In this document: piece after piece, positions 1 through 64,000 of the stretch
How positions within the stretch are numbered: position 1 is the stretch's first letter
Layout: each line of letters starts with the position of its first letter
NCBI GenBank assembly: GCA_947503885.1
Contig: CANNFD010000011.1
Coordinates: 9,310 to 73,309, forward strand
Length of the DNA stretch: 64,000 nucleotides
Source: an uncultured Olleya sp.
GTDB taxonomy: Bacteria; Bacteroidota; Bacteroidia; Flavobacteriales; Flavobacteriaceae
Direction of reading: 5' to 3'
Program-made: the position numbers and the translations under genes
The notes under the pieces: model-generated
What the model was told of the DNA's origin: nothing
Seen by the model: the letters and a program-made list of their open reading frames with translations, nothing else
Database searches by the model: none

Positions 1-190
1 TTATTTTTTAAGTGGTGGTATTGGTTTAGAAGAAATGGACGCAATACTTCTATTTTTAAAAAGACCAGAATCTTATTTATGTTTTGGTATAGATTTAAAT
101 AGCAAATTTGAAACCGCAGCAGGCCTAAAAGACACTAACAAGTTAAACGATTTCAAACAAAAATTGATAGCACATAACTATGAGTTTTAA
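1..190 (+). CDS. trpF: phosphoribosylanthranilate isomerase, 3' fragment (runs off window start)
   Basis: Frame starting at nt 2 reads [11 protein letters not shown]...[15 protein letters not shown]...HNYEF*, typical of the TrpF C-terminus; stop at 188-190 overlaps the trpB ATG. Confidence 0.85.
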
Positions 191-1361
191 TATAAACGAC
201 AAAGGGTTTTACGGGGCTTTTGGTGGTGCATACATCCCAGAGATGCTGTATCCAAATGTCGAGGAGCTTTGTCAAAACTATCTAAAAATAATGTCTGACC
301 CTTCTTTTAAAAAAGAATTTGACCAATTGTTAAAGGATTATGTTGGACGCCCTTCTCCTCTTTATTTTGCCAAACGATTAAGCGAAAAATACAATACCAA
401 AATCTACTTAAAACGAGAAGATTTAAACCATACTGGTGCACATAAAATTAATAATACTATTGGACAAATTTTAATGGCACAACGTTTGGGCAAAACTCGT
501 ATCATTGCCGAAACCGGTGCAGGTCAACACGGTGTAGCTACCGCTACGGTTTGTGCATTAATGGGTTTAGAATGTATTGTTTACATGGGCGAAATTGATA
601 TTGCACGTCAAGCTCCAAATGTTGCTAGAATGAAGATGTTAGGCGCAGAAGTACGCCCAGCATTATCAGGAAGTCGTACACTAAAAGATGCTACAAACGA
701 AGCTATTAGAGACTGGATTAATAACCCCTTAAATACACATTATATTATTGGTAGCGTTGTTGGTCCACATCCATATCCTGACATGGTTGCACGTTTTCAG
801 GCTGTCGTGTCAGAAGAAATTAAATGGCAATTACAAGAAAAAGAAGGTCGTGAAAAACCAGATTATGTTATTGCATGTGTTGGTGGTGGTAGTAATGCTG
901 CAGGTGCTTTTTACCATTATTTAGACGATACTGATGTTAAACTTATTGCTGTAGAAGCTGCAGGAAAAGGGATTCACTCAGGTGAGAGTGCTGCAACCTC
1001 TATATTAGGAAAAGAAGGTATTATTCATGGAAGCAAAACCTTGTTAATGCAAACACAAGATGGACAGATTACAGAGCCTTATTCGATTTCAGCTGGATTA
1101 GATTACCCTGGCGTTGGCCCAATGCACGCACATTTATATAAAACTGGTCGTGCCGAGTTTATCTCAATCACAGATGACCAAGCAATGACTGCAGGTTTAG
1201 AGTTAAGCCAATTAGAAGGTATTATTCCTGCAATAGAGACATCACATGCGCTGGCAATTTTAAATGATAAAAAGTTTAACAATAACGATGTTTTAGTAAT
1301 CAATCTTTCTGGTCGTGGCGATAAAGATCTACAGAATTATATAGATTATTTTAAGTTGTAA
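180..1361 (+). CDS. trpB: tryptophan synthase beta subunit
   Basis: [19 protein letters not shown]-lysine motif, [20 protein letters not shown]. Confidence 0.98.
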
Positions 1362-1479
1362 TTAATTTAACCTTAATTATTAAAGCACCTAACAAGTTAG
1401 GTTATTAAATCTAATAAAAACTTAAACCCATAAAACAGTGTGAACCCAAAATAAATTGAGGTTGACCAAAACTATTTAA

Positions 1480-2244
1480 ATGAATCGAATTCAAACAAAA
1501 CTAAAAGAAAACAAAAAGCTATTAAGCATCTATTTTTCTGCTGGATATCCAAGTATAAACGACACAGTTTCAATAATTGAAAACTTAGAACAAAATGGAG
1601 TGGACATGATAGAAATTGGTTTACCATTTAGTGACCCTTTAGCTGATGGCCCTACTATTCAAGCTAGTTCAACTCAAGCCTTAAAAAACGGGATGACGAC
1701 AAAAGTGTTATTTGACCAAATAAAAGACATCCGTAAAACAGTTACTATTCCTTTAATAATTATGGGATATTTTAATCCAATATTACAATATGGTGTAGAA
1801 GCTTTTTGTAAAAAATGTAGACAAACAGGTATCGATGGATTGATTATACCTGATTTACCTGTTGATGTTTATAACGACCAATACAAAGCAGTTTTTGAAA
1901 AATATGGTTTAATAAACGTGTTTTTAATTACTCCTCAAACTAGCGTTGATCGTATTAATTTTATTGATTCTATTTCAAACGGATTTATTTATATGGTTAG
2001 TAGTGCAAGTGTTACTGGAGGCAATTCTGGATTTGGAGCAGAACAGACAGATTATTTTAAGCGAATTGCAAAAATGAATTTAAAAAATCCTCAAATTGTA
2101 GGATTCGGAATCTCAGATAATAAAACATTTACTCAGGCTACTGAACATACAAATGGCGCCATAATAGGTAGTGCATTTATAAAACATTTAAGTAATAATG
2201 GTGTAAAAAACATTAATCAATTTGTTTCAACAATTTTAAGATAG
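1480..2244 (+). CDS. trpA: tryptophan synthase alpha subunit
   Basis: IEIGLPFSDPLADGPTIQ motif, GFGIS, follows trpB. Confidence 0.98.
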   Translation: MNRIQTKLKENKKLLSIYFSAGYPSINDTVSIIENLEQNGVDMIEIGLPFSDPLADGPTIQASSTQALKNGMTTKVLFDQIKDIRKTVTIPLIIMGYFNPILQYGVEAFCKKCRQTGIDGLIIPDLPVDVYNDQYKAVFEKYGLINVFLITPQTSVDRINFIDSISNGFIYMVSSASVTGGNSGFGAEQTDYFKRIAKMNLKNPQIVGFGISDNKTFTQATEHTNGAIIGSAFIKHLSNNGVKNINQFVSTILR

Positions 2245-2335
2245 TTTAACAAATTGACCATATTATTTAACTAAGCCTTGTGAGACAGTTGTTTAAATAA
2301 TTTTTATATTAATTATGAACTAAAAAATATAAATT

Positions 2336-2485
2336 ATGGGAATTATAAAAGATAAAAAGAAGTTTAAAACAACCGTTAAACAAACAAATCCAACTAATCC
2401 AACTGGAAACACAAAAATGGAAACTAACGATTTTGATATCGATAAAGAGACTATCAAAAAACAACAAAATAAAACTAACAGCTAA
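2336..2485 (+). CDS. small hypothetical protein, 49 aa (not in ORF track)
   Basis: ATG 2336 after an A/T-rich leader; MGIIKDKKKFKTTVKQTNPTNPTGNTKMETNDFDIDKETIKKQQNKTNS*; followed by a terminator hairpin. Confidence 0.55.
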   Translation: MGIIKDKKKFKTTVKQTNPTNPTGNTKMETNDFDIDKETIKKQQNKTNS

Positions 2486-2505
2486 TAACAATTAGTATAG
2501 TTATT

Positions 2506-2543
2506 AAATGCTTATTCAGTATATTTGAGTAAGCATTTTTTTT
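2506..2543 (+). terminator. intrinsic terminator hairpin with U-tract; overlaps a TATATTTG -7 promoter element (2520-2527)
   Basis: AAATGCTTATTCA-loop-TGAGTAAGCATTT followed by TTTTT. Confidence 0.6.
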
Positions 2544-2768
2544 ATGAAACTACTTAACGATTTCCGACTAATATTACTACTGTGTCTAACCTTAGGCTTA
2601 GCACCTTTTTTTCCAGAACCTCACCTTTGGGGTAAACTAAAATGGATAGCAGGTGGTGCAAAAGGCATGCAACTTACAGATTGGTTTGATGTATTAATGC
2701 ACGGTTTACCTTGGGTGCTTTTAATTAGACTATTAATTTTAAAACTGACCTCAAAAAATGTCTCTTAA
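2544..2768 (+). CDS. small hypothetical membrane protein
   Basis: 74 aa, two hydrophobic segments, LGLAPFFPEPHLWGKLKW motif. Confidence 0.7.
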   Translation: MKLLNDFRLILLLCLTLGLAPFFPEPHLWGKLKWIAGGAKGMQLTDWFDVLMHGLPWVLLIRLLILKLTSKNVS

Positions 2769-3213
2769 TATTGTTTTAGTTGAACCTGAAATACCAAATA
2801 ACACAGGTAATATTGGAAGACTAGCTTTAGCTTCCGGAAGTAAATTACATCTAGTAAAACCCTTCGGGTTTGAACTTAGTGACAAACGCTTAAAGCGCGC
2901 CGGATTAGACTATTGGCAACATTTAGATGTCATTATGTACGATTCTGTAGATGATTTTTTTAATAAAAATAAAGCTGCTAATTTTGCTTTTTTTTCTAGT
3001 CATGGTACTAAATCTCATTGGGATATTCCATTTAAAGACAATCAGTTTTTAGTCTTCGGAAAAGAATCGGTTGGATTAGAAAAAACTATATTAAAAACAC
3101 ATGCAAATGCTCTATACAAAATACCTTTGTATAGTAACCACATTAGAAGCCTAAACCTTGCTAACTCAGTAGGCATTGTTGTATACGAAGGTTTAAGACA
3201 ACTTCAAAAATAA
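2758..3213 (+). CDS. trmL: tRNA (cytidine/uridine-34 2'-O)-methyltransferase, SpoU family
   Basis: IVLVEPEIPNNTGNIGR, LKRAGLDYW, FGKESVGL, RSLNLANSV. Confidence 0.93.
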   Translation: MSLNIVLVEPEIPNNTGNIGRLALASGSKLHLVKPFGFELSDKRLKRAGLDYWQHLDVIMYDSVDDFFNKNKAANFAFFSSHGTKSHWDIPFKDNQFLVFGKESVGLEKTILKTHANALYKIPLYSNHIRSLNLANSVGIVVYEGLRQLQK

Positions 3214-3216
3214 TTT

Positions 3217-4152
3217 ATGGAATCTAAAAAAACTAAAGTTTTAAAATCTGTTTCAGAGTATTTTCAAATCGCATTAGGTATTGTACTAGCTAGTATAGGT
3301 TTAAAAGCTTTTTTATTACCAAATGGATTTTTAGATGGTGGAGTAACGGGAATTGCGCTACTTATTAATGGCTTAATTGGCATCAATATTTCTTTGTTAC
3401 TAGTGTTATTTAGTATTCCTTTTTTAATTATAGGATACTACACCGTTTCTAAACGTATTATACTAAAATCCATAATAAGTATTATTGGTCTTGCACTTTT
3501 TATTCATTTTGAAAATTTTGAAGTCATTACAGAAGACAAGTTTTTAATTTCAATCTTTGGTGGTTTATTTTTAGGTTCAGGAATTGGTATTGCCATCAGA
3601 AATGGTTCTGTCTTGGATGGATCTGAAATTTTAGGAATCTTTATTAATGACCGTTTTGGAATAAGTATTGGAAAAGTAATCCTACTTTTTAATGTTATAT
3701 TATTTACCATTACAGCATTTGTAATCTCTAAAGAAATAGCCATGTACTCTATTCTTACCTACATTGTGACTGCAAAGGTTACCGATCTTGTAATTGAAGG
3801 ATATGAGGATTTTATTGGAGTTTCCATCGTGTCTAAAGATTATAACGAAATTAAACTAGCAATAATTAAAGAGCTTGGTGCTGGAATGACAATTTACAAA
3901 GGTAAAAAAGGCTTTATTACTAAAGGTGAAAATGAAGATATTGATATTATACACACCATTATCAACCGTATTGACATTAAAAAAATGTATCGTATTGTAT
4001 CAAATATAGATGAAGATGCTTTTATTGTAGAGTTTGATGTTAACAATGTAAAGGGTGGTGTATTACGTCGTTATTTACATAGAAAAAAAGGCAAAAAACT
4101 AGCTAAATTCTTAGCTCAAACTGAATTAAAACAACCTGTAATAAAACAATAA
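3217..4152 (+). CDS. YitT family membrane protein
   Basis: FLDGGVTGIALL, GSVLDGSEILG, multiple TM helices, C-terminal soluble domain. Confidence 0.88.
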   Translation: MESKKTKVLKSVSEYFQIALGIVLASIGLKAFLLPNGFLDGGVTGIALLINGLIGINISLLLVLFSIPFLIIGYYTVSKRIILKSIISIIGLALFIHFENFEVITEDKFLISIFGGLFLGSGIGIAIRNGSVLDGSEILGIFINDRFGISIGKVILLFNVILFTITAFVISKEIAMYSILTYIVTAKVTDLVIEGYEDFIGVSIVSKDYNEIKLAIIKELGAGMTIYKGKKGFITKGENEDIDIIHTIINRIDIKKMYRIVSNIDEDAFIVEFDVNNVKGGVLRRYLHRKKGKKLAKFLAQTELKQPVIKQ

Positions 4153-4196
4153 AGGTGGGATTGATGTAAGGTTATTTGCCTTTTTAAAGACAAGAT

Positions 4197-4424
4197 TTAC
4201 TTCTTATTTTTCTTTAAATAATCTAAATACATGTTTTCTACTTTGGTTCTAGCCCAAGGTGTACGACGTAAAAATTTTAAACTAGACTTTACCGAAGGGT
4301 TATCGTTGAAACATTTTATATTAATAACATGTCCCATATATTCCCAGCCATAATGCGCCTGTAAATCGGTAACGATTTGTTCTAATTTAATTCCGTGTAA
4401 AGGGTTATTTTTTTGTGTTTCCAC
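4197..4424 (-). CDS. VF530/DUF2132 family putative nucleic-acid-binding protein
   Basis: [13 protein letters not shown]...HYGWE...[21 protein letters not shown]. Confidence 0.85.
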
Positions 4425-4639
4425 TAGTTGTTTTCTATTAAGCTTTTAATTTTAACTGCTTTTTCAAAATGATCCAATTTATTAGTCTTAATCCACCATG
4501 TAGCAACTTCCATAAGTAATTCTGGACTATCATTTTTATTTTTGAAAAAAGCATAAAAAGAGACTCCAACCTGATCACCCTTTTGGGCAATTTTTTGATT
4601 GCAAGTCTCAATTATTTTATTTTTTAATGCAAGAGTCAT
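4424..4639 (-). CDS. small conserved hypothetical protein (DUF6500-like)
   Basis: 71 aa, KG..VG.SFYAFF.NKND.PELLME.ATWWI pattern; stop/start overlap with the downstream gene. Confidence 0.65.
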
Positions 4640-4647
4640 GTTAAAGA

Positions 4648-5955
4648 CTAACTGTTAGATCGTCTACTGTCGTTGTTTCTGCTTTTAGACTTGCTTCTAT
4701 TACGACCACCTGAGTTTGAAGACGAATTACCTCTAGATTTACCTTTTTCGCCTTTAGGCTTATTGTTTCTAGGTTGTTGTCTTCTGTTTTGTCCTGGTTT
4801 AATTGGCACTGTTGAGGCGTTAGGGTCTGGCTCAAAACCTTCTAAAATATCAACTGGCAACTTCATACCAATTAATTTTTCGATATCTCTTAAAAAAGTA
4901 GTCTCGTCTGCACTTACCAAACTTATTGCTTCACCATTAGCTCCTGCACGACCTGTACGACCAATTCTGTGTACATAATCTTCAGAGATATTTGGGATTT
5001 CAAAGTTAATAACGTGAGGTAATAAAGGGATATCTAAACCACGAGCAGCAATATCTGTTGCTACTAAAACACTTACACTTCCGTTTTTAAATCCAGCCAA
5101 TGCTTTTGTACGTGCACCCTGACTTTTATTTCCATGGATTGCAGCTGCTTTAATACCAGCTTTAATCATTTTTTCTACTAACTTGTTGGCACCATGCTTA
5201 GTACGTGTAAAAACAAGTACTTGTTTCCAATTACCATCATTAATTAACTTAATAATTAAATCCGTTTTCTTTGCTTTAGCAACTCTATATATTTTTTGTG
5301 CAATAGCATCAACCGTTGTGTTTTCTGGAGTCGCTTCTACTTGTACAGGACGATTTAAAATTCCGTTTGCTAGTTTTCTAATATCTTTAGAGAACGTAGC
5401 AGAGAACATTAAGTTTTGACGTTTGTCTGGCATAAGTTTCATTACGCGCTCAATATCGCGTAAAAACCCCATGTCTAGCATACGGTCTGCTTCATCTAAA
5501 ACAAAAATTTCTACACGTTTTAAAGACAGTAAGCCTTGGCTTTCTAGATCTATTAAACGCCCAGGTGTCGCAACTAACACATCAATACCTTGACGTATTG
5601 TTGCAGCTTGAGGTTTTTGATTAACCCCTCCAAATATAACAGCACTTCTCAAGTTTAAAAACTCGCTATACTCTTTTACATTTGCATATACTTGTGCTGC
5701 TAACTCACGTGTTGGCGTTAAAATTAACGCACGGATAGGTCTATATTTTTCTTTCGGGTTTTCCGATAATATGTGTAATAATGGCAGTGTAAAACCTGCT
5801 GTTTTACCAGTTCCTGTTTGTGCAGAAGCTAAAACATCGCGACCTTCTAATACTGGTGGAATGGCTTTTGCTTGAATTGGACTTGGTGTAGTGTATCCTT
5901 TTTTACTAATTGCTTTTAGTAAGGCTTCGGATAAGCCTAAAGATTGAAATGACAT
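4648..5955 (-). CDS. rhlE: DEAD-box RNA helicase (RhlE-like)
   Basis: [31 protein letters not shown]; basic disordered C-tail. Confidence 0.9.
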
Positions 5956-6012
5956 AAATACTGTTTATCGAGATAAACACTATTTAGTTAGGTTACCTCT
6001 TTTAATTTGATG

Positions 6013-6020
6013 CAAAGGTA
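6013..6020 (-). promoter_or_regulatory. Bacteroidota sigma-A -7 element (TACCTTTG) for the helicase operon
   Basis: Matches the TAnnTTTG consensus ~58 nt upstream of the ATG. Confidence 0.6.
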
Positions 6021-6298
6021 CGTTATTTAATGGGTTTTAAATTATAATTGGCTTTTGTTTATGTTTTGACTTAACTGAAGTTGTCTTTTTTTAAACAGAA
6101 TTAATAAAAAAACATAAGCCCTTTTAGCACTTGCAATCCTATATTTAAATCTAAAACAAATAGATTGCTAATTAGGATTTTTGCTTCGCTTTTAATTTAC
6201 TAAATTGTGTGCTTAATCTAATATTTTTGTCATTACAACAATCGTTAAACACTTAACGCGCCAACTACTTTTACAAGTAATAAAACCTAAAATAAAAA

Positions 6299-7768
6299 AT
6301 GAAACTTCTTAAAAAAGCACTTTTACTATTATTATCACTGCTTGTGATTTTTATAATCTATTTAGGTTTTAACACCTTAAATTTTAATTCAACCCAAATA
6401 CAACACTCCCCTATAAATAACATTAACCTTGATAAGTCTTCAATAAGCAATTTTTCTAAGGCTATAAAAATTAAAACAATATCTCCTGAAAACTCAGTTG
6501 ATTTTGACTCTATTCAGTTTTATAAATTTAACGCGTTTTTAAAAAACACATACCCTTTAACAGACTCTTTATTAGTAAAAAAGAATTTTAATTCTTTTAG
6601 TTTTTTATATAAATGGGAAGGCATTAATCCTACTTTAAAGCCAATTGTATTAATGGCGCATATTGATATTGTACCTGTTATTAAAGAAAATATACCACAT
6701 TGGAAACATGATGCTTTTGGAGGAGAAATAATAAAAGACACTATTTGGGGACGAGGCACAATAGACAATAAAGTTGGAGTTATTGGTATAATGGAATCTT
6801 TGGAATCTTTATTAAAAGAGGGCTATGTACCACAACGTAGTGTTTATATCGCTTTTGGTCATGATGAAGAAATTGGTGGTTTAAATGGCGCTAAAGTAAT
6901 TGCAAATCATTTAAAAAAAGAAGGTATTGAAGCAGAATATGTATTAGATGAAGGCGGTTATATTGTACAACAACTAATCCCAAGTGTAGAAAAAGATGTT
7001 GCACTAATTGGTATTGCCGAAAAAGGGTTTCTCTCTTTAGAACTATCTGTAAAAATAGAAGGAGGACACTCGTCAATGCCAGAAAACGAAACTGCTATAG
7101 ATGTCATTTCCAATGCTATTTCCAAACTAAAACACAACCCTTTTCCTGCAAAAATCTCTCCTCCAATCGAGCATTTTATCAAACACCTAGGTCCAGAAAT
7201 GCCTTTTGTTAATAAAATGGTATTTGCTAATAAGACCATTTTTAAATCATTAATTACTAGTATCTACGAAAAATCAGCATCTGGTAATGCATTGGTTAGA
7301 ACTACAACTTCTCCAACTATTTTTAATAGTGGCGTAAAAGAAAATATAATTCCGCATTCTGCAAAAGCAACCATAAACTTCAGGATTATTCCAGGAGAAA
7401 CCATTGCTAGTGTTATTGATCGTGTAACTAAAGTTATAGATGATCAGCGCATCACTATTACTAAAGGCGAATTTATATCAGAACCATCTAAGGTTTCAAG
7501 CACTGAATCTTTTGGTTATAAGACGTTACATAAGACTATTTCAGAAATTTACCCAGAAGCACTTGTAGCACCTTACTTGGTTGTTGGTGGGACCGACTCT
7601 AAACATTTTAGCACAATTACAGATAATATTTATAGGTTTTCTGCAATCAAATTAAATAAAGGAAATATTAAATCTTTTCATGGTTTAAATGAAAGATTAG
7701 CAGTTAGTGATTTTGAAACCTCAATTAAATTTTATCATCAATTAATAAAAAGTAGTACTTCAAAATAA
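6299..7768 (+). CDS. M20 family metallopeptidase (carboxypeptidase S / PM20D1-like), N-terminal membrane anchor
   Basis: LMAHIDIVP, IWGRGTIDNK, GHDEEIGG, VLDEGG, GGHSSMP, FHGLNER. Confidence 0.88.
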   Translation: MKLLKKALLLLLSLLVIFIIYLGFNTLNFNSTQIQHSPINNINLDKSSISNFSKAIKIKTISPENSVDFDSIQFYKFNAFLKNTYPLTDSLLVKKNFNSFSFLYKWEGINPTLKPIVLMAHIDIVPVIKENIPHWKHDAFGGEIIKDTIWGRGTIDNKVGVIGIMESLESLLKEGYVPQRSVYIAFGHDEEIGGLNGAKVIANHLKKEGIEAEYVLDEGGYIVQQLIPSVEKDVALIGIAEKGFLSLELSVKIEGGHSSMPENETAIDVISNAISKLKHNPFPAKISPPIEHFIKHLGPEMPFVNKMVFANKTIFKSLITSIYEKSASGNALVRTTTSPTIFNSGVKENIIPHSAKATINFRIIPGETIASVIDRVTKVIDDQRITITKGEFISEPSKVSSTESFGYKTLHKTISEIYPEALVAPYLVVGGTDSKHFSTITDNIYRFSAIKLNKGNIKSFHGLNERLAVSDFETSIKFYHQLIKSSTSK

Positions 7769-7781
7769 TTTTTTTAAACTG

Positions 7782-8471
7782 CTAAAAAAACTCGCTATAC
7801 TGCATTACCCTAAAATCGAAGGTATTAAATTTTGGGTTTTTAGCTTTTAGCTGCTTGTATAAAGGATTGCTTCCTATGGCAATATTTGCTGCACCAGACC
7901 CTGAAGTTAAGGACACAGTTTTTATAATTCTTTTTTGTTTTATAGTTACAATACTACTTTTTATAAGACTTGGTAATACAAACTGATGGATTTTAGGTGT
8001 CACATTTGACACTAATTCTAATTTAATATTATAGTCTTTTATGTGTTTTCTAAAAAAGTACTCTGGTCCGTTTTTACTATTTCCACCGGTAAACAATAAT
8101 GTTTTTATAGAAGGATACTTTTGTAAATAACCAATTACATCTCTTAGTTTAATATTGGTCATTCCTATATCTGAAGCATCTATTTTTTCTCGTTCTGCAC
8201 TGCCCACAATATCACAAACACCAATTTTGTTTTTTATTAAAAAGTCTTTTCTTTGGCTTATTGCTTCTTTTGAATTGTCGTAACGCAATCCTAAATCATG
8301 TATTTTATCTATATATAACCACAAACTGTTATAATAACTTCCGTAACAAAAATCTACGTCTTTCTCCAATAGCTCTCCAGTTGTAAAACGTGGAGGAGGT
8401 AATGTACCTACAATTAGTTTTTTGGTATCGTCTTTTATAAATGGTGGATAGGGATGCTTGTGTTTAAACAT
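7782..8471 (-). CDS. uracil-DNA glycosylase superfamily protein (mismatch-specific type)
   Basis: HPYPPFI...LIVGTLPP, FCYGS..N.LW, LLFTGG, LTSGSG. Confidence 0.75.
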   Translation of the reverse strand: MFKHKHPYPPFIKDDTKKLIVGTLPPPRFTTGELLEKDVDFCYGSYYNSLWLYIDKIHDLGLRYDNSKEAISQRKDFLIKNKIGVCDIVGSAEREKIDASDIGMTNIKLRDVIGYLQKYPSIKTLLFTGGNSKNGPEYFFRKHIKDYNIKLELVSNVTPKIHQFVLPSLIKSSIVTIKQKRIIKTVSLTSGSGAANIAIGSNPLYKQLKAKNPKFNTFDFRVMQYSEFF

Positions 8472-8619
8472 AGTTTTTATTCAGACAATTTACGTTTTAC
8501 TAAAATTTACAACAACTTTATGACTTTAATATTTGCTAAAAGCAATGGTTTTAGTAACTTAATGGATATTAAAATTAACTTAATAAGACTCCTAATTTAA
8601 AGGGATAAAAACAACAAAC

Positions 8620-8757
8620 ATGGGTAAAGGTGATAAAAAAACTAAACGCGGAAAAATTAATAGAGGAACTTTTGGTGTTAGACGCCCACGAATTAAAAAA
8701 CGTGTAAGACCTGAAACTAGAATTAGTGTGGATAAAAAAACTAAAGTTAAACCTTAA
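8620..8757 (+). CDS. thx: 30S ribosomal protein THX (bS31), 45 aa (not in ORF track)
   Basis: MGKGDKKTKRGKINRGTFGVRRPRIKK..., the characteristic THX N-terminus. Confidence 0.88.
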   Translation: MGKGDKKTKRGKINRGTFGVRRPRIKKRVRPETRISVDKKTKVKP

Positions 8758-9085
8758 ATCTTTCTCCTAATTGTTTTCCTATGTAGTAAGCGCCATAAAC
8801 TGCAAGTATTAAAATTACAATAGTAAAAAACACATAAAGTGGGTATAAAAACACGTCTACTTTAGAGTTTAAACAAAAGGTGTCTGTTATGCAAATAGTT
8901 ACTGTGTCTTCATATAATTGTGGTAATAAAAAGCTAATTGCTAATAAGGCACCAATTACCGTTAAAGCATACAATACATTATTGTTTTTTTTTGGTTTTC
9001 CGGTGGCTTTAAATAAGTCACGTTCTGTGTCAGTACGTTTATTATCTTGTAAAGACCAGGTCTTTTTGGGTTGAGAGGTTTCCAT
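8747..9085 (-). CDS. hypothetical membrane protein with two TM helices
   Basis: ORF track starts at TTG 9088; ATG at 9085; overlaps the yaaA 3' end and the thx 3' end. Confidence 0.65.
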   Translation of the reverse strand: METSQPKKTWSLQDNKRTDTERDLFKATGKPKKNNNVLYALTVIGALLAISFLLPQLYEDTVTICITDTFCLNSKVDVFLYPLYVFFTIVILILAVYGAYYIGKQLGERFKV

Positions 9086-9800
9086 CAAATTGGTAATTAT
9101 TATAATTAAATCCTTTTAAATCGTCAATAGTTTTTGCATTGGTATCAATAACATATCTAGCCATTAAACCACGTGCTTCTTTGGCATAAAAAGATATTAT
9201 TTTAAGTTTTCCGTTCTTCAATTCTTTAAAAGTTGCAGTAACTACTGGTACTTTTAGTGCTTTTGTATCTACTGCTTTAAAATACTCGTTACTGGCTAGG
9301 TTTAAAAACAGCTCATCATCTTCTAACTCTTCATTTAAAGACTTTACGATGTCTTTTTTCCAGAATTCATATAGATTTTTTTTACTTCCAACAGGAAGTT
9401 TTGTTCCCATTTCTAGTCGGTAAGGTTGTATTAAATCTAATGGTTTTAACACACCATATAATCCTGATAAAATCCTAACAGTATTCTGGGCTAAGTCTAT
9501 TTTATCCTCTGTAATTGTATAGGCATCCAAACCTTTGTAAACATCTCCGTTAAAGGCATAGATAGCTTGTCTTGCATTATCTTTTGTAAAGGGTAATGTC
9601 CAATCTTGATTACGATTATAATTTAGTTGTGCTAAATTATCGCTAATGCTCATTAACTTTGATAAGTCTTGTGGCTTTTGTTTTTTTAGTAATTTATTTA
9701 GTTTTTTAGATTGCTCTAAAAATATAGATTGTGTTGCTTTTGTTATTGGTAATTTTGTTTCAAAATCTAAAGATTTTGCTGGAGATATTACTAGTTTCAT
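9042..9800 (-). CDS. yaaA: peroxide stress protein YaaA (UPF0246)
   Basis: MKLVISPAKSLD, AIYAFNGDVY, ILSGLYGVLKPLDLIQPYRLEMGT, LNLASNEY, ARGLMARY. Confidence 0.95.
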   Translation of the reverse strand: MKLVISPAKSLDFETKLPITKATQSIFLEQSKKLNKLLKKQKPQDLSKLMSISDNLAQLNYNRNQDWTLPFTKDNARQAIYAFNGDVYKGLDAYTITEDKIDLAQNTVRILSGLYGVLKPLDLIQPYRLEMGTKLPVGSKKNLYEFWKKDIVKSLNEELEDDELFLNLASNEYFKAVDTKALKVPVVTATFKELKNGKLKIISFYAKEARGLMARYVIDTNAKTIDDLKGFNYNNYQFDGNLSTQKDLVFTR

Positions 9801-9964
9801 TTATTATAGCTTTTGGCTATTAGCGGTTTGCCTCTAGCACTTAATGTTGTGATTTGTTATTGTATAACTTAAGTACTAAAATACAAATTGTATCCTGTTT
9901 AAAAAAGCTGAAACTATAGTAATTTTATATTTCAAAATATGGTTTTACTATAACGCTAGGTTTT

Positions 9965-10053
9965 GCGTTAGCGATAATAGTAGCATCCTTTTTTTGCTGC
10001 CATATATGGCGAAAAAAGATATAACGGATAGCGCGACCCTTGTGGTAACGCCC
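9965..10053 (-). ncRNA. structured intergenic element resembling the Flavo-1 RNA / Flavobacteriaceae interspersed repeat
   Basis: Minus strand GGGCGTTACCACAAGGGTCGCGCTATCCG...AAAAGGATGCTACTATTATCGCTAACGC; terminal GCGTTA/TAACGC pairing plus an inner hairpin; family assignment is from memory, not a search. Confidence 0.55.
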
Positions 10054-10070
10054 AAATTATTGAATATAAC

Positions 10071-11108
10071 TTACTCCATGTGTTTAGAGTACCCTTTCCA
10101 TTTTTCGATACAGTTTGCTATATCTTCTGGTATTGGCGACTCAAAACTCATAAATTTGTTTGTTGTTGGATGTACAAATCCTAAAGTTTTGGCGTGCAGG
10201 GCTTGACGCGGTAACACTTTAAAACAGTTGTCTACAAATTGCTTGTATTTTGTAAAAGTGGTGCCTTTTAGGATTAGGTTTCCGCCATAACGCTCGTCAT
10301 TAAACAAAGTGTGTCCAATATGCTTCATGTGTACACGGATTTGGTGTGTACGACCGGTTTCTAGCTTACAACTTACTAAGGTTACATAGCCAAGGCGCTC
10401 TAACACTTTATAATGGGTTACTGCTGGTCTACCTTTATCTGCATCGTCGTCAAAAAACACGGTATTTTGTAATCTATTTTTAGGGTGTCGACCAATATTA
10501 CCTTCTATAGTACCTTCTTCCTCTTCTATGTTTCCCCAAACTATTGCAATGTATTCGCGTTCGCTAGTTTTGGCTTTAAATTGTGCAGACAGATGTGCCA
10601 TAGCAACTTCTGTTTTTGCAACAACCAACAAGCCTGATGTGTCTTTATCTATCCTATGTACTAATCCTGGACGGTCACTAGAGTTGTTTGGTAAATTATC
10701 AAAATGGTATATTAAGGCGTTAATTAACGTTCCAGAATAGTTACCATGTCCTGGGTGCACTACCATTCCTGCTGGTTTATTAACCACCAATAATTGGTCG
10801 TCTTCATAGACAATATCTAATGGAAGGTCCTCGCCTACCAATAGGTTTACGTGTGGAGGGTGCTCTAAACGCACCGTAATAACGTCGTCTGGTTTTACCT
10901 TATAATTAGATTTAACCGGAATATCATTTACAAATATGCTTCCGTTTTTTGCTGCATCTTGTATTTTATTACGTGTTGCGTTTTCGATTTTGTTCATTAA
11001 CCATTTGTCAATACGCAATGGTTTTTGTCCTTTATCTGCTATAAAAGAATGATGCTCGTATAGTCCATCTTCTCCTTCTTCTTGTAATTCTGGTGTGTAG
11101 TCCTCCAT
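10071..11108 (-). CDS. rluD: RluA-family 23S rRNA pseudouridine synthase with S4 domain
   Basis: LRIDKWL S4 domain, VNKPAGMVVHP, GLVHRIDKDTSGLL, LETGRTHQIRVH. Confidence 0.92.
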   Translation of the reverse strand: MEDYTPELQEEGEDGLYEHHSFIADKGQKPLRIDKWLMNKIENATRNKIQDAAKNGSIFVNDIPVKSNYKVKPDDVITVRLEHPPHVNLLVGEDLPLDIVYEDDQLLVVNKPAGMVVHPGHGNYSGTLINALIYHFDNLPNNSSDRPGLVHRIDKDTSGLLVVAKTEVAMAHLSAQFKAKTSEREYIAIVWGNIEEEEGTIEGNIGRHPKNRLQNTVFFDDDADKGRPAVTHYKVLERLGYVTLVSCKLETGRTHQIRVHMKHIGHTLFNDERYGGNLILKGTTFTKYKQFVDNCFKVLPRQALHAKTLGFVHPTTNKFMSFESPIPEDIANCIEKWKGYSKHME

Positions 11109-11111
11109 AAT

Positions 11112-11675
11112 TTAATTGCCTGCAGGACGATTACCGTTACCTAAAACCACATCTATAACTGCTGTTTTTGGCAGTTTTGTATTTGGCTCTAGTACTTTTC
11201 CTTTGTGGCGTAATTCTCTAACCATATCTTTACCAATATGATCTATATAAATTGTTTTTCCTATTTTAAATCCTAAAGCTTCAATCATTGGTTTAGCTTG
11301 TCTAAAACTTTTTTGACGTAAATCAGGCACTGCTATTTTACGGTATCCTGAAGGGTTTAGGGTGATATATATTTTGCGGTTTTCTTTTACTTGATCATTA
11401 ACTTTTGGATCTTGTGCTATCACAGAAAACTTAGGGTAGTCTGGGTTAAAATTAGCCGAATCCTGGATTTGCATAACTAGATTGTTTTTTTCAAGCTCAA
11501 TTTTAGCAACTTCTATGGATTTTCCTGTTAAGTCTGGTACAGTTTCAAACTCGCCATTATTAGTCGTTATGTTTAACCACTTAAGCATTAAAAACACTAA
11601 GACAAACGTAGCAACTATAGCAATTGCTAATTGCTTAAAAAAAACTTTACTTTTAAGAAAACTGATAACACTCAT
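11112..11675 (-). CDS. PASTA domain-containing protein
   Basis: N-terminal TM helix; VPDLTGKS and VPDLRQKS PASTA starts. Confidence 0.88.
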   Translation of the reverse strand: MSVISFLKSKVFFKQLAIAIVATFVLVFLMLKWLNITTNNGEFETVPDLTGKSIEVAKIELEKNNLVMQIQDSANFNPDYPKFSVIAQDPKVNDQVKENRKIYITLNPSGYRKIAVPDLRQKSFRQAKPMIEALGFKIGKTIYIDHIGKDMVRELRHKGKVLEPNTKLPKTAVIDVVLGNGNRPAGN

Positions 11676-11693
11676 CTAACTAATTTTTGTTGG

Positions 11694-11701
11694 CAAAGAT
11701 A
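11694..11701 (-). promoter_or_regulatory. -7 element (TATCTTTG) for the PASTA-rluD operon
   Basis: TAnnTTTG consensus 19 nt upstream of the ATG. Confidence 0.65.
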
Positions 11702-11801
11702 TAAAAACTAAAAGGTTTTATCTTCGGAATAAAATAAATGATATTTTTACAAAACGAATATTTTAATGGTTTATTGAATATCTGGTATAATTTAGATTTA
11801 A

Positions 11802-12776
11802 ATGAAAAAAAACATTGCCATAATAATGGGAGGTTATTCTAGCGAATACAAAATCTCTCTTGCCAGCGGAAACGTGGTTTATCAAAATTTAGACAAGACA
11901 AAATACAACGCTTATCGCGTACATATTTTTAAAAATAAATGGGTATATGTTGATGATGCAGACCACGAGTTTGCAATCGATAAAAACGATTTTTCCATAA
12001 CCATTAATGACACTAAAATCAACTTTGATTGTGTATTTAATGCCATACACGGTAGTCCTGGCGAAGATGGGTATATGCAAGGTTATTTTAACCTATTAAA
12101 CTTACCACATACAAGCTGCAGTATGTACCAAGCTGCCATAACCTTTAACAAACGTGACTGTTTAAGTATTTTAAAACCTTACGGAATTTTAACCGCAGAA
12201 AGCTATTATATTAATCTTGGAGACAGTGTAAAAGAAGATCAAATTATAGCAAAAGTAGGCTTACCCTGTTTTGTAAAAGCAAACAAAGCTGGCAGTAGTT
12301 TTGGAATTACTAAAGTGCATAAAAAAGAAGAGTTACAACAAGCTATAGACCACGCTTTTAAAGAAGACGACGAGATAATTATCGAATCATTTTTAGACGG
12401 AATTGAAGTGTCTGTTGGCGTTATTAATTATAAAGGCGAAACCAAAGTCTTACCAATAACTGAAATTGTTAGCGAGAATGACTTTTTTGATTATGAAGCT
12501 AAATACTTAGGTAAATCACTAGAGATTACACCTGCAAGGTTAACTAAAGCACAAGAGTTAAAAGTTAATACCGTAGCAAAAAAAGTGTACGACATTTTGA
12601 AAATGAAAGGCTTTTCTAGAAGTGAATACATTTTTAAAAACGGAGAACCTCATTTACTAGAAGTGAATACTGTCCCTGGCTTAACTACAGCTAGCATATT
12701 ACCGCAACAAGCTCAAGCAGCAGGAATTAGTATGCAGGATTTATTTAGCAATGCAATTGAAGAAGCTTTAAAATAA
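11802..12776 (+). CDS. ddl: D-alanine--D-alanine ligase
   Basis: GGYSSEYKISL, FNAIHGSPGEDG, GSSFGI, FFDYEAKY, LEVNTVPGLT. Confidence 0.96.
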   Translation: MKKNIAIIMGGYSSEYKISLASGNVVYQNLDKTKYNAYRVHIFKNKWVYVDDADHEFAIDKNDFSITINDTKINFDCVFNAIHGSPGEDGYMQGYFNLLNLPHTSCSMYQAAITFNKRDCLSILKPYGILTAESYYINLGDSVKEDQIIAKVGLPCFVKANKAGSSFGITKVHKKEELQQAIDHAFKEDDEIIIESFLDGIEVSVGVINYKGETKVLPITEIVSENDFFDYEAKYLGKSLEITPARLTKAQELKVNTVAKKVYDILKMKGFSRSEYIFKNGEPHLLEVNTVPGLTTASILPQQAQAAGISMQDLFSNAIEEALK

Positions 12777-12821
12777 AAATTATATCTTTAAAAACCAACT
12801 AACCAACAGCCCCAAAAAAAT

Positions 12822-13430
12822 ATGGTTTTTTACGGAAGTAAAGCACGCACATTAAAAGAAGGACAGCTTATTAATGTTAAATGCCCAAATTGCGATGACG
12901 GACAATCAATGCGGTATACCATTTACGGAAAATACGCTTACATTTACTGGATTCCGATGTTTCCAATTGGAAAAAAAAATATTTTAGAATGTAATCATTG
13001 CAAACGCACCTACAAGCTAAAGGATTTACCAAATCAAATAAAACAAAAATTTGAATTGGAAAAATCTGACACCAAATACCCTATATGGTATTTTAGCGGT
13101 TTAATTATTTTAATAATAGCTATTGCTACAGCTTTTTATTTAAGTAAAAAAGATGCCGAAAACGACAAGCTATACATACAAGATCCATTAGTTGGAGACA
13201 TGTATTCTGTAAAAACTTCTAAGAACGGGTATTACACCTCGATGAAAGTAACAGCGGTCACAAATGATAGTATTTTTGTTGTTTATAATGATTATGAAAT
13301 TGATAGGAAATCTAAAATTTATAAAATAGACAAAACTGAAAACTATACTACAGAAACAGATGGCTATTCAAAAGATGAAATAAAATTACTTTTTGAACAG
13401 GAGTTTATTTACGAAGTAGATAGAGATTAA
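12822..13430 (+). CDS. zinc-ribbon domain membrane protein
   Basis: CPNC...CNHC zinc ribbon, YWIPMFP motif, one TM helix. Confidence 0.75.
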   Translation: MVFYGSKARTLKEGQLINVKCPNCDDGQSMRYTIYGKYAYIYWIPMFPIGKKNILECNHCKRTYKLKDLPNQIKQKFELEKSDTKYPIWYFSGLIILIIAIATAFYLSKKDAENDKLYIQDPLVGDMYSVKTSKNGYYTSMKVTAVTNDSIFVVYNDYEIDRKSKIYKIDKTENYTTETDGYSKDEIKLLFEQEFIYEVDRD

Positions 13431-13442
13431 AAAAAACAAATC

Positions 13443-13901
13443 ATGAGACGTGCACTTTTTCCTGGATCTTTTGATCCCATTACACTTGGCCACTACGATA
13501 TAATTAATCGTGGTGTTAAACTTTTTGACGAAGTTATTGTTGCAATAGGTGTGAATTCTGAAAAAAAATATATGTTTTCTTTAGAAGAAAGAAAACGTTT
13601 TTTAGAAGAGACTTTTAAAGATCAACCTAAGGTAAAGATAATGACGTACCAAGGTTTAACCATCGATTTTTGCAAAGTGATTAAAGCACAATTTATATTA
13701 CGTGGTTTACGTAATCCAGCAGATTTTGAATTTGAAAAAGCAATTGCCCATACCAATAGAAAACTATCCAAAATAGAAACTGTCTTTTTACTTACAGCAG
13801 CTAGCACCTCTTATATTAGTTCTAGTATTGTTAGAGATGTTATTAGAAACAACGGAGATTATACTGTTTTAGTCCCTGATATAGTAAGAGTAAAGCAATA
13901 A
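13443..13901 (+). CDS. coaD: phosphopantetheine adenylyltransferase
   Basis: FPGSFDPITLGH, LRGLR, ISSSIVRD. Confidence 0.97.
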   Translation: MRRALFPGSFDPITLGHYDIINRGVKLFDEVIVAIGVNSEKKYMFSLEERKRFLEETFKDQPKVKIMTYQGLTIDFCKVIKAQFILRGLRNPADFEFEKAIAHTNRKLSKIETVFLLTAASTSYISSSIVRDVIRNNGDYTVLVPDIVRVKQ

Positions 13902-13910
13902 ATTATATCT

Positions 13911-13955
13911 AAAATAAAAAAGCATCAATATAAAAATATTGATGCTTTTTATTTT
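13911..13955. terminator. bidirectional intrinsic terminator between coaD and sulP
   Basis: AAAATAAAAAAGCATCAATA-loop-TATTGATGCTTTTTATTTT between convergent genes. Confidence 0.8.
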
Positions 13956-13972
13956 CTAGACTTAATAAATTT

Positions 13973-15634
13973 CTAAAATTTATACTCTGATAAAGGCTTA
14001 GGAAAATCCTCTGGATTTGCTGCTAAGTGATATCTTGGGTCGTCAATATCTTCAATCACTACTTCTCTAAATTTAGGACTAGACTTGTATAGTAACACTT
14101 TACAATCGTCACTTAAATGTTTCAAGCGTATTTGCTTGCCTTCTGCTTCATATTTTTCAACTAAATTAAAAATAGCTTCTAAAGCAGAGTGGTCACTAAT
14201 TCTAGACTCGACAAAGTCTATTTCTACTTTATCTGGATCATTTTTAACATCAAACTTATCATTAAAAGCCTGAATACTTCCAAAAAATAATGGTCCCCAG
14301 ATTTCATAAACCTTTGTTCCATCATCTTTTATGCGTTTTCTAGCTCTAATTTTCTTAGCATTTTCCCATGCAAATACTAAAGCCGAAATTATAACTCCGA
14401 TAAATACAGCTACTGCTAAATCTACAAATACAGTAACAAGAGACACTGTTATAAGTACAAAAGCATCAGACATTGGTATTTTTTTCAAAATTCTAAAACT
14501 TGACCATGCAAATGTTTCTATAACCATCATAAACATTACCCCTACTAAAGCTGCAATTGGCACCATTTCTATCAACTGATCTGCAAATAAAATAAAAGAT
14601 AATAATGTTACTGCCATCATGATTCCTGATAATCTACCACGTCCACCTGCATTAATATTAATAACTGTTTGTCCAATCATACCACAACCTCCGGTACCAC
14701 CAAACAGTCCACTTACAATGTTTCCTGCTCCTTGCGCAACACATTCTCTGTTTCCATTTCCTCTAGTTTCAGTTAACTCATCAACCAAATTCATTGTCAT
14801 TAAAGACTCAATTAATCCTACAGAAGCAGCTAAAAATGCTGGCAAAGCAATAAACTTTAAAGTATCAAAATTAAACGGTAACTTCTCCCAAAGCTCCATG
14901 TTTGGTGTAGGAAACTCTCCTTTTAAACCTGTTCCTCCTCCTTCAATAATATAAGACCCAACCGTAGACACATCCATATTAAATCCAATAACAATAAGAC
15001 TTGTAACCAATATAGCGGTTAATGCAGCAGGTAATTTTTTAGTGATTTTAGGTAATCCCCAAATAATCCCCATTGTTAGTAGCACTAAACCAATCATTAT
15101 ATATAGTTCAGACCCCTGCATATAAGTACTTACATACTCTTTAACTCCAGCATCAGATACTTTTAATGATTTATGAGAAAACATTTTTACTTGAGCCATA
15201 AAAATTACAATCGACAAACCATTAACAAAACCCATCATCACTGGATGCGGAATTAATCTTACAAAACGTCCTAATTTAAAAACACCAGCAAATATTTGAA
15301 TAATCCCCATTAATACCACACAGGCCATTAAATAGAAAAACCCCATGTTTTCTATAGGTGTATCCATTAGCATACCTTTGGTATGACCATCTGCAATCAT
15401 AGAGACAAAAATAACTGCTACTGCTCCTGCAGCACCAGAAATCAAACCTGGTCTACCACCAAAAATAGCGGTAATTAAACCTATAATAAAGGCACCCGAC
15501 AAAGCCATTAATGGATCTATTTGCGCTACAAAAGCAAACGCAACAACCTCTGGTATCATAGCTAAAGACACGGTTATTCCTGCTAGCACATCGTCTTTTG
15601 CATTTGGAACTATCTTTCTTATAAACTCAGTCAT
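13973..15634 (-). CDS. SulP family anion permease with STAS domain
   Basis: DVLAGITVSLAMIPE, GRPGLISGA, NRECVAQG, C-terminal GPLFFG STAS. Confidence 0.93.
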   Translation of the reverse strand: MTEFIRKIVPNAKDDVLAGITVSLAMIPEVVAFAFVAQIDPLMALSGAFIIGLITAIFGGRPGLISGAAGAVAVIFVSMIADGHTKGMLMDTPIENMGFFYLMACVVLMGIIQIFAGVFKLGRFVRLIPHPVMMGFVNGLSIVIFMAQVKMFSHKSLKVSDAGVKEYVSTYMQGSELYIMIGLVLLTMGIIWGLPKITKKLPAALTAILVTSLIVIGFNMDVSTVGSYIIEGGGTGLKGEFPTPNMELWEKLPFNFDTLKFIALPAFLAASVGLIESLMTMNLVDELTETRGNGNRECVAQGAGNIVSGLFGGTGGCGMIGQTVININAGGRGRLSGIMMAVTLLSFILFADQLIEMVPIAALVGVMFMMVIETFAWSSFRILKKIPMSDAFVLITVSLVTVFVDLAVAVFIGVIISALVFAWENAKKIRARKRIKDDGTKVYEIWGPLFFGSIQAFNDKFDVKNDPDKVEIDFVESRISDHSALEAIFNLVEKYEAEGKQIRLKHLSDDCKVLLYKSSPKFREVVIEDIDDPRYHLAANPEDFPKPLSEYKF

Positions 15635-15656
15635 AAAATCATTTTTTTTCAGGCTG

Positions 15657-15705
15657 CAAAAGTACGTTTAATTACAACAATCACAAGTGTATAGTATTAT
15701 ATTTG
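15657..15705. promoter_or_regulatory. back-to-back divergent -7 elements (TACTTTTG on minus at 15657-15664; TATATTTG on plus at 15698-15705)
   Basis: Both match TAnnTTTG and point to sulP and the M14 peptidase respectively. Confidence 0.6.
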
Positions 15706-15733
15706 TGAAGCATTTTGTTTAAAAATAGTAACA

Positions 15734-17464
15734 ATGAAAAAAATATTAGTCCTTTTATTATTAACCATTTCCTGTAAACCTTCTACTAAATCAACCTTTG
15801 ATTTTAAAACTGTTTTTGAAAAATCTAATGGATTAGAAACCGCAACTTATCATGAAACTATTGAGTTTTACAAAAATCTAGCGACTACTTATAATTCGAT
15901 TTCAATAGATTCAATCGGCAACACAGATTCAGGTCAACCTTTACATTTAATCACTTTAAATCCTGATGCTAATTTTAATTTTGAAAATATAAGAAATAAC
16001 AAACGTATACTTTTAATCAATAACGGAATTCACCCTGGAGAATCTGATGGTATTGATGCAACAATGATGCTTTTTAGAGATATCGCTAATGGCGAAATTA
16101 AAATGCCAAAACATACCGTTTTAACTACAATCCCTATTTATAATGTTGGAGGAAGTTTAAACCGAAACACCTCAACCAGAACTAACCAAAATGGTCCTAA
16201 AGCTTATGGATTTAGAGGTAACGCACGTAATTTTGACCTAAATAGAGATTTTATTAAAAGTGATACTAAAAACGCTAAGACCTTTGCACAAATATTTCAT
16301 TTAGTACAACCCGATGTGTTTATAGATAATCATGTTAGTAATGGTGCAGATTACCAATATACTTTAACACATCTTTTTACACAACATAATAAATTAGGGG
16401 ACGATTTAGGCCAATATTTACATACTAATATGCAACCTAACTTAGAAGCAAAACTAGCAGCTAAACAGTGGGACATTACACCTTATGTAAACGTCTTTAA
16501 CAAAACCCCTGAAGCTGGATTTAGTCAGTTTTTTGATAGCCCAAGGTACTCTACTGGTTATACATCTTTATTTAACACATTAGGGATGATGATAGAAACA
16601 CACATGCTTAAACCTTACAAACAACGTGTGGAAGGCACTTATGAGTTGATGAAGTCTATGGTAGAAATTATCGAAGAAGACCATGCTAGCATCAAAACCC
16701 TTCGTAAAGATTTTAATCAAAAACTTATTGCTAAAAAAACATACCCGTTGCAATGGAAAATTGACACCACTAATACTACCACACTTAACTTTAAAGGGTT
16801 TGAAGGTAAAATGATACCAAGTAATATTACGGGAGCAGACCGCTTAAAATTTGATAGAAGCAAGCCTTTTACAAAACAGGTCTCCTATAAAAATTATTTT
16901 AAACCAAGTTTAGAAGTCACAATACCAAAAGCGTATATCATCCCTCAAGGTTGGTGGAATGTGATGGACCTTTTAAAATTGAATAACGTCACAATAAAAA
17001 CCTTAGAAAAAGATTCAACCCTTACGGTACAGTCTTACAAAATAGAATCTTTTGAAACTAGAAGACAAGCTTACGAAGGACATTTTCAACATTACAATAC
17101 AAAAGTAAAAGCTTCGGAAGAAGCAATAACTTTTAAAAAAGGAGATTATATAATTGAAACCAATCAAGCTGCTTTTCGATACTTAATGGAAACTTTAGAA
17201 CCTGAAGCTCCAGATTCATTTTTTAATTGGAATTTTTTCGATACAATACTTCAACAAAAAGAAGGTTTTTCGCCTTACGTTTGGGAGGACAAAGCCGAAA
17301 TGTTATTAATGCAAAATCCTAAACTAAAAATAAATTTTAATCTTAAAAAATCGTACGATAAAGACTTTGCAAATAATTGGTACGCACAACTAGACTGGCT
17401 TCATAAACAGAGTGTTAATTACGAAAAATCACATTTACAATACCCCGTTTATAGGCTAAAATAA
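15734..17464 (+). CDS. M14 family zinc carboxypeptidase, probable lipoprotein
   Basis: Lipobox-like TISC; NGIHPGESDG (HxxE), DLNRDF, DNH. Confidence 0.85.
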   Translation: MKKILVLLLLTISCKPSTKSTFDFKTVFEKSNGLETATYHETIEFYKNLATTYNSISIDSIGNTDSGQPLHLITLNPDANFNFENIRNNKRILLINNGIHPGESDGIDATMMLFRDIANGEIKMPKHTVLTTIPIYNVGGSLNRNTSTRTNQNGPKAYGFRGNARNFDLNRDFIKSDTKNAKTFAQIFHLVQPDVFIDNHVSNGADYQYTLTHLFTQHNKLGDDLGQYLHTNMQPNLEAKLAAKQWDITPYVNVFNKTPEAGFSQFFDSPRYSTGYTSLFNTLGMMIETHMLKPYKQRVEGTYELMKSMVEIIEEDHASIKTLRKDFNQKLIAKKTYPLQWKIDTTNTTTLNFKGFEGKMIPSNITGADRLKFDRSKPFTKQVSYKNYFKPSLEVTIPKAYIIPQGWWNVMDLLKLNNVTIKTLEKDSTLTVQSYKIESFETRRQAYEGHFQHYNTKVKASEEAITFKKGDYIIETNQAAFRYLMETLEPEAPDSFFNWNFFDTILQQKEGFSPYVWEDKAEMLLMQNPKLKINFNLKKSYDKDFANNWYAQLDWLHKQSVNYEKSHLQYPVYRLK

Positions 17465-17543
17465 TTTTGTTAAAATATTTTTTCAAGTTGATTTTTGGAT
17501 ATGTTTTTATATTACATTTACTTAAAATTTCAAGTAAATAAAA

Positions 17544-19070
17544 ATGAATCCACAAGACATTGAAAATATAGAATTAGCGTATCTAACTTTAAATGATTAT
17601 CAAGAGTTAAAAGAGGCTATGCAGGAAGCATACAAGTCTATGCCTAATCTATATTGGAGAGAAAATCAAATTAAAACTTTAATAGATAAGTTTCCTGAAG
17701 GACAAGTTGTAATTAAAATTAACAATCAGATTGCAGGTTGTGCATTATCAATTATTGTAGACTACGATAGGATTGAAACAGAACACACCTACGAAGACAT
17801 TACAGGAAACTACTCTTTTAATACACATACCAAATCTGGTGATGTACTTTACGGTATTGATGTCTTTATTAAACCTAAATTTAGAGGGTTACGTTTAGGA
17901 AGACGTTTATACGATTACAGAAAAGAATTGTGTGAAAAATTAAACTTAAGAGGGATTGTTTTTGGAGGTCGTATTCCAAACTATCATAATTACCAAGACC
18001 AAATGACACCTAAGGAGTATATGGCTAAGGTAAAAAGAAAAGAAATCCATGACTCTGTTTTAAACTTTCAAATCTCAAACGATTTTCATCCACTTAGAGT
18101 TTTAAAAGGCTACCTAGAAGGGGATAAAGATTCTGGCGAATTTGCAGTGCTGTTAGAATGGGATAATATTTACTATCAAAAACCTTCTAAAAAAGCTGCT
18201 ACTAAGAAAAAAGTTGTGCGCTTAGGTCTTATACAGTGGCAAATGCGGTTATATAAAGATCTTGAAGAGTTAATGCAGCAAGCTGAATACTTTGTAGATG
18301 CAGTATCCGGATACCGTTCTGACTTTGCATTATTTCCAGAGTTTTTTAATGCGCCTTTAATGGCTGAAAATAATCACTTATCGGAAGCTTCAGCAATTAG
18401 AGAATTAGCAAAACATACCGATGAAATTGTTCAGAAATTTTCTGAATTAGCAATCTCCTACAACATCAATATAATTACTGGAAGTTTTCCAGAAATGAAA
18501 GACGACCTGCTTTACAACGTTGGGTATTTATGTAGACGTGATGGTACTTTAGAGCGTTATGAGAAATTACACGTGACACCAGATGAAGCCAAAGTTTGGG
18601 GGATGCAAGGCGGTAATAAGCTACAAGCATTTGACACCGACTGCGGTAAAATTGGTATATTAATTTGTTATGACTCTGAGTTTCCAGAACTAAGTAGATT
18701 ATTGGCAGACGATGGGATGGATATTTTATTTATTCCATTTTTAACAGACACTCAAAATGGATATTCTAGGGTCCGTAATTGCGCACAAGCAAGAGCTATA
18801 GAAAACGAGTGTTACGTTGCAATCGCTGGAAGTGTAGGTAATTTACCTAAAGTGCATAATATGGATATCCAATATGCACAATCTATGGTGTTTACACCTT
18901 GTGATTTTGCGTTTCCGGCAAATGGTATAAAAGCAGAAGCAACTACAAATACCGAAATGATTTTAATAGCAGATGTAGATATAGATTTACTACGTGAATT
19001 AAACCAATTTGGAAGTGTCAGAAACCTTAGAGACAGAAGAGTAGACCTATTTAGTTTGACTAAAAAATAA
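17544..19070 (+). CDS. GNAT N-acetyltransferase / carbon-nitrogen hydrolase fusion
   Basis: GNAT motif A (FRGLRLGRRLY); nitrilase triad FPE / EKLH / ICYDSEFPE. Confidence 0.9.
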   Translation: MNPQDIENIELAYLTLNDYQELKEAMQEAYKSMPNLYWRENQIKTLIDKFPEGQVVIKINNQIAGCALSIIVDYDRIETEHTYEDITGNYSFNTHTKSGDVLYGIDVFIKPKFRGLRLGRRLYDYRKELCEKLNLRGIVFGGRIPNYHNYQDQMTPKEYMAKVKRKEIHDSVLNFQISNDFHPLRVLKGYLEGDKDSGEFAVLLEWDNIYYQKPSKKAATKKKVVRLGLIQWQMRLYKDLEELMQQAEYFVDAVSGYRSDFALFPEFFNAPLMAENNHLSEASAIRELAKHTDEIVQKFSELAISYNINIITGSFPEMKDDLLYNVGYLCRRDGTLERYEKLHVTPDEAKVWGMQGGNKLQAFDTDCGKIGILICYDSEFPELSRLLADDGMDILFIPFLTDTQNGYSRVRNCAQARAIENECYVAIAGSVGNLPKVHNMDIQYAQSMVFTPCDFAFPANGIKAEATTNTEMILIADVDIDLLRELNQFGSVRNLRDRRVDLFSLTKK

Positions 19071-19098
19071 GTGTCAAATAATTTATTAAACATTTAAC

Positions 19099-19131
19099 TA
19101 AACTGGTTTTACAATATGTAAAACCAGTTTA
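19099..19131. repeat. perfect 15-bp inverted repeat (3-nt loop)
   Basis: TAAACTGGTTTTACA-ATA-TGTAAAACCAGTTTA. Confidence 0.85.
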
Positions 19132-19179
19132 AAAATAATATAACTTTACTTAAAATTTATATCGCGATTATCGCATAAA

Positions 19180-20625
19180 ATGAACAAATACATTGTTGTC
19201 AATCAACCAGAAAAATGGCGTTTTTCGATTGAGAATATTACAGTAATTTCTTCTCAGGATTATCTTACCAATCCTAAGTTTTCACTATTAAAAAAAGCTA
19301 GAATCTTTAACCTTTGTAAAGACTACAGCTACCAATCTAAAGGTTACTATGTGTCTCTTTTAGCAGAAGCTAGAGGTCATTTAGCTATTCCAACGGTTAG
19401 AAACATTGTAGACCTTAAAACATTAAAACTTGTTAAAATTGTATCGGACGAGTTTGATGATGTTATTCAACAAAGTTTAAAAAACATTAAATCTAGAGAG
19501 TTTACTTTAAGTATTTATTTTGGTCAAAATGTGGCTCAGAAATACAAAGAGTTAAGCAGCCTATTTTATAAACATTTTCAAGTTCCTTTTTTACGGGTTA
19601 AGTTTTATCATAACACAAAATGGAACATTCAAAGCATAAAAGCTATTTCTGAATCTGAAATCCCAATGGATCATTTAGAAAGTGTTTATGAATTTGCCAA
19701 TCAATATTTTGCAAAAAAACGTTATGACACCCCTAAATTAACAACCTCCGATTTTGATTTAGCCATTTTAGTCAACCCAAATGATCCTGCACCACCTAGC
19801 AACCCTAAAGCTTTAAAAAAGTTTATTGAAATTGCTGAAAAAATGAATATTTATGCTGAAATCATTGACCCTAAAGACTTAAGTCGTCTGTCGTCCTTTG
19901 ATGCCTTATTTATTAGACAAAGTACAGAAGTTAACAACGAAGCGTATGCATTTGCGCGCAAAGCACAACAGGAAGGCATTGCAATTATAGATTACCCAGA
20001 AGCTATTTTAAAGTGCTGTAACAAAGTTTACATGGCAGAAGCATTAAACAATGCTAATATCGCAACGCCTAAAACAGTTATTGTACATAAAGAAAATAGA
20101 GCTTCGGTTTTAGATCAAGTTGGCTTACCATGCGTTTTAAAAGCACCTGACAGCACATTCTCATTTGGTGTAAAAAAAGCAAAAACAAAAGCAGAATACG
20201 ACAGTTTAGTTTTAGAAATGCTAAAAGAATCTGATTTAATTATTGCCCAAGAGTTTTGCCCATCTGATTATGATTGGCGCATTGGAATTATTGACGACAT
20301 TCCATTTTACGCTTGCAAATATTATATGGCAAAAGGACATTGGCAAATATATAACTGGGAGGCTAGCAAAAAAAACGAGCAAGATGGAGATGCAGATTGT
20401 TTACCTATTGAGGCTGTACCTAAAAAAGTGCTAGATATGGCAGTAAAATCTGCAAGGCTTATGGGTAAAGGTCTGTATGGCATTGATATTAAAGTGGTAG
20501 ATAACAAACCAATGGTTATAGAGATTAATGACAATCCTAATATAGATTTTGGAGTAGAGGATTTACATTATGGTGACTTAGTTTATATTAAAATACTTAA
20601 TGCTTTAAAAACAAGATTAGAATAA
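19180..20625 (+). CDS. RimK-like ATP-grasp ligase with N-terminal RLAN domain
   Basis: CKDYSYQSKGYYVSLLAEARGH (RLAN); LKAPDSTFSFGV, QEF...DWRIG, YGIDIK, IEINDNPNID. Confidence 0.88.
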   Translation: MNKYIVVNQPEKWRFSIENITVISSQDYLTNPKFSLLKKARIFNLCKDYSYQSKGYYVSLLAEARGHLAIPTVRNIVDLKTLKLVKIVSDEFDDVIQQSLKNIKSREFTLSIYFGQNVAQKYKELSSLFYKHFQVPFLRVKFYHNTKWNIQSIKAISESEIPMDHLESVYEFANQYFAKKRYDTPKLTTSDFDLAILVNPNDPAPPSNPKALKKFIEIAEKMNIYAEIIDPKDLSRLSSFDALFIRQSTEVNNEAYAFARKAQQEGIAIIDYPEAILKCCNKVYMAEALNNANIATPKTVIVHKENRASVLDQVGLPCVLKAPDSTFSFGVKKAKTKAEYDSLVLEMLKESDLIIAQEFCPSDYDWRIGIIDDIPFYACKYYMAKGHWQIYNWEASKKNEQDGDADCLPIEAVPKKVLDMAVKSARLMGKGLYGIDIKVVDNKPMVIEINDNPNIDFGVEDLHYGDLVYIKILNALKTRLE

Positions 20626-20627
20626 TT

Positions 20628-21860
20628 ATGGGTAAAAAATATCACTTATTTGAGGTCTATGGGATAGAGCTTGAATATATGTTGATTAACTCTAAAAACT
20701 TTAAAGTAGCACCAATTGTTGATGTTTTACTTACAAAAAAAAATGGCGAATTAACGTCAGACGTTGATAATGGAAACATAGCTTGGAGCAATGAGTTGGT
20801 AGCACATGTGATCGAGCTAAAAACTAATGGCCCTACTAATGACCTAGATAACCTTTCAGTTGATTTTCATAAAAACATAATAGAAATTAATAGATTATTA
20901 AAACCATTAAACACTAAACTACTCCCAACAGCTTGCCACCCAACAATGAATCCCTTAAAGGATACTCAGCTCTGGAAACATAGTTATAGCGAAGTCTACG
21001 AACTATATAATCGGATTTTTGATTGTAAAGGTCACGGTTGGAGTAATGTACAAAGTACACATATAAACTTGCCTTTTTACAATGACAATGAGTTTAAAAA
21101 GCTACATGCTGCAGTACGAGTAATTTTACCTTTACTACCTGGCTTATGTGCCAGCTCACCTATTTTAGATGGAAAAATCACTGGTTTTAAAGATACTAGA
21201 TTAGAGTATTATAAAACTAATCAAAAAGAAATCCCAGAAATGACTGGTCTAGTAATTCCGGAGCGTGTCTTCACAAAAACGGACTACTACTCTACTATTT
21301 TTGAACCAATCAAAAACGCTATTAAAAAATACGACACTAATAACATTTTAGATCATCATTTTTTAAACAGTCGAGGTGCAATTGCAAGGTTTGACAGAAG
21401 TGCTATCGAAATAAGATTAGTAGATATTCAAGAATGTCCAAAAGCAGACGTTGCTATTTGCGTATTAATTATTGAAGTTTTAAAACTTTTAGTTGAAGGA
21501 AAAACGGTTAACCTTAAAAAACAAGAAAAATGGTTAAAACAGGATTTATTTGCCATTTTAAATGCGATAATTAAAGATGGAGAACTTTACAACATCTCTA
21601 ATTTAGAATATTTGGAAGTATTTGATTTAAATACAACCACATCCGTAAAAAATGTGTGGAAACATTTATATGGTCTAGTAAAAGAAAACATCACAACGGA
21701 CTATCAAAACGCTTTAGAAATCATATTTACCCATGGTACACTTTCAACAAGAATAATTACTGCTTTGGGTAAAGATGTTACGGTAAAAAACATTGAAACC
21801 GTATATAATCAATTAGCAATGTGCTTGGAGGAAAACAAATTGTTTATTCCTAATAATTAA
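20628..21860 (+). CDS. glutamate-cysteine ligase family 2 (GCS2) carboxylate-amine ligase
   Basis: YGIELEYML, SNELVAHVIELKT, STHINLP, RGAIARFDRSAIEIR. Confidence 0.85.
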   Translation: MGKKYHLFEVYGIELEYMLINSKNFKVAPIVDVLLTKKNGELTSDVDNGNIAWSNELVAHVIELKTNGPTNDLDNLSVDFHKNIIEINRLLKPLNTKLLPTACHPTMNPLKDTQLWKHSYSEVYELYNRIFDCKGHGWSNVQSTHINLPFYNDNEFKKLHAAVRVILPLLPGLCASSPILDGKITGFKDTRLEYYKTNQKEIPEMTGLVIPERVFTKTDYYSTIFEPIKNAIKKYDTNNILDHHFLNSRGAIARFDRSAIEIRLVDIQECPKADVAICVLIIEVLKLLVEGKTVNLKKQEKWLKQDLFAILNAIIKDGELYNISNLEYLEVFDLNTTTSVKNVWKHLYGLVKENITTDYQNALEIIFTHGTLSTRIITALGKDVTVKNIETVYNQLAMCLEENKLFIPNN

Positions 21861-21861
21861 G

Positions 21862-22542
21862 ATGAAACTAGTTATAACTTGTGAGCATGGCGGAAACACT
21901 GTTCCTGTAGAGTTTAAACACCTTTTTAAAGACACTACTATTTTAGATACACATAGAGGGTATGATTTGGGCGCTTTAGATGTTTTTAATTATTTAAAAC
22001 CATTAGCCGATTATTCAAATTACTGCACAACAAGTAGGCTATTAATAGAACTGAACAGATCTTTAAATCATAAAAATTTATTTTCAGAATTTACTAAACC
22101 CCTTTCAACAAATAAAAAAAACATAATAATACAAGAGCATTATAAAGGATATAGGGAAGCAGTAACACAATATATTTTTAACACTATTAATAAAAACGAA
22201 CCCGTTTTACATCTATCAATCCACACGTTTACACCTACTTTAAATTTAGTTAAAAGACATTGTGACATTGGACTATTGTACGACTCTAGAATAAAAAAAG
22301 AAAAACAATTTGCAGTAGATTTTAAAAAGCAGTTATCATCTATAAACCCAAACTATTTAGTAAGATTTAATTATCCTTACCTAGGAAAATCTGATGGTTT
22401 TACAACAGCATTAAGGCAGCGTTTTACAAAAAACTACATTGGTATTGAGATAGAAATCAATCAAGCTTATTCCAAAAACAACAAAATGCCTGAAGCCATT
22501 AAAATACTATTAAAAAAAAGCATATTAAAACTTAAAGCATAA
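21862..22542 (+). CDS. N-formylglutamate amidohydrolase family protein
   Basis: ITCEHGGN, THRGYDLGA, SRLLIELNRS, LSIHTFTP, GIEIEINQ. Confidence 0.88.
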   Translation: MKLVITCEHGGNTVPVEFKHLFKDTTILDTHRGYDLGALDVFNYLKPLADYSNYCTTSRLLIELNRSLNHKNLFSEFTKPLSTNKKNIIIQEHYKGYREAVTQYIFNTINKNEPVLHLSIHTFTPTLNLVKRHCDIGLLYDSRIKKEKQFAVDFKKQLSSINPNYLVRFNYPYLGKSDGFTTALRQRFTKNYIGIEIEINQAYSKNNKMPEAIKILLKKSILKLKA

Positions 22543-22572
22543 AAAAACCGTTACAAATTGTAACGGTTTTTT
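22541..22572. terminator. bidirectional intrinsic terminator
   Basis: AAAAAAACCGTTACAA-ATTGTAACGGTTTTTT between convergent genes. Confidence 0.8.
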
Positions 22573-22591
22573 ATTGTTATAAATTAAAGGC

Positions 22592-25500
22592 TTACTTTTT
22601 TACTACAATCTTTTTAGTAAAGCTTCTGCCTTCAGAATTTAGTTTTAATATATAAAGCCCAGCTGCTAAATCTTTTGTCTGAATAACATTTGTATTGCTA
22701 TTTAAACTTCCAGAAAGCACTTGCTTACCATTTAAATCTATCATCATATAATTTAATATTTCACCTTCAAATAAAGTGATATCAACATTTAAACTATTGA
22801 CTACAGGATTAGGATATAATTTAATATCATCAATTAGATTTACCTCATCTATTCTGTTGTCAGTTTCGACTACTTCTTCAGCTTGATCTGCTTGTTCAGC
22901 GTTAACCGTTTCATCTTTAGTTTCATTAATAATTACCTTATCTGTAGACCCAGTAATAATAACCATAATAGAAACTCCAGCAGTATCTATATCTGCACAA
23001 ATCTCATTATTAGTAATCATTATAGCTAAGTCATTAATAGTAGTAACTCCTAAATTAATATCAGTTAGATCTAGTGTACTTGGATCATAAGCTATTGTAT
23101 GTATATTGTAATAACCTCCTAATTCTGGTAAACTGATTGTAGTCAAATCACTAATTGTTGTAATTACTGAATTTGAAGCATTTGATAATAAAGTACCTGT
23201 AACATATCCACTTGGTACAATTGCGTCACCTGTAGGTAAAATAGTTGCAAACGTCTGAACACCTTCTGTAATAATTATAACACTAGACACTATCGAAGCT
23301 GTACCTGCGTAAACAGATTCACACTCTAAAGCATCTACAAGCGTAAAGTTTATGGTTTGTGTATCACATAATGTTGCGCTACAATAATTACCAGAAAACA
23401 CTTCTGCTTGCACTTCAAAATTACCTAAACCTAAACTCCAAGCAGCTCCTCCTGCTGGATATGTATAAGGAATCACATTTTCTGTAATTACAGTTGATGC
23501 ATTTGTATCTAAATTAGTTACAGTTAATCTTACGCTTTCAGACTCTCCTGCTACAATTGCATCTACATAAAAATCTGCTGGTAAATCTGAAATATTATAA
23601 GATTCTCCATCGACAATGGTTGTGTTTACTGTTCCATCAGAAAAAGCAAATTGATCAATAACACCACAATCATCAACATCACAATTAGTTATAGTAAATG
23701 TTACACAAGCGCTATCGCACTCTGCTCCATTAGCACCGTCCAGCTTATAAACACTAGAACAGAAGTTAAATGTACCACATCCAAGTGTCCATACTTGATA
23801 GGTTGCTCCAGGGAATGTATATGGCAATACGTTTTCAAGTTTAGTATACACTTCACCCGTATCTACATTTGTTAGTGTATTAAAAGCACTTTCAATATTA
23901 CCAGACGTTAATACGTTAATATTAAAATTAGCTGGTATATTATTAAAATCATAACTACCTCCATCTACAATCGCAACTGTAGGGTCTGAAGTAAAGTTTG
24001 AAAATTCAAAACCTGTGATAGTACCACAATCTGAGATTAGACCACAACCATCATTAATACTTGCAGTATTACCGCTAGTATCAACATAACCAATAACCTG
24101 AACTAGTCCACCAAAAGTAATTCCTAATAAATCTTGAGAACATGAAGTATGTATTTGTGCAGTTGCACCATTGATGTAAACCTCAAAATCTTTAACTAAT
24201 TTATCACCAGTTGCAATAGCAGTGTATGTTCCATCACCATTATTAACTACAGTTCCTGAGTTAGTTGTAACAGTCCCAGAACCAGAATAATTAAAAGTTA
24301 ATTCTACTAATCCTCCTTGACAAGGACAATCAGGTATAGACCCATCAAATAAGGTGAATTTAAGGTAATCATAATCACACTTATCCCCCATTGCATTATC
24401 TAATTTGAAGATTTCTGCTTTTACTTTAAATTCCGAAATCCCTAAACTCCAAGATGTACCATCGTTAGGGTATGTAAAAGCTTGGTCATTATCAATCGAA
24501 ATAAACTCGTTACCAGTATCTTCATTTTTAACACTAAATCTTACACTCTCTGGAAATCCAGATAATACTACTTCTACATAAAAATTAGCTGGTAAGGTAT
24601 TAATATCATAACTATCACCATCAACAATTGGGATGCTTGTAACACCATCTGTAAACACAAAACCTGTAACAGTCCCACAATCTGGTGCTGCAATACAACC
24701 ATCTGTTAAACTTGCACTATTACCATCAGTATCTACATATCCAATAACTTGTACTCCACCTGTAAAAGTAACACCTAAAACATCTTGAGAACAAGAAGTA
24801 TGTATTTGTGCAGTATTACATCCGTTAGTAACAATTTCTAAGTTTTTATCTAATTTTAAACCGTTATCAGAAACCGTATAAGTGCCATCTCCGTTATTAG
24901 TTATACTTCCAGTATTAGTTGTTATAGAACCTCCTCCAGAATACGTAAAAGTCACCTCTGTCATTCCTCCTTCACAAGCACAATCGGGCGCTAAAACATC
25001 TGTAATAGTAAACTTAATAGTTTCTTTATCACAGTAACTTCCTTGACAGTAATTATACTTAAAAATTTTAGCTTCTATTTCAAATTCTCCTGTACCATAA
25101 CTCCATGCTGCATTTCCGCCAGGTGCTGTATATGGTAAGTGGTTTTCTCCGATAGTATATTCTGCGCCTGTATCTTTATTTTTTAATTTAAAGCTAGCAC
25201 TTTCAGAATACCCATCAACTAATAAGTCAACATAAAAGTTTGCAGGTAATTGGTCTAAACTATATTCGCCATCATTAACGATAGCAACAGAGTTAGTTCC
25301 ATTTGAAAATTGAAACCCATCAATATCTCCACAATTAGGAGTTGATAAAATTTCAAATTTTATAGTTTCGCTATCACAATAAGAGCCATAACAACTATTA
25401 TACTTATATAATTTAGCTTTAACTTCAAACTCTCCATAGCCAAAATTCCACGCTCCGTTTCCACCTGGAAAAGTATATGGCAAATGGTTTTCTGTTATGC

Positions 25501-25781
25501 TATAGTTTTGACCTGTGCTTAAATTTTTGACATAAAATTTAGCACTTTGTGAATAGCCATTAACAATTAAGTCAACATAAAAATTGTTTGGTAAATCGCC
25601 TATATAATAGGATTGGTCATTACTGATTGTAACACTTGAGCTTCCGTTTGAGAATTCGAAACCTGCAATATTACCGCAGTAAGTTTCATCAAAAGCAACA
25701 GCTTGAAATGAATACATTAAAGCTACAATACTAAATATGGCCTTAAAATTTAGGGTGGGTTTAGGTATTTTTTTTTAACAT
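22592..25781 (-). CDS. T9SS type A sorting-domain repeat protein; N-terminal signal peptide is out of frame at an A9 run (25768-25776)
   Basis: C-terminal IKLYPNPV...LAAGLYILKL...TKKIVVKK CTD; five A and two B Cys-containing repeats; track ORF 22592-25717; upstream ATG 25781 is one base out of frame. Confidence 0.8.
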
Positions 25782-25928
25782 ACTAGAGGATTTTTGATTA
25801 ATTATATTTACATATGCAAATCTAAATAACAAAATTTTCCTACAAAAAAATAATAGCTAAAGCGCAATTAAAAACTTTAAAGAGACATATCCCTCTGATA
25901 TTCTGAAACGTATATTATTACAAAACAA

Positions 25929-26510
25929 CTAAAATAATAATTTGATGTTTGCGTAAGAATTTGATAAAGCAGCGTCTACATCTTTTTGATCAACCCATTT
26001 CACTTCTGTAATACCCTCGTTTAATTGTGGATACAATTCTCCTTTAAATGAAGAATGCATTTCATACCAATAAGTAATTTTAAGTTTTGCTTTACCGTTT
26101 CTTTTAAATATATGGTAAGTAATTGGAAGTGGTTTAACTATTTTTAATTTAGTAACACCGGTTTCTTCAGCAACCTCTCTAACTGCTGTTTCTTCAATAG
26201 TTTCCTTTTTCTCTGTTTTACCTTTTGGCAAATCCCATTTATCATTTCGATAGATAAATAATATTTGACCTTTATCATTGTAAACCTTACCACCTCCAGC
26301 AACAACATTAGGCAATTTTTTTTTGAAGGATTTTAAAAGTTTATCTTCACTGTGACCGATTAGTCTAACAGATTTAATTGATTTTTTTGAAAGTGTTTGG
26401 AGTACTATTTCTATATCAACACCTTTCAGCAAAAAATTTTTGAAATCTGTTTCTTTTTCAACCTTTGTAGTCAAAAATATAGGTTTATCGTTTACAAAAA
26501 TGCATTGCAT
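25929..26510 (-). CDS. NUDIX hydrolase
   Basis: WDLPKGK...ETAVREVAEETG Nudix box. Confidence 0.92.
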   Translation of the reverse strand: MQCIFVNDKPIFLTTKVEKETDFKNFLLKGVDIEIVLQTLSKKSIKSVRLIGHSEDKLLKSFKKKLPNVVAGGGKVYNDKGQILFIYRNDKWDLPKGKTEKKETIEETAVREVAEETGVTKLKIVKPLPITYHIFKRNGKAKLKITYWYEMHSSFKGELYPQLNEGITEVKWVDQKDVDAALSNSYANIKLLF

Positions 26511-26618
26511 AAAATAGGGCTACTAATTTAATTTAGGTAAAAATATTAAAATTAATGACATTGACACTTTCTCAAAATTTATTTTAAAATAAATTTTAAG
26601 TAAAATTAAATAAAGCTG

Positions 26619-26626
26619 TATTTTTG
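26619..26626 (+). promoter_or_regulatory. -7 element (TATTTTTG) 4 nt before the pyrE ATG; probable leaderless mRNA
   Basis: TATTTTTG-CAAC-ATG. Confidence 0.55.
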
Positions 26627-26630
26627 CAAC

Positions 26631-27275
26631 ATGATTAGTAACAAACAAACTGCCAGACAAACCGCTAAAGTTTTATTACAGATAAATGCAATTAAACTTC
26701 AACCTAAAGACCCTTTTACATGGGCTTCTGGTTGGAAATCTCCAATATACTGTGATAATCGCGTAATACTATCTTATCCTACTATAAGAAATTACATTAG
26801 GGAAGAGATTAGTAAATTTATAGAAGAAGAATATGGTAAACCTGATGTAATCGCTGGGGTTGCAACAGGAGCTATCGGCATTGGTATGTTGGTTGCAGAG
26901 TATTTAGGGTTACCCTTTATATATGTTAGACCGGAAGCTAAAGGACATGGTCGAAAAAACCAAATTGAAGGTCATATAGAAAGTGGTCAAAATGTTGTAG
27001 TTGTTGAAGACCTAATAAGCACCGGAAAAAGCAGCCTTAATGCAGTAAAAGCTTTAAAAGAAGCTAATGTAAATGTAAAAGGTATGGTTGCCATTTTCTC
27101 TTACGGGTTTGATGTTGCTAAAGACAACTTTAAAAATGAAGAGATTACATTACATACCTTAAGTAACTACGAAAACTTATTATTAGAAGCAGCTTCAAGT
27201 AATTATATATCAGAAAAAGAAATAGAAACCTTAAGTCAGTGGAATGCCAACCCTAGTGTTTGGAACGCTAATTGA
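26631..27275 (+). CDS. pyrE: orotate phosphoribosyltransferase
   Basis: FTWASGWKSPIYCDNR, VVVVEDLISTGKS PRPP loop. Confidence 0.97.
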   Translation: MISNKQTARQTAKVLLQINAIKLQPKDPFTWASGWKSPIYCDNRVILSYPTIRNYIREEISKFIEEEYGKPDVIAGVATGAIGIGMLVAEYLGLPFIYVRPEAKGHGRKNQIEGHIESGQNVVVVEDLISTGKSSLNAVKALKEANVNVKGMVAIFSYGFDVAKDNFKNEEITLHTLSNYENLLLEAASSNYISEKEIETLSQWNANPSVWNAN

Positions 27276-27335
27276 TAATTAAATTAATAGTTATAACTAG
27301 ATAATAACATTAATTTTAAATAATAAAACAAATAT

Positions 27336-27743
27336 ATGAAACTAGAAAGCCCAAAAGTAATACTAGAAAAATCTACTGAAGACACTTTTAATTTTTTAAG
27401 TGATGTAAAAAATTTTAAAAATTTAATGCCTGAAAACATTAGTAAATTTGAAGTGCTTAGTGAAGATAAATTTTTATTTGCGCTTAAAGGAATGCCAGAA
27501 ATAGTACTGAAGAAAAAAGAAATGACACCAAATAGCAAAATCGTATTAGGTGCTGCTGGCGGTAAGTTAGATTTTTCTTTAATTGGTGACATAACAGAAA
27601 TTGACGCTAATAAAAGTGAAGTACAATTAACTTTTGAAGGCGAATTTAATGCTATGATGGCAATGATGATAAAAAAACCTATCAGTAAATTTATTGAAAC
27701 ATTAGCTGTTAATATGCCAACTGCAATTAATACAGTAGCTTAA
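27336..27743 (+). CDS. SRPBCC (START-like) family protein
   Basis: 135 aa, F.FL.D..NF..LMPE pattern, commonly downstream of pyrE in Flavobacteriaceae. Confidence 0.7.
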   Translation: MKLESPKVILEKSTEDTFNFLSDVKNFKNLMPENISKFEVLSEDKFLFALKGMPEIVLKKKEMTPNSKIVLGAAGGKLDFSLIGDITEIDANKSEVQLTFEGEFNAMMAMMIKKPISKFIETLAVNMPTAINTVA

Positions 27744-28452
27744 TAGTTTTTAAATCATAGGTTTTTAAAACTTGATCTTCAATCAAGACCTCTAACAAGC
27801 CTTGATTAGAAACCCCTTTAATAATACCAGAAAACAAACCTTCAGCAGTTTCAAACGTTGAAGGTTTTTCTTTTCTAAATAAATAAGCTTCGTAAGACTG
27901 TTTTAGTGTTTTAGTGTTTTCTGTTAAAAGCTCCAGTTGGACTTTAAGCGCTTTTAACATTAGATGCAAAATTTCATCTAAATTATAATTAACTCCTGTT
28001 ATAGCGCTTAAAGAACTAGCATTAGGCAAACCGTTAAAGTTAATTTGATTTACATTCAACCCAACCCCTATTATAGAAGATTCAATTACATTTTGCTTTA
28101 TGACATTTTCAATCAAAACACCACAAATTTTTTGATTTGCTGACAAAATGTCGTTTGGCCATTTCACACTTAATTTAGGTATATTTAATTGCTCTAACAC
28201 CTTAATTATAGCTAAGGATACTGCCATACTAATATTAAACTGCTCGTCAAAAGGTAATAAACCCATTTTTTTATAAACACTAAAAGTTAGATTTTTAGAG
28301 GGTTGAGATTGCCAAGAAGTACCCATTTGACCACGACCTTCTGTTTGGTGACTAGTGACTACTGTTGTAAAATCTTTAACTGGACTATCCAAACATAGAT
28401 TACGAAGAAATCGATTTGTAGAATCGGTGGCATTAAGTTTGATTATACGCAT
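27727..28452 (-). CDS. birA: biotin--[acetyl-CoA carboxylase] ligase (no N-terminal HTH)
   Basis: DSTN, QTEGRGQMG, KWPNDI, KICGVLIEN, GVGLNVNQ. Confidence 0.95.
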   Translation of the reverse strand: MRIIKLNATDSTNRFLRNLCLDSPVKDFTTVVTSHQTEGRGQMGTSWQSQPSKNLTFSVYKKMGLLPFDEQFNISMAVSLAIIKVLEQLNIPKLSVKWPNDILSANQKICGVLIENVIKQNVIESSIIGVGLNVNQINFNGLPNASSLSAITGVNYNLDEILHLMLKALKVQLELLTENTKTLKQSYEAYLFRKEKPSTFETAEGLFSGIIKGVSNQGLLEVLIEDQVLKTYDLKTIKLLY

Positions 28453-28547
28453 ATTAAATAATTATCTTCGTATTATAAAATCTTATGATTTTTTTAGAGT
28501 ATAAAGAACTTAAAAATAATAACTTTGCACAAATTTAAATATAATTA

Positions 28548-28919
28548 ATGTCAAAAGAACAACCAAACATAGACGCCCTTATAGCAACAATAATAGAAGG
28601 CGTTGAAGATGTAAAAGGAAAAGAAATAAATATTCTTGATTTAAGAGAGATTGAAAACACTGTTTGTGACTACTTTGTAATTTGCGAAGGTACTTCTAAC
28701 ACACAAGTTAACGCAATTGTTAATTCTATTCAGAAAAAAGTTAGCAAAACACTTAAAGACAAACCTTGGCATATAGAAGGTGAAGATAATGCTGAGTGGA
28801 TACTTATGGATTATGTTAACGTTGTTGTCCATGTTTTCCAAAAACATATTAGAGAATACTACGATATAGAAAGCCTTTGGGGTGATGCTAAAGTGACCGT
28901 TATCGAAACAAATTATTAA
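28548..28919 (+). CDS. rsfS: ribosome silencing factor
   Basis: DYFVICEGTS..QV.AI, WILMDY..VVVHVF, REYYDIESLWGD; TAACTTTG promoter at 28520-28527. Confidence 0.95.
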   Translation: MSKEQPNIDALIATIIEGVEDVKGKEINILDLREIENTVCDYFVICEGTSNTQVNAIVNSIQKKVSKTLKDKPWHIEGEDNAEWILMDYVNVVVHVFQKHIREYYDIESLWGDAKVTVIETNY

Positions 28920-28928
28920 ACTCATTTC

Positions 28929-30893
28929 ATGGCAGATAAAAATAAAAAAACAGCACCAAAAAAACCTAAATTTAACCCGTATTGGTTATATGGTGGTATA
29001 ATCATTTTCTTTATTGCGCTTCAAATTTTTGGAAGCAGTGCTGGGACTGAAAACAAAACCTCTCCTTCACAGTTTTTTGAATATTTAAGAGACGGTGATG
29101 TTGAAAAAGTAGATATTGTTAACGAAACAACTGCAAAGGTATATTTAAGAAAAGATGCGCAAAGCAAGGAGGTACATAAAAGTTCAAAACCAACTTCAAT
29201 TTTTCCATCGACAACACAAATGCCTAATTATTCTTTCCAATTTGGAGATTTAGCATTGTTTCAAGAAACGATAGATAAAATAAATCAAGAAATAGGTAAA
29301 GATAGTGCTGCCGAAGTAACGTTTAGCATTGATAGTAACCCTTGGGGAGAACTACTATTTAGTTTATTACCATTTGTACTTTTAATTGGAGTATGGATTT
29401 TTATCATGCGTCGTATGTCATCTGGTGGCGGTGGCGGTGCTGGTGGACAGATATTTAATATCGGAAAATCAAAAGCTAAACTTTTTGACGAAAACTCTGA
29501 AGTAAAAACATCCTTTAAAGATGTTGCAGGATTAGAAGGTGCAAAAGAAGAAGTACAAGAAATTGTAGATTTTTTAAAAAACCCATCTAAATACACAAAC
29601 TTAGGAGGTAAAATACCTAAAGGCGCTTTGCTTGTTGGACCTCCAGGTACAGGTAAAACATTATTAGCAAAAGCAGTTGCAGGAGAAGCTAAAGTCCCAT
29701 TCTTTTCTTTATCAGGATCTGATTTTGTAGAAATGTTTGTTGGTGTTGGAGCCTCTCGTGTAAGAGACTTATTTAAACAGGCTAAAGAAAAATCTCCAGC
29801 TATAATTTTTATTGACGAGATTGATGCTATTGGTCGTGCAAGAGGTAAAAATGCAATGTCTGGTAGTAATGACGAGCGCGAAAACACTTTAAACCAACTA
29901 TTAACAGAGATGGATGGTTTTGGTACAAATACAAACGTTATAGTCTTAGCTGCAACAAACAGAGCTGACATATTAGATAAAGCTTTGATGCGTGCAGGAA
30001 GGTTTGATAGACAAATCCATGTTGATTTACCAAACTTAACAGAACGTAGAGACATCTTTAAAGTACACCTAAAGCCACTTAAAAAAGCGGAAGGATTAGA
30101 TGTAGAATTTTTATCTAAACAAACGCCAGGATTTTCTGGTGCTGACATTGCAAATCTATGTAATGAAGCTGCCTTAATTGCTGCAAGAAAAGATAAAAAA
30201 GTTGTTGAAAAACAAGACTTTTTGGATGCAGTAGACCGTATTGTTGGAGGGTTAGAAAAAAGAAGCAACTTGTTTTCTGTTGAAGAGAAAAAAACCATTG
30301 CTTACCATGAAGCAGGACACGCTACCGTTAGCTGGTTTTTAGAACATGCAGACCCATTAGTAAAAGTAACTATCGTCCCTAGAGGTCGTAGCTTAGGTGC
30401 TGCTTGGTATTTACCACAGGAAGCTTATATAACTAGAACAAGTAAGTTTTTAGACGAAATCTGTGTAACAATGGGTGGACGTGCTGCAGAAAAATTAATA
30501 TTTGACCAAATATCTACTGGTGCTTTAAGCGATCTAGAAAACGTAACCAAAAAAGCAAAAGCTATGGTTATGATATATGGACTAAATGAAAAGGTTGGAA
30601 ACATCACTTTTTATGATCCTGCAGGCGAAAACGGTTTTGTTAAACCTTATAGCGAGAAAACAGCCGAGTTGATTGATAACGAGATAAAGAGCATCGTAGA
30701 AACTCAATATCAAAGAGCTATAGAGTTGTTAAGCTCTAAAAAAGATGTGCTTGAAAAATTAGCCCAAAGGTTAATTGAAAGAGAGGTTATTTTTAAAGAC
30801 GATTTAGAAGAAATTTTAGGAAAACGTCCTTTTGATAATCACGATAATAAAAACATTATCGAAGAAACTACAAGCCCTAACGAAGAAGAATAA
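28929..30893 (+). CDS. ftsH: ATP-dependent zinc metalloprotease FtsH
   Basis: Two TM helices, GPPGTGKT, DEIDAIG, RAGRFDRQI, HEAGH. Confidence 0.98.
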   Translation: MADKNKKTAPKKPKFNPYWLYGGIIIFFIALQIFGSSAGTENKTSPSQFFEYLRDGDVEKVDIVNETTAKVYLRKDAQSKEVHKSSKPTSIFPSTTQMPNYSFQFGDLALFQETIDKINQEIGKDSAAEVTFSIDSNPWGELLFSLLPFVLLIGVWIFIMRRMSSGGGGGAGGQIFNIGKSKAKLFDENSEVKTSFKDVAGLEGAKEEVQEIVDFLKNPSKYTNLGGKIPKGALLVGPPGTGKTLLAKAVAGEAKVPFFSLSGSDFVEMFVGVGASRVRDLFKQAKEKSPAIIFIDEIDAIGRARGKNAMSGSNDERENTLNQLLTEMDGFGTNTNVIVLAATNRADILDKALMRAGRFDRQIHVDLPNLTERRDIFKVHLKPLKKAEGLDVEFLSKQTPGFSGADIANLCNEAALIAARKDKKVVEKQDFLDAVDRIVGGLEKRSNLFSVEEKKTIAYHEAGHATVSWFLEHADPLVKVTIVPRGRSLGAAWYLPQEAYITRTSKFLDEICVTMGGRAAEKLIFDQISTGALSDLENVTKKAKAMVMIYGLNEKVGNITFYDPAGENGFVKPYSEKTAELIDNEIKSIVETQYQRAIELLSSKKDVLEKLAQRLIEREVIFKDDLEEILGKRPFDNHDNKNIIEETTSPNEEE

Positions 30894-30917
30894 TTACAGA
30901 AATAACAAAATAGGATT

Positions 30918-30958
30918 AAAAATCTTAGATTATCTCGTTTGATAGTCTAAGATTTTTT
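30918..30958 (+). terminator. intrinsic terminator after ftsH
   Basis: AAAAATCTTAGATTATC-loop-GATAGTCTAAGATTTTTT. Confidence 0.75.
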
Positions 30959-31005
30959 ATATTTGATAATCCCATAATATAATATCTGATTATAGTTAAG
31001 TGTTA

Positions 31006-31614
31006 ATGAGCCTTTTTAGAAAATTATTTAGTTCTAAATCTCAAATAGAAAAAGAGGAATTAAAGTCCGATGATAGAGGCAAGTATATGCCCAAAGAGGA
31101 GCTACCCATAGATGAACGTTTTACAATAAACTTCAAGGAAAATGGCGGTAAATTTTTGTATTGCGACTCTATTGACGAAGTGTACGAAAACCTCAACAAT
31201 ATTATTTTAGAAAACAATTGGGAAGACCACTCCGCTTTTTTTTACGATACTAACTTAAAAGACAAATTTAAATCGTCACAACTTAAGGTTAGTAGTAATT
31301 TATCAGAATGCACTTATTTTATAACCACTTGTGAAAATTTAATAGCTAACGATGGTTCTTTACTTGTCTGTTCAAACCAATTAGCAGAAAAGAAACTTAT
31401 AGAATTTCCTAATAATGTTATTGTTTTTGCAACAACAAGCCAAATTATCTCAAATATTGGAGAAGGCTTAAGAGAAATTAAAAACAAATACAGTAGAAAA
31501 ATACCTACTAACATTACAACAATCAAACATTTTAAATTACAGGAGGAAAAAGACTTTTTATCTTACGGGAGCAGTACAAAAAACCTATATTTGTTGCTTT
31601 TAGAAGACCTATAA
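31006..31614 (+). CDS. LUD (LutC/YkgG) domain protein
   Basis: ITTCENLIANDGSLLV, PTNITTI; ATG 31006 preferred over GTG 31000. Confidence 0.7.
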   Translation: MSLFRKLFSSKSQIEKEELKSDDRGKYMPKEELPIDERFTINFKENGGKFLYCDSIDEVYENLNNIILENNWEDHSAFFYDTNLKDKFKSSQLKVSSNLSECTYFITTCENLIANDGSLLVCSNQLAEKKLIEFPNNVIVFATTSQIISNIGEGLREIKNKYSRKIPTNITTIKHFKLQEEKDFLSYGSSTKNLYLLLLEDL

Positions 31615-31618
31615 TTTT

Positions 31619-32440
31619 ATGAACGAAACCTTAACAAGAGCACTTTCAGGATTCTTATACGTAAGCTTGCTTGTAGCATCACTTTTAAATCAACACGCTT
31701 TTATCGTGTTGTTTTTTGTGTTTGGGGTAGTTTGTTTAATAGAATTATGCAAATTAATACAAGTTAAGAGTGTTGTACCATTTATAATTTTTACTGTTTT
31801 ATATTTTGTGTTTGGATATTGGCAATTAGTAATGAAGTCTGACAAAGGACTTAATGAAGCCACACAAATACTACAAGTACTTACTATATTTGTTCACTTG
31901 TTTTTAATTAAGGATTTGTTTTCAGAAAAAACAATACCTTTATTTAGCTCAAAAAGGTTTTTAATAACAACCTTTTATTTATCAAGTGGATTTGTTTTTT
32001 TATTGTTAATAGCTAATCACAATGGATATTTTACACCAGAATACATTTTAGGTTCTTTTATACTAGTTTGGATTAACGATACTTTTGCTTACTTAGTTGG
32101 TAAAAACTTTGGAAAACAAAAGTTATTTCCAAGCATCTCACCTAAAAAAACAGTAGAAGGCTTTTTAGGCGGTCTATTTTTCGCCTCAGTTGCCAGCTAT
32201 TTTATTCATATATTTACAGAAACATTAACCTTTACACATTGGTTAATATTAAGTATAATAATTAGTGTAATTGGTACATTAGGAGATTTAATCGAGTCCA
32301 AGTTTAAACGACAAGCAAACGTAAAGGATAGTGGCGTAATTATGCCAGGACATGGAGGATTGCTTGACCGATTTGACAGCATGATATTTGCTGCTCCTTT
32401 TATTTATTTATTTTTAAGAATTTTAAAATATGTTTCATAA
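31619..32440 (+). CDS. cdsA: phosphatidate cytidylyltransferase
   Basis: WINDTFAYLVG...SPKKTVEG, GDLIESKFKR...KDSG..MPGHGGLLDRFDS. Confidence 0.96.
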   Translation: MNETLTRALSGFLYVSLLVASLLNQHAFIVLFFVFGVVCLIELCKLIQVKSVVPFIIFTVLYFVFGYWQLVMKSDKGLNEATQILQVLTIFVHLFLIKDLFSEKTIPLFSSKRFLITTFYLSSGFVFLLLIANHNGYFTPEYILGSFILVWINDTFAYLVGKNFGKQKLFPSISPKKTVEGFLGGLFFASVASYFIHIFTETLTFTHWLILSIIISVIGTLGDLIESKFKRQANVKDSGVIMPGHGGLLDRFDSMIFAAPFIYLFLRILKYVS

Positions 32441-33080
32441 AGAAGGGTTTAAGATAATTGCAATCACGTTTTTATTGGTGGCTATATCAGCAGTAGTAGT
32501 AGATAAATTTGTTTCCATACAATGGTTACAATACTTACTGTTTTTTACATTATTTGTGTTTCTATTTTTAATACTTCAATTTTTTAGAAATCCAAAAAGG
32601 ATTACTGCCCTAAACGATAATACCGTAGTATCTCCAGTAGATGGTAAAGTTGTGGTTATTGAGGAAGTTTTTGAACCTGAATACTTTAAAGAAAAAAGAC
32701 TACAAGTTAGCGTATTTATGTCGCCAATTAATGTCCATGTAACGCGCTACCCTATCGGTGGTAAAGTTGCATATAGCAAGTACCATCCAGGTAAGTATTT
32801 AGTCGCTTGGCACCCAAAAGCAAGTACTGAAAACGAACGCACAACAGTTGTTGTAGACAATCCATCATACGGTAAGGTATTGTACAGACAAATTGCTGGC
32901 GCACTAGCTAAACGAATTGTAAACTATGCTAAAGAAGGTGATCTTGCTGCTCAAGGTTCTGATTCCGGTTTTATAAAATTTGGTTCGAGAGTAGATTTAT
33001 TTTTACCTTTAGACACTAATATTAAAGTTGCCTTAAACCAAAAAGTAAAAGGAGGCGAAAGTATTATTGCAGAAATTTAA
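32430..33080 (+). CDS. psd: phosphatidylserine decarboxylase proenzyme
   Basis: FFRNP.R, SPVDGKV, FMSPINVH, GFIKFGSRVD (GS cleavage site). Confidence 0.95.
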   Translation: MFHKEGFKIIAITFLLVAISAVVVDKFVSIQWLQYLLFFTLFVFLFLILQFFRNPKRITALNDNTVVSPVDGKVVVIEEVFEPEYFKEKRLQVSVFMSPINVHVTRYPIGGKVAYSKYHPGKYLVAWHPKASTENERTTVVVDNPSYGKVLYRQIAGALAKRIVNYAKEGDLAAQGSDSGFIKFGSRVDLFLPLDTNIKVALNQKVKGGESIIAEI

Positions 33081-33084
33081 GAGT

Positions 33085-33351
33085 ATGACTCCTGAAGAAT
33101 TAAATACAATTTTTGAAGATGCTGTTGAGCGTATAAACGCACATACAGAACCCTTTCCAGCAGATTTATTACTTCGTTTATATGCCTATTATAAAAAAGC
33201 GACCAATAACTACGAAAGACCAAGTAGTAGAAAGCCTATTATAAATGCATTTAAAACTAATGCCCTTTTTCAAATCAAAGACATTACTTCTGACCAAGCA
33301 AAAGAGACTTATATAGAGCTTGTAGACAACTACTTTTTATATAGAAAATAA
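33085..33351 (+). CDS. acyl-CoA-binding protein (ACBP)
   Basis: LLRLYAYYKKAT ACBP signature; ATG 33085 avoids overlap with psd. Confidence 0.8.
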   Translation: MTPEELNTIFEDAVERINAHTEPFPADLLLRLYAYYKKATNNYERPSSRKPIINAFKTNALFQIKDITSDQAKETYIELVDNYFLYRK

Positions 33352-33457
33352 TTATGCTTTTCTACTTTGAAACTTAGTTATTCCAAGTTTTATATCTAGA
33401 ATTATATTTAACATAACAAGTCATGTTATGCTAAAATTTTACTTCTAGTTAAGTCAA

Positions 33458-35113
33458 TTAATTTTCCAATACAAATTCTAAAGGTTTACCTGTAGCTCCG
33501 TTAGGAAAAGAAATGCCTAATAACGCTGAAATTGTTGGTGCAATATCTGGTATGGTCGTATGCTCCATTGTGCTTCCTGCTTTAATACCTTTTCCAAAAA
33601 ACAATAATGGTACGTGGGTATCATAATTTAAAGCAGACCCATGTGTCGATCCTGTTTTACTATAGCTAATTACAGCAGGATCTAAAACATATAATACATC
33701 TCCTGAACGTTTTTGGTTATATCCATTTTGAAGTAAGTTCTCAATGCCTCCAGAAAACTCAGTAGTACTCATGCTTGTTGCTGTATAAGCTTTATAAATA
33801 TTTGGATAGCTAATAATAGTATTTACAATTTCTTGCTGTACACTAGCTAGGTTTAAACCATAGCTTTTAATTAGCTCGCGATCCAAAAATATTTGATTAT
33901 TACTAATGTTTTTAATTAAGTCTTCTGCTTTATAGTTAAAGATTACAGTTTCGTTTAAATTAGATTTAAAAGCATCCTTATCAAAATATCCTGCAGGTAT
34001 TTTTAATGATTGTAAGTAAGCTGGCACTTCTACTGCTCCATGGTCAGAAGATAAAAACAATGTGTAATTCCCTTCTCCTACTTTAGCATCAAGTGCATTT
34101 AACAAACGCTCTATATCTTTATCTAATCTTAAATAAGTATCCTGTATCTCTTTACTGTTAACACCAAAGTTATGACCTACATAATCTGTACTTGAGTAAC
34201 TAACAGTTAAAACATCTGTAATAGCATCTTTTCCTAACTGCTCTCCATCAATTGAAGCAATAGCAAAATCTGTAACAATACTATTTCCGTAAGGTGTTGC
34301 TTTAATAATCTCGTAGCCTCTATTAAATTCGCTTAGCGCTTTTAAATCATATGGGAAAGTTGCAGTTTCCTTACCTTTAAAACCGCCTTCAAACGCGTTT
34401 AAATCGTTTCCACTTTCAGTATAAGTATCAATATCATATAATGTATTCCATTCTTTTAAATAACTTTCAGCTATAGCTGAATTATTAAATGACTGCACCC
34501 AATTTGGTAAAGTTTCAAAATAGAAAGTACTACTAATAAAACGACCTTCATCCGCACCATGAAACCAATAGGCTGCATTAGCAGTATGCCCTGCAGGTAA
34601 AATAGCACCTCTATCTTTTACAGAAATACCGATAGTTTTACCACGCATTTGGGTAAACATTCTGTTTTCGTCTGCAAAAGTTGTCGTTTTTAGTCTATGT
34701 GGAGACATTTGCCCCGCTTTATGTGAAGTACCAACCGATTGTACAGTTGTATCGCCAGCGCAATACACATAACTATCCGACACCTTATCATACCAATTAT
34801 TAGAAATTACTCCATGTACTTTAGGCGTAGTCCCCGTAAATACGGATGCGTGTCCCGGTCCTGTATAAGTAGGCACATAATTAAAATGATTGTTTTTACA
34901 ATTAAAACCTTGATTAATCAAACGTTTAAAACCGCCTTCTCCATACTTACTATAAAACCTAGTTAAATAATCATATCTCATTTGATCAACAACAATTCCA
35001 ACCACTAATTTAGGTTGAGTATTAAGAGTTGTAACCTTAGTGTTTACCGCACTTTTTTGCGATTGACATCCTAGCAAAAAACAAATAACAAATACAGATA
35101 AAAAGACTCTCAT
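33458..35113 (-). CDS. pafA: alkaline phosphatase PafA family lipoprotein
   Basis: VVGIVVDQMRYDYL, TGPGHAS (Thr nucleophile), SSTDYVGH, SSDHG, TGSTHGS. Confidence 0.9.
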   Translation of the reverse strand: MRVFLSVFVICFLLGCQSQKSAVNTKVTTLNTQPKLVVGIVVDQMRYDYLTRFYSKYGEGGFKRLINQGFNCKNNHFNYVPTYTGPGHASVFTGTTPKVHGVISNNWYDKVSDSYVYCAGDTTVQSVGTSHKAGQMSPHRLKTTTFADENRMFTQMRGKTIGISVKDRGAILPAGHTANAAYWFHGADEGRFISSTFYFETLPNWVQSFNNSAIAESYLKEWNTLYDIDTYTESGNDLNAFEGGFKGKETATFPYDLKALSEFNRGYEIIKATPYGNSIVTDFAIASIDGEQLGKDAITDVLTVSYSSTDYVGHNFGVNSKEIQDTYLRLDKDIERLLNALDAKVGEGNYTLFLSSDHGAVEVPAYLQSLKIPAGYFDKDAFKSNLNETVIFNYKAEDLIKNISNNQIFLDRELIKSYGLNLASVQQEIVNTIISYPNIYKAYTATSMSTTEFSGGIENLLQNGYNQKRSGDVLYVLDPAVISYSKTGSTHGSALNYDTHVPLLFFGKGIKAGSTMEHTTIPDIAPTISALLGISFPNGATGKPLEFVLEN

Positions 35114-35224
35114 TTTAAAAAATTTAATTTAGAACCTCAAAAATACAGATTTTAAAACATCTAATTTGAAATTAAGGTCAAATACCTCTTAGAATTTTAT
35201 ATTTTAGCAGTAATAAATAACTGA

Positions 35225-35965
35225 ATGAATTACCTACACTATATTGGAACTTACTTTTTAATGGTTATCGAGATGTTTCGAAAGCCTACAAAGTGGTCTG
35301 TAATGAAAAAATTAATACTTAAAGATATCGACGATTTGATTATCGGGTCTTTGGGTATCGTGGCGTTTATCTCGTTTTTTGTTGGTGGTGTTGTAACAAT
35401 ACAGACTGCATTAAACATTGATAATCCTTTAATCCCAAAAAACCTGGTAGGTTTTGCTACTAGGCAATCTATTATATTAGAATTTGCTCCAACTTTTATG
35501 TCTATTATTATGGCGGGTAAGGTAGGTTCTTTTATCACATCAAGTATTGGAACCATGCGTGTTACGGAGCAAATTGATGCTTTAGAAGTAATGGGGATTA
35601 ATAGTTTAAATTATTTAGTGTTTCCAAAATTTATAGCCTTAACCCTTTACCCATTTGTAATTTCAATTTCAATGTTTTTAGGTATAATGGGTGGATTGGC
35701 TGCTTGTGTTTATGGGGGCTATGCTACAATGCCAGATTATATTGAAGGAATCCAATTAGACTTTAAGCCTTTTCATATGGCTTATGCTTTTATAAAAACA
35801 TTAATTTTTGCTTTTATCCTAGCAACAGTTCCTTCCTATCATGGGTACTACATGAAAGGTGGTGCTTTGGAAGTTGGTAAAGCTAGTACAACGTCTTTTG
35901 TTTGGACTAGTGTGATGATTATCCTATTAAATTATATATTAACTCAACTCCTGCTAAGTCAATGA
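35225..35965 (+). CDS. mlaE: MlaE-family ABC permease
   Basis: EFAP, AGKVGS..TSSIGTMRVTEQIDALEVMG, GALEVGKASTT. Confidence 0.92.
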   Translation: MNYLHYIGTYFLMVIEMFRKPTKWSVMKKLILKDIDDLIIGSLGIVAFISFFVGGVVTIQTALNIDNPLIPKNLVGFATRQSIILEFAPTFMSIIMAGKVGSFITSSIGTMRVTEQIDALEVMGINSLNYLVFPKFIALTLYPFVISISMFLGIMGGLAACVYGGYATMPDYIEGIQLDFKPFHMAYAFIKTLIFAFILATVPSYHGYYMKGGALEVGKASTTSFVWTSVMIILLNYILTQLLLSQ

Positions 35966-36729
35966 TAGAAGTAAAAAATTTACATAAATCGTTTGGAGAT
36001 GCACATATTTTAAAAGGCGTTACTACCACTTTTGAAAAAGGAAAAACTAACCTTATCATTGGACAAAGTGGCTCTGGTAAAACTGTATTTTTAAAATGCT
36101 TATTAGGCTTATTTGATTATGAAGAAGGTAGTATTGCTTACGATGGTAAAGTGTTTTCTCAGTTAAGTGAAGACCAAAAAAGAGAAATTAGAGCAGATAT
36201 AGGGATGGTTTTTCAAGGCAGTGCTTTATTTGACTCAATGACAATTGCAGAAAACGTTATGTTTCCGCTTAAAATGTTTACTAAACAAAGTAAAAGCGAA
36301 ATGGAAGACCGTGTTAACTTTGTTTTAAATAGAGTTAATCTTGGTGACGCGCATAATAAAAAGCCAAGTGAAGCCTCGGGAGGTATGCAAAAACGTGTTG
36401 CAATTGCACGCGCAATTGTAAACAAACCAAAATACTTGTTTTGTGATGAGCCTAACTCTGGTTTAGACCCAAAAACAGCAATTGTAATTGATGATTTAAT
36501 TAAAGAAATCACTGAAGAATATCAAATAACGACTGTCATCAACTCTCACGACATGAACTCGGTGATGCAAATTGGAGAGAAGATAATTTTCTTAAAAAAT
36601 GGTTACAAAGAGTGGGAAGGCTCACGTTATGATATTTTTAAAACAGATAACGAAGCTGTTACAGACTTTGTATACTCGTCAGAATTATTTAAAAAAGTAC
36701 GCCAAATGTACTTAGAAGAACGTGGCTAG
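35962..36729 (+). CDS. mlaF: MlaF-family ABC ATP-binding protein
   Basis: GQSGSGKT, SGGMQKRVAIAR, CDEPNSGLDP. Confidence 0.9.
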   Translation: MIEVKNLHKSFGDAHILKGVTTTFEKGKTNLIIGQSGSGKTVFLKCLLGLFDYEEGSIAYDGKVFSQLSEDQKREIRADIGMVFQGSALFDSMTIAENVMFPLKMFTKQSKSEMEDRVNFVLNRVNLGDAHNKKPSEASGGMQKRVAIARAIVNKPKYLFCDEPNSGLDPKTAIVIDDLIKEITEEYQITTVINSHDMNSVMQIGEKIIFLKNGYKEWEGSRYDIFKTDNEAVTDFVYSSELFKKVRQMYLEERG

Positions 36730-36752
36730 GCCTATTTAAATTAAACACCCAA

Positions 36753-38231
36753 TTAATCTGCTTGTTTAACAATCAAACTATCTAATTTTAATTTTAATTT
36801 TAACCAACGGTACAGTTTATCTTTTTCTTTAGCTATTTGATCTTCTGATGCTATAGAATCATTCCATCTTACAGAAAACACTGCTACAGTATCAATCGTT
36901 TTAAAGTTAGAGTTGACCACACTAGCATAAGACAAAGATTCAATATTTTCATAATTAATATTAACTTCTTTAGACAATTCTTCAAACGGAATTTGGTTAC
37001 GTTCTAACTTAGACAAGTACTTAACCTTATCTTCCAAATAAGATATTTTTTGTTGTTGCCCCATTAAATCTAGAGAGTCTCTGGTACGCAGTTCCTCCAT
37101 ATATTCTAGATTATTAATATTCCTGTCTTTTGTTTGATTGATTAGTAATTTAACATCATTTAAATAGGTATATTCCTGAAGACGTTGTTCTAAAAAATGC
37201 TTCATATCATCTGATATTACATCTGTCCCAAAGGTGGTTAATTCGATATTAGACTCACCATTTGGATCATAATTAGGAGTCGCATTTTTTTTGATATAAC
37301 TAGCGTTAGGTAAGGTTTTAAGCTCATTATCGATAAAGTTTTTTGCATCAATTTTAAACTGACTTTCTCTTAATACACTTAAAAATGTAAACATTGCTGG
37401 TATCATTACCACAATAGCCACCAAAGAGGCTATTCTAGCAATACGCTTACGCTTAGCAGAGTTTGCATACTTTAACATTGGGAAACGCAAAATCTTTAAT
37501 ACTAAAAACGTTGCTAACGCAATAAAAATGGTGTTAATAGTAAACAAATACATCGCTTGCCCAAAGTAAATCCAATTACCTTTTGCTAACCCATACCCAG
37601 CAGTACATAATGGAGGCATTAAGGCAGTAGCAATTGCTACACCAAAAATAACAGAAGCTATTGTCCCTTTTTTAGTCCGTGCTATAATTAATGCTAAACC
37701 ACCAAAAAAAGCTATTAAAACATCACGTATATCTGGCTGTACACGACCTAAAAGCTCTGAAGTATCTTCGCTTAACGGAAAAAATCTAAAAAACAAAAAT
37801 GCGGTTAATAAACTTAAAACAATCATTGTTGCTAGATTGATTAACGAGCGTTTAAGCGTATCAATATCATTTATTGCAATAGACAAACCAACACCTAAGA
37901 TTGGCCCCATTAATGGTGAAATTAACATGGCACCAATAACTACCGCAGTACTATTAGCATTTAAACCAACCGAAGCCACAAAAATAGAACAAATTAAAAT
38001 CCATGCTGTTGCCCCTTTAAAAGGGATGTCTGCTTTTATGGCTTCTATAGTTGCATCTCTGTCAGTATCGTCTCTAAAATCAAGTAACTCATGCATAAAA
38101 GTTTTAATACTTTTAAATAACCCTTGTGCATCTTTTTTTACCGCTTCCTTTTTTTCTTTAACAACTTCGTTTTGTTTCTCTTCATCAGAGAAATTAAATT
38201 TACTTTCTTTCGGTTCGTTATTTTGTTCCAT
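36753..38231 (-). CDS. DUF389 domain membrane protein
   Basis: IASVGL..NSTAVVIGAMLISPLMGPI, GVAIATALMPPL. Confidence 0.88.
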   Translation of the reverse strand: MEQNNEPKESKFNFSDEEKQNEVVKEKKEAVKKDAQGLFKSIKTFMHELLDFRDDTDRDATIEAIKADIPFKGATAWILICSIFVASVGLNANSTAVVIGAMLISPLMGPILGVGLSIAINDIDTLKRSLINLATMIVLSLLTAFLFFRFFPLSEDTSELLGRVQPDIRDVLIAFFGGLALIIARTKKGTIASVIFGVAIATALMPPLCTAGYGLAKGNWIYFGQAMYLFTINTIFIALATFLVLKILRFPMLKYANSAKRKRIARIASLVAIVVMIPAMFTFLSVLRESQFKIDAKNFIDNELKTLPNASYIKKNATPNYDPNGESNIELTTFGTDVISDDMKHFLEQRLQEYTYLNDVKLLINQTKDRNINNLEYMEELRTRDSLDLMGQQQKISYLEDKVKYLSKLERNQIPFEELSKEVNINYENIESLSYASVVNSNFKTIDTVAVFSVRWNDSIASEDQIAKEKDKLYRWLKLKLKLDSLIVKQAD

Positions 38232-38240
38232 AGTTAAAAC

Positions 38241-39320
38241 CTATCCGTAATGTTCGCCAAATTTATCTTTTACTTTTAGAAGCACTTCTTTAATATCTTG
38301 CTCCTTTGTCTTTGGAAAGATAAGCAAAACTTCGTCTTTATCCACAATAATATAATCTTGCAATCCATCGACTACCACTACCTTATTCCCTTTAGTGCTA
38401 ATCATGTTTCCAGACGCATCATTAGTTAACGTTTTAGCATTAACCACTGCATTATAATTTTCGTCTTTATCTAGTTTGTCATATAAGCTTCCCCAGGTTC
38501 CAAGATCATTCCAATCAAAAGTTGCAGGGATAACATAGACGTTTGATGAAGATTCCATAATAGCGTAATCTACTGAGATGTTTTCCGCTTTAGCGTAATT
38601 ATCTCTAATAAAATCGTCTTCAAAATCTGTGTTGTACACCTCGATTCCGTTTTTAAACAAATCAAATAATTGTGGTTGATTTTTTTGAAATGCATTAATC
38701 ACACTCTTGGCGCTCCACATAAATATTCCTGCATTCCATAAAAAATTACCTTTTGCTATAAATTGCTTTGCAGTTTGGTAATCTGGCTTTTCTCTAAACT
38801 GAACTACTGTACTTATATTATCCTCTGACATTGGTCCACTTTCTATATAACCATATCCTGTATTAGGAAACGTTGGCGTAATCCCTAGAGTCATTAATGC
38901 TTCATTATCCTGACAATATTGAAACGCTTGTTTTACGTTTTGTGTAAACGCCTCTTCGTCCTCAATCCAATGGTCACTAGGTGCGACAATCATTACTGCA
39001 TCAGGGTTTTCTTTTTGAATTTTTAAACTAGCATACAAAATACAAGGTGCAGTATTACGCATAGCAGGCTCTAAAACCACTTGACGTTGGGTCACTTCTG
39101 GTAGTTGCTGCAGCACCAAATCGTTATATTTTTGATTGGTTAAAATAAAAATATTTTCTTTTGGAATTAAGCGACTTAAACGACTAAACGTTTTTTGGAT
39201 TAGCGTATCTCCAGTACCAAGCATGTCATGAAACTGCTTTGGAAACTGCTCTGTACTAACTGGCCAAAAACGTGATCCTACCCCTCCTGCCATTAATATG
39301 GCGTAATAATTTTTATTCAT
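38241..39320 (-). CDS. manC: mannose-1-phosphate guanylyltransferase
   Basis: ILMAGGVGSRFWP...PKQF, EPAMRNTAP, PSDH, FREKP, SVDYAIME, WNDLGTW. Confidence 0.92.
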   Translation of the reverse strand: MNKNYYAILMAGGVGSRFWPVSTEQFPKQFHDMLGTGDTLIQKTFSRLSRLIPKENIFILTNQKYNDLVLQQLPEVTQRQVVLEPAMRNTAPCILYASLKIQKENPDAVMIVAPSDHWIEDEEAFTQNVKQAFQYCQDNEALMTLGITPTFPNTGYGYIESGPMSEDNISTVVQFREKPDYQTAKQFIAKGNFLWNAGIFMWSAKSVINAFQKNQPQLFDLFKNGIEVYNTDFEDDFIRDNYAKAENISVDYAIMESSSNVYVIPATFDWNDLGTWGSLYDKLDKDENYNAVVNAKTLTNDASGNMISTKGNKVVVVDGLQDYIIVDKDEVLLIFPKTKEQDIKEVLLKVKDKFGEHYG

Positions 39321-39524
39321 TTTGTTATTGCTTTTTGCTGTTAGCTATTTGTTTAGGCTTCAACTATTAAGTTGTCGCAATCTGTTTTTAAATCCTGTTA
39401 AAACAAGATTTTTAATTTTATTTTTTAATGTTCATGTGGTTTTTTGCTTTCGCAGAAATAACAAAAACACTTTATTTAATTTTTTACTTATTATTGGTAA
39501 ATTACCAATGTCTTGGAAATATAA

Positions 39525-40124
39525 TCAATCCTCAATAATATCTACCTCTGCATTGGCATTAAATAGATATGTTTTACCTGTTTTAACCTCGACACACTCA
39601 TGTCTAGTACGACGTTTTGCCCCTTTTTTAAACACACGTCCATTGTGTATTTTAAACGTTTGATGCAAAGGTACTTCAAATATAAAACTTTTATTATTTG
39701 GGGCGTCCAATTGCTTTAATGCTAAAGCCAGTTGCACGTCTGTGTCGCTAGAGGCTTTAGGATTAATAAAATGCTTGGCAATTGCAGGCAAAATAGCCTC
39801 TGGAAATACCTCTGGATTTATAAAAGGTAACATTAAGTGTTGGAAAGTACGCTTCCACTCTGCCCCATGAGGTTTGATATGACGCCCAAATTTAGAAAAC
39901 GCTTCTAAATGGGCTATTTCATGGATTAGTGTTATTAAAAATCGGTATTTATTTAAGCTACCATTAACCGTTATTTGATGTTTCCCGTTTGGTAATCTGC
40001 GGTAATCACCATGTCTAGTTTTACGTTCTTTTTTTACCTTAATTACCAAATGATCATGCGCTAATAGTTGTAACACTTTAGGCACTGACGCTTCTGGTAT
40101 ATAATGAGAAATAGTGTTTTGCAT
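39525..40124 (-). CDS. SprT-like zinc metalloprotease domain protein
   Basis: TLIHEIAHL HExxH, PHG.EWK; ATG 40124 preferred, preceded by TATTTTTG at 40130-40137. Confidence 0.85.
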   Translation of the reverse strand: MQNTISHYIPEASVPKVLQLLAHDHLVIKVKKERKTRHGDYRRLPNGKHQITVNGSLNKYRFLITLIHEIAHLEAFSKFGRHIKPHGAEWKRTFQHLMLPFINPEVFPEAILPAIAKHFINPKASSDTDVQLALALKQLDAPNNKSFIFEVPLHQTFKIHNGRVFKKGAKRRTRHECVEVKTGKTYLFNANAEVDIIED

Positions 40125-40296
40125 TATTACAAAAATAGAAGAATTTAATGAGAAAAATAAGCTTTTAAACATATTGATTTTTACCTAACAACTAATTGAT
40201 TTACCAGGCCAGTTTTATGCAAACGACTACTCTTTATATTAAACCTTTTAAGATAAAACGATACTTGGTTTATCTAAAATAGTTAGTGTAAAATAT

Positions 40297-40332
40297 AAAA
40301 ACCGCTTCCAAGTAAATGAAAGCGGTTTTTTA
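40297..40332 (-). terminator. intrinsic terminator after the outer-membrane beta-barrel gene
   Basis: AAAAACCGCTT-loop-AAGCGGTTTTTT. Confidence 0.7.
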
Positions 40333-40355
40333 ATTTATAACAACTGTGTTTTTTT

Positions 40356-40955
40356 TTAGAAACCAAATCCTATAGAGAATTGCCATACTCTGTTTTTTGG
40401 CGACCCATCGTTATCATCATAGATATCTCCTAATCCTAAATGGTAACGTACACCAAATGTGACATTAGACTCTGTTTTAAAACCTGCTCCAAAATTTACT
40501 CCGTAATCAAAGTTATTTGGTTCAAACTCTTGAGAGGTATCAAATAAATCAAAGTTACTATCGTAAGTTTCTTTATGCGATATAGCATATCCTATTTGTG
40601 CACCACCTTCTAAATAAAAAGTACTTACTGGGTATAATTTTAAGGATAATGGTAGATTAATGTAATTTAGTTTTTGTGTAAATGTACCGTTATTAGATTC
40701 TATTTGATAGCCTTGTTGAGAGTATACTACTTCTATTTGCAGTGCTGCAAAATCGGCAACATAAGACTCGCCATAAAACCCTACATGAAAACCGCTACGT
40801 TGTCCAGTTTCTGCATCCCCATCGTATTGGACAGCAGCTAGGTTGTAACCTGCTTTAATCCCTCCGTTAGACTTTGTTTTAGCTGCTTCGTCTTGAGCAT
40901 TTACTAAAAACATTACACCAATACTTAGTGCTATTGATAAAAATATCTTTTTCAT
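40356..40955 (-). CDS. outer membrane beta-barrel protein (PorT/porin-like family)
   Basis: Signal peptide, GGIKAGYN, YSQQG, YINLPL, terminal GFGF. Confidence 0.82.
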   Translation of the reverse strand: MKKIFLSIALSIGVMFLVNAQDEAAKTKSNGGIKAGYNLAAVQYDGDAETGQRSGFHVGFYGESYVADFAALQIEVVYSQQGYQIESNNGTFTQKLNYINLPLSLKLYPVSTFYLEGGAQIGYAISHKETYDSNFDLFDTSQEFEPNNFDYGVNFGAGFKTESNVTFGVRYHLGLGDIYDDNDGSPKNRVWQFSIGFGF

Positions 40956-41003
40956 AATTAATAAGTTTTAATATGTGATTTTTAAATTGTTATTGTTGTT
41001 TAA

Positions 41004-41777
41004 TTATTTCCCTCCGTTAGCCTGAAGATCTGCAATACATTGTGCGTCTAGTTGTGGTGCAGAACCACCAGAAATCATATCCATAACTCCATTACTTGTT
41101 TCGGCTTGCCAATACATTAAGCAGCTATCCACATTACAATGCCTAGGATGATCAACATCCTCATGATTAGTTTGTGTAGCACTACCCAAATTAGTTAGCC
41201 CTAAAATATGTCCAAACTCGTGATTAATTACTGTGGTTTCTAAAATTGGAGTAGTGTTTAAAACTGTACCAGAGGTTAACTGCTCTATCATTTCTTGATA
41301 AATAATAAAAGACGTGTTTCTATAAGCTGTACCTAAAACGATTCCGGTATCTGTATTATTTACAGATTCTCCGTCTGCAAAAAACATCCAAACTGCAATT
41401 TGATTGTTTGTATTAAACTGTGTACGATTTGCTTCTTCTATTGCAATAATATCTTGATTAGTATATGGCGACAAACCTGTAGATGGAATAGATCGTTTTT
41501 GTACCGTTATCCCTTCTGGCTTGTTAATTCTGTTTTCTAAAAAAGAAACAAAATTATTAATTGCGGTTTGTGAGGGTTCAAAACCGTCAACATAAACAAC
41601 CTCAACAACAAGACTTGTAAAAGTATTTGCTGATAACAAATCGTTTGCAGACACACCAACACTTAACGCATTAGCCTGTGTAGCCTCACTATTGGTACCA
41701 TTATCTGTTTGTGAGTCGTCACTACTACATGACATAAATACAAACAATACAATACATAAATACTTTACCTTTTTCAT
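41004..41777 (-). CDS. zincin metalloprotease lipoprotein
   Basis: Lipobox FMSC followed by acidic SSDD; HEFGHILGL...HC..DSCLM. Confidence 0.8.
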   Translation of the reverse strand: MKKVKYLCIVLFVFMSCSSDDSQTDNGTNSEATQANALSVGVSANDLLSANTFTSLVVEVVYVDGFEPSQTAINNFVSFLENRINKPEGITVQKRSIPSTGLSPYTNQDIIAIEEANRTQFNTNNQIAVWMFFADGESVNNTDTGIVLGTAYRNTSFIIYQEMIEQLTSGTVLNTTPILETTVINHEFGHILGLTNLGSATQTNHEDVDHPRHCNVDSCLMYWQAETSNGVMDMISGGSAPQLDAQCIADLQANGGK

Positions 41778-41793
41778 TTGTGTATTTTATTTT

Positions 41794-41829
41794 AAAAAAC
41801 TGCTACCCGAATTAAAGGATAGCAGTTTT
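41794..41829 (-). terminator. internal terminator/attenuating hairpin between the two lipoprotein genes
   Basis: Minus strand AAAACTGCTATCC-loop-GGTAGCAGTTTTTT. Confidence 0.55.
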
Positions 41830-41858
41830 GTAAAGTGCTATTAATTAATCTATACTAA

Positions 41859-42917
41859 CTATATTTGAGTCAACACTAAAGTTAACGCTGCATTAGCAGT
41901 GCTTTGCAATGAAATTGATGTGCTATTATAACTAGTAACTACCCAGTTTTGGTTTAATACATTAAATGTAATATTACCTGCAAACGTTAGGTCTAAATAT
42001 ACTTCTGTTTCAGACGTTACTTGGTAAGTACCTTGTACATCTTGTACTGTAGCATTTACTACGTTATCTGCAACAACTGTTAAATCATTTGCAAAATCTA
42101 AAGTAAACTCAGCAAAATCTGTAGCAGTATCTACACCTGACTCTACTATCGATTGTATTTGAAATACACCATTTACTAATATTGTTTCTAAGCTATCTGC
42201 ATTGTCTTCTGCTTCTTCTTCTAATTCTTCATAATTTAAACAATCAGAAATAGCTGCTTGTAATTCGGCATCACTGCTAACAGTTACTGTTTGTGTTACT
42301 CCACTTGCGACAGTTGCTGTAATTGGGTAATTAATTGCAAATAACTGATTATTACCAAAGTTATTTATATACCCATATAATTGTTGTTCAGTTTCAATAA
42401 CAACACTACCTGTTTGCTCGTAATTTAAACTATAAGTTAAAATTGTAATTGGAAAATCAATATCCACACAAGAGATTGCACTTTCGCCAGCAGCTTCTAA
42501 TTCTTGACATGCTGTTAAAATTTGATCATATTCTGCTTGATTAGTAACCACTACTTCTGTGTAATTACTTAAAGTAACAGTTAACGGGAATTGCAACTCT
42601 ACAGTGTCATCGTCTGTATTAAATTGTCCTAAAATATTAATTACTTGTTGGTAGTCTGACTCACTAACTAATGTTATTTGCGTTCCATTAACAGTCGCTG
42701 TAACTGGCAACAATATAGACGAGCATGAGGCACCATCTAGAAAATCGTCAAAAGACCCATCATAAGCAGATGTACGTTCTAAGTTACTTGCTGTTTGAGA
42801 ATTTGAAGTGTTTGTGTTTGGGTTTTCTCCGTTTTCGTTATCTATCTCATCTTGACAAGATGTAAAGGTTAACATTGATGTTAAAAATAACGCTGTAAAT
42901 AATTTAAGGGTTTTCAT
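41859..42917 (-). CDS. acidic surface lipoprotein with an internal repeat (C..I.FP.T)
   Basis: Lipobox FTSC then QDEID; repeated SCSSILLPVT / SCVDIDFPIT segments. Confidence 0.8.
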   Translation of the reverse strand: MKTLKLFTALFLTSMLTFTSCQDEIDNENGENPNTNTSNSQTASNLERTSAYDGSFDDFLDGASCSSILLPVTATVNGTQITLVSESDYQQVINILGQFNTDDDTVELQFPLTVTLSNYTEVVVTNQAEYDQILTACQELEAAGESAISCVDIDFPITILTYSLNYEQTGSVVIETEQQLYGYINNFGNNQLFAINYPITATVASGVTQTVTVSSDAELQAAISDCLNYEELEEEAEDNADSLETILVNGVFQIQSIVESGVDTATDFAEFTLDFANDLTVVADNVVNATVQDVQGTYQVTSETEVYLDLTFAGNITFNVLNQNWVVTSYNSTSISLQSTANAALTLVLTQI

Positions 42918-43012
42918 AGTCTTTAAATGTTTGTAAAGTTAATTTTTCTTTTTAATTTTTCTTTTTAATCTTATTTTTCTTTTTCAAAACAATTTTTATT
43001 GTCTTCTAAGGG

Positions 43013-43041
43013 TAAGACAACTAATGTTTAATTTACCCTAC
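43013..43041 (-). promoter_or_regulatory. putative ECF-sigma promoter copy 1 (GTAGGGTAA-N11-GTTGTCTTA)
   Basis: Exact match to the copies at 43182-43210 and 43784-43812. Confidence 0.75.
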
Positions 43042-43181
43042 CCTAAAATGTCAACTAATTGATTAATTATATAAATTGACACTGCAAAGCTTGTTAATAA
43101 AACAATTATTAATAATGTTTCAACTATTTCAATAAGTCTCTCGGTTTCCATACTTTTATATTTACTGGATTAATACGACCT

Positions 43182-43210
43182 TAAGACAACACAAAATAAT
43201 TTTACCCTAC
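43182..43210 (-). promoter_or_regulatory. putative ECF-sigma promoter copy 2
   Basis: Plus strand TAAGACAAC-N11-TTACCCTAC. Confidence 0.7.
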
Positions 43211-43263
43211 TTTTACAAAAAAATAATTTTAGACTAGCCTATTAAAACAGCTTAACTTTATTT

Positions 43264-43779
43264 ATGAACAACAGTAAAAACAACCTTTGCGAAGAAAATA
43301 GTTTTAGTAATTTTTATTTAGAACATTTACAGTCTGCTAGTAACTTTGCGTATTATAAATGCGGAGATGGCGCTAAATCTTTAGATTTGGTTCAGGATGC
43401 TTTTTCAAAAATTTGGGAAAACTGTTCTAAAATAGAGTTTGCAAAAGCTAAGACTTATCTATTCACCTCTATTAATAATATGTTTTTAAATACCATAAAA
43501 CATAAAAAGGTGGTTATGGAGTATGCAAAAGCTGCTCCTTATATAGATAAAGATAACCAAAGCCCTGAATATTTATTAGAAGAAGAAGAATTTAAAACAA
43601 AGCTACAAAACGCGATCGCTTTATTAACTGATGGGCAACGTGAAGTTTTTTTATTAAATAGAATTGAAGGAAAAAAATATAGAGAAATTGCCGAAATGCT
43701 TGATATATCTCAAAAAGCAGTAGAAAAAAGAATGTCTGGTGCATTAAAAACACTAAAGCAACATATTGAAAACATTTAA
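43264..43779 (+). CDS. ECF RNA polymerase sigma-70 factor
   Basis: DLVQDAF..IW (region 2), L...QREVFLLNRIEGKKYREIAEML.IS.KAVEKRM (region 4). Confidence 0.93.
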   Translation: MNNSKNNLCEENSFSNFYLEHLQSASNFAYYKCGDGAKSLDLVQDAFSKIWENCSKIEFAKAKTYLFTSINNMFLNTIKHKKVVMEYAKAAPYIDKDNQSPEYLLEEEEFKTKLQNAIALLTDGQREVFLLNRIEGKKYREIAEMLDISQKAVEKRMSGALKTLKQHIENI

Positions 43780-43783
43780 CTAA

Positions 43784-43812
43784 GTAGGGTAAGTTTGTAT
43801 TTAGTTGTCTTA
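43784..43812 (+). promoter_or_regulatory. putative ECF-sigma promoter copy 3, upstream of fecR
   Basis: GTAGGGTAA-GTTTGTATTTA-GTTGTCTTA. Confidence 0.75.
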
Positions 43813-43831
43813 AGAATGAAGGACTTATAAA

Positions 43832-44746
43832 ATGAAAAAAGAAAACAACATATTAAAATGGTTTAATAACGAATTATCTAATCAAGAGTTAGAGGATTTA
43901 AAACAAACCGAAAACCTAGATGTTTTAGAAAAAATAAAACATTATAGTGCCCAAATGGAAGCGCCTAAAGTTGATGCCCAAAAAGCTTTAGCTGCCTTTA
44001 AACAAAAACAACATACCAAATCAACCCCTAAAGTAATTAGCCTAAACTTTAAAACCTTTTTTAAAGTTGCAGCAATGTTGGTTGTTATGCTTGGCGCATC
44101 TTACTTTGCGTTTTTTAATGACACCAAAACATTTACAACACAAATCGCAGAAACTGAAACTTTAATTTTACCTGATAATTCTGAAGTTATTTTAAATGCT
44201 AAATCTAAATTAACCTACAATAAAAAAACATGGGACGATAAGCGTGATTTAGAATTAGAAGGAGAAGCCTTTTTTAAAGTTAGTAAAGGACAAAAGTTTA
44301 CTGTTACTACAGACGCTGGTGTAGTACAAGTGTTAGGAACCCAATTTAACGTTAAAGAACGTGACAATTACTTTGAAGTAAATTGCTTTGAAGGCTTAGT
44401 AAGTGTAACCTACAACAATCAAACCGTGAAGCTAAAAAAAGGCAAAGGGTATAAAGTTGTTGATGGTATTATTGAACTTACAGAAAGCAATACTATTAAG
44501 GCGCCATCTTGGTTACAAGATGAAAGCAGCTTTACTAAAATAGCTCTAAAACAAGTGATTGCAGAACTAGAACTCCAATATAAAGTCAAAATTAATTTTG
44601 AAAATATTGATGATTCTCAATTATTTACCGGTACTTTTACACATAGTAACTTAAATACTGCATTACAGTCTGTTACTATACCTTTAAAAATTAGTTATAA
44701 AATTGAGAAGAATATAGTTACATTTTATAAATATGAAGAGAACTAG
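43832..44746 (+). CDS. fecR: FecR family anti-sigma factor
   Basis: One TM helix, LPDNSEVILNA.S.L, LEGEAFFKV.KG, VQVLGTQFNV. Confidence 0.92.
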   Translation: MKKENNILKWFNNELSNQELEDLKQTENLDVLEKIKHYSAQMEAPKVDAQKALAAFKQKQHTKSTPKVISLNFKTFFKVAAMLVVMLGASYFAFFNDTKTFTTQIAETETLILPDNSEVILNAKSKLTYNKKTWDDKRDLELEGEAFFKVSKGQKFTVTTDAGVVQVLGTQFNVKERDNYFEVNCFEGLVSVTYNNQTVKLKKGKGYKVVDGIIELTESNTIKAPSWLQDESSFTKIALKQVIAELELQYKVKINFENIDDSQLFTGTFTHSNLNTALQSVTIPLKISYKIEKNIVTFYKYEEN

Positions 44747-47270
44747 ATGGATCGTTTGTTTATTGTTTTTTATAACCAACATTTGCATTAGTCAAACTAC
44801 TACCGATAAAATACCACTAACAGATTATATTAAAACTATTGAAGCAGAATTTGATGTGAAATTCTCCTATGCTGTAGATGATGTTGCTAATATTTTAATT
44901 GATAAACCCACTACTTCATTAAACTTAAAAGAGACCCTTAACTACCTAAACTCTAAAACGTTTTTAAACTTTAAAACTATCGACAACCGTTATATAACGG
45001 TTTCGGTGTTAGAAAAAACAATATCTATTTGTGGTATTGTGCTTTCAGAACACGAACCCCTTTTAGGTGCTTCTGTAATAATATCTGGGACAACAAAAGG
45101 CACAAGTACTAATTACGATGGACAGTTTCAACTAAATAATATTCCGTTAAACACAACCCTTTCAATTTCTTATTTAGGATTTGAAACCCAAACGATTAGC
45201 GCCAAGTATTTTTTTAAGGACGATCAAACTTGCAAACCCTTAACCTTAACAGAAAATAGCGAACAACTTAACGAGGTATTAATCACTAAGTTTCTTACTA
45301 CAGGTTTACAAAAACTAGCTGATGGTAGCATCGTTTTAAACACAGAGCAGTTTGGTATTTTACCGGGACTGATCGAGCCTGACATCCTATTATCTATCCA
45401 AGCACTACCAGGTGTAGAAAGTGTTAATGAAAGTGTTGCAAATATTAATGTTAGAGGTGGTACTAACGACCAAAACCTAATGTTATGGGATGACATAAAA
45501 ATGTACCATTCCGGACACTTTTTTGGACTAATATCGGCTTACAATCCTAATTTAACTAATAAGGTTATTGTTACCAAAAACGGGACCAGCAGCCAATATA
45601 GCGATGGGGTTTCTAGCACCATTAACATGTACACCAAAGACAAAATATCTAATACATTTGCGGGCGGAGTTGGTGTTAATTTAATAAGCGCAGATGCCTT
45701 TTTAGAAGTACCGATTTCTAAAAAATTAGAATTACATATCTCCGGAAGACGCTCTATCACAGATGGGATTTCCACACCTACTTACGAGAATTATTTTGAA
45801 AGAAGTTTTCAGGATAGTGATATCAATACTAATGCTTCAGGCAATAATACAAACACCACATCAGACTTTGTGTTTTATGATTATACTGCAAAGCTACTTT
45901 TTGACTTAAATAAAAATCATAAGTTTAGAGCTAATGTGATTGGTATAAATAACAATTTAGATTATACCGAAAGTGTTTTAAATAACAACAATACAACCAC
46001 CTCAAAAGCAAGTAATTTATCACAAACCAATTTGGGTTATGGTGCTAATTGGAACGCACAATGGACCGACAAGTTTAGCACTACTTTATCCGGAAGCTAC
46101 TCGCAATACAATGTGGATGCTACAGATTTAAAAGTAGAAACCAACCAAGGATTAACACAAGCAAACGAGGTTTTAGAAACAGGCGCACAATTTAAAACTA
46201 AATATAACGTCAATAATAACATGTCCGTTTTAACGGGTTATCAATTTGAAGAAATCGGTATATTAAACCAAACCACTGTTACTGCACCTGCATACGAGCG
46301 TACTAAAAAAGACGTCTTGCTTAATCACGCTGCATTTACAGAAGTAGAATATAATAATAAAAGCACCTATTTTAGACTTGGGGTTAGAGCTAATTATTTT
46401 CAAAAATTTAATCAGCTAATTATTGAGCCTAGAGTAAATATTAGACAAAAGCTATCCCGACAATTGGCTTTAAAACTAGAAGGCGAATTTAAAAATCAGT
46501 CTGTAACACAAATTGTAGATTTTCAGGATGATTTTTTAGGTGTCGAAAACAGACGTTGGATTTTAGCCAATAATACCACAATACCAATATCAACTAGTAA
46601 GCAAGCCTCTTTTGGTGTCGATTTTAAACAAAGCAATTTTAATCTTGACGTTACTGGTTTTTACAAAGTTGTCGATGGGATTACTGCCAGAAACCAAGGG
46701 TTTTATAACAATTTTCAATACCTTAATGCTACAGGAAATTATACCGCAAAAGGCGTCGAGTTTTTAGCCAAAAACACCTCAGAAAAATTAAGTACCTGGT
46801 TAAGTTATGCATATAGTATAAACGAGTACAAATTTGAAACTTTTAACCCTTCTGTTTTTCCTAATAATGTAGATATTAGACACTCTGTCTCCCTAGCATT
46901 TAACTATGCGTTATTTAAAAATTTCCAACTGTCTGTAGGCGGAGTTTGGCATTCTGGACAACCCTATACTAGACCTTTAGAAGGTAACGAAACAGTAGAA
47001 ATTGACGACAACTACTTTGTTAATTATGACCAACCAAACAGTCAAAATGTAGATCCTTTTTTAAGAGTTGACACCTCTATTAGCTACGATATTAACCTGT
47101 CTAACAATTCAAAATTAACTTTTAGAGCTGGTGTTAGAAACCTAACTAACGAAGACAATATCATTAACAAGTATTTTAAAGTTGACCCAGAAGACACCAA
47201 CAAGACCGTTGAGATTAACAATAAGTCTTTAGGATTTACACCAAATGCTAGTTTGCGTGTTAGTTTTTAA
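44733..47270 (+). CDS. TonB-dependent receptor with N-terminal signalling and CarboxypepD_reg-like domains
   Basis: GTSTNYDGQF.L, LPGV...NVRGGTNDQNL plug, terminal LRVSF. Confidence 0.9.
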   Translation: MKRTRWIVCLLFFITNICISQTTTDKIPLTDYIKTIEAEFDVKFSYAVDDVANILIDKPTTSLNLKETLNYLNSKTFLNFKTIDNRYITVSVLEKTISICGIVLSEHEPLLGASVIISGTTKGTSTNYDGQFQLNNIPLNTTLSISYLGFETQTISAKYFFKDDQTCKPLTLTENSEQLNEVLITKFLTTGLQKLADGSIVLNTEQFGILPGLIEPDILLSIQALPGVESVNESVANINVRGGTNDQNLMLWDDIKMYHSGHFFGLISAYNPNLTNKVIVTKNGTSSQYSDGVSSTINMYTKDKISNTFAGGVGVNLISADAFLEVPISKKLELHISGRRSITDGISTPTYENYFERSFQDSDINTNASGNNTNTTSDFVFYDYTAKLLFDLNKNHKFRANVIGINNNLDYTESVLNNNNTTTSKASNLSQTNLGYGANWNAQWTDKFSTTLSGSYSQYNVDATDLKVETNQGLTQANEVLETGAQFKTKYNVNNNMSVLTGYQFEEIGILNQTTVTAPAYERTKKDVLLNHAAFTEVEYNNKSTYFRLGVRANYFQKFNQLIIEPRVNIRQKLSRQLALKLEGEFKNQSVTQIVDFQDDFLGVENRRWILANNTTIPISTSKQASFGVDFKQSNFNLDVTGFYKVVDGITARNQGFYNNFQYLNATGNYTAKGVEFLAKNTSEKLSTWLSYAYSINEYKFETFNPSVFPNNVDIRHSVSLAFNYALFKNFQLSVGGVWHSGQPYTRPLEGNETVEIDDNYFVNYDQPNSQNVDPFLRVDTSISYDINLSNNSKLTFRAGVRNLTNEDNIINKYFKVDPEDTNKTVEINNKSLGFTPNASLRVSF

Positions 47271-47290
47271 TGGACTTCTCTAATTAAAGT

Positions 47291-47380
47291 TACGTCGTTG
47301 TACAAATCTATATTTTTACAAAAACCGACTAACAGAATTGGACAATTGACAAATAAATCAAACGTTTTTTATCAGTGACA
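47291..47380 (+). repeat. degenerate copy R0 of the ~100-bp promoter-like repeat
   Basis: TACGTCGTTGTAC...ACAAAAACCGACTAAC...TTGGACAATTGAC...TTTTTTATCA aligns with 50245-50332. Confidence 0.55.
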
Positions 47381-47534
47381 CAATTAACAAACTAGCCAAT
47401 TACTATTCAATACAAACCATAACTTACACACCTTCAAACACTAAAAGTCATTTTTTTTGTGTCGCAGAGCCCAAAACCTACATACGTGCTAAACAACTAC
47501 TCCTTTTAGGAAGATTATTTAACATAAAGCTAAT

Positions 47535-47600
47535 TTATAGATAGTCTAACAAAAACAAATTAGATTTGTTGAACGATTTGCAAAAAACATGAAACAATTT
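47535..47600 (+). repeat. degenerate copy R1 of the ~100-bp repeat, with a perfect TAGATTTG -7 element at 47561-47568
   Basis: TATAGATAGTCTAACAAAAAC...TTTGTTGAACGATTTGCAAAAAACATGAAAC. Confidence 0.6.
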
Positions 47601-47671
47601 TATATTTTTTAATACATTTGATGCAAATTTTTAAAAAAGAACACAAACAATAATCTATATATTTAATTTTA

Positions 47672-48415
47672 ATGAAAACTTACATTTCCCTTTTTATTTT
47701 TAGCATTTTTACCAATATGATGATAGCCCAAGTAGGAATTGGTACTACAGAGCCAAAAGCCGCATTGGACATTACTTCAGAAGATTCAGGTTTATTAATT
47801 CCTCGTGTTGCACTTAGCGATATAACGGATAGCACCACGGTTAGGACACCATCGGATTCCGATCCTGACGTAGAGGTTAGCACATTGGTTTATAATGATG
47901 GGACCGGAGGCTTACAACCTGCTGGTTTTTATTATTGGGAAGGTAGCAAGTGGATTCAATTTGCATCAACCGAGAAGCAAGTACATGTAGGTAAATTCAA
48001 GATAACAGCTTCTGGGATCACTACTATTGCTGGATTACCATTTAAACCAAAAAGTATCGAGTTTAAAGCATATGCTAATATTGAAGATTACAATTTAAAT
48101 AGCGATAATGGTGTAAATAACAATAACTCAGGATTACAAAACTACTTTGGATACATGCAAGGTTATGCTCAAAACACTTCTGGTACTATTGAGCAGCAAG
48201 TAATAGCAGGTGGTGCAAGTGCCAATTCTGTAAATGACCATTCACGTTACGCTTCGGACACTAATTGTATCGGAGTACGTTATGCAAACCAAAACGGAGA
48301 TTCGTTAGGATTAACAAATGCTTCACTTACCTCTTTTAACGCAGATGGTTTTACATTAAATGTAAGCAATTTTACTGATGGCTTAGTTGTAATTTATACC
48401 GCTTATAAGTATTAA
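47672..48415 (+). CDS. secreted hypothetical protein (Flavobacteriaceae QVGIGT family)
   Basis: Signal peptide, then QVGIGTTEPKAALDITS..SGLLIPRVAL and GFYYWEGSKW. Confidence 0.8.
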   Translation: MKTYISLFIFSIFTNMMIAQVGIGTTEPKAALDITSEDSGLLIPRVALSDITDSTTVRTPSDSDPDVEVSTLVYNDGTGGLQPAGFYYWEGSKWIQFASTEKQVHVGKFKITASGITTIAGLPFKPKSIEFKAYANIEDYNLNSDNGVNNNNSGLQNYFGYMQGYAQNTSGTIEQQVIAGGASANSVNDHSRYASDTNCIGVRYANQNGDSLGLTNASLTSFNADGFTLNVSNFTDGLVVIYTAYKY

Positions 48416-48532
48416 TAATATAAGTAAGCCTAAATTAAAATGTTTTTTTAATAAGCACATCTTAAAATGTAAAACAAAAGCATTATATAATAGTTAGCAT
48501 TATGCTTAAAAATTAATGTTATATAACATAAA

Positions 48533-48592
48533 AACACAAACAAAAAACGCTTTCAAATATCTGAAGGCGTTTTTTAGTATAATAAAGTTTAA
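48533..48592. terminator. copy A of the argS terminator/3' region
   Basis: AACACAAACAAAAAACGCTTTCAAATATCTGAAGGCGTTTTTTAGTATAATAAAGTTTAA, near-identical to 51241-51298. Confidence 0.8.
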
Positions 48593-48895
48593 AACTGAAA
48601 AACGTTTTGTCCAACCACAACTTTTAAAGAATTATCATCTCCGGAAAAAACACCTGCACCTTTCCGGTTAGACAAACTCGTGTAAGAGGGATAGTTTTAC
48701 ACTGTACTTTATCAATTTAGTCATTTAAAAACTAATTGTAATAAGGTAAAAAAGAACCCCTCCCAACCAACTTATGATTAATTCCTAGAGTTAAAATCAA
48801 AAAAAATCAGAAAATATGTATACATTTGATAGAGCTATAATCGATTGAATATCAACAACTAACACTAGCATTAATTGAGATTAAAATAAAATATT

Positions 48896-49261
48896 ATGAA
48901 ACATTTAAAATCCAATTTAATACTGACTTTATTTATTTTTAGCTTTTTGGTTTGTCAATCCTGTAAAAGTGATGATGATTCTCAAGCTCTGGTTGAAATT
49001 TGTAATGACGGAATAGACAATGATGGTGATGGGTTTACAGATTGTGAGGATGCTGACTGTGTTTCAGCCTCAAATTGTGTAATAGAAATTTGTAACGACG
49101 GTATTGACAATGACGGTGATGGGTTTACAGATTGTGATGATGATGATTGTGATTCAGACTCCAACTGTGGTGTTGAAATTTGTAACGACGGTATTGACAA
49201 TGATGGGGATGGATTTACAGATTGTGATGATGATGACTGTACTGCTGATCCAAGTTGTTAA
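48896..49261 (+). CDS. small lipoprotein made of three Cys/Asp-rich putative metal-binding repeats (MopE-like)
   Basis: Lipobox CQSC-KSDDD; 3 x EICNDGIDNDGDGFTDC(E/D)D(A/D)DC. Confidence 0.85.
   Translation: MKHLKSNLILTLFIFSFLVCQSCKSDDDSQALVEICNDGIDNDGDGFTDCEDADCVSASNCVIEICNDGIDNDGDGFTDCDDDDCDSDSNCGVEICNDGIDNDGDGFTDCDDDDCTADPSC
48995..49258 (+). repeat. three tandem 90-nt coding repeats
   Basis: GAAATTTGTAA starts at 48995, 49085 and 49175. Confidence 0.9.
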
Positions 49262-49426
49262 CATAGCCAATACAAAGTTTAAAAACAATTGCTGTTTTTT
49301 ACATATATAATGGCGTATCAAGTTTGCTACGTCTAAATTTTATATATAAAACCCTAGCACACAAACCTACAACGTCACTTTGACTAAAGCTTGTTTTACT
49401 AATAGCCCTTTTTAATATAATATAAT

Positions 49427-49473
49427 AACGCTTTCAAATACTTGAAGGCGTTTTTAGTATAGTAACGTTTTAA
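49427..49473. terminator. copy B of the argS terminator/3' region
   Basis: AACGCTTTCAAATACTTGAAGGCGTTTTTAGTATAGTAACGTTTTAA. Confidence 0.78.
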
Positions 49474-49519
49474 TCTTAAAATGTTTTATTCTGCTACAAC
49501 TATCTACTAGGTTGTGTAA

Positions 49520-49620
49520 AAAAATTTACGTAGTTCTACGTATAGTTTATCTAACATTAAACAACTAATTTCGTTGACCGATTGATAAAAACATTGAAAC
49601 GATTTTTTATCATCGAAATA
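49520..49620 (+). repeat. copy R2 of the ~100-bp promoter-like repeat
   Basis: TACGTAGTTCTAC...TAATTTCGTTGACCGATTGATAAAAACATTGAA...TTTTTTATCATCGAAATA. Confidence 0.85.
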
Positions 49621-49659
49621 ATTACTCGGTAAATTATAAATTGAAATAAAATATAAAAT

Positions 49660-49869
49660 ATGACATTGTTAATAGTAGTAATAGTAGTTGGATTGATTTG
49701 GTATGGAATAAAAATTGGATTTAATATTGGTTGTATAATCGGAGGAATCATTGGAGTATTTATTGGAGGGAGTTTGGGTGTAGCTGGTGGAGGCGGAGCA
49801 TCAAACGGGTGGATTATTTTCGGCGCTATCGGATTTGTTGTTGGGGGATTAATTGCAAATAAAAATTAA
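49660..49869 (+). CDS. small glycine-rich membrane protein
   Basis: 69 aa, hydrophobic GxxxG-rich helices, ATG after an A/T-rich leader. Confidence 0.65.
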   Translation: MTLLIVVIVVGLIWYGIKIGFNIGCIIGGIIGVFIGGSLGVAGGGGASNGWIIFGAIGFVVGGLIANKN

Positions 49870-50044
49870 TATAAAAAATATTATAGGAATAGTAATTCAA
49901 TTTGGATTAGCGAATTATAAAAGAAGTTCAGAGGAATTATTTGAAAATGGCTCAGAATTTATGACAAATCCTACTGTTATAGGAGTTTTGACTCTTTTGA
50001 GTTGGGTTATAATGGTAATCGGAATCGTAAGTTTTTTCTATTAA
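49853..50044 (+). pseudogene. probable fragment of a membrane-protein gene
   Basis: 63 aa, overlaps the upstream gene by 17 nt with a poor N-terminus; hydrophobic C-terminal helix; followed by stop-riddled sequence. Confidence 0.4.
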
Positions 50045-50124
50045 TAAATATTTATGAGTTAACTCGGAATTGAACAATTAAAGCGGAAGAATTAAAACTT
50101 GTTCATTCAGATGTCTCGTAACAG

Positions 50125-50196
50125 TTTGTAACAAAATTTATATAATTTATTGCTAGTTCTATCCTATTTACAAAAGTCCTCGCAGATTTACTATTT
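50125..50196 (+). mobile_element. decayed left half of an attC-like Flavobacteriaceae cassette repeat
   Basis: TTTGTAACAAAATTTATATAATTTATTGCTAGTTCTATCCTATTTACAAAAGTCCTCGCAGATTT; resembles a repeat family I recall from Flavobacteriaceae; right arm absent. Confidence 0.45.
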
Positions 50197-50239
50197 AACC
50201 ACTTTACATATTTACATCTTTAAAAAGGGTATTTATAAC

Positions 50240-50340
50240 AAATCTACGTAGTTGTACTTATAGATTTCTTAACAAAAATCTACTAACTTCGTTGAACGAT
50301 TGATAAAAAACATTGAAGCTTTTTTTTTATCATCGAAATA
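50240..50340 (+). repeat. copy R3 of the ~100-bp promoter-like repeat
   Basis: TACGTAGTTGTAC...TAACTTCGTTGAACGATTGATAAAAAACATTGAA...TTTTTTATCATCGAAATA. Confidence 0.85.
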
Positions 50341-50381
50341 TTGGCAATAATTAAAAAACAAAATAAAACTGCACATTAAAA

Positions 50382-50735
50382 ATGACAAATGACTATCAAG
50401 ATTACAAAATACTTTTAAACAACTACACTTCTTCTTACATTAGTGAATATGGAACAAAAAGTGCTAAAAAGACCATAGAAACAATTCAAAAATCAAAACA
50501 CTCGATTAACTTATTGCATCAAAGCGCAACAAAAGGTTTTGTGCCAACTGTCGGTGATTTTAATTCTTTTGTCCTTAGTAATTTATCGTTGAGCTTTGCA
50601 AAAAAAGCAAAAATTAGATTTGCTTCAATAATCTTATTTAATCATTGGCATAATGATGTTAATGTTGAATTACAACTTTTATCAGAATATGAAGTTATTT
50701 CTTTGTTTAACAAAATCCTTGAAAAAACAATATAA
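50382..50735 (+). CDS. hypothetical protein (cassette ORF 1)
   Basis: 117 aa, ATG after an A-rich leader, no recognisable motif. Confidence 0.7.
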   Translation: MTNDYQDYKILLNNYTSSYISEYGTKSAKKTIETIQKSKHSINLLHQSATKGFVPTVGDFNSFVLSNLSLSFAKKAKIRFASIILFNHWHNDVNVELQLLSEYEVISLFNKILEKTI

Positions 50736-50799
50736 AATTATTTAAAAATAGCCTACTATTTAAAATCAGTAGATTAACTCAAATACTTAGAAAATAATT

Positions 50800-51051
50800 A
50801 TGGATATAAATGAATTGAAAACAGGAATTATCGATGGAATGTCAAAAATTGTAGTTGATGATTTCAGTAAAAGTGAATATAAAGGAACACCTCTTGAAAG
50901 TATGGCTATCATTGAATCATTAAATTACTCATCAAAATGGTACACAAATTGGCTATTGGAAAATAAAATTGATTTTAAGATTTCTGAGGAACAAATTGAT
51001 GATATAATAAAAGATTGTTATACAAAGACGTATGATAAATTTTTAGAATAA
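50800..51051 (+). CDS. hypothetical acidic protein (cassette ORF 2)
   Basis: 83 aa, no recognisable motif. Confidence 0.7.
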   Translation: MDINELKTGIIDGMSKIVVDDFSKSEYKGTPLESMAIIESLNYSSKWYTNWLLENKIDFKISEEQIDDIIKDCYTKTYDKFLE

Positions 51052-51087
51052 TTATATAGTTCTACAGTAATGGTAACCGTATAAAAC

Positions 51088-51216
51088 TATTGCCAACAAC
51101 GTATATAAAAAATAGCGATTTTAGTGCTTAAACGAAAGATAAATAATAAAATAAAGGTCTGTAATAAACCGAAAAGTTAGTGTTTAAAATCCGCTACTTT
51201 TCATATACCAGACCTT
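51088..51216 (+). mobile_element. attC-like imperfect inverted repeat
   Basis: Arms 51101-51123 and 51185-51208: two A/C mismatches (G:T on the bottom strand) and one extrahelical base; GCCAAC at the left end. Confidence 0.65.
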
Positions 51217-51240
51217 TCAACGAAAAGTCAAAATCTATCT

Positions 51241-51298
51241 AACACAAAAAAAAACGCTTTCAATAACTTGAAAGCGTTTTTAGTATAATAAAGTTTAA
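51241..51298. terminator. argS terminator (copy C, native position)
   Basis: AAAACGCTTTCAA-TAAC-TTGAAAGCGTTTT, 2 nt from the argS stop codon. Confidence 0.85.
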
Positions 51299-51300
51299 GC

Positions 51301-53085
51301 TTACATACGTTCTGGCACTGCCACACCTAATAAGCTAAAGGCATTTTTTATTGTTGTTGCTACTGCTTTAGACAGTTGTACCCTAAACACAATTTCGTTT
51401 TGCGTGTCTGCGCCAAGTATAGATACGTTTTGGTAAAAACTATTAAAGGCTTTTACTAGGTCGTAGGTATAATTAGCAATTAACGCTGGACTGTGGTTAT
51501 TGGCTGCTTGTTGTATTACTTCTGGAAACAGTTGTAATTGTTTTATTAGCTCGCGCTCCTTATCATCCAAAGCCACTTGATCTGCGCTTAAAGTTATTGC
51601 AGGGTCTATATTAGCTTTGCGTAATATGGATTGGATTCTGGCATAGGTATACTGTATAAAAGGTCCTGTATTACCCTGAAAATCGATAGAGTCTTTTGGA
51701 TCAAATAAGATTCGTTTTTTAGGGTCTACTTTTAAAATATAATATTTTAAAGCGCCTAAACCTATGGTTTGATATAAGTCTTGCTTTTCTTGGTCTGTGT
51801 AACCGTCCAGTTTACCAAGCTCTTCAGATATGGTTTGTGCTGTGTCTGCCATTTCTACAATTAAATCGTCAGCATCTACAACAGTCCCTTCTCTACTTTT
51901 CATTTTTCCGGAAGGTAAATCTACCATCCCATAACTTAAATGAAACAGGTTTTTTGCCCAATCAAAGCCTAGTTTTTTAATAATTAAAAACAAGACCTGA
52001 AAATGGTATTCTTGCTCGTTACCAACCGTATAAACCATACCACCAACATCTGGATAATCTTTTACACGTTGGATTGCTGTACCAATATCTTGGGTCATGT
52101 ACACTGCTGTACCGTCAGATCGTAGGACAATTTTCTCGTCCAAACCATCTTCGGTCAAATCGCACCATACCGAGCCATCTTCTTTTTTAAAGAACACGCC
52201 AGATTTTAAACCTTCGGCAACAAACTCTTTACCTAAAAGGTAAGTTTGACTTTCATAATATAAATTATCAAAATCTACACCTAGGCTTTTATAGGTTTGG
52301 TCAAACCCTTTATACACCCAACCGTTCATGGTTTGCCAAAGTGCAACAACGTCCTTATCTCCTGCTTCCCATTGTTGTAACATTTGTTGTGCTGCAACCA
52401 AAATTGGTGCTTCTTTTTTAGCGTCGTCTTCGGTTTTACCCTCAGCCATTAAAGCTGCTATTTCCTTTTTGTATTCTTGGTCAAATTTAACGTAGTAATT
52501 ACCTACTAATTTATCTCCTTTTAATCCTGTAGATTCCGGAGTTTCGTTATTGCCAAAACGTTGCCAAGCTAACATACTTTTACAAATATGAATCCCTCGG
52601 TCGTTAATAATCTGTGTTTTATATACTTTTTTACCTGACGCCTTTAATATTTCGGCAACGCTATACCCTAATAAATTATTACGGATATGCCCAAGGTGTA
52701 ATGGTTTGTTGGTGTTAGGCGAAGAATACTCCACCATAATGGCTTTATTTTCCGCTTTAGCGTCCACAAAACCAAATTTTTCTTCGGCTTTAATACTATT
52801 AAAATAGTTTACAAAATAAGAGGCTTCAATCTCAAGATTTAAAAACCCTTTAACCACGTTAAACGCTTTTACCTCTGTAACATTGGCTACTAAATAATCC
52901 CCAATAGCTTCACCAATTTGCATTGGATTACCTTTAACAACCCGTAACATTGGAAAAACTACTACAGTAATATCTCCAGCAAATTCTTTACGAGTAGCTT
53001 GGAATTCTACAGTTTCTAAATCTGCACTGTAAATTGAATTTACAGCTTGTTTCACGAATTTTTCTAAGGTGTTTTGAAGACTCAT
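51301..53085 (-). CDS. argS: arginine--tRNA ligase
   Basis: EYSSPNTNKPLHLGHIRN (HIGH), GKMKSREG, YIQYTYARI; TATATTTG promoter at 53107-53114. Confidence 0.97.
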   Translation of the reverse strand: MSLQNTLEKFVKQAVNSIYSADLETVEFQATRKEFAGDITVVVFPMLRVVKGNPMQIGEAIGDYLVANVTEVKAFNVVKGFLNLEIEASYFVNYFNSIKAEEKFGFVDAKAENKAIMVEYSSPNTNKPLHLGHIRNNLLGYSVAEILKASGKKVYKTQIINDRGIHICKSMLAWQRFGNNETPESTGLKGDKLVGNYYVKFDQEYKKEIAALMAEGKTEDDAKKEAPILVAAQQMLQQWEAGDKDVVALWQTMNGWVYKGFDQTYKSLGVDFDNLYYESQTYLLGKEFVAEGLKSGVFFKKEDGSVWCDLTEDGLDEKIVLRSDGTAVYMTQDIGTAIQRVKDYPDVGGMVYTVGNEQEYHFQVLFLIIKKLGFDWAKNLFHLSYGMVDLPSGKMKSREGTVVDADDLIVEMADTAQTISEELGKLDGYTDQEKQDLYQTIGLGALKYYILKVDPKKRILFDPKDSIDFQGNTGPFIQYTYARIQSILRKANIDPAITLSADQVALDDKERELIKQLQLFPEVIQQAANNHSPALIANYTYDLVKAFNSFYQNVSILGADTQNEIVFRVQLSKAVATTIKNAFSLLGVAVPERM

Positions 53086-53441
53086 TTATTCTGTTTTTTG
53101 AAAGCGCAAATATACGGTTTATTGGATAACAAGTCTATACATTACACCGGTTATTGCGCTATAATTTATTTTATTAAAGAATAAAATTTCAGATTTATTA
53201 AAAGTGAAATTAACTGGCAGATTAAAACATTAAAAACTAATTTAACCGTTAGTCTAATTTTTTGGTATTACCACTTAAAAATTATGATACCAGCTTATTA
53301 ATAACCACTTTTATACTTCGAAGGAAAATCCCTCTAAAATTTCTTCTAAAATTAAACTAACTATTAAGTCATGATATTAATGAAAATAAGTTGCTTAAAT
53401 GTGCTACTTATCTTACATTTGTTATGATGCTATATATATAA

Positions 53442-55505
53442 ATGAAGAGACTACTAGTCCTTATTTTGTTGCTTAATTTTGGTTTTGGTTTTTCACAGGA
53501 TGAAGAACTAGAAAGCTTGACTATACAATTAGCTTATCAAGATCCAGACTCTTCAAAAATAAATACATCTGTTAGTATTATAAAACTACTTTTTGAATCT
53601 AAAGAGTATAGTAAAGCCTTAAAATTTGTAAAACAAAGTGAAAAATTAGCTAAAGACCTAAAGTACAATAAAGGTTTAGCCGAAATCACGTTTTACAAAG
53701 CAAAAATCCATGACCAAGTTGGTAACTATCCTCAAGCTATTAGAGATTTTAAAAATGCCAAAACACTTTACACCCACGTTAAAGACACAATAGCTATTGC
53801 TAAAGTAAATAGTAATCTTGGGTTTTTAGAAATTGGTAGAGGTAACTATAAAACGGGACTAAATTATGCGTTATTAGCTATTAACGAATTAGAAAAAAGA
53901 GGCCTTTATGAAGAGTTATCCAAAAACTATCAAAGTCTAGCTAATGCTTATGAAAAGTCTAATAATTTAGAAAAAGCAATTACCTATAACCTTAAAAAAC
54001 TGGATGTTGATAACAGGACTAATGATGTTGAAGGCCTTATTAGCACCAACAAAAATTTAGGAGATATTTACACAAAAAAGCAAAACTTTAATCAAGCTAT
54101 TAGCTACTATGAAAGTGCTTTAGGATATGCCAGCTCTACTGACGAAAAACTAAGAGCACAGATATTACCATACTTAGGTAATGCCTATTTAAAAGATAAA
54201 GATTACAGGACCTCTGCTAGATATTTAGTAGAGTCTATAAACCTTAATAGACGTTTTAATAATAAAACTGAGATTTTAATCGCCCTAAATAGTTTAGGCG
54301 ATTTAAACTTACAGCAAAATAGATTAAACACTGCAGAAGAGCAACTACTTGAAGCTGCTAATTTAAGTCGAGTGATTAAAAATGATGAGCAATTACTACG
54401 TAATTATATGCTTATGAAATCGCTAGACTCGATTAAAGGTGACTTTGACAATGCCTTTATTTGGCAAGGCGAATATTATAAGCTTAAAGAAAAAATTGAC
54501 GCTGAAAACAAGAAGAATGAGTTTTTATTAATCCCAGAAATAACTGAGAGTGATGAGGCGGATAGCGACCCTATACTTGATGTTGCTACCACAACAGATA
54601 ATCAGGTTTCAAAAAAGCAATACGATAAGTTTAAATTAATATTTTATGCGCTGCTTGCTGCATTTGCTGTTGTTTTAACCTTTTTTGTACTGTTTTATTT
54701 AAAGCGCAACAACCGACTTAAATACACTAGAGAACTTGAAGCTACAAACAAAAAAATCGAGCTACAAAACGAAGCTATTTTAGAGCAAAGTAAGCATCTA
54801 GAAAGTATTAATAAGGCCAAAGATAAATTGTTCTCTATCGTGTCACATGACCTTAAAGACTCGCTAACCTCAACCAAAGGTTTTATAGACTTATTAAAAG
54901 AAGGACAACTGACCCAAGACGAGTTTCATAGTTTACTACCAGAATTAAGCGAAAACGCAAACAACGCCTCGTTATTATTATTTAATTTATTAAACTGGTC
55001 TAAGTCTCAAATGCAGTCTTTAGAGCCTAAACCCTCTTTATTTGATATACAAGAAGTCTTTGCTGAAAAAGTAAAGCTTATGGATCAAAAAATAGAAGCT
55101 AAAGGTTTAAAAATAATTGACAATACACTACGTGATTTTGTGTATGCTGACCGTAGTATGATTGAAATTGTCGTACAGAATCTATTAGCCAATGCTGTTA
55201 AGTTTTGTAACAGAGGAGACCAAATTACAATTAGCAATCAAATTAGTAATGGTAAATCGATAATAACTGTAGAAGACAGCGGAGTTGGAATAAAGAAAGA
55301 AGATATAAATAAACTTTTTGAAAGCAACACCTTTACTACCAGAGGTACTAATAAAGAAAAAGGAACAGGATTAGGACTTACTATTTGTAAAGAACTAGTT
55401 GAGCTTAATAGTGGAGCTATCTGGGTAGAAAGTGAAGTAAATATAGGGAGCACTTTTTATATAGAACTCCCTAAAAGTAGAATTGAAAATTTAGTTAACA
55501 CTTGA
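53442..55505 (+). CDS. TPR-repeat membrane sensor histidine kinase (orphan)
   Basis: Signal peptide, TPR repeats, TM helix, SIVSHDLK H-box, NLLANAVKF N-box, DSGVGI, GTGLGL. Confidence 0.92.
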   Translation: MKRLLVLILLLNFGFGFSQDEELESLTIQLAYQDPDSSKINTSVSIIKLLFESKEYSKALKFVKQSEKLAKDLKYNKGLAEITFYKAKIHDQVGNYPQAIRDFKNAKTLYTHVKDTIAIAKVNSNLGFLEIGRGNYKTGLNYALLAINELEKRGLYEELSKNYQSLANAYEKSNNLEKAITYNLKKLDVDNRTNDVEGLISTNKNLGDIYTKKQNFNQAISYYESALGYASSTDEKLRAQILPYLGNAYLKDKDYRTSARYLVESINLNRRFNNKTEILIALNSLGDLNLQQNRLNTAEEQLLEAANLSRVIKNDEQLLRNYMLMKSLDSIKGDFDNAFIWQGEYYKLKEKIDAENKKNEFLLIPEITESDEADSDPILDVATTTDNQVSKKQYDKFKLIFYALLAAFAVVLTFFVLFYLKRNNRLKYTRELEATNKKIELQNEAILEQSKHLESINKAKDKLFSIVSHDLKDSLTSTKGFIDLLKEGQLTQDEFHSLLPELSENANNASLLLFNLLNWSKSQMQSLEPKPSLFDIQEVFAEKVKLMDQKIEAKGLKIIDNTLRDFVYADRSMIEIVVQNLLANAVKFCNRGDQITISNQISNGKSIITVEDSGVGIKKEDINKLFESNTFTTRGTNKEKGTGLGLTICKELVELNSGAIWVESEVNIGSTFYIELPKSRIENLVNT

Positions 55506-55506
55506 A

Positions 55507-56439
55507 CTAGCCCTTCGGTAGAAATACCTCAGCCATCATACAGCGAGCACTCCCACCGCCACAAGTCTCAATAGTCTCTAAACTGCTAGATATAATTGGG
55601 CAATGTGCTTCAATTAAATCAATTTGTGTTGGCGTTAAGCTTTCATGTGCAGCTTGACTCATTACTAAATATAATTTATCATCTGCGCCTTTTACCTGTA
55701 ACATATTACCAGCAAAGTGATTCATCTGCTGCTCAGTAATTTTTATTATCTTTTTATTTGTTTTTTCTAGGCTGCTAGTTACACTTTTACGTTCTTTTTT
55801 ATCATCTATCGTATCTAGGCAAATAACAGCAAAAGTTTCTGCTAAACACATCATAACATTAGTATGATAAATTGGTAAACGTTTATCGTCTACAGTTTGA
55901 TAGGCAGTAAATAAAACTGGTGTGTATTCAAAGTCCTCGCAAAACTCTATAAATAAATCTTCATCAGCTCTTGGCGATAATGCACAATATGCAATATCAT
56001 TAGCTCTATCCAAAAGTATACTTCCAGTACCTTCTAGAAAAAACCCTTCGTCCTCAGCAGATGTGTAATCAATAATATTATTAATTTTAAAACCTTCGTT
56101 TTCTAGCCTAATAAAAACTTCGTCACGTCTTTCTTTTCTTCTGTTTTCTGCAAACATTGGATATAAAGCAACGTCACCGTTTTGATGAAAACTCACCCAG
56201 TTATTAGGAAAGATAGAATCTGGGGTATCCATTAGCTCGTCATCATTTTCAACAATAACATTAACACCCACAGCTCTTAACTTATCAACAAACGCATCAA
56301 ACTCCTCTTGTGCTTTCTTATTAATTTCTGCATTTTTTATTTTTAAATCTTCTTGAAAATAATTATTTACTGCAGTCTGCTCGTTCATCCTGAAACTTAC
56401 AGGGCGAATCATTAATATAGTGTTTGTTGTTTGTTGCAT
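55507..56439 (-). CDS. ctlX: citrulline utilization hydrolase / amidinotransferase family
   Basis: ILMIRPVSF, TPDSIFPNNW, LEGTGS, IYHTNVMM, CGGGSARCM. Confidence 0.88.
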   Translation of the reverse strand: MQQTTNTILMIRPVSFRMNEQTAVNNYFQEDLKIKNAEINKKAQEEFDAFVDKLRAVGVNVIVENDDELMDTPDSIFPNNWVSFHQNGDVALYPMFAENRRKERRDEVFIRLENEGFKINNIIDYTSAEDEGFFLEGTGSILLDRANDIAYCALSPRADEDLFIEFCEDFEYTPVLFTAYQTVDDKRLPIYHTNVMMCLAETFAVICLDTIDDKKERKSVTSSLEKTNKKIIKITEQQMNHFAGNMLQVKGADDKLYLVMSQAAHESLTPTQIDLIEAHCPIISSSLETIETCGGGSARCMMAEVFLPKG

Positions 56440-56599
56440 TTTTTGATATTTTTCACAAAAGTAAATTAATTTAAAATGAAATACATTTAAAAAATTGGTA
56501 AATTATTGACGATTTTTTATGCGAAATAAAATCAATCAAATTCAATCTTTTTATTAAATATGTCCTATCTAAATAGGCCTGTTTATTAATAACACCCGA

Positions 56600-57154
56600 T
56601 TATTTCCATTTAATATTACAACCCATACTTGGTTTTTGCACAGTCAATGGGCTTTGATTATTTAAAACAGCATCCATAGCTTGTATTAAATCTGTGCCTG
56701 TAACCGGTATGCCATTACTTGGTCTTGATTGATCAAGCTGCCCATGATAAGTCGATTTTAAATCTTTATCAAACACGTAAAAGTCTGGTGTACACGCCGC
56801 ATCATAAGCTTTTGCAACTTCTTGTGTAGCATCATATAAATACGGAAAAGGATATTGTAAATCTAAAGCCAGTTGTTTCATTTTATCTGGTCCATCCTGT
56901 GGATAGTTAACAATATCATTACTACTTATAGCTATAAAAGCAATCCCTTGTTTTTGATATTGATTAGCTATTTTTACTAATTGATCATTAATATGAATGA
57001 CGTAAGGACAGTGATTACATATAAATAAAATTACAGTTCCCTTCTTGCCTTTTAATTGTTGTAAACTAAATTCTTTATTTGTTACAGTATCTAACAAAGT
57101 AAATTCTGGAGCAGTTTTATATAACGGAAATGGATTAGAAGGTGTTAAAGCCAT
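56600..57154 (-). CDS. thioredoxin-fold (AhpC/TSA) family protein
   Basis: FICNHCPYV, AYDAACTPDFYVFD, GCNIKWK. Confidence 0.9.
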   Translation of the reverse strand: MALTPSNPFPLYKTAPEFTLLDTVTNKEFSLQQLKGKKGTVILFICNHCPYVIHINDQLVKIANQYQKQGIAFIAISSNDIVNYPQDGPDKMKQLALDLQYPFPYLYDATQEVAKAYDAACTPDFYVFDKDLKSTYHGQLDQSRPSNGIPVTGTDLIQAMDAVLNNQSPLTVQKPSMGCNIKWK

Positions 57155-57273
57155 AATTAAAATGTTAATTTTTTAAGATTAATTTAGTTTTTAGTTTGTT
57201 TTATCGGAAAAAAAATGCTTAATTGCTGATGCTTAATAGGCATCCCTTTAAATTAATAGATTAATAGCAACTA

Positions 57274-57711
57274 ATGAGATACTCCCTTATTCTCCTATTT
57301 GTACTGTGTATAAACGCATTGCAAGCACAAGAAAACATAGACCAAAGTACAACTTCTGAGGACTATTTACAAGTTACACGCTATAGACTTCAACCAAAAG
57401 AGTTAGGTATTGAAAACGAAATAGACACTGAAAAAGTCTATATTAAAATATATTATAATAAGTCGGCAAGCGTAAGTGACGATTATAAATTTTTTAAACC
57501 TAAGAAAAACGAAATTTTATTTTTTTACGGAATCAATCCAGAAAACAATAAAACAGAAATGTTTTTTAAAGCAGACGATACTTTAAAAACTATATATAAG
57601 AAACAAGATTTTAAACAACTAATGCAAGTTGTAAAAGTATTGGAATATAATGTCTTCTCTGAAGATGACTTTTCTAGTGCTGAAGCATATGCAGCTTTAG
57701 AACGTTTCTAA
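57274..57711 (+). CDS. hypothetical exported protein
   Basis: Signal peptide ending LQA; no recognisable domain. Confidence 0.65.
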   Translation: MRYSLILLFVLCINALQAQENIDQSTTSEDYLQVTRYRLQPKELGIENEIDTEKVYIKIYYNKSASVSDDYKFFKPKKNEILFFYGINPENNKTEMFFKADDTLKTIYKKQDFKQLMQVVKVLEYNVFSEDDFSSAEAYAALERF

Positions 57712-57732
57712 AAAAATATTGAAATATTAAAT

Positions 57733-57770
57733 AAAACAGCTGATTCTAAATTGAATCAGCTGTTTTTTTT
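57733..57770. terminator. bidirectional intrinsic terminator
   Basis: AAAACAGCTGATTC-TAAATT-GAATCAGCTGTTTTTTTT. Confidence 0.82.
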
Positions 57771-58455
57771 ATGGAGTAGAATTAGAGACTTGCAATAACT
57801 TTCCGTTATACAATTGGTGTCCCGTTAAGGCAAAATTAGCCATATAGTCAGCCATTTGTTTTGCAGAAGTTGATGCCTGATACCCAGGGAATGCCTCTTC
57901 TAACATTTCTGTTTGAACAGCGCCTAATGCTAATACATTAAATGACGGTCCGGTTTCTTTATATTCCTCAGCTAACAACTCTGTTAACGTAATCACAGCG
58001 CCTTTGCTAGAACTGTAAGCAGATAATCCAGGAAATTTCATACTACCTTGCACTCCACCCATAGAGCTAACGGTAACCACATGACCGTCTTTTGGCATAA
58101 ATGGAAGAGTTGTTTTTGTCATTTTAGCGACACCAAATACATTAGTTTTATAAACAGCTTCAAACTCTTGCATAGTGGTTTCTATAAAAGGCTTATTTAC
58201 TAAAGCACCCGCATTATTGATTAAAACATCAACATGCTTCCATTCTTTTTTAATAAAATCGATTACCTTATTATAATCGGTTTCCTTGGCTAAATCAAAT
58301 GCAAAAGCGGTAACATTATTAAGTTTTAATGCGTTTATTGGCTCTACATTTCTTGACAAAGCTAACACGTTATGACCTTGGCTAGCAAAAACAGTAACCA
58401 ACTCAAAACCTATACCTCTACTAGTCCCAGTTATAATTATATTTTTAGTTTTCAT
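57769..58455 (-). CDS. SDR family oxidoreductase
   Basis: TGTSRGIG, NNAG, YSSSK. Confidence 0.93.
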   Translation of the reverse strand: MKTKNIIITGTSRGIGFELVTVFASQGHNVLALSRNVEPINALKLNNVTAFAFDLAKETDYNKVIDFIKKEWKHVDVLINNAGALVNKPFIETTMQEFEAVYKTNVFGVAKMTKTTLPFMPKDGHVVTVSSMGGVQGSMKFPGLSAYSSSKGAVITLTELLAEEYKETGPSFNVLALGAVQTEMLEEAFPGYQASTSAKQMADYMANFALTGHQLYNGKLLQVSNSTP

Positions 58456-59407
58456 TTAAAGTAATTTCTTTTGTTGGTGTATTACTCATTTTTTCAATAC
58501 CTGGGATTATACTATTAATAAGCTCTACCATGTGATTGTAATCTAATTTATCTGCTTCGTCACCTACATGGTGGTAGTAGTCATAATTAGATAAATCGCA
58601 AGAAGAAATAGTATGACATGGTAAATTAAATGCTTTATAAAATGCGTAATTATCAGACTGTCTAAACAAGTTATATTTTTTTGCAACTTCAGAAGCTCCG
58701 ATAACTTTTTTACCAGAATATCCATTTAATTTTTCGGCAATATTAGATTTATCAAAACCTGTAACAAAAGCAATATAATCTCTATCTTTAAATGGTACAC
58801 CAATCATTTCTAGATTAATCATTGTATACATATTAAAATCTTCTTGCTTAAGACGTTTTGCTAAGTGATCTGACCCCAACAATCCTTTTTCTTCAGCAGA
58901 GAAAGTAACAAATAGCAAGCTTCTTTTGTTGGTTTTTTTAGCTCCAAAATATTTTGCTAAAGCTAATACACCACTTGTCCCAGCAGCATTATCGTTTGCA
59001 CCATTTGAAATAGAGTCGTTTTCTACTATCTTTTTAGAAATTCCAATATGATCATAATGTGCTCCAATTACAATAAACTCATCTTTTAGTGTAGCGTCAT
59101 TACCCTCTAAATAGCCTACTACGTTATAAGCATCTAAATCTCCTACTTTAAAATTATCACGATAAGTATTATAATAAGGCTTGATCCCAAAAGCTTTAAA
59201 TTTTGACTCAACATAATTTGCAGCTTCACCTATCCCTTCAGACCCTGTGTCACGTCCTTTTAAATCGTCTGAAGCTAAATAGGTTACCATTGCTTCAATC
59301 TCTTGAGAAGTCACTGTATAATCGGCTGGATTTAAAGTAGTTTCTACTTTAGTTTTACAAGCATTAACAAAGATTGCTAATGTTAATAGTAGTATTATTT
59401 TTTTCAT
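58445..59407 (-). CDS. M28 family peptidase lipoprotein
   Basis: MKKII...FVNAC lipobox (ATG 59407 preferred over 59449); GAHYDH, NGANDNAAG, FSAEEKGLLGS, YHHVGD. Confidence 0.88.
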   Translation of the reverse strand: MKKIILLLTLAIFVNACKTKVETTLNPADYTVTSQEIEAMVTYLASDDLKGRDTGSEGIGEAANYVESKFKAFGIKPYYNTYRDNFKVGDLDAYNVVGYLEGNDATLKDEFIVIGAHYDHIGISKKIVENDSISNGANDNAAGTSGVLALAKYFGAKKTNKRSLLFVTFSAEEKGLLGSDHLAKRLKQEDFNMYTMINLEMIGVPFKDRDYIAFVTGFDKSNIAEKLNGYSGKKVIGASEVAKKYNLFRQSDNYAFYKAFNLPCHTISSCDLSNYDYYHHVGDEADKLDYNHMVELINSIIPGIEKMSNTPTKEITLNEN

Positions 59408-59434
59408 AGTATTTGATTTGAGTTTAAAGATAAA

Positions 59435-59469
59435 AAAATCCCAAATCAATATAATTGATTTGGGATTTT
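59435..59469 (-). terminator. intrinsic terminator after pdhC
   Basis: AAAATCCCAAATCAAT-ATA-ATTGATTTGGGATTTT, A-run to its left gives the U-tract on minus. Confidence 0.8.
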
Positions 59470-59500
59470 ATATAGATTTATTTCCGCAAAAGCTAACTTA

Positions 59501-61123
59501 TTATACTAACATAGTCACAGGGTTTTCTATATATCCTTTTAATGTTTGAAGGAATTGTGCACCTGTAGCACCATCTACGGTTCTGTGGTCACAAGCTAAT
59601 GTTAACTTCATTGTATTACCTGGTACAATTTGACCATTTTTTACTACCGGTTTTTGCACTATTGCTCCAACTGAAAGTATTGCAGAGTTAGGTTGGTTGA
59701 TAATTGAAGTAAAACTTTCTATACCAAACATTCCTAGGTTAGAAATAGTAAACGTACTCCCTTCCATTTCGTCAAGAGATAATTTTTTATTTCTTGCTCT
59801 ACCTGCATAGTCTTTAACTGCTGCACCAATTTGTGTTAAAGATTGCTCGTTTGCAAACTTAACAACCGGCACTAATAAGCCATCGTCTACAGCTACTGCA
59901 ACCCCGATATGTACGTGATTGTTTAATCTCATTTTATCATCAAACCACTGCGAGTTAACTTGTGGGTGTTGACGTAATGCTAAAGCACAAGCTTTAACAA
60001 TCATATCGTTAAATGAAATTTTAGTATCTGGAATTGAGTTGTATTGTGCTCTAAACGCCATCGCATTGTCCATATCAAACTCTACATTTAAGTAGTAATG
60101 TGGAGCAGAAAACTTAGATTTAGCTAAGTTTTTAGCAATTGCTTTACGCATTTGCGAGTTTGGTTTCTCATCAAAATCCTCTTGACCTGAAGCTACAAAT
60201 TTAGCTACTGGTGCAGATGATTGTGCTGCTGCAGATGGTGTAAAGTTTTCGATATCGCGTTTTACGATACGTCCATTTTCTCCAGACCCTTGAACTTGTG
60301 ATAAGTTAATCCCTTTCTCTTCAGCCATTTTTTTAGCTAAAGGAGACACAAAGATACGACCAGATGCAGTGTTTAAATTCTGAGTTTGTGGCGCTGTTTC
60401 TTTTTTAGTTTCTTGTTTAGGAGCTTCTTTTTTATGATCTGCTTTTGGAGCTTCTTCTTTTTTAGATGAATCACTTCCAGCTGAACTAAAGTTTTTTGCA
60501 ATGTTAGAAACATCAGTCCCTTCTGGTCCGATAATCGCTAACAGCTCATCAACTTTTGCTGAATCGCCTTCTTTTAATCCAACATATAATAGATTACCAG
60601 ATTGGAACGATTCAAATTCCATAGTTGCTTTATCGGTTTCAATTTCGGCTAAAATATCACCCTCTTCTACTACATCTCCTACTTTTTTTAACCAAGTAGC
60701 AACTGTACCTTCTTCCATAGTATCACTTAATCTAGGCATTGTAACTACTGTTACGCCTTCTGGGATATCTATATCGTTTGATACTGAATCATTATTATTA
60801 GAAGTATCACCTTCGTTATCTTGAGTACTTTCCTCTTTAGAGGTCTCCTCTGAGCTTGCGTTTAATAAAGCTGATACATCTTCACCTTCTTCTCCAATAA
60901 TAGCTAATAATTGGTCTACTTTAGTCGTTTCTCCTTCTTGTACACCTATGTGAAGTAAAGTCCCTTCATAAAAAGACTCAAACTCCATAGTTGCTTTATC
61001 AGTTTCAATTTCGGCTAAAATATCACCTTCTTCAATTTTATCACCTACTTTTTTTAACCAAGTTGCGACAGTACCTTCTTCCATGGTGTCACTTAAACGT
61101 GGCATGTTTATAATTTCAGCCAT
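59501..61123 (-). CDS. pdhC: pyruvate dehydrogenase E2, dihydrolipoamide acetyltransferase (two lipoyl domains)
   Basis: 2 x EIETDKATMEFES, ASPLAKK-type E3-binding region, DHRTVDG. Confidence 0.96.
   Translation of the reverse strand: MAEIINMPRLSDTMEEGTVATWLKKVGDKIEEGDILAEIETDKATMEFESFYEGTLLHIGVQEGETTKVDQLLAIIGEEGEDVSALLNASSEETSKEESTQDNEGDTSNNNDSVSNDIDIPEGVTVVTMPRLSDTMEEGTVATWLKKVGDVVEEGDILAEIETDKATMEFESFQSGNLLYVGLKEGDSAKVDELLAIIGPEGTDVSNIAKNFSSAGSDSSKKEEAPKADHKKEAPKQETKKETAPQTQNLNTASGRIFVSPLAKKMAEEKGINLSQVQGSGENGRIVKRDIENFTPSAAAQSSAPVAKFVASGQEDFDEKPNSQMRKAIAKNLAKSKFSAPHYYLNVEFDMDNAMAFRAQYNSIPDTKISFNDMIVKACALALRQHPQVNSQWFDDKMRLNNHVHIGVAVAVDDGLLVPVVKFANEQSLTQIGAAVKDYAGRARNKKLSLDEMEGSTFTISNLGMFGIESFTSIINQPNSAILSVGAIVQKPVVKNGQIVPGNTMKLTLACDHRTVDGATGAQFLQTLKGYIENPVTMLV
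60612..61105 (-). repeat. duplicated lipoyl-domain coding sequence (about 128 nt, offset 366 nt)
   Basis: 60612-60739 vs 60978-61105 highly similar. Confidence 0.8.
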
Positions 61124-61126
61124 AGC

Positions 61127-62128
61127 TTATTTAATTTTATGGTCTATAAATGGATAATCTTCTTGATCATAAACAGAATCATACATAACGTTTTTATCTG
61201 GATATGGAGACTCTTCAGCAAATTTTTCACATTCTGCAACCAGTGCCTTAACACGCTTATCAATTACTTTGATATCATCTTCTGTTGCGTATTTTTTATC
61301 AAGAATAACTTGTTTAACCTGAGTAATAGGGTCTAATTTTTTGTATTCTTCTACTTCGTCTTTAGTTCTATAATGCTGTGCATCAGACATTGAGTGCCCT
61401 CTGTATCGGTAAGTTTTAACTTCTAAAAACGTTGGTCCATCCCCACGACGAGCACGCTTAATAGCTTCGTCAAAAGCTTCAGCTACTTTAATAGGGTTCA
61501 TCCCATCTACAGGTCCACAAGGCATTTCATAACCTAAACCTAGTTTCCAGATGTCTGTGTGGTTAGCTGTACGCTCAACAGAAGTCCCCATTGCGTAACC
61601 ATTGTTTTCGCAAACAAAAACAACTGGCAGTTTCCATAGCATTGCCATATTAAATGTCTCGTGTAATGATCCTTGACGTGCTGCACCATCACCAAAACAA
61701 CAAATGGTTACACCATCTACTCCATGATATTTATCACCAAAAGCAATACCAGCACCTAAAGGAATTTGACCTCCTACAATACCGTGTCCTCCGTAAAAAC
61801 GGTGCTCTTTAGAAAAAATGTGCATTGAACCACCTAACCCTTGAGAGGTACCAGTAGCTTTACCAAATAACTCTGCCATAACACGCTTAGGATCTACACC
61901 CATACCTATTGGTTGCACGTGGTTACGATACGCAGTAATCATTTTGTCTTTGGTTAAATCCATTGCATGTAAAGCTCCTGCTAATACAGCTTCTTGCCCG
62001 TTATACAGGTGAAGAAAACCTCTAACTTTTTGTTGAATATAGACAGCTGCTAGCTTGTCTTCAAACTTTCTCCAAAACAGCATGTCCTCATACCATTTTA
62101 TATACGTTTCTTTTGTTACTTTTTGCAT
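61127..62128 (-). CDS. pdhA: pyruvate dehydrogenase E1 alpha
   Basis: GFLHLYNGQEA, GDGAARQG TPP motif, YRGHSMSD; start MQKVTK at 62128, promoter TACTTTTG at 62159-62166. Confidence 0.96.
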   Translation of the reverse strand: MQKVTKETYIKWYEDMLFWRKFEDKLAAVYIQQKVRGFLHLYNGQEAVLAGALHAMDLTKDKMITAYRNHVQPIGMGVDPKRVMAELFGKATGTSQGLGGSMHIFSKEHRFYGGHGIVGGQIPLGAGIAFGDKYHGVDGVTICCFGDGAARQGSLHETFNMAMLWKLPVVFVCENNGYAMGTSVERTANHTDIWKLGLGYEMPCGPVDGMNPIKVAEAFDEAIKRARRGDGPTFLEVKTYRYRGHSMSDAQHYRTKDEVEEYKKLDPITQVKQVILDKKYATEDDIKVIDKRVKALVAECEKFAEESPYPDKNVMYDSVYDQEDYPFIDHKIK

Positions 62129-62226
62129 TGGTGACGTTTGTATTTTTTTAACGAATAACAAAAGTAACACTTTAGTTATTAACGAAAAAACTGAAAATAG
62201 TTATTTTTATTACTAAATCGTTATAG

Positions 62227-62709
62227 TTATAAAACTGATTTATCAAATATTAATGGTAATAGATTTGCTAAAGAATTTGATTGTACAACTTTACCAGTTT
62301 CTCCCATAAAAAACAACTCGATTGGTGCGTCTTGTTTTACCTCGTATTCTGCTATTGCTTGCCTACAAGCTCCACATGGAGGTATAGGGGTTAATGTAGG
62401 ATGTAGTTGAGATCCTGCAATTATAGCCATTTTTACAAATTTTGCTTTAGGATATTTTGCACCAGCATAATAAATAGCTGTGCGCTCTGCACATAAACCC
62501 GAAGGGTATGATGCATTTTCTTGATTACTACCAATAACAACTTCGTCGTTATCTAATAATAATGCTACTCCGACACTAAATTTTGAATACGGTGCATAGG
62601 CATTGTTTCTTGCTTCTGATGCTTTACTCATTAAAGCTTGAATATCTTCAGGTAACTCCTTGATGTTGTCAAAGACTTGTAAAGTGGTTTCGATTTTAAC
62701 TTCCTTCAT
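62227..62709 (-). CDS. cdd: cytidine deaminase
   Basis: AYAPYSKF.VG, NQENASYPSGLCAER, PCGACRQ. Confidence 0.95.
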   Translation of the reverse strand: MKEVKIETTLQVFDNIKELPEDIQALMSKASEARNNAYAPYSKFSVGVALLLDNDEVVIGSNQENASYPSGLCAERTAIYYAGAKYPKAKFVKMAIIAGSQLHPTLTPIPPCGACRQAIAEYEVKQDAPIELFFMGETGKVVQSNSLANLLPLIFDKSVL

Positions 62710-62739
62710 AATTTAAATATACGTAACTATTTTAGACAA

Positions 62740-62767
62740 AAAAACTATTGTTTTCACAATAGTTTTT
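62740..62767 (-). terminator. intrinsic terminator after porV
   Basis: AAAAACTATTG-loop-CAATAGTTTTT. Confidence 0.6.
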
Positions 62768-62787
62768 AAGTTATATATTATTTAGTT

Positions 62788-63987
62788 TTAATACTCATCA
62801 TAAGTACCAGCACCTAAGTTAAACGTTAAAGAGAAACGTAACGTACTTTCTAGTGGGCTTTGGACTTGAGACGCAGAGAATAAATATGATAAATCTACAT
62901 TTATTACATTGTATTTAAAACCTGCACCTAACGCAAAAAACTTTCTAGCTCCTTTTGTTTCGTGCTCATTAAAATATCCAGCTCTAAACGCAAATGAATC
63001 TTGATAAGTATATTCTGCTCCTAAAGCATAGGTAAACTCTTGTAACTCTTCTTTAAATCCTCCTGGCGCATCGCCAAAAGATTGAAATACCCCTGATAAA
63101 AATGGTACATCTGGATCCTGACCAGAAACAATATAAGTAGGCTCGTCTGCATCTTGTGTTCCGTCTTCATCGGTATCATCAAAACCTAAAAGCGGTGGTG
63201 TTGGTACTAGTAATTTAGAAAACTCTGCAGTTACCCCTACTTTATTATATTGGTCTAATATAAAATCGAATCCTGCCCCTAATCTTAGGTTAGTTGGCTG
63301 GAAGTTTTCTTGACCTGCTTCGTCATATTTAAATTTAGGTCCTAAGTTTTGGATTGCAAACCCTCCTCTCCAACGACCATTAAAGTCATTGTAAGCTTGT
63401 TCTTCACTTTGATAATAACCAGAAATATCAACTCCAAAAGTACTTGCTGCTTTTGTATCGTTATCTCCAATGTTTAATTTTAAATCTGATTGTAAATAGC
63501 GCATAGCGACAGACATCCCAAATTGATCACTTAGCCTTAATGCGTAAGACACATCAAAAGTAAACTCGTTTGGTCTTTGTACTAAAGCTTCAGAAAACTC
63601 ATCCTGAACAAATTCAATATCTCCTAAAGAGAAATATTTAAAACTTGCTGCAAAAGCACTATTATCGTTAAGTCTATTAAAATAGGTTACGTTTCCTAAA
63701 AAAATATCATTAACCAATTTGCTTAAGTATGGTGTATAACTAATTGCTACTCCAGACTTGGTTTCTGAGAACACATATTTAGACGAGTTCCATTGTTGTG
63801 AAAATGCATCTGGCGATGTTGCCACACCCATATCACCCATAGCTGCTGCTCTAGCATCTGGTGCAATTAACAAAAATGGCACTCCAGTAGTAATTACTCT
63901 TGTATCATTAGGGTTAGTAATTGTTGTTTGCGAAAATCCTTTTAGGGACAAAAAGAAAGCTAACGCTATTAAAATTTTATTTTTCAT
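62788..63987 (-). CDS. porV: type IX secretion system outer-membrane shuttle PorV
   Basis: ITTGVPFLLIAPDARAAAMGD, YTPYLSKLVNDI, PTNLRLG, TLRFSLTF. Confidence 0.93.
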   Translation of the reverse strand: MKNKILIALAFFLSLKGFSQTTITNPNDTRVITTGVPFLLIAPDARAAAMGDMGVATSPDAFSQQWNSSKYVFSETKSGVAISYTPYLSKLVNDIFLGNVTYFNRLNDNSAFAASFKYFSLGDIEFVQDEFSEALVQRPNEFTFDVSYALRLSDQFGMSVAMRYLQSDLKLNIGDNDTKAASTFGVDISGYYQSEEQAYNDFNGRWRGGFAIQNLGPKFKYDEAGQENFQPTNLRLGAGFDFILDQYNKVGVTAEFSKLLVPTPPLLGFDDTDEDGTQDADEPTYIVSGQDPDVPFLSGVFQSFGDAPGGFKEELQEFTYALGAEYTYQDSFAFRAGYFNEHETKGARKFFALGAGFKYNVINVDLSYLFSASQVQSPLESTLRFSLTFNLGAGTYDEY

Positions 63988-64000
63988 GAATCAATTTTAG

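Follow-up and report, generated by a model that had tools for sequence, protein, structure and literature searches.

The window analysed here, a stretch of 64 000 nucleotides from the genome of an uncultured Olleya species, carries at 50341–51215 what we interpret, with a probability of roughly 0.85, as a promoterless two-gene cassette that belongs to an integron-like gene capture system of the Flavobacteriaceae and that has been plugged into a hairpin socket. All of the evidence is comparative sequence, and no recombination or movement was observed. The cassette comprises the following features.

50341–51215, + strand: gene cassette, with the TTGGCAATA start, two ORFs and an attC-like site; last base 51215
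50382–50735, + strand: cassette ORF 1, 117 amino acids, all-helical, no assigned function
50800–51051, + strand: cassette ORF 2, 83 amino acids, no assigned function
51088–51215, + strand: attC-like site of the cassette, with box TATTGCCAAC, AAC (51095–51097), spacer aac, GTATAT (51101–51106), TAGC (51113–51116), a variable centre, GCTAC (51193–51197), ATATAC (51203–51208), spacer cagacc (51209–51214) and T 51215

The attC-like site of the cassette belongs to a family

The genome of origin (43 contigs, 3.04 Mb; contigs are labelled C1, C6 and so on) was searched with the window region, and partial copies were found gathered at contig ends. At 492–506 kb of contig C1, about 12 unrelated ORFs lie on the same strand with one element of the kind in every gap. 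The layout of the element is xxxxxxxAAC, 3 nt, GTRTAT … ATAYAC, 6 nt, GTTxxxxxxx, and a pattern search detected 28 sites of 121–128 bp on C1, C6, C8, C13, C19, C22 and C23, all lying in direct orientation in co-directional cassette arrays. Across the 28 aligned sites the AAC and the GTT were the sole invariant outer elements. The attC-like family was present in 59 of 61 genera sampled, with at least five matches in 47 of them.

Membership of the window site in this family was established with a covariance model (termed R1), which was built from 28 other sites of the same Olleya genome with the window site left out and which matched 51088–51224 from end to end (56.4 bits, E 1.9e-11). The length from AAC to triplet is 123 bp in the window site, compared with 121–128 bp in the family. 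In the inner helix, 8 of 14 pairs showed compensatory changes, and 93–94% of cells were able to pair as against no more than 41% when the partners were slid; the covariation is seen in GTGTAT/ATACAC, GTATAT/ATATAC and GGCTAT/ATAGCC, and again in ATTGC/GCAAC, ATGGC/GCCAC and ATAGC/GCTAC. A plain fold of 51050–51260 was unremarkable against shuffled sequences (z = −1.1); the hairpin structure is visible only with the family alignment. No Rfam family for either the hairpin or the socket described below was detected over the whole window at the gathering score, or over 48300–51400 at E up to 5. Folding in silico favoured the bottom strand in 29 of 29 sites, with a mean advantage in stability of about 3 kcal/mol, and the conserved mismatches that are A/C on the top strand are G:T on the bottom. 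That recombination proceeds through the single bottom strand is an inference.

The arrays also obey a rule at the other end of the cassette. The 7 variable bases after GTT were compared with the next downstream site, whose AAC-side box was reverse complemented for the purpose; 5.48 of 7 were found to match, while shuffled pairings averaged 2.78 of 7 and never exceeded 4.0. Such complementarity between the start of a cassette and its own AAC-side box is a signature of integron cassettes. In the window, reverse complementing the cassette's own box TATTGCCAAC gives the cassette start in all but base 1, with agreement at 7 of 7 variable positions; the left junction reads A|TTGGCAATA, where the reverse complement of the cassette's box reads GTTGGCAATA. 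A MITE or REP-type repeat was considered as an identity for the element and rejected, since the outer box is complementary to the start of the upstream gene unit and not to its own other end, and no duplication is present.

Boundaries of the cassette and its copies in other contexts

A sequence-only reading of this DNA had proposed that the unit begins with TTGGCAATA (50341–50349), the reverse complement of TATTGCCAA (51088–51096), and that the right end of the hairpin is CATATACCAGACC (51202–51214) followed by TTTC. Both the inverted 9-mer pair and the right end were found to be present at those positions. The unit had also been taken to extend to 51216; its start at 50341 stands, whereas its true last base is 51215, and 51216–51224 is target-site sequence outside the cassette.

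Taken alone, the 9-mer pair is within chance: the window has 3 matches where 1.25 would be expected, and 12 of 100 shuffles reach 3. An AT-rich region of 1.5 kb holds 55 inverted pairs. The significance of the pair comes from its position and from family membership and not from the pair itself. It could be argued from these counts, and from the unremarkable plain fold, that the locus shows no more than chance inverted repeats around an ordinary hairpin (a REP-like repeat, a MITE or a terminator) without any mobility. This reading has to contend with the full-length match to R1, with similarity that starts exactly at 50341 in three contexts, with the reciprocal socket 9-mer at the other junction and with the same hybrid junctions in five other sockets; we give it next to no credence and, in our view, it is already refuted.

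The ORF pair was sought in marine metagenome contigs and in 300 further genera of the family. One genus among the 300, termed G107, encodes both ORFs (91% amino acid identity for ORF 1 and 84% for ORF 2). The G107 copy is 85% identical at the nucleotide level, spans window positions 50341–51124 and begins exactly at 50341. Its left junction reads …tttacG|TTGGCAATAATTG, with a G directly before TTGGCAATAA, and its context is unrelated, with a gene for a RelA_SpoT-domain protein upstream of the ORF pair. Three metagenome contigs (L104–L106) also carry the pair, with 86% nucleotide identity over window positions 50341–51141, again beginning exactly at 50341, and with a left junction that reads …gaccgttG|TTGGCAATAATTT. 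In L104–L106 the ORF pair sits inside a true array, flanked by two attC-like sites of 90 and 84 bits, and the next cassette encodes an OLD-TOPRIM ATPase and a UvrD helicase and is Gabija-like. The suggestion that the same ORF pair should be looked for elsewhere with the same boundary was therefore borne out for the left boundary at 50341, which is shared by G107 and L104–L106.

At the level of sequence comparison the cassette boundaries can be regarded as demonstrated, the right one being less well supported than the left because the right half of the cassette's site in both the G107 and window copies differs from that in the L104 copy. The right half of the site is broken in the G107 copy too. 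The right boundary rests on the family model and on the split box described below, and not on a second copy.

The cassette lies in a split hairpin socket

The sequences on either side of the cassette were resolved into two docking modules and a terminator.

50237–50287, + strand: docking module B, upstream part, with the near-palindrome TACGTAGTTGTAC (50245–50257) and the start of the −7-like box TAACTTCG (50284–50291)
50288–50340, + strand: socket B, left part, with box TTCGTTGAAC (50288–50297), gat, stem TGATAAAAAA (50301–50310), loop, stem TTTTTTATCA (50323–50332), tcgaaat and A 50340, which is base 1 of the right triplet
51216–51224, + strand: right half of socket B, TTCAACGAA, the reverse complement of 50288–50296
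49517–49620, + strand: docking module A, a decaying second socket, in which the box ends GACC and similarity stops at …CGAAAT
51250–51281, no strand assigned: bidirectional terminator hairpin, a 14-bp stem and a T run, common to the socket and argS

Module B is about 80% identical to module A and to modules in four relatives (G005, G006, G010 and G002), and the similarity of other module copies stops at 50339/50340. The 9-mer TTCGTTGAA at 50288–50296 and its complement TTCAACGAA at 51216–51224 are the sole two copies in the 64-kb window. As TTCAACGAA directly follows the cassette and is complementary to the socket box, the cassette is placed within the socket's right-hand box, which it has split. 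The junctions show no target duplication; instead, the target box is split. The partner of the cassette had previously been treated as plain flank, which was not upheld, as it is a structured hairpin with promoter-like boxes.

The socket is about 60 nt long and is laid out like the attC-like sites, with AAC, 3 nt, stem, loop, stem, 5–7 nt and [A/G]TT. Its stem covaries across genera, 7 of 10 pairs having changed on both sides, and 90.8% of cells pair, compared with 73% in shuffles and no more than 59% when the partners were slid. A riboswitch or leader RNA was also considered for the socket and was dropped.

The Bacteroidota promoter has the form TTG…TAnnTTTG. Thirty of the 32 modules aligned, which come from many genera, have a TTGA box some 20 nt upstream of TAACTTCG. 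The two modules of the window have TAG instead of TTG, behind a TACGTAG..CTACGTA palindrome. That the module boxes form a promoter is inferred from the Bacteroidota consensus, which the spacing fits, and no activity data are available. The socket promoter in the window may be weak or regulated because the TTGA box of the module consensus is absent.

The socket module was detected in 30 of 151 genera sampled, at 80–94% identity, with the TTGA and TAACTTCG boxes and the loop included. It also occurs singly, between the terminators of unrelated convergent genes, and other sockets likewise close with a terminator. In the genome of origin only three good module copies were found by BLAST, two in the window and one at C1:434888–434975; a loose regular expression for sockets gave 370 matches in that genome, mostly spurious.

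Uninterrupted and occupied sockets locate the crossover

An uninterrupted socket is present in the same genome (C1:434914) and reads …gagaaATTAAACGAA, the complement of its box TTCGTTTAAC. Olleya sp. R77988 has a second one, at a distance of about 1.4 kb from the 3′ end of argS and with a stem that is wholly different yet complementary (GAATATGATTC/GAATCATATTC). The exact empty-site pattern ATCATCGAAATNTTCAACGAAAA had no match in metagenome or genome contigs, and a looser gapped pattern gave mostly chance matches in unrelated phyla, plus Olleya sp. R77988. An empty site had been called for as a check on the insertion; the exact allele of this locus was not found, but uninterrupted homologues of the target do exist at C1:434914 and in R77988. 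The empty-site sequence first suggested contains one T too many, and the site inferred here is CATCGAAAT-A-TTCAACGAA (CATCGAAAT-A-TTCAACGAAAAG). Upon loss of the cassette, the restored socket would read CATCGAAATATTCAACGAAAAG.

Occupied sockets were identified at five loci in relatives, three of them in G009 and the others in G008 and G002. In 5 of 5 the order is the same: the socket up to A|TT, a cassette with one or two ORFs, a full-length site (85–141 bits), G|TTAAACGAA and a terminator. The TTAAACGAA of the five occupied sockets is the reverse complement of their box TTCGTTTAAC. One socket is orthologous between G009 and G008, and here 91% identity in the flanks extends as far as the junction, where the similarity breaks off, and the cargo is unrelated (269 amino acids compared with 287 amino acids).

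The socket triplet in this genus is natively ATT, and that of the attC-like sites is GTT. The junctions of the occupied sockets are hybrids, in which the left one keeps A and the right one keeps G in 5 of 5 cases, so the left partner retains the first base of the triplet. These junctions put the exchange after base 1 and before the first variable base, which is compatible with the classical G|TT cut.

It had been noted as a caveat that the expected G is absent from both junctions of the window cassette. This caveat has for the most part been removed. On the left the absence is accounted for, because A 50340 belongs to the target, which is natively ATT. On the right the anomaly remains: T stands at 51215 where the family has G, and the window triplet reads TTT. 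All 27 of the other genome sites that conform to the regular expression and have a perfectly complementary L box carry GTT, and of five sites without GTT the window site is the one clear family member. The most economical explanation for T 51215 is a G-to-T substitution that struck the crossover triplet after insertion; the mutation itself is unobserved, and it may have fixed and immobilized the cassette.

Surroundings of the cassette

The socket and cassette lie between a gene for a TonB-dependent receptor, which ends at 47270, and argS (51301–53085, minus strand). This interval is a hot spot. Its length is 4 kb in the window, 12 bp in G008 and 1.7–9.3 kb across five further Olleya species. 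The interval in the window contains four tandem socket copies in varying states of decay and three copies of the terminator module, the others being at 48533–48592 and 49424–49470. An older site was also detected upstream of module B.

50140–50211, + strand: left-half remnant of an older attC-like site, with AAC at 50130–50132, after the ORFs at 49660–50044

This remnant matched R1 with 26.5 bits (E 3e-4) over model positions 16–120 with the centre missing, and nhmmer gave E 6.6e-8 for 50139–50193. A weak site remnant (R1, 17.4 bits) was found at 49262–49399, after an ORF at 48896–49261. No attC-like sites were detected with nhmmer in the argS-adjacent regions of relatives, so the hot spot is not generally a cassette array.

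One interpretation of the two remnants, of which the first lies 130 bp upstream, and of the tandem module copies between the receptor gene and argS, is that a cassette array has decayed here and only its tail is left (a CALIN-type remnant). The socket would then be no dedicated docking site but the short attC-like site of an upstream cassette that bore a promoter and that either was lost or had no ORF. The socket does share the box–stem–box layout with the attC-like site, and the G002 copy scores 18.6 bits with R1. However, the module is kept at 80–94% identity across the 30 of 151 genera with its boxes and loop included, it stands singly between terminators of unrelated convergent genes, and it also exists uninterrupted. 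This interpretation overlaps with the explanation preferred here, the junction mechanism being identical, and is considered unlikely. A cassette plugged into a dispersed socket remains the preferred reading.

The presumed recombinase

The best IntI-like gene in the genome lies on another contig than the cassette.

C6:246641–247831: presumed integrase, 396 amino acids

The gene is directly upstream of, and co-directional with, two cassettes of its own that bear strong sites. The first junction after it reads …CATATAACta|GTTATATGCA, and an integrase-proximal site with the short core ATATAAC-nn-G|TT was found in 13 genera, about 35–110 nt past the stop codon. A homologue of the integrase is present in 51 of 61 genera, and many of these genes are found at contig ends or immediately in front of co-oriented sites; the linkage between integrase and array across genera is thereby documented. 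In 10 of 61 genomes the sites are present without a close homologue of the integrase. It is likely that this Xer-sized tyrosine recombinase (C6:246641–247831) acts on the sites, an inference drawn from the linkage in other genera only.

In family searches the protein scored 221 bits against NF040815 (XerA-type; cut-off 220), which was the best family, and 203 bits in two stretches against TIGR02249, below the cut-off of 265. It matched PDB entries 4a8e and 5hxy with E of about 4e-41. On comparison with VchIntIA (2A3V), 16 residues (279–296) replace residues 183–243, so that the IntI-specific insert is absent, and an N-terminal extension of about 100 amino acids is present.

The closeness of the recombinase to XerA/XerC-like proteins (NF040815, 4a8e and 5hxy), its lack of the IntI insert and the short ATATAAC-nn-GTT core of the integrase-proximal site would all suit a Xer/dif-type module, in which the host XerC/XerD or a Xer-like enzyme acts on short double-stranded dif-like cores and the hairpins are incidental. 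The sites, however, are 121–128 nt long, their pairing is kept by compensatory changes, and the strand asymmetry holds in 29 of 29; they are directly oriented and do not alternate in inverted orientation as in pdif modules; and no 11-6-11 dif-like core is visible, AAC and GTT alone being the outer invariants. We consider this explanation very improbable. The pdif modules of Acinetobacter plasmids and the IMEX elements do resemble the present system in that recombination sites delimit small gene modules and the tyrosine recombinase is Xer-like, but their 28-bp dif-like core (11-6-11) is absent here, and the sites take the form of long hairpins that covary and are directly oriented.

Cargo of the cassette

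Neither ORF 1 nor ORF 2 had a match in Pfam, NCBIfam or PADLOC. For ORF 1, 14 homologues were found in marine metagenomes, 57–96% identical, and some distant homologues adjoin an XRE-type repressor in prophage-like contexts without cassette ends. The AlphaFold model of ORF 1 (pLDDT 85) is all-helical; a fold search of the PDB with this model gave nothing below E 0.9, and its one match was a crAss-like virus protein (E 2.7e-4, TM 0.74). The ORF 1 cargo looks to be of phage origin, because of the prophage-like contexts of its homologues and because a crAss-like virus protein is the sole match to the model. ORF 2 accompanies ORF 1 in G107 and in L104–L106, and its single-sequence model is poor (pLDDT 62).

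Relation to known systems

Integrons, including the sedentary chromosomal ones and the co-oriented, ‘inverted’ type of Treponema denticola, have in common with the present system co-directional arrays of unrelated and mostly single-gene cassettes; imperfect hairpin ends built from outer AAC…GTT boxes, an inner stem, the unpaired spacer between the two and a variable centre; a cassette start complementary to its own AAC-side box, with the crossover after base 1 of GTT; a bottom strand that folds better in silico; and a recombinase gene that heads the array. The recombinase, in contrast, is without the IntI-specific insert of about 43 residues and has an N-terminal extension of about 100 amino acids, whereas the IntI clade has an extra domain between patches II and III that contacts flipped-out attC bases and that is missing here. 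The sites differ from classical attC in being uniform in length (121–128 nt) and in sharing much sequence, and the positions of the bulged bases are taken up by conserved mismatches, A/C when read on the top strand and G:T on the bottom. The intI gene of classical integrons is usually divergent from the cassettes, beside attI and Pc, whereas the integrase here is co-directional with them; note, however, that co-oriented integrons are known, and that orientation alone would not exclude membership. We read the system as a variant of the integron and not a member, because its presumed integrase is without the IntI insert and is co-directional with the cassettes. The integron-style interpretation with which the locus was first presented is supported in that the system works like an integron, and the three comparative checks that could be made all turned out favourably, but it does not extend to membership of the integrase family.

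Insertion of cassettes at genomic attG or secondary sites has been described, as far as can be told from the citation in PMC12901181 (Loot et al. 2024, Nat Microbiol 9:228). The present case is like attG insertion in that a single cassette lies outside an array, far from the integrase, with a shared crossover triplet and with expression that depends on a nearby promoter. The attG sites are minimal, whereas the target here is a conserved and covarying hairpin of about 60 nt with an AAC box, promoter-like boxes and a terminator; unlike attG, the socket recurs in 30 of 151 genera and its orthologous copies hold different cassettes. It is also comparable to attI with Pc, and to promoter-bearing cassettes without ORFs, as a platform for incoming cassettes that is positioned to have them transcribed. 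In contrast to attI, the socket is unlinked to the integrase gene, exists as several copies within a genome and folds as attC does.

A survey with IntegronFinder 2.0 found Bacteroidetes with only In0 elements and one complete integron (PMC9024848), and a study of the Chryseobacterium resistome placed XerD beside catB, tetX and aadS without a cassette model (PMC11194056). Our literature search found no paper that describes this Flavobacteriaceae capture system.

Proposed mechanism and significance

In the mechanism proposed, the folded attC-like site of a cassette circle, of about 124 nt, would recombine with another folded site, and the exchange would fall between bases 1 and 2 of the conserved triplet, which is G|TT in attC-like sites. 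The partner at this locus was the dispersed hairpin socket of about 60 nt and not the integrase-proximal site. Insertion split the right box of the socket, such that the A remained on the left at 50340 and TTCAACGAA shifted to the right of the cassette. Once plugged in, the cassette would be transcribed, as expected from a socket with promoter-like boxes upstream and a terminator downstream. The later G-to-T change at 51215 may immobilize the cassette, the loss of mobility being inferred. On balance, we lean towards a broader proposal, in which a recombinase without the insert, a domain regarded as indispensable for the recognition of attC, runs a complete integron-type capture in the Flavobacteriaceae, and in which the arrays are supplemented by dispersed promoter sockets that serve as swap slots for expression supplied in trans, and in which the slot in the window has been filled and locked.

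Integrons are the textbook route for the capture and expression of foreign genes, and the Bacteroidota have been surveyed as nearly devoid of them. The locus provides a clear example of a single cassette from a system that is seemingly pervasive in marine Flavobacteriaceae. Its natural hybrid junctions locate the crossover without experiment, and it presents a second kind of landing site, the dispersed promoter-plus-hairpin socket. If the recombinase without the insert does the job, the role of the extra domain of IntI needs to be revisited, and detection tools need new models. The same machinery may move the resistance genes that lie beside ‘XerD’ in Chryseobacterium and its relatives (PMC11194056).

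The interval next to argS and its terminator module

The interval that separates argS from the TonB-dependent receptor gene (window 47270-51301; loci L029-L037) was found to vary among Olleya species from 12 bp, in the genome G008, to 9.3 kb, in the genome G005. In the relative G006, a 63-nt duplicate of the 3' end of the receptor gene was also observed ~1 kb downstream (L033:3406-3468). The features recorded in the window were as follows.

48533-48592, 49424-49470 and 51241-51298: three copies of a terminator module, 83-88% identical, of the form AAAAACGCTTTCAA...TTGAAAGCGTTTTT
48896-49261: ORF encoding a 121-aa protein in which three acidic double-disulfide repeats were recognised (NF033662, 96 bits)
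9960-10042, + strand: Flavo-1 RNA (Rfam RF01705), 53 bits against a gathering score of 42

The Flavo-1 RNA has no relation to the cassette finding. The terminator copy at 51241-51298 serves argS too. In G008 and two further relatives, G009 and G002, the argS loci lack the module, which therefore seems to be part of the inserted material rather than of argS. A terminator copy also follows the 121-aa ORF, and window 49262-49399, directly after the same ORF, matches the attC-like site model only weakly (17.4 bits, E 0.046). Together, the ORF and this match probably represent an older, decayed cassette.

Sockets and folding strand

A palindrome, TACGTAG-TT-CTACGTA, was present just upstream of the argS-near sockets (the conserved docking hairpins) in five Olleya species (window 49527-49542 and 50245-50257; loci L032, L033, L030 and L034), while other sockets carried TTGACTTTGTCAA at the same position. 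The palindrome may be an operator for some unidentified regulator. Within the hairpins, sockets and attC-like sites alike displayed recurrent non-pairs in which a top-strand A lies opposite C (columns 55/74 of the socket alignment; columns 20/124 and 25/118 of the attC-like site alignment), and which are thus G:T wobbles on the bottom strand. Such wobbles fit the predicted bias toward folding of the bottom strand.

Junctions and the integrase-proximal site

The first cassette junction after the integrase gene, the integrase-proximal insertion site, was dissimilar to the socket hairpin.

G000 (the window's own genome) C6:247832-247885 and loci L048-L065: integrase-proximal insertion site, core (t)ATAtTT...[CG]ATATAAC-nn-G|TT

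This core lies ~35-110 nt past the integrase stop codon and is conserved in 13 genera. On the metagenome contig L104, the junction ahead of the cassette ORF pair reads ...gaccGTTGTTGGCAATAA (L104:2959-2972), where an additional GTT precedes the crossover triplet G|TT. The G|TT matches the cassette's own box, and the additional GTT is possibly a slipped or repeated crossover. No integrase homologue was found at E <= 1e-40 in the whole genomes G014, G050, G051 and G058, despite 13-40 attC-like matches in these genomes. The sites there could be orphan arrays, or could reflect a more divergent enzyme or assembly gaps.

Possible origin of the cargo

Homologues of the 117-aa cassette protein on three metagenome contigs (L107, L108 and L109) adjoin a divergent XRE-family repressor gene and are followed downstream by AAA_24 and DUF3871 genes or by a phage-type integrase. 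The cassette gene pair may have been recruited out of a prophage early region.

Follow-up and report, generated by a model that had tools for sequence, protein, structure and literature searches.

An imperfect palindrome lies in the 64,000-nt window analysed here (uncultured Olleya sp., assembly GCA_947503885.1, contig CANNFD010000011.1, positions 9,310-73,309 of the forward strand), and the initial annotation had read it as an attC-like substrate for a recombinase acting on single-stranded hairpins. This raises the question of whether the palindrome is such a site and, if so, to which system it belongs. Our answer is that the hairpin is very probably the recombination site, an analogue of attC, of a solitary two-gene cassette within an integron-like gene-capture system of marine Flavobacteriaceae. 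The genome holding the window comprises 3.04 Mb in 43 contigs, and the window is located on contig C11.

A search of the genome with the left end of the element returned partial matches that cluster on other contigs. By pattern search, 29 full copies of 121-128 nt were recovered, built on the plan AAC-N3-GTRTAWA...TATAC-N6-GTT, and these were used to construct a covariance model (R1). At a cut-off of 55 bits the model detects ~38 family copies in the Olleya genome. The window site (51087-51225, + strand) reaches 85.2 bits (E 6e-17), with no other strong match in the 64-kb window; decayed remnants were found at 50144-50244 and 49273-49389 only. The other copies are mostly spaced 0.4-2.6 kb apart, on a single strand and at contig ends (C1:495-506 kb, C8:0.5-5.8 kb, C19, C22, C23 and the end of C13), which looks like a long, repeat-rich array split by assembly. 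Every genome sampled from the same genus (10/10) carries attC-like sites, from 19 to more than 100 in each, and family sites are present in all 18 sampled members of the Flavobacteriaceae. Literature searches found no published description of this Flavobacteriaceae system. The low G+C content of the window (32%) and the many weak inverted repeats nearby would allow the palindrome to be a chance product of AT-rich intergenic DNA, but this is refuted by the strength of the match to the family model (85 bits, E 6e-17) and by an orthologous site that ends the same cassette on a metagenome contig (L054, see below); the probability we attach to it is practically nil.

Within the model match, the core of the site extends from AAC to TTT (51095-51217, +; 123 nt) and follows the layout found across the repeats, AAC-N3-(16-bp L stem)-centre-(L stem)-N6-GTT. 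All parts are given on the + strand. The R''-type outer box CTATTGCCAAC (51087-51097), with the core AAC at 51095-51097, is the reverse complement of the cassette start TTGGCAATA (50341-50349). It is followed by a 3-nt unpaired spacer, AAC (51098-51100), by the L''-type arm GTATATAAAAAATAGC (51101-51116), which forms the left half of the covarying 16-bp stem, and by a variable centre (51117-51192). The L'-type arm GCTACTTTTCATATAC (51193-51208) pairs with 51101-51116 and is separated by a 6-nt unpaired spacer, CAGACC (51209-51214), from the R' core position (51215-51217). In the Olleya genome the outer cores read AAC in 29/29 copies and GTT in 28/29, and both cores are also found in 84/84 copies of relatives; the window site has the AAC but reads TTT at the R' position, where the 28 other copies of this genome, the 84 copies of relatives and the orthologue have GTT.

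The two arms of the initial annotation, GTATATAAAAAATAGCGATTTTA (51101-51123) and TAAAATCCGCTACTTTTCATATAC (51185-51208), are present as described and also appear as a pair in the inverted-repeat listing of the window. They comprise the 16-bp stem and a 7-bp extension into the centre (51117-51123 with 51185-51192) that leaves one C bulged on the top strand. Both arm mismatches, at stem positions 7 and 12, can be read from the letters as A opposite C on the top strand and T·G on the bottom strand, and the asymmetry of the spacers was likewise confirmed, the left spacer being 3 nt and the right one 6 nt throughout the family. Two other features that had been singled out are not conserved. The single bulged base is real (an extra top-strand C at 51191 or 51192, hence a bottom-strand G) but is specific to the window copy; it falls outside the 16-bp stem, and other copies show an internal loop there or lack it; a bulge in the 16-bp stem is absent from most of the 29 own-genome copies compared, and what is conserved, in 28/29 of them, is an unpaired G (C on top) beside the stem, which forms an internal loop or junction in copies other than that of the window. 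Similarly, the direct repeat noted in the loop, TTAGTGCTTAAA (51121-51132) and TTAGTGTTTAAA (51178-51189), is present but not conserved, and its second copy is missing from the intact orthologue.

The attC-like reading would be refuted if homologous sites lacked compensatory changes. The inner 16-bp stem, GTRTATAnnnnATTGC / GCAACnnnnCATAYAC, does covary. Among the 29 own-genome copies, double changes occur at 8 of the 16 stem pairs, a score equalled by none of 500 shuffles, and shifting the stem partner by 1-3 columns abolishes pairing. The same was observed in 118 further sites, taken from arrays in ten other genomes of several genera, with double changes at 13 of the 16 pairs (again 0/500 shuffles). 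Between the window site and its L054 orthologue, compensatory double changes are seen at three stem pairs (positions 6, 10 and 14). Thus, the homologues covary and the attC-like reading is supported.

The mismatches were also found to be distributed unequally between the strands. A opposite C on the top strand occurs at position 7 in 29/29 own-genome copies, at position 12 in 25/29 and at position 8 in 12/29. When all non-Watson-Crick cells are counted, 67 form a wobble on the bottom strand only and one on the top strand only, and in 84 sites of other genomes the corresponding counts are 203 and 0. The latter count carries an ascertainment bias, since the model that collected the extra sites was partly built on the strand asymmetry and favours sites that have it. 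The two mismatches of the window site are therefore a hallmark of the whole repeat family (67:1 here, 203:0 elsewhere). With DNA parameters, the bottom-strand stem is the more stable one in 29/29 copies (mean -14.8 versus -11.1 kcal/mol) and the more probable one in 19/29; little stability is gained from G·T pairs in DNA. The spacers are invariant in length in all copies (3 nt left, 6 nt right). The strand is inferred to be marked by fixed positions that are A·C on top and G·T on the bottom, in place of extrahelical stem bases.

For the window site itself, the bottom-strand folding bias inferred earlier was borne out in part. When both strands were folded with RNA parameters, the long hairpin formed on the bottom strand only, whereas with DNA parameters it was the minimum free energy structure on neither strand. 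A local hairpin formed by AAAGGTCTG and CAGACCTTT (51153-51161 with 51209-51217) competes with it in DNA folding. When the L stem is enforced under DNA parameters, the bottom strand reaches -9.2 kcal/mol versus -7.3 kcal/mol for the top, and the stem probability is 0.005 versus 0.0003, a ~16-fold difference, although low even on the bottom.

Since the site follows directly on the stop codon of the second cassette ORF and precedes the argS terminator, and since members of the family always lie 3' of same-strand ORFs, it could instead act within the cassette mRNA, as a terminator, stabiliser or attenuator, through a fold of the top-strand RNA. However, RNA folding of the top strand of the window site does not yield the long hairpin, and the conserved non-canonical positions are A opposite C on precisely the mRNA strand. 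No T-run follows the stem, the true terminator being located at 51250-51281, and the swapped outer boxes and homology breakpoints described below would be left unexplained. A transcript-level role is thus considered very unlikely. The bottom-strand RNA, in turn, does form the long hairpin (-25.5 kcal/mol, z -2.6), and G·U pairs are normal in RNA, as would suit an antisense small RNA or a structured RNA gene read from that strand. An Rfam scan found no known RNA family at the window site, however, no promoter is evident, and a variable centre, swapped boxes and ~40 to 100 copies per genome arranged in arrays are unlike an RNA gene, so that this possibility appears exceedingly slim.

A recombination site of cassettes is expected to leave a signature not only within each copy but also between neighbouring copies. 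In the arrays, the 10-11 nt that follow one site (GTTxxxxxxx) and those that precede the next (xxxxxxxAAC) are reverse complements of each other, with 9-10 of 11 matching, and this rule holds for all pairs of consecutive sites in the C1, C6, C8, C13, C19 and C22 arrays. As far as sequence can tell, this box swap is the signature of integron cassettes, in which each unit would hold both halves of the outer stem, divided by a crossover between the G and the TT of the core. The cassettes are filled by same-strand ORFs. Array cargo includes a C5 DNA methylase (Dcm), AbiGi, a SLATT effector, ParE, a Gp49/HigB-like toxin, DUF3800 and an IS3 transposase, and is of the defence and toxin-antitoxin type; no T6SS immunity families were found in the cargo scanned.

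A palindromic, intergenic repeat of ~125 nt in many copies might equally be a selfish element of the REP or MITE type that is moved by a transposase, for instance by a RAYT-like enzyme of the Y1/HUH class acting on single-strand hairpins, and one weak Y1_Tnp fragment does occur in the genome. This match is the only one, however. It is partial (25 bits, profile positions 30-89 of 121, in a 108-aa frame at C9:2407-2583) and far from the arrays, so that the family, unlike REP/RAYT or IS200/IS605 elements, is not associated with a Y1/HUH transposase. Moreover, target duplications do not flank the copies, the copies have no terminal repeats that are theirs alone, the outer boxes form pairs that are part of the adjoining cassette, and the arrays are one-directional and headed by a tyrosine recombinase in several genera. 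We therefore give very little credence to this explanation. On the evidence set out against each, the terminator, MITE/REP, antisense RNA and chance-repeat explanations were all rejected.

Two further observations were made in the arrays. A 2.6-kb cassette on C1 (495254-497815) encodes a C5 cytosine DNA methylase (421 aa) and a 359-aa partner ORF, and is probably a complete restriction-modification unit carried as a cassette. Separately, two different array sites, C19:4476-4543 and C22:3418-3484, are broken at the same point of the left arm (after GTGTATA) by an identical sequence, CTAACCTTAATTCTCTC...AAACTTAAG, that reaches the contig ends in both. IS1111-attC elements are known to target attC sites in integrons, and by analogy the interrupting sequence looks like a multicopy insertion element that targets the hairpin sites.

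If the window hairpin is a cassette recombination site, the outer box predicts where its cassette begins. The box CTATTGCCAAC predicts a start of GTTGGCAATAG, and the window reads ATTGGCAATAA at 50340-50350. The start 9-mer occurs three times in 128 kb of strand, so a chance match in the right 1 kb has a probability of ~0.01. The cassette closed by the window site spans 875 nt (50341-51215, +) and contains two ORFs, both orphans: ORF 1 (50382-50735, +; 117 aa), which has 14 metagenomic homologue clusters, all hypothetical, and ORF 2 (50800-51051, +; 83 aa), which accompanies ORF 1 in the two other copies described below. Pfam and PADLOC returned nothing for these ORFs or their neighbours.

Copies of the same cassette were found in a genome of another genus (G103) and on the metagenome contig L054. 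In G103 the two ORFs share 91% and 84% amino-acid identity with those of the window, the cassette is solitary, and DNA homology starts exactly at (G)TTGGCAATAATT and fades within a decayed site. On L054 the cassette, at ~90% nucleotide identity, lies inside a true array. The upstream site there (86.9 bits) ends in GACCGTTG immediately before TTGGCAATAATT, and the downstream site (L054:4723-4862) is intact (106.9 bits) and ends in CTTATAC-ATAACC-G, with TTACAAG after the crossover point, followed by OLD-TOPRIM and UvrD genes. Homology between L054 and the window begins at TTGGCAATAA and ends at the spacer plus the G (L054) or T (window) that precedes TT. In both comparisons homology thus spans the unit from TTGGCAATAATT to this point, and no match exists at the congener locus. 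With an array copy elsewhere, a solitary copy in another genus, and homology that breaks at the predicted boundaries, the cassette is mobile, as inferred from these alignments.

The neighbour cassette on L054 (4970-8354; ENA ERZ25043458 NODE_1085) encodes an OLD-family ATPase-TOPRIM protein and a UvrD-like helicase, a pair that we take to be typical of the Gabija anti-phage system. More distant ORF 1 homologues, with 77% and 61% identity, were seen on the Logan contigs L057 (SRR23272315_7608) and L058 (SRR31053301_535), in phage-like or mobile-element modules that contain an HTH regulator, AAA_24 and DUF3871, and in L058 a tyrosine integrase. L058 also has weak family-site matches on both sides of the ORF 1 homologue.

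A cassette system is expected to be served by a recombinase. No canonical IntI was found, in that no protein of the genome matches TIGR02249 above the cut-off (best 203 versus 265 bits). The best match, C6:246641-247831 (+), is an intact 396-aa ORF that encodes a tyrosine recombinase of the Xer/IntI clade and is linked to an array: two cassettes lie 3' of it on the same strand, and their sites are at 248360 and 249059. The first of these cassettes begins with GTTATATGCA ~40 nt past the recombinase stop codon, within the palindrome CATATAAC-TA-GTTATATG, and this start agrees with the outer box of the first site, which makes this position, at C6 ~247855-247880, an attI-like junction. Sites just 3' of the recombinase and on the same strand were also observed in Olleya sp. 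R77988, O. aquimaris and two further genomes, G004 and G016, the last from another genus. The recombinase was found in 16 of the 18 sampled family-member genomes; its homologues, at 56-82% identity, occur in many Flavobacteriaceae genera, and weaker full-length homologues are spread across the phylum.

In integron biology, the IntI-specific domain is held to be what enables a tyrosine recombinase to use a folded, single-stranded attC site. The enzyme on C6 contains Phage_int_SAM_4 and Phage_integrase domains, has kept the catalytic R, H-x-x-R, H and Y, and carries an additional N-terminal stretch of ~100 aa. It scores 221 bits against NF040815, the NCBI 'XerA / integron integrase' model (cut-off 220), and matches the archaeal XerA structures 4a8e and 5hxy in one piece (145 bits), archaeal XerA and bacterial XerC-XerD being its best sequence matches. 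VchIntIA (2a3v) is matched in two pieces, with 16 residues in the recombinase where IntI4 has 59, and the IntI-specific insert is therefore considered to be lacking. Judged by these comparisons, the enzyme of the system is not IntI. Xer enzymes act on double-stranded 28-bp dif sites in the resolution of chromosome dimers. They are not linked to cassette arrays, unlike the enzyme described here; separate Xer-like genes are also present in the Olleya genome (C9, C10). The recombinase (C6) and the window site (C11) are on different contigs, and the action of this recombinase on the family sites is inferred and has not been shown.

The window cassette lies in the gap between a TonB-dependent receptor gene and argS (47271-51300), which measures 4.0 kb here. 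In congeners the same gap ranges from 12 nt (G008, an empty site) to between 1.7 and 9.3 kb in the others, with different genes in each. Six congener loci were examined and had neither the window cassette nor a strong family site; the cassette is hence not ancestral at this position. From the comparison of these loci, the gap appears as a hypervariable insertion hotspot. The 3' boundary of the inserted island is the argS terminator hairpin (51250-51281, -), duplicates of which are found at ~48540-48590 and 49421-49470, giving three copies of the terminator and its flank in the gap (the third at ~51245-51300). Upstream of the cassette, the left half of a truncated, older attC-like site of the main subfamily (50125-50205, +) ends a preceding small cassette (ORFs 49660-50044); the corresponding partial model match (50144-50244) reaches 19.7 bits (E 0.03).

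Between this remnant and the cassette lies R3 (50237-50340, +), a promoter-like element of ~100 nt that ends in a hairpin and is followed immediately by the cassette. Its sister copy, R2, is located at 49517-49625, with weaker copies at 47291-47380 and 47535-47600. The R elements share a TACGTAG-TTC-TACGTAT box, a TAACTTCG box and a terminal hairpin, CGAT(T)GATAAAAA...TTTTTATCATCG, and R2 and R3 each directly precede a small cassette. Other R copies are found at C1:434890 in the same genome and at the same locus in congeners that lack attC sites. Because there are only ~5-7 copies in the genome, and because the congener copies have no attC cassettes, R3 is not taken as a docking site; it is treated as a promoter-like neighbour and not as a proven att site. 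The first four bases of TTGGCAATA also occur in a related R element of the genome G005, and by that comparison alone the left boundary of the cassette is fixed only to within ~4 nt. Overall, inserted modules have accumulated in a small cluster between the receptor gene and argS, and this cluster is decaying.

Decay is also apparent in the window copy itself. The intact orthologue carries in its centre (L054:4750-4830) a hairpin, GATTTTCC-TTCG-GAAAATC, and the middle part of the window centre differs from it. Relative to this orthologue, the window site has lost the central hairpin, gained the second copy of the direct repeat, and has TTT in place of GTT. The crossover G is missing from both junctions of the window cassette, which read A on the left and T on the right; since neither retains it, one mutation must be assumed. 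T likewise occupies the right junction of the solitary G103 copy, which is decayed as well. Taken together, the G to T change in the core, the replaced centre, the competing hairpin and the low stem probability suggest that the cassette is probably fixed or poorly mobile. The window site is thus genuine, yet, judged by these features, it has probably ceased to serve as an efficient substrate.

In most parts of its anatomy the family resembles the attC sites of integrons, including those of sedentary chromosomal integrons (IntI, attI and attC; for instance Vibrio VCRs of ~125 nt; PMC2727003, PMC4889954). It forms an imperfect palindrome that closes a promoterless cassette on its 3' side, has AAC...GTT cores in the outer boxes (with TTT replacing GTT in the window site) and is of like size (121-128 nt), and it combines an unpaired, asymmetric spacer with a variable centre and an inner stem that is kept by structure and not by sequence. 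As in integrons, genes lie on the top strand while the bottom strand is predicted to fold better, outer-box halves are swapped between neighbours in a manner that implies a crossover between G and TT, and long, one-directional arrays carry defence and toxin-antitoxin cargo. There are also differences. The Flavobacteriaceae enzyme has no IntI-specific insert, falls below the TIGR02249 cut-off and has ~100 extra N-terminal residues; its gene is co-oriented with the array, with the insertion site ~40 nt after the stop codon; the outer boxes of the family are ~10 nt long; and the canonical extrahelical G and T of attC are not seen in the L stem, which has fixed G·T-only pairs on the bottom strand instead. 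Since two defining features (the IntI domain and the extrahelical bases) fail, the site is not filed as a classical attC. IntegronFinder surveys, which build on a definition of integrons that includes the IntI-specific domain, report hardly any integrons in Bacteroidetes (10.1101/2022.02.28.482270).

Two described arrangements come close to that of the window. A SALIN is a single attC site without an integron integrase, and cassettes can be inserted at attG (Loot et al., 10.1101/2022.09.11.507474). The window likewise contains a lone cassette with a single site, at a non-att place just 3' of a promoter-like element and with no array or recombinase near it, but it involves another recombinase and site family, there is no GWT-type target G at either junction, and the core is mutated to TTT. 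The second arrangement, rAID-1 of the Bacteroidales, consists of a XerD-like recombinase 5' of short genes in a co-oriented array, between which lie repetitive sequences that the authors called 'reminiscent of integrons' (Ross et al., 10.1101/471110); its definition requires an identity of 44% or more to BF9343_RS08045, the recombinase of B. fragilis, together with orphan T6SS immunity genes (10.1101/471110; 10.1101/2025.05.03.651265). It shares with the present system the phylum and the layout on C6, where the recombinase is 5' of at least two co-oriented genes with repetitive intergenic sequences, a layout that is repeated in relatives. The cargo, unlike that of rAID-1, consists here of restriction-modification, Abi, SLATT and toxin-antitoxin genes and orphans, and hairpin anatomy, strand bias and box swap are not described for rAID-1 in either paper (10.1101/471110; 10.1101/2025.05.03.651265). 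By analogy in layout, and with recombinase homology not compared, rAID-1 is the nearest described relative in the phylum.

How the system would work can be proposed only by inference; the strand that is bound, the place of the cut, the acting enzyme and single-strand recombination itself have not been shown. In the proposed mechanism, the recombinase would bind the folded bottom strand, although binding data are lacking, and strand choice would be set by the asymmetric 3/6-nt spacer together with those two or three stem positions at which only the bottom strand can pair. Cassettes would be excised through site-by-site recombination, for which there are no excision data, and would be inserted at the site beside the recombinase gene or, rarely, at secondary genomic sites. 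The window cassette may have landed in this way between the promoter-like element and the argS terminator, as an analogue of a SALIN at attG. A broader hypothesis, towards which we lean only slightly, is that cassettes throughout the Flavobacteriaceae, and probably the wider Bacteroidota, are moved by a true single-strand system based on bottom-strand hairpins, and that the enzyme running it is an Xer-like tyrosine recombinase devoid of the IntI-specific domain. Strand choice would then depend on fixed G·T-only pairs and the 3/6 spacer and not on extrahelical bases, solitary cassettes would represent seeding at secondary chromosomal sites, and the system would be either an independent invention of the integron principle or its ancestral form.

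In all ten genomes sampled from the genus, attC-like sites with the full cassette grammar and a bottom-strand bias thus accompany a recombinase without the IntI-specific domain. Should the mechanism be confirmed, the definition of the integron would widen, a natural experiment on how strand selection is encoded would become available, and marine flavobacteria would be seen to contain a large store of defence and orphan genes that has yet to be mined. The window locus provides a dated example of a cassette that left an array, settled, and then decayed at a chromosomal hotspot.

Two minor features of the window were also recorded. At 48896-49261, a 121-aa predicted lipoprotein without a Pfam match is encoded, which contains three near-identical repeats, EICNDGIDNDGDGFTDC(D/E)D.DC, and is rich in Asp and Cys. 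At 9960-10042, a Flavo-1 RNA (RF01705) was identified at 53 bits and is the sole Rfam family in the window.
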